Below are positions 1 to 8,655 of a stretch of 8,655 nt of DNA, one piece after another; within the stretch, counting starts at the first letter, position 1, and the number at the start of each line of letters is the position of its first letter. A model generated the notes under the pieces. That model was not told where the DNA came from, did no database searches, and worked only from the letters and a program-made list of their open reading frames with translations. A program made the position numbers and the translations under genes. Location of the stretch: the NCBI GenBank assembly GCA_029856525.1, contig JAHQXC010000058.1, forward strand, positions 1 through 8,655, read 5' to 3'. This DNA is from Candidatus Odinarchaeia archaeon. GTDB taxonomy: Archaea; Asgardarchaeota; Odinarchaeia; Odinarchaeales; Odinarchaeaceae.

Positions 1-129
1 GAATCTGAGAGGAGTGAAAACAACCCGTATCTATTATTAACTATTCTCGCATGTGCATTAATAATAGCTGTAGCCTGTTACGCTGCTGTTAAAAAAACGA
101 AAAGGAAACCTGATCTAATAATCGATTAA
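1..129 (+). CDS. 3' fragment of a membrane-anchored (probably cell-surface) protein; the gene starts upstream of the window
   Basis: Frame 1 is open from base 1 to TAA at 127-129: ESERSENNPYLLLTILACALIIAVACYAAVKKTKRKPDLIID*. A polar linker, ~20 hydrophobic residues and a Lys/Arg-rich tail give a typical C-terminal transmembrane anchor. Not in the ORF track because it has no start codon in the window. Confidence 0.75.
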   Translation, partial: ESERSENNPYLLLTILACALIIAVACYAAVKKTKRKPDLIID

Positions 130-410
130 CCGCCGTGAACTACTGGAATAAAAGTTACAGTATCACCGTCTTTCAATTCGGTTTCTAAACCGTTTAAAAC
201 ACTTATCTCAAAATCATTAATAAATATTAGAATAGAGGAACTATAAAAAGATCCGGCTCCTTGAATATGATGTTTAACTCTTATACCTTTTAATTCAAGT
301 AAATCCAGCAACTCCCTTATTCTAAGACCCGGGGGAACAGAGAGCTTCAACTCCTCCACTCCAGCCACTTCTTTAAAAGTTGAAAGAAATTTCACAGTTA
401 AACCGTTCAT
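126..410 (-). CDS. Ubiquitin-like beta-grasp protein, MoaD/ThiS/SAMP superfamily, Urm1-like
   Basis: 94 aa. N-terminal TVKFLSTFKEVAG strand/helix and C-terminal LIFIND...LNGLETELKDGDTVTFIPVVHGG with terminal di-Gly. SD-like AGGTG on the - strand at 416-420. Confidence 0.9.
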   Translation of the reverse strand: MNGLTVKFLSTFKEVAGVEELKLSVPPGLRIRELLDLLELKGIRVKHHIQGAGSFYSSSILIFINDFEISVLNGLETELKDGDTVTFIPVVHGG

Positions 411-424
411 TCAACCACCTTGAA

Positions 425-450
425 GAGAAAATATTTATAGGCTTATTAAA
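425..450. promoter_or_regulatory. Overlapping divergent archaeal promoters for the Urm1-like gene and the membrane protein gene
   Basis: + strand: purine-rich BRE-like GAGAAAA (425-431) then TTTATA (434-439), about 25 nt before GTG 464. - strand: TTTAATAA (reverse complement of 443-450), about 25 nt before the SD at 416-420. Confidence 0.5.
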
Positions 451-463
451 TTTATGAGCTGGT

Positions 464-985
464 GTGAGCCTATCACTAAAAGTAGCGGTAATAGGGGTAC
501 TGTCAGCAGCAGGTTTAGCGCTTAGAACAGTAGCGGTCCCCGTAACAGTTAATGTTCAAATAACCCCTGGAATGATAGCCCCTATTCTCTCAGGTATCCT
601 ATTAGGTTTATGGCCTGGAATTTCCACAGGAATCATAGTAGGATCATACGCGGCTGTTTTCTCAGGTGAGTTCTGGCTTATACCGTTTATAGGAAACGTG
701 CTTTTAGCAGTCGGCGCCGGGCTTACCTCTGATTTAACTAAAAAAAATAGAGTAGGAGTTTTCGAAATAAGTATGATGATAATCTCACCGACGGTAATCG
801 GCGGGTTTATACCCACGTTCATCATTATGAGCTTAATTATCCCCGGCGCTTTTATTCTAGCACTCTTATCAGGTGTCTTTGACATGATTAACGCGATGAT
901 CGCGTCTATTATAGCAGTTTTAACTTGGCTAGCTTTGAAGAAAACAAAACTTATAGAAAAATTATCTCCACCAGTTGAAACATGA
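464..985 (+). CDS. Integral membrane protein, probable ECF-transporter S component of unknown substrate
   Basis: 173 aa and almost entirely hydrophobic, with about 5-6 TM segments. First helix has small-residue spacing (AVIGVLSAAGLAL), then a Pro-containing loop and a G-x3-G rich hairpin (SGILLGLWPGISTGIIVG). This matches S-component size and layout; family assignment by eye only. Confidence 0.6.
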   Translation: MSLSLKVAVIGVLSAAGLALRTVAVPVTVNVQITPGMIAPILSGILLGLWPGISTGIIVGSYAAVFSGEFWLIPFIGNVLLAVGAGLTSDLTKKNRVGVFEISMMIISPTVIGGFIPTFIIMSLIIPGAFILALLSGVFDMINAMIASIIAVLTWLALKKTKLIEKLSPPVET

Positions 986-992
986 AATTAAA

Positions 993-1008
993 GTTAAAAT
1001 TTAAATAC
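993..1008 (+). promoter_or_regulatory. BRE/TATA promoter of rps17e
   Basis: GTTAAAA followed by TTTAAATA (1000-1007), predicting a TSS near 1030. SD GGAGG at 1044-1048 lies 7 nt before ATG 1056. Confidence 0.6.
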
Positions 1009-1055
1009 TATGTTAAAAAATATTCAAAGCACTTGAATTAACTGGAGGAAAAATA

Positions 1056-1265
1056 ATGGGACGGGTCAGACCTAGCTCAATCAAAAACCTAGTCTGGGAA
1101 CTAGTCGAACTTTACGCGGACAAGTTCACAGACGATTTTGAAAAAAATAAGAAAGTAGTAGATGAAATATCAGAAGTTAAATCGAAGAGTGTGAGAAATA
1201 AAATAGCAGGTTATATTACGCATATAGTTCAATTAGAGAGGCGAAAAAGCCAGGCAGCAGAGTAG
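1056..1265 (+). CDS. rps17e: 30S ribosomal protein S17e
   Basis: MGRVR...IK...EL.E.Y...FTDDFEKNK..V.E.....SKSVRNKIAGYITH is the S17e family signature; strong SD. Confidence 0.97.
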   Translation: MGRVRPSSIKNLVWELVELYADKFTDDFEKNKKVVDEISEVKSKSVRNKIAGYITHIVQLERRKSQAAE

Positions 1266-1461
1266 CCTCAACCATGTTTAAAATTTATATCACGCGGTAT
1301 GATTACCTCAGCCGGTTAAAACTATACTATTTAAAATCTTTTCAACGAAAAAAGTTAAAAAGATTAGCAGCTCATCCTATAGTTGAAAACTAGAGTATTC
1401 CTTCAAAGATTTGATAAAAATAGTGCTCCGGTGGTGTAGTCCGGTCAAGCATCAGGGGCTC

Positions 1462-1480
1462 AAGGATTAAACCTGCCCAC
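1462..1480 (+). other. tRNA intron 1 (19 nt) at non-canonical position 34/35, inside the anticodon
   Basis: BHB geometry: central helix GGGC (1456-1459)/GCCC (1475-1478); 3-nt bulges TC|A (1460-1462) and AC|T (1479-1481); inner helix AGG/CCT with a 6-nt loop; outer pair G1455-C1482. The 33/34 alternative does not give a paired central helix. Confidence 0.85.
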
Positions 1481-1491
1481 TCGCCCCCTAG

Positions 1492-1510
1492 ATTACTGAA
1501 ATAAGGGGAT
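1492..1510 (+). other. tRNA intron 2 (19 nt) in the variable loop, position 45/46
   Basis: Relaxed BHB: central helix CCCT (1486-1489)/GGGG (1505-1508) with one G-U pair; bulge AG|A (1490-1492); inner helix TTA/TAA with a 6-nt loop; 3' site AT|A (1509-1511) with no outer helix. Removal restores the 4-nt variable loop. The 3' junction could be shifted by 1 nt. Confidence 0.75.
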
Positions 1511-1754
1511 ACTCGGGTTCAAATCCCGACCGGAGCACCATAAACCAGTTTAACCCTTTTATCTAGAGATTATTTCTTAGTCAACCACTCCTCGACTAAA
1601 GTAGAGCGTCCTCCAATAGAATATTATGAGAGAGAACTCCGACGGTTCATGTGAAAAACAAAATCGCTCTCAGAGGAAATAGGTTAATCCTTTCCAGAAT
1701 CTTCGAACAAGATTATCCTATAAAACTTTCATACACCTTATGGATTCTTTGTAT

Positions 1755-1770
1755 GTTAAAAATTTAAATA
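1755..1770 (+). promoter_or_regulatory. BRE/TATA promoter of the trp operon
   Basis: GTTAAAAA-TTTAAATA, almost identical to the rps17e promoter at 993-1007; predicts a TSS near 1792-1795. A second TTTATA at 1775-1780 is an alternative. Confidence 0.6.
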
Positions 1771-1805
1771 TTAATTTATACAGTTATTGCTATGAATAAG
1801 CGAGG

Positions 1806-3224
1806 GTGCTAAAATGGGGAATTACGTTTGGATCTAAAAAGCTTTCTAAACCAAAGCTAAAAATTGTGAAACTCACTTATATAAACTCTATAATTGATCT
1901 TTTCACAAAAATATGCCAAAATAACGAGTATGCGTATATTTTAGAATCTGTTGAAGGCTGTGAAAAACTTGCTGAATACTCTTTTATCGGCTTCGATCCC
2001 AGGATAGTGGTTACTGTAAAAGACGGGAGAGCTAAAATTCGAAATCTGGTCGAAGACGAAACTATAACTATAAATAATATTAATAACCCACTAGACGTGA
2101 TTAAAAAGCTTGTAGGCGAAGCTTACGTATCAACTGCTAAGTACAGATTAATAGGGGGGGCTGTAGGGTATATTTCTTATGACGCGGTACGCTATTGGGA
2201 GCGACTTCCTGAAATCGCCACAGATGACTTGCATCTTCCAGATTTAGAGATGGGGATCTTCGATGATGGCATAGTCTTCGATCATAAGAATAGAGAAGTA
2301 TTCTACTACTACTATGGAGAAAATCGATTATATGAAGTTTTAGCGCACGCAGGTGAAACCTCTGCTGTGGAAGCGTTCTCCTATTCTGAGCCGGAAACTA
2401 ATATTAAAAAAGAAGCTTTTGAAAACATTGTAGAGAGTGTAAAAGAATACATCAGTTCGGGTGATATTTTCCAAGCAGTTCTCTCAAAACGTTACACTCT
2501 CCGCTTCCAAGGAAGCCCCATATATTTCTACAAGGCCCTACGCAGAATCAACCCGTCTCCATACATGTACTATCTCAAAATGGGTTCCAGACAGATTATT
2601 GGCTCCAGCCCTGAGATGCTTGTAAGAGTGGAAAACGGCGTAGTTGAAACCTTCCCCATAGCTGGAACAAGACCTCGCGTCGAAGACCCGGTTAAAAACA
2701 AAATTCTTAAGCAGGAGCTGTTGAAAGACCAAAAGGAATGCGCCGAACACGTAATGCTTGTGGATTTGGCTAGAAACGATATAGGGAGAATCGCTGAATT
2801 TGGAACAGTCGAAGTTCCAGAATTTATGCGAATATATGAGTACAGTCATGTCCAACACATAGTTTCAAGAGTGATTGGTAAGTTACGAAAAGATTGCGAC
2901 TGTTATGATGCTTTAAGAGCTGTTTTCCCTGCTGGAACTGTTTCAGGAGCTCCAAAAGTGAGAGCGATGGAAATAATTGAGGAAAATGAACCTACTCGTA
3001 GAGGACCATACGCAGGGGCATTAGGCTACTTCTCATATAACGGGAACGCTGACTTCGCTATAACTATACGAACACTCGTAACGAAGGATAGTGAAGCCTA
3101 CATTCAAGCTGGTGCAGGCATCGTAGCAGAGTCCATTCCAGAAAATGAATGGTTCGAGACTGAACAAAAAGCCTCAGCTCTACTTAAGGCTTTGAAAATA
3201 GCCTCTGAAGGGGAAGGATTATGA
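1806..3224 (+). CDS. trpE: Anthranilate synthase component I
   Basis: YILESVEG (LLES Trp-feedback motif), [72 protein letters not shown]. The start codon is uncertain: GTG 1806 lies inside the SD-like motif and the next in-frame GTG is at 1866. Confidence 0.96.
1814..1837 (+). other. Candidate Trp-codon minigene / leader peptide MGNYVWI*, out of frame with trpE
   Basis: ATG GGG AAT TAC GTT TGG ATC TAA, preceded by SD-like GAGGGTG (1802-1808) with a 5-nt spacer. Whether it is translated is unproven. Confidence 0.4.
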
Positions 3225-3808
3225 AAGTTCTCATCATCGATAATTATGACTCTTTCGTATATAACCTCGTTCAGTATATCGGTGAACTCGGCTCTAAGCC
3301 GATAGTGTACCGTAATGATGAGTTAACTCTTGAGAAAGCTTTAAGGCTGAAGCCTAACAGGATAGTGATCTCCCCAGGACCGGGGACCCCTGAAGAAACT
3401 CGTTACTTTGGAGTTTGCAACCTAATTTTAAGATATATGAGCTTTAAAATTCCGACGCTAGGCGTATGTCTCGGCCACCAGGGGATAGTACACGCTTTCG
3501 GCGGAAGGATTATAAGAGCTAAGACATTAATGCACGGCAAAACTAGCCTAGTGAAACATGATGGGGAAGGAGTCTTCAAGAATATTAAAAACCCGATCCG
3601 CGCCACCAGATACCATTCACTAATAGTTGATACCACAGCTATCCCCTCATGCCTGAAAGTTACCGCTATATCATTGGATGATGGTAATGTGATGGGTGTC
3701 CGCCACGTAAGCTACCCTATCGAAGGGGTCCAATTCCATCCGGAATCTATTCTAACCGAAGATGGTAAGAAGATTCTTGAAAACTTTCTTTACGGTGATG
3801 AAAAATGA
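3221..3808 (+). CDS. trpG: Anthranilate synthase component II (class I glutamine amidotransferase)
   Basis: IIDNYDSFVYNL, ISPGPG, GVCLGHQ (catalytic Cys), RYHSL, QFHPES (His/Glu of the triad). ATGA overlap with trpE. Confidence 0.97.
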   Translation: MKVLIIDNYDSFVYNLVQYIGELGSKPIVYRNDELTLEKALRLKPNRIVISPGPGTPEETRYFGVCNLILRYMSFKIPTLGVCLGHQGIVHAFGGRIIRAKTLMHGKTSLVKHDGEGVFKNIKNPIRATRYHSLIVDTTAIPSCLKVTAISLDDGNVMGVRHVSYPIEGVQFHPESILTEDGKKILENFLYGDEK

Positions 3809-4878
3809 TACAGGAAGTTATACAGCGACTGGTAGAAGGGGAAAACCTCACTTCCACAGAAGCCTCCGAGACCATGGAGGCTATAATGAAAGGGGAGGTT
3901 ACTTCTACACAGATAGGCGCCTTACTAACAGCCCTAAGAATAAAGGGCGAAACTGTAGAGGAGATTACAGCATTCGCCAATGTGATGAGAAGATTATGTC
4001 TTAGAATAAAGCCACGGGTTAAAGGCCGGCTTGTAGATATATGTGGAACCGGGGGGGACCGCGTAAAAACTTTTAATGTTAGCACCACAGCCGCCTTCGT
4101 AGTTGCTGGTGCAGGTATATCTGTCGCCAAGCATGGCAACCGTTCAGTTACAAGTAAAAGCGGCAGCGCTGACGTCTTAGAAAAACTAGGGTTAAATTTG
4201 AATACACCGCCTAAAAAAGTTGAAGAAGCCATAGAAAAAATTGGAATATGCTTCATGTTCGCCCCTGTGTTTCACCCAGCCATGAGGTATGTGACAGGAC
4301 CTAGGCGAGAGCTTGGTATAAGAACCGTCTTCAATATTCTAGGTCCTTTAACTAATCCCGCTTTCGCTAACGCTCAGGTGGTAGGTGTCTACGATCTCTC
4401 TTTAGTAGAAAAAATAGCAGAAGTACTTAAGAGCCTAAATCTTGAGGAAGCTATGGTGGTCCATGGAATGGATGGGCTTGACGAAATATCAATTATCGGA
4501 AAAACTAGGATAGCGTGGCTGAAAAATGGAGAAATTAAAACTTTTGAAGTATCACCTGAAGATTTTGGTATCCAGAAAGCGACTTTAGAAGAAATTATCG
4601 GAGGAGAACCTGAAAAAAGCGCAGAACTAACCTTCAAAATTCTTACAAACAAATTGAATGAAAATGATCCAAAAATGAAGATGGTCCTTGTGAATGCTGC
4701 AGCAGGTATAATAGTAGGTGGAAAAGCTGATGACTTCGATTATGCAATGGAAGTTGCCAAAGAATCTATTAAAAGCAGAGCCGCTTACCTCAAATTAAAG
4801 AATTTAGTTAAATTTTGTGGGGAGAGTAACGTAGAAAAACTTGAAGAGTTGGAGACCAGATATGAGCGACTACCTTGA
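3805..4878 (+). CDS. trpD: Anthranilate phosphoribosyltransferase
   Basis: DICGTGGD, FNVST, KHGNRSVTSKSGSADVLE, FAPVFHPAM, RTVFNILGPLTNP, VHGMDGLDE. SD GGTGA at 3794-3798 and ATGA overlap with trpG. Confidence 0.98.
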   Translation: MIQEVIQRLVEGENLTSTEASETMEAIMKGEVTSTQIGALLTALRIKGETVEEITAFANVMRRLCLRIKPRVKGRLVDICGTGGDRVKTFNVSTTAAFVVAGAGISVAKHGNRSVTSKSGSADVLEKLGLNLNTPPKKVEEAIEKIGICFMFAPVFHPAMRYVTGPRRELGIRTVFNILGPLTNPAFANAQVVGVYDLSLVEKIAEVLKSLNLEEAMVVHGMDGLDEISIIGKTRIAWLKNGEIKTFEVSPEDFGIQKATLEEIIGGEPEKSAELTFKILTNKLNENDPKMKMVLVNAAAGIIVGGKADDFDYAMEVAKESIKSRAAYLKLKNLVKFCGESNVEKLEELETRYERLP

Positions 4879-5647
4879 CATCTTGGCCCAAGAAGCCTTG
4901 AAAACTGTGGAATCAGGGTACTATACAGTGAGCTTTAGAAAAACAATTTATAGACGAAAAAATAGTCTCAAGAAAGCGATACTTCAATGCAAGCACGCGC
5001 CGGTGATCGCGGAGATAAAACCTTCGTCACCGTTTAAAGGCAAACTTAGACAAATAAACAACCCTATTGAAGTTGCAGAAGCCATACTTCGAGCCGGAGC
5101 CGTAGGCATATCCGTTCTCACCGAGCCCAAATACTTCAATGGTTCACTCGAGATTTTAGCTAAAGTATGTGAACACGTGGAGGCGCCGATTTTAATGAAA
5201 GATATAATTGTAGACCCTATTCAATTGAAGGCAGCATATAAAGCTGGAGCTCACATAGTCCTATTAATCTCCCAAATATTCAACAGAGGATATGGTAAAC
5301 TCCCTCTAAGTGAAATGATCAAGGAGGCTCATAGGTTAGGCCTTGAAGTTCTCCTTGAAACTCACACTATAGAAGAGTTCACTGTAGCCCTTAAAACAGA
5401 TGCTGATCTCATAGGAATAAATAACAGGGATTTGTCAACCTTGAATGTAGATCTTACTGTTACGGAGAGTATTCTAGCCAACGTTAACCCTGAAGGTAGA
5501 ATAGTGATAAGCGAAAGTGGCATTCAAACCCCTGAGGATATACGATGGTTAACACGTTTGGGTGCAAAGGCTTTTTTGGTTGGCTCTGCTGTGATGAAAG
5601 CTGAAAACATGGAAAAAAAACTTATGGAGCTTGTAACCGCCCTATGA
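4862..5647 (+). CDS. trpC: Indole-3-glycerol phosphate synthase
   Basis: VIAEIKPSSP, SVLTEPKYFNGS, LMKDII, LLETH, GINNRDL, ISESGI, LVGSAVM. Start moved from the track's 4841 to the in-frame ATG 4862 (MSDYLDIL), which has GGAG at 4851-4854 and overlaps the trpD end by 17 nt. Confidence 0.95.
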   Translation: MSDYLDILAQEALKTVESGYYTVSFRKTIYRRKNSLKKAILQCKHAPVIAEIKPSSPFKGKLRQINNPIEVAEAILRAGAVGISVLTEPKYFNGSLEILAKVCEHVEAPILMKDIIVDPIQLKAAYKAGAHIVLLISQIFNRGYGKLPLSEMIKEAHRLGLEVLLETHTIEEFTVALKTDADLIGINNRDLSTLNVDLTVTESILANVNPEGRIVISESGIQTPEDIRWLTRLGAKAFLVGSAVMKAENMEKKLMELVTAL

Positions 5648-6303
5648 GAAGAGTAAGAGTTAAGATCTGTGGAATAACACGAATAGAGGATTTGAAGGCA
5701 GCTTGCAGTTTGGGCACTGACGCGGTAGGTTTCATTGTAGATGCCCCCAAATCGCCTAGAAACTTATCTCTTGAAGCTGCTAAGAAACTTATAACTGCGG
5801 TGCCTATATTCGTTAAAACAGTACTTGTCACTGTTCTAAAGGATCCTGAAAGAATTGTAAGTCTTTATGAAAGTCTTAAACCTGATGTAATCCAAGTTCA
5901 CGGCGGGAATTTAGAGATGATTAGAATTTTAAAAAGAATTCTCCCTGAAGCCCGTTTAATTGGCACAGTGCCGATTAAATCCGAAGCTGAAATTCAAACT
6001 ATTGTGAAACTCACACAATTTTTCGATGCTATTCTTGTTGACTCTTATGTAGCTGATAAATTTGGGGGCACGGGGGTAACCCATGATTGGCGTATAACTG
6101 CGTGTATAAGAGATGCATTGTATCCTAAACCTTTAATACTTGCTGGTGGATTAAAACCAGAAAACGTTAAGGAAGCAATTAGAATAGTAAGGCCTTATGC
6201 TGTTGACGTCTCCTCGGGTGTGGAGGTGAAGCCGGGGTTGAAGGACCCGGAGAAGATTAAAACCTTCATAGAAGCTGTAAACTCCATTTCGATTCAGGAT
6301 TAA
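5644..6303 (+). CDS. trpF: Phosphoribosylanthranilate isomerase
   Basis: VKICGIT, DAVGFI, SPRNL, IQVHG, LVDS, GGTGVTHDW, LAGGLKPENV, AVDVSSGVE. ATGA overlap with trpC. Confidence 0.97.
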   Translation: MRRVRVKICGITRIEDLKAACSLGTDAVGFIVDAPKSPRNLSLEAAKKLITAVPIFVKTVLVTVLKDPERIVSLYESLKPDVIQVHGGNLEMIRILKRILPEARLIGTVPIKSEAEIQTIVKLTQFFDAILVDSYVADKFGGTGVTHDWRITACIRDALYPKPLILAGGLKPENVKEAIRIVRPYAVDVSSGVEVKPGLKDPEKIKTFIEAVNSISIQD

Positions 6304-6315
6304 GGAGGGCGATAA

Positions 6316-7485
6316 ATGAAGGGTAGGTTCGGGATATATGGTGGTCAATATGTGAGCGAGATCCTTATGCACGCCCTTATAGAGTTGGAAGAAGCTTTCG
6401 AGAAAATCTACCCGAGCCAAGAATTTCAGGGAGAATTTCAAGAGCTACTCAGAAATTATGCCGGTAGACCGACGCCCCTTTATTATGCTAGAAACTTCAG
6501 CACGCTTGTTGGCTTCAAAGTTTACCTTAAAAGAGAAGATATGGTTTGCGGAGGATCTCATAAACTTAACAATGCTCTTGGACAGGCTCTGTTAGCTAAA
6601 AAGATGGGGAAGAAACGGCTGATCACCGAAACCGCGGCTGGACAGCACGGGCTCGCCACGGTTATGGCAGGGAATATCTGCGAATTAAAAACAGAGATTT
6701 TCATGGGTGTAAAAGATATTCAGCGGCAAGCCGCTAACGTTAAAAAAATGAAACTTTTAGGCGCCAAGATAAAACCTGTAAAAATCGGCGCCGGAGTTCT
6801 AAAAGATGCGGTCTCCGAAACTTTAAGAGAGTGGGCGGCTTGTTCCAGAACAACCCACTATCTTATGGGTTCAACTGTTGGACCGCACCCGTTCCCCATT
6901 ATTGTGGCTACTTTTCAAGGTGTAATAGGGAGAGAAATTAGAGAGCAGATCTTAGAGAAAGAGGGGCGGCTTCCAGACGCCATAGTTGCCTGCGGGAGTG
7001 GAGGAAGTAATGCCCTAGGCGCTTTCAAAGCCTTTATCGAGGAAGAGAATGTTAGACTATATTTTGTTGAAGGTGGCGGGGAGAGTCTTGAATCAGAAAA
7101 CAGCGCAGCGGCTTTTCAGCTTGGAAGACCGGGAGTTCTCCACGGAAGCTTAATGCAAGTTATGCAGGATCCATACGGTCAAATAAAACCTTCGAAGACT
7201 AGAAGCGCAGGCTTAAACTATCCTGGAAGAGGGCCTGAAATCTCCTATTTATGCGAGATTGGAAGGATCAAAGCGTGTTATTCCTTTGATAATGAAGTCT
7301 TCGATGCGGTGAAGGTTATGGCTAGAACTGAGGGGCTTATTCCAGCTTTAGAAACAGCTCATGCTATAGCATATGTTCTTAATCACAGAGAGGAGTTCAG
7401 CCCTGGGGACATAGTTGTAATCAATTATTCTGGGAGGGGTGATAAAGATATGGAAACCATTCTGAGGTATTTTTATGAAGCTTGA
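6316..7485 (+). CDS. trpB: Tryptophan synthase beta chain, TrpB1-type, with divergent motifs
   Basis: GRPTPL, KRED...SHK (PLP Lys83), ETAAGQHG (Glu105), GPHPFP, GGSNA, SAGLNYPG, EGLIPALE, SGRGDKD. SD GGAGG at 6304-6308. The 389-aa length and motifs fit TrpB1 rather than the longer TrpB2. Confidence 0.96.
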   Translation: MKGRFGIYGGQYVSEILMHALIELEEAFEKIYPSQEFQGEFQELLRNYAGRPTPLYYARNFSTLVGFKVYLKREDMVCGGSHKLNNALGQALLAKKMGKKRLITETAAGQHGLATVMAGNICELKTEIFMGVKDIQRQAANVKKMKLLGAKIKPVKIGAGVLKDAVSETLREWAACSRTTHYLMGSTVGPHPFPIIVATFQGVIGREIREQILEKEGRLPDAIVACGSGGSNALGAFKAFIEEENVRLYFVEGGGESLESENSAAAFQLGRPGVLHGSLMQVMQDPYGQIKPSKTRSAGLNYPGRGPEISYLCEIGRIKACYSFDNEVFDAVKVMARTEGLIPALETAHAIAYVLNHREEFSPGDIVVINYSGRGDKDMETILRYFYEA

Positions 7486-8308
7486 AGAATTATTCAACGC
7501 AGTTAGGGCGCGCGGAGAAGGCGCACACATGGCTCATGTCTATTACGGAGATCCATGCGAAGATTTCTCTATAAAACTTATAGAAACTCTAGCCGAAAAC
7601 GGCGCAGACATCATAGAATTTGGCATTCCCTTTTCAGATCCCATAGCAGACGGTGCAATCTTTCAAGCAGCATGTGAAAGAGCTTTAAAAGCCGGCGTAA
7701 CACCAGCTAAATGCATAGAAGGGATAAAAAAGCTAAGAGATAGAGGGTTAAAAACACCAGTAATCCTAACTACGTACTTTAACATTGTATACAATATGGG
7801 TCTCGTGAATTTTCTAAATAAAGCCAAAGATGCTGGTGTTCAAGGCGTTTTAATCCCAGATCTTCCAATCGAAGAGGCGCAGCCTCTACTGGAGCTCACT
7901 CGGAAACTAGGCTTACATCTAATACTTCAGGTGGCGCCTACAACCTCTAGGGAAAGGCTCAGCCGAATCCTGGCAGAGGCTTCAGGCTTCATATATCTTA
8001 TAGGTCTAGAGGGTGTAACTGGTTCCAAGTTTAGAAGTAAAAAGACTACGGCCACTCTCATAGAGAAGGTTAAAGCGGAAACAAATATACCAGTAATGGT
8101 TGGCTTCGGAATATCCAAGCGGGAGCATGCTGAAACCCTAATAGCGGCGGGTGCGGATGGAGTAGTTGTAGGAAGCGCATACGCTCGAATATATGCGGTG
8201 AATATCACAAACCCCTTCGAAAGATTATCTGAAATAGCTAGGCTAGCCAGAGAGATAAAACTCGGCTGTATTAGAGGACAGAAAATAAAATTGAATGTTA
8301 GCCTTTAA
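7475..8308 (+). CDS. trpA: Tryptophan synthase alpha chain
   Basis: GADIIEFGIPFSDPIADG (catalytic Glu48/Asp59), PDLP, APTT, GFIY, GVTG, VGFGIS, GADGVVVGSA. 11-nt overlap with trpB. Confidence 0.96.
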   Translation: MKLEELFNAVRARGEGAHMAHVYYGDPCEDFSIKLIETLAENGADIIEFGIPFSDPIADGAIFQAACERALKAGVTPAKCIEGIKKLRDRGLKTPVILTTYFNIVYNMGLVNFLNKAKDAGVQGVLIPDLPIEEAQPLLELTRKLGLHLILQVAPTTSRERLSRILAEASGFIYLIGLEGVTGSKFRSKKTTATLIEKVKAETNIPVMVGFGISKREHAETLIAAGADGVVVGSAYARIYAVNITNPFERLSEIARLAREIKLGCIRGQKIKLNVSL

Positions 8309-8406
8309 TTTCAGATATATAAGAAAGTCGGATTAGTTAGAAATCTATTCTACCGGATACCTGCAATCGGTGGAAGAGCGCGCCGCTAGGTTTTCTAGAA
8401 GACTGC

Positions 8407-8450
8407 TATTCTTCCTCCTTCGTATTTCACCGATTTTTTCTTCATTATTT
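8407..8450 (+). terminator. Possible archaeal pyrimidine/oligo-T terminator region of the trp operon
   Basis: Pyrimidine-rich tract TATTCTTCCTCCTTCGTATTTCACCGATTTTTTCTTC with a T6 run at 8434-8439, about 100-130 nt after the trpA stop. Confidence 0.35.
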
Positions 8451-8655
8451 ATAGTATAAAAAGCGCTCAGCTATTTTTTATGAAGAGAATGCTCTAAGAG
8501 TATTTTAAATCTAGTAATCTAGTTATAATTAGTTAACTGTTTATGAGGCTGGATCTAGAACGGTAATAGATTGGCGATATTTGAGATTAATTGATCTATG
8601 TTTACACCAGCCCAGTTTAAAATATTTATCACTAATATTATTAGCAGTGCTATCG

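Follow-up and report, generated by a model that had tools for sequence, protein, structure and literature searches.

A candidate tryptophan-sensing +1 frameshift at the start of archaeal trpE, carried here by a strain-variable trp operon

Introduction

Among the systems closest to the one described here, bacterial release factor 2 is made through an autoregulatory +1 frameshift in its gene, prfB, at a CUU_UGA_C site with a Shine-Dalgarno (SD)-like AGGGGG upstream (PMC12421855). Shifts at hungry codons have been regarded as starvation errors whose natural significance was left open, with no natural regulatory use of them described in the same 2016 recoding review (PMC5009743), and the archaeal record of cellular frameshifting, as reviewed in 2021, comprised a single demonstrated shift, in the -1 direction in fucA1, with none listed in the +1 direction (PMC8211752). 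For tryptophan synthesis itself, Crenarchaeota mostly lack the regulators TrpY and Tar and a third mechanism may operate in them; as TACK archaea mostly lack both, their control of this pathway is an open question (PMC6737238).

Here we analysed a window (the whole 8,655-nucleotide stretch of archaeal DNA under study) in which a seven-gene trp operon begins with a short open reading frame (ORF) containing one Trp codon. The initial annotation had taken this ORF for a minigene and a candidate for Trp-codon leader control, such that stalling at the Trp codon, alongside two competing hairpins, could gate initiation or reinitiation at trpE or transcript fate; of that reading the Trp-codon leader is upheld, and the hairpins and separate initiation are not. 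From sequence comparison and from analogy with prfB, we consider it moderately probable that TrpE is made via a programmed +1 ribosomal frameshift at NUU_UGG that would double as a tryptophan sensor. Our literature search, whose coverage took in subscription journals only to a small extent, found no report of trpE frameshifting or of a Trp-sensing frameshift.

Results

Anatomy of the leader and the trpE start

The elements on which the argument turns are as follows.

1763..1770, + strand: predicted TATA box TTTAAATA of the trp operon promoter, recognized from an AGCC/TTAAATA(A) element in relatives
1802..1808, + strand: Shine-Dalgarno sequence GAGGGTG for ATG 1814, with a 5-nt spacer, recognized from its duplex with the 16S tail
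1814..1837, + strand: zero-frame leader ORF MGNYVWI and stop (ATG 1814-1816, Trp codon 1829-1831, TAA 1835-1837)
1815..1825, + strand: internal SD-like stretch UGGGGAAUUAC, a candidate prfB-like stimulator, from 16S-tail pairing that is weak in the window
1826..1832, + strand: proposed +1 shift site GUU_UGG_A, from conservation in relatives, its mechanism by analogy with prfB (PMC12421855)
1830..3224, + strand: coding sequence of trpE, read in the +1 frame and beginning at the first post-slip codon, with Pfam Anth_synt_I_N and Chorismate_bind

The sequence reads as the initial annotation had described it: GAGGGTG at 1802-1808 is followed after 5 nt by ATG 1814-1816, the minigene ATG GGG AAT TAC GTT TGG ATC TAA runs from 1814 to 1837, and the trpE frame (1806, 1815, 1827, 1830 and onward, that of GTG 1806) is +1 relative to this ATG. 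The seven Trp enzymes are indeed Trp-poor, with 7 Trp in 2157 codons (0.32%) against a TGG frequency of 0.87% in the long ORFs of the genome. The SD duplex with the genome's own 16S 3' tail (GGAUCACCUCCU) has an energy of -7.8 kcal/mol, and most aligned relatives possess GGAG, GGAAG or GGAGGT 5-10 nt upstream of the ATG, with none in a few (L074, L121). The AGCC/TTAAATA(A) element lies 41-47 nt upstream of the ATG in nearly all aligned relatives, and the usual archaeal geometry (TATA centre ~26 nt upstream) predicts a transcript start at ~1792-1797 and a 5' UTR of ~20 nt. The predicted TrpE product is MGNYV fused to GSKKLSK..., 469 aa in all. Because GTG 1806 and GTG 1866 are both present in the trpE frame of the window, the frameshift is not strictly forced there.

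A relaxed search of the whole 1.32-Mb genome (ATG, 1-12 codons, NTT-TGG, a stop within 30 codons and a +1 ORF of at least 150 codons) returned only 3 matches, namely trpE and two that we rejected, a TTG-started ordinary purA-like gene and a site within a glutamine-synthetase-like ORF. The layout at trpE thus exceeds chance, and in this search no other gene of the genome qualified for the same device. An Rfam scan of positions 1-2600 recovered a tRNA only, plus one sub-threshold chance match. Among the sequencing runs listed as containing this stretch there is no RNA run.

Conservation of the layout in relatives

The same layout, with an ATG, 12 nt, a TGG and trpE at +1, was found in 55 of ~69 archaeal trpE loci from genomes and in 71 of 77 informative metagenome loci, for a total of 126 loci representing 110 distinct 150-nt contexts, whose hosts are Bathyarchaeia, Nitrosocaldus and one other thaumarchaeal MAG. 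Recurrence in relatives was the check that the initial annotation had named, and the leader passed it: each of the 126 loci with an out-of-frame start retains the ATG, a TGG as its sixth codon, the stop and the frame offset, with trpE always at +1, a U-ending codon before the TGG and an early stop after it. The motif search required TTTGG, and still there was no out-of-frame-start locus with a different sixth codon. Leader ORFs are 7-22 codons long and follow the pattern M-[G/R]-x-x-[L/V/I]-W in 126 of 126 loci, and the linker behind them differs in length by whole codons among relatives such that the +1 relation is preserved.

Phylogenetically, the TrpE tree places the window as sister to L016, the motif spans Bathyarchaeia and Nitrososphaerota, and the layout is present in every member of the subclade to which the window belongs (70-76% identity). 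Two natural in-frame variants, L019 (MRNNIW...) and L034 (MGNRLC-STQ...), fuse the leader peptide to TrpE. In five Bathyarchaeia genomes, pheA (PF00800) and tyrA (PF02153) lie within operons, start in frame in the ordinary way and show no such device.

This breadth bears on whether the leader is an artefact (an assembly indel in the G run) or belongs to a decaying trpE that is no longer expressed. The contig does come from a MAG, our comparison was by assembled contigs and not raw reads, and the operon is a strain-variable insert (see below); yet over 1629-2100 an independent Logan contig of run X1 shows 0 differences at the contig level, the +1 offset is common to 126 loci from many studies and sequencing technologies, and each of the seven trp ORFs is unbroken and matches its Pfam family over the full length. 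An assembly error at the leader is unlikely, and artefact or decay as the explanation of the locus is exceedingly improbable.

Start codons and structure around the site

Conservation in 126 loci supports both the SD-led ATG 1814 as the ribosome's entry point and a functional TGG in the minigene. It is the gating of a separate trpE start, as initially proposed, that the relatives contradict: in 57 of the 110 contexts the first ATG, GTG or TTG of the trpE frame lies at least 22 and up to ~150 codons beyond the site, inside the conserved fold (at least 50 codons in 52 of the 110), so independent initiation cannot be the common mechanism. One such relative, L097, belongs to the window's subclade and is 72% identical to the window's TrpE, with no in-frame start for 73 codons. 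The trpE frame appears to be translated upstream of any canonical start in many relatives, as judged from a protein-coding pattern of substitution in which the PLKIKKI...PLEIFSK columns vary mainly at third positions of that frame. Similarity to solved TrpE/PabB chains starts at residue ~19 after the slip, and in ~21 contexts the ATG is followed by A (codon 2 AGG), so that the trpE frame reads TGA there.

We therefore regard as fairly unlikely a regulatory minigene in the strict sense, in which MGNYVWI is a separate uORF, TrpE starts at GTG 1866 or GTG 1806, and initiation or reinitiation there is tuned by ribosomes stalled at the TGG. Both GTGs exist in the window, a GTG 1866 product would be complete given that similarity to solved structures starts after 1866, and 13 of the 25 contexts with GUU before the UGG have an in-frame ATG or GTG at nt 11-13, over the site, so some lineages may initiate TrpE directly and overlapping starts are used or tolerated in them. 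But GTG 1866 is a GTG only in the window and in L016/L096 (GTA, GTT or GCA in the rest of the subclade) and has no SD-like motif upstream, GTG 1806 is embedded in the SD and lies ~12 nt away from where the transcript is predicted to begin, and reinitiation after termination would yield more TrpE at high Trp, which is the wrong sign. A +1 shift at the TGG would explain the same facts by one mechanism and with the right regulatory sign.

The hairpins fare no better as support for the minigene. Both arm pairs exist as first drawn, but they are neither significant nor conserved: the 82-nt segment 1794-1875 folds at an MFE of -9.5 kcal/mol against a shuffle mean of -11.4 (z = +0.72), and relatives possess an A/C-rich, variable, unstructured linker where the window's hairpins lie. 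Since the segment folds no better than shuffles, we dropped the hairpin model. The absence of a U tract after the hairpins, remarked on earlier, holds for the window sequence. A hairpin around the SD in main-clade leaders (ATGCTTC ... GAAGCAT) was also set aside, as its register varies (by eye) and the transcript probably begins downstream of its 5' arm.

Selection on the nucleotides of the proposed shift site

All 110 contexts carry NTT-TGG (CTT 81, GTT 25, ATT 4), and TTTGG is invariant in alignment A1. The Phe codon that this creates in the trpE frame is TTT in 110 of 110 contexts versus 42% TTT usage elsewhere; a C directly follows the TGG in 95 of 110 (the window has A instead), and the post-slip codon is GGC in 86% versus 37% usage. 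Upstream of the site, leader codon 2 is GGG in 85 of 110 contexts (77%) compared with 9% of Gly codons generally, and T occupies leader position 9, the end of codon 3, in 103 of 106 NAY cases versus 39% usage. As read from these codon-usage contrasts, selection acts on the nucleotides themselves. Pairing of the internal SD-like stretch (leader nt 2-12) with the 16S tail has a median of -6.7 kcal/mol over the 55 loci scored, which ranks within the top 4% among 11-nt windows taken from those ORFs, with -5.5 (top 11.5%) in the window and -11.3 in its sister L016.

These patterns bear on two further explanations. The first is a constitutive +1 frameshift that senses no Trp and fixes TrpE at a low level, with UGG kept only for the overlapping Phe-Gly of the trpE frame. 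This Phe-Gly is invariant, as such an explanation would have it, but TTT is always used though TTC is commoner, which argues that UGG and not just Phe is preserved; moreover, the sixth codon is UGG in 110 of 110 contexts from two classes, with no rare codon or stop in its place, and the controlled gene encodes the first enzyme of Trp synthesis. We accordingly judge a constitutive shift unlikely.

The second, which we find quite improbable, is recoding elsewhere in the leader, for example a slip or quadruplet reading at AUG_GGG_A after initiation, giving Gly-Ile-x-Phe-Gly in the trpE frame. Leader positions 5-10 do resemble a conserved Gly-Ile in that frame, with positions 8-9 (AU) nearly fixed and the variable positions 7 and 10 falling at third positions; the fixed bases, however, also fit pairing of an SD-like kind with the 16S tail. 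The G run is missing from Nitrosocaldus and UBA141, which read ATG GGT GGA, in L019 and L034 it is the leader's own peptide that is joined to TrpE, and the invariant TTT and UGG would be left unexplained.

Within the frameshift reading, the window is a weaker variant of the shift site going by its sequence, with the minority P-site codon GUU (25 of 110, versus CTT_T in 81), two in-frame GTGs and an A after the UGG.

The operon and its insertion

Downstream of trpE, the operon and the segment that carries it comprise the following.

3221..8308, + strand: trpG, trpD, trpC, trpF, trpB and trpA, from ORF coordinates and Pfam families
1687..8526, + strand: strain-variable insert of 6.84 kb with promoter, leader and seven trp genes, from comparison with contig C60

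Five of the 6 operon junctions (trpE/trpG counted) overlap the upstream gene; with stops and starts so arranged, we infer that translation of TrpE could determine that of all the operon's genes. In contig C60, from the same MAG, sequence matching window positions 1465-1686 runs directly into that of 8527-8655 at 97% identity, and three congeneric genomes have the left flank and the tRNA in common with the window and possess no trpE. No TrpY-like regulator was found upstream of the operon in the loci of eight relatives, where the neighbours (CutA1, LarA, an IS200 transposase, a hemerythrin protein and a cation-transporting P-type ATPase) are not regulators.

Discussion

A proposed Trp-sensing frameshift at trpE

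We propose that the ribosome would bind the SD at 1802-1808, initiate at ATG 1814 and read GGG AAT TAC GTT, such that GUU would come to sit in the P site with the sole Trp codon, UGG, in the A site. With ample charged tRNA-Trp, the UGG would be decoded and MGNYVWI released at the stop two codons on, with no TrpE and little of the translationally coupled downstream enzymes. With scarce charged tRNA-Trp, the A site would stand empty, the P-site tRNA-Val would re-pair from GUU to UUU one base forward, GGA 1830 would be decoded next and translation would proceed in the trpE frame. This step may be assisted by the G-rich stretch that follows the ATG; the role of that stretch, the exact slip position and the Trp dependence are parts of the scheme that we infer. 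What carries the proposal is the conserved anatomy, the many relatives that have no other start and the selection on nucleotides. Two observations sit less easily with it: the tRNA for the window's GUU would mismatch UUU at the first position, and in L019 the Trp codon is kept in frame, contrary to what one would expect of a pure sensor, unless that locus is misassembled.

Taken more widely, many Thermoproteota archaea may set the trpE frame by tRNA-Trp charging, through a hungry-codon +1 frameshift that would provide a kind of amino-acid sensing without a described natural example, and the device may move together with the operon as one self-contained unit (promoter, leader and all seven genes), arriving here as the 6.84-kb insert; on this wider proposal our confidence is evenly balanced. 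Features brought out by the present locus and its relatives are the in-frame starts often created by GUU variants, the internal SD-like element and the strain-variable 6.84-kb insert. If the frameshift model is right, the device would be the first natural amino-acid sensor acting through a change of reading frame, and a very compact one (~35 nt). Gene callers that rely on standard start codons would be expected to truncate or mis-start trpE in such genomes.

Comparison with known systems

The nearest likeness is to prfB. Both combine a short zero-frame ORF ending soon past the site with a long +1 ORF (at trpE without an in-frame start for at least 22 codons in 57 of 110 contexts), a slow A-site codon whose decoding is tied to the end product (as proposed for trpE) and a C after the A-site codon (86% of trpE contexts). 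The trpE contexts also have a potentially slippery NUU_U P-site codon (CUU as in prfB in 81 of 110, GUU in the window) and a candidate G-rich SD-like stretch upstream (top 4% at the median, top 11.5% in the window, at a spacing other than that of prfB), and in both systems the motif is lost in lineages with an in-frame gene. Unlike prfB, however, the A-site codon at trpE is the sense codon UGG (Trp) in every context and not the stop UGA, so the site would work like prfB without being a member of the prfB family, and it would sense a charged tRNA and not a protein factor. The trpE site also lies at codons 5-6, right after initiation, whereas that of E. coli prfB lies at codons 25-26; its G run ends 6 nt before the P-site codon as against 3 nt in prfB; and it resides in an archaeal host, with GUU and A replacing CUU and C in the window.

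In yeast Ty1 the site is CUU_AGG_C. As in Ty1 and in hungry-codon shifting, peptidyl-tRNA-Leu would slip +1 from CUU with a poorly supplied sense codon in the A site. In contrast to Ty1, where the tRNA is constitutively rare, the trpE shift would depend on amino-acid supply, and unlike hungry-codon errors it would be how an essential biosynthetic enzyme is normally made.

With trpL attenuation the locus shares a short Trp-codon ORF before trpE, on which ribosome speed would report Trp-tRNA supply. It differs in that the leader has one Trp codon and not a tandem and overlaps trpE out of frame, that there is no terminator or antiterminator, no U tract and no significant structure (z = +0.72), and that the output would be a change of reading frame and not of transcription.

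Finally, with regard to TrpY (Methanothermobacter) and Tar (Thermococcus) control, relatives possess palindromic boxes (TGTACA, 5 nt, GTACA) just upstream of BRE/TATA, the same place as that of the Tar site TGGACA-N8-TGTCCA (PMC6737238). Unlike those systems, no regulator gene adjoins the operon, and the boxes, conserved in relatives, are degenerate in the window. The trpE frameshift could be the third mechanism that may operate where TrpY and Tar are mostly lacking, or part of it, and if true it would add a third answer to the question of Trp control in these archaea.

The trpE start in the window

The window, which is the complete 8655-bp contig C99 of a 1.32-Mb archaeal MAG, carries the following features (1-based positions, forward strand).

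First genes of the window: a ThiS-like gene, an unnamed ORF and rpS17e (ORF and Pfam annotation)
1425-1537: intron-bearing tRNA gene (Rfam match at 39.1 bits, no Aragorn call; unspliced anticodon loop CAA, read by eye)
Between tRNA gene and trp operon: spacer of 270 nt
1687-8526: strain-variable insert of 6.84 kb, with the whole trp operon and its promoter
1802-1808: GAGGGTG, candidate Shine-Dalgarno (SD) motif, then five bases to ATG 1814
1806-8308: complete trpE-G-D-C-F-B-A operon
1814-1837: leader ORF, ATG GGG AAT TAC GTT TGG ATC TAA (MGNYVWI*)

Re-reading the sequence, we found the initial annotation's description of this start (SD motif, ATG 1814, a Trp-codon minigene and an out-of-frame trpE) to be exact, with the trpE frame being that of GTG 1806, one base forward of ATG 1814. 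GAGGGTG is a credible SD because the 3' end of the genome's own 16S rRNA reads GGAUCACCUCCU. The seven Trp enzymes contain 7 Trp in 2157 codons, versus 0.87% genome-wide. A contig-level comparison with an independent Logan contig that spans the G run after the leader ATG gave 0 differences across window positions 1629-2100; no RNA run was listed as containing this part of the genome.

A +1 offset recurs at trpE starts of relatives

We sampled 80 trpE loci from genomes (one genome per species) and 80 from metagenome contigs, translated the region upstream of the aligned TrpE N-terminus, and then compared it at the nucleotide level. The trpE frame revealed a conserved K-W-G-I-A-F-G upstream of the N-terminus, often with a stop directly before it; in the nucleotides this corresponds to an ATG that is conserved and offset by one base from the trpE frame (consensus: ATG, G/A-G-G/T, six bases, N-T-T, T-G-G). 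Such a short ORF with a TGG at the same frame offset, whose recurrence the initial annotation had proposed looking for, was found in 126 loci (55 genome loci and 71 of 77 informative metagenome loci, together 110 distinct 150-nt contexts), and this excludes local assembly error as a general explanation of the +1 layout. Near the start, only ATG, one G and TTTGG are invariant columns in our alignment of trpE start regions, and the elements universal across contexts are the start codon and N-U-U U-G-G (hereafter the site; GUU_UGG_A, 1826-1832, in the window). Most loci have an SD motif (GGAG, GGAAG or GGAGGT) 5-10 nt 5' of the ATG, the TATA box lies 41-47 nt 5' of the leader ATG, and the zero-frame ORF, 7-22 codons long, is always terminated (110 contexts).

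The initial annotation had read this ORF as a minigene whose TGG, by stalling ribosomes, gates initiation or reinitiation at trpE, an interpretation that holds only in part, since in 57 of the 110 contexts the first ATG, GTG or TTG in the trpE frame lies at least 22 codons past the site, and in 52 at least 50 codons past it (maximum about 150). Similarity to solved TrpE/PabB structures starts about 19 residues past the site, so those TrpE proteins could not come from an internal start. Upstream, about one-fifth of contexts have an A after the leader ATG, which places a TGA in the trpE frame at that point. The trpE frame has a protein-coding substitution pattern (low entropy at second positions, high at third) spanning the P-L-K-I-K-K-I and P-L-E-I-F-S-K columns, 5' of any canonical start, and the linker before these columns changes length by whole codons only. 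Upstream in-frame ATGs, present in some loci, sit about 10-14 nt 3' of the TATA box, ahead of where the transcript is predicted to begin, and genomes differ in the frame that these ATGs have relative to trpE.

In relatives, the stretch from the site to the TrpE fold (20-60 nt past the site) is nearly without G and T and codes for Thr/Gln/Pro/Lys-rich sequence, again differing in length by whole codons; the window's own linker is short, Lys-rich and unlike theirs. Two alternative hairpins had also been proposed here. Both arm pairs are present. Folding of the 82-nt stretch, however, is not better than that of shuffles (z = +0.72), and relatives have in its place an A/C-rich linker that varies in length; we set the hairpins aside.

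Probable position of the proposed shift

Codon choice around the site departs from that elsewhere in the same ORFs: the trpE-frame Phe codon is TTT in 110 of 110 contexts (42% elsewhere), the Gly codon read after a slip is GGC in 86% (37%), leader codon 2 is GGG in 77% (9% of Gly codons), and leader codon 3 (NAY) ends in T in 103 of 106 (39%). These contrasts point to selection on nucleotides rather than on either peptide. All contexts, from both Bathyarchaeia and Nitrososphaerota, have UGG as codon 6, which argues that the identity of this codon matters beyond a mere pause. Predicted pairing between the 16S 3' tail and the G-rich stretch that follows the ATG has a median of -6.7 kcal/mol, which ranks among the top 4% of windows taken from the same ORFs and matches many initiation SDs in strength.

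It is conceivable that the ribosome slips earlier, at AUG_GGG_A right after initiation, which would account for the conserved A-U at leader positions 8-9 but not for the invariant TTT and UGG, and Nitrosocaldus and UBA141 have no G run. Two natural variants have the leader peptide in frame and fused to TrpE: at locus L019 (2947-2970) M-R-N-N-I-W is continuous with TrpE, and at L034 (2935-2960) one G of the TGG is missing relative to its sister L039. Either the need for a frameshift was lost naturally at these loci or the variants are assembly errors.

The window as a specimen

In the TrpE phylogeny the window is the sister of L016, a carrier of the motif; their small clade also contains L017 and L020, both with the motif, and the in-frame loci L018 and L019. 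At least four changes, probably losses, are needed to explain the distribution of the motif on this tree. All nine metagenome loci at 70-76% identity to the window have the motif, one of them (L097) with no in-frame start for 73 codons. Judged by its sequence, the window is a weaker specimen of the layout, having GUU rather than CUU as P-site codon, A rather than C after the UGG, and modest internal SD-like pairing. A separate minigene followed by an ordinary trpE start could use either of two in-frame GTGs here, 1806 and 1866. We consider this improbable because GTG 1806, about 12 nt from where the transcript is predicted to begin, is buried within the SD, and GTG 1866 has no SD, most of the subclade having GTA, GTT or GCA in its place; the distant trpE-frame starts of relatives also speak against it.

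In 13 of 25 distinct GUU contexts GTT follows a codon ending in AT or GT, giving RUG UUU GG with a trpE-frame ATG or GTG at leader positions 11-13 (L020, L060, L098-L100, L109-L112, L115, L117-L119, L121, L122, L161 and L175). This codon, 10 nt past the leader ATG and with an internal SD-like stretch 4 nt upstream, is a possible direct trpE start; in GUU lineages such initiation may partly have taken the place of the slip or come to supplement it. The window, with ACG at these positions, falls outside this group.

Promoter-side elements and a strain-variable insert

Relatives keep a palindromic box pair (TGTACA, 5 nt, GTACA; for example L025:2862-2900 and L016:2874-2915) directly 5' of AGCC-TTAAATAA (alignment A1, columns 4-36), and in the window (1741-1757) the pair is degenerate. 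No regulator gene was found adjoining the trp operon. In the main clade the SD is enclosed by an inverted repeat, ATGCTTC with GGAGCAT or GAAGCAT about 10 nt further on (e.g., L031:2895-2930), and by eye its register differs among lineages. Because the 5' arm probably precedes the transcribed region, the repeat may be an operator acting in the DNA, not an RNA hairpin.

Contig C60 (1-342), from the same MAG, joins window 1465-1686 straight to 8527-8655 at 97% identity. Three same-genus genomes share the left flank at 72-80% and the tRNA at 90-97%, continue into a homologue of 8556-8655, and have no trpE. Given this absence from a co-assembled strain and three genomes, promoter, leader and seven genes were gained or lost together, in a single 6.84-kb unit. 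The insert begins about 150 nt downstream of the tRNA gene, is bounded by an imperfect 10-bp direct repeat (AAATAGGTTA and AATTAGTTAA), has 41.8% GC versus 38.5% for the genome, and contains no integrase.

Proposed mechanism and comparison with known systems

A ribosome initiating at ATG 1814 would arrive at a P-site GUU and an A-site UGG. Were Trp-tRNA abundant, UGG would be read and termination would follow two codons on; were it scarce, the peptidyl-tRNA would slip one base to UUU, GGA would be decoded and TrpE made (predicted product MGNYV-GSKK..., 469 aa). The regulatory sign of such a Trp-dependent slip is right. As 5 of the 6 gene junctions in the operon overlap, translation of the downstream enzymes is probably coupled to that of TrpE. 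We regard a Trp-sensing programmed +1 frameshift as the best explanation of the window, with somewhat better than even confidence in the full model, and are more confident that recoding is how TrpE is commonly made in the clade. Scanning the entire genome with relaxed criteria gave no further true site, and pheA and tyrA in five Bathyarchaeia genomes have ordinary starts without the device.

Our literature search turned up no published frameshift in trpE and none that senses Trp. A 2016 review of recoding regards hungry-codon shifts as errors of starvation whose role in nature is unclear (PMC5009743), and a 2021 archaeal review gives the fucA1 -1 event as the sole demonstrated case in a cellular gene (PMC8211752). 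Crenarchaeota mostly lack TrpY and Tar, and a third mechanism is possible (PMC6737238); the Tar activator site of Thermococcus occupies the same position as the palindromic boxes of relatives. There is a close likeness to prfB, the bacterial release factor 2 gene, with its autoregulatory +1 frameshift at CUU_UGA_C (PMC12421855): the trpE heptamer CUU_UGG_C is that site with UGG for UGA, following C included, and the G-rich stretch recalls the prfB internal SD, although at a different spacing.
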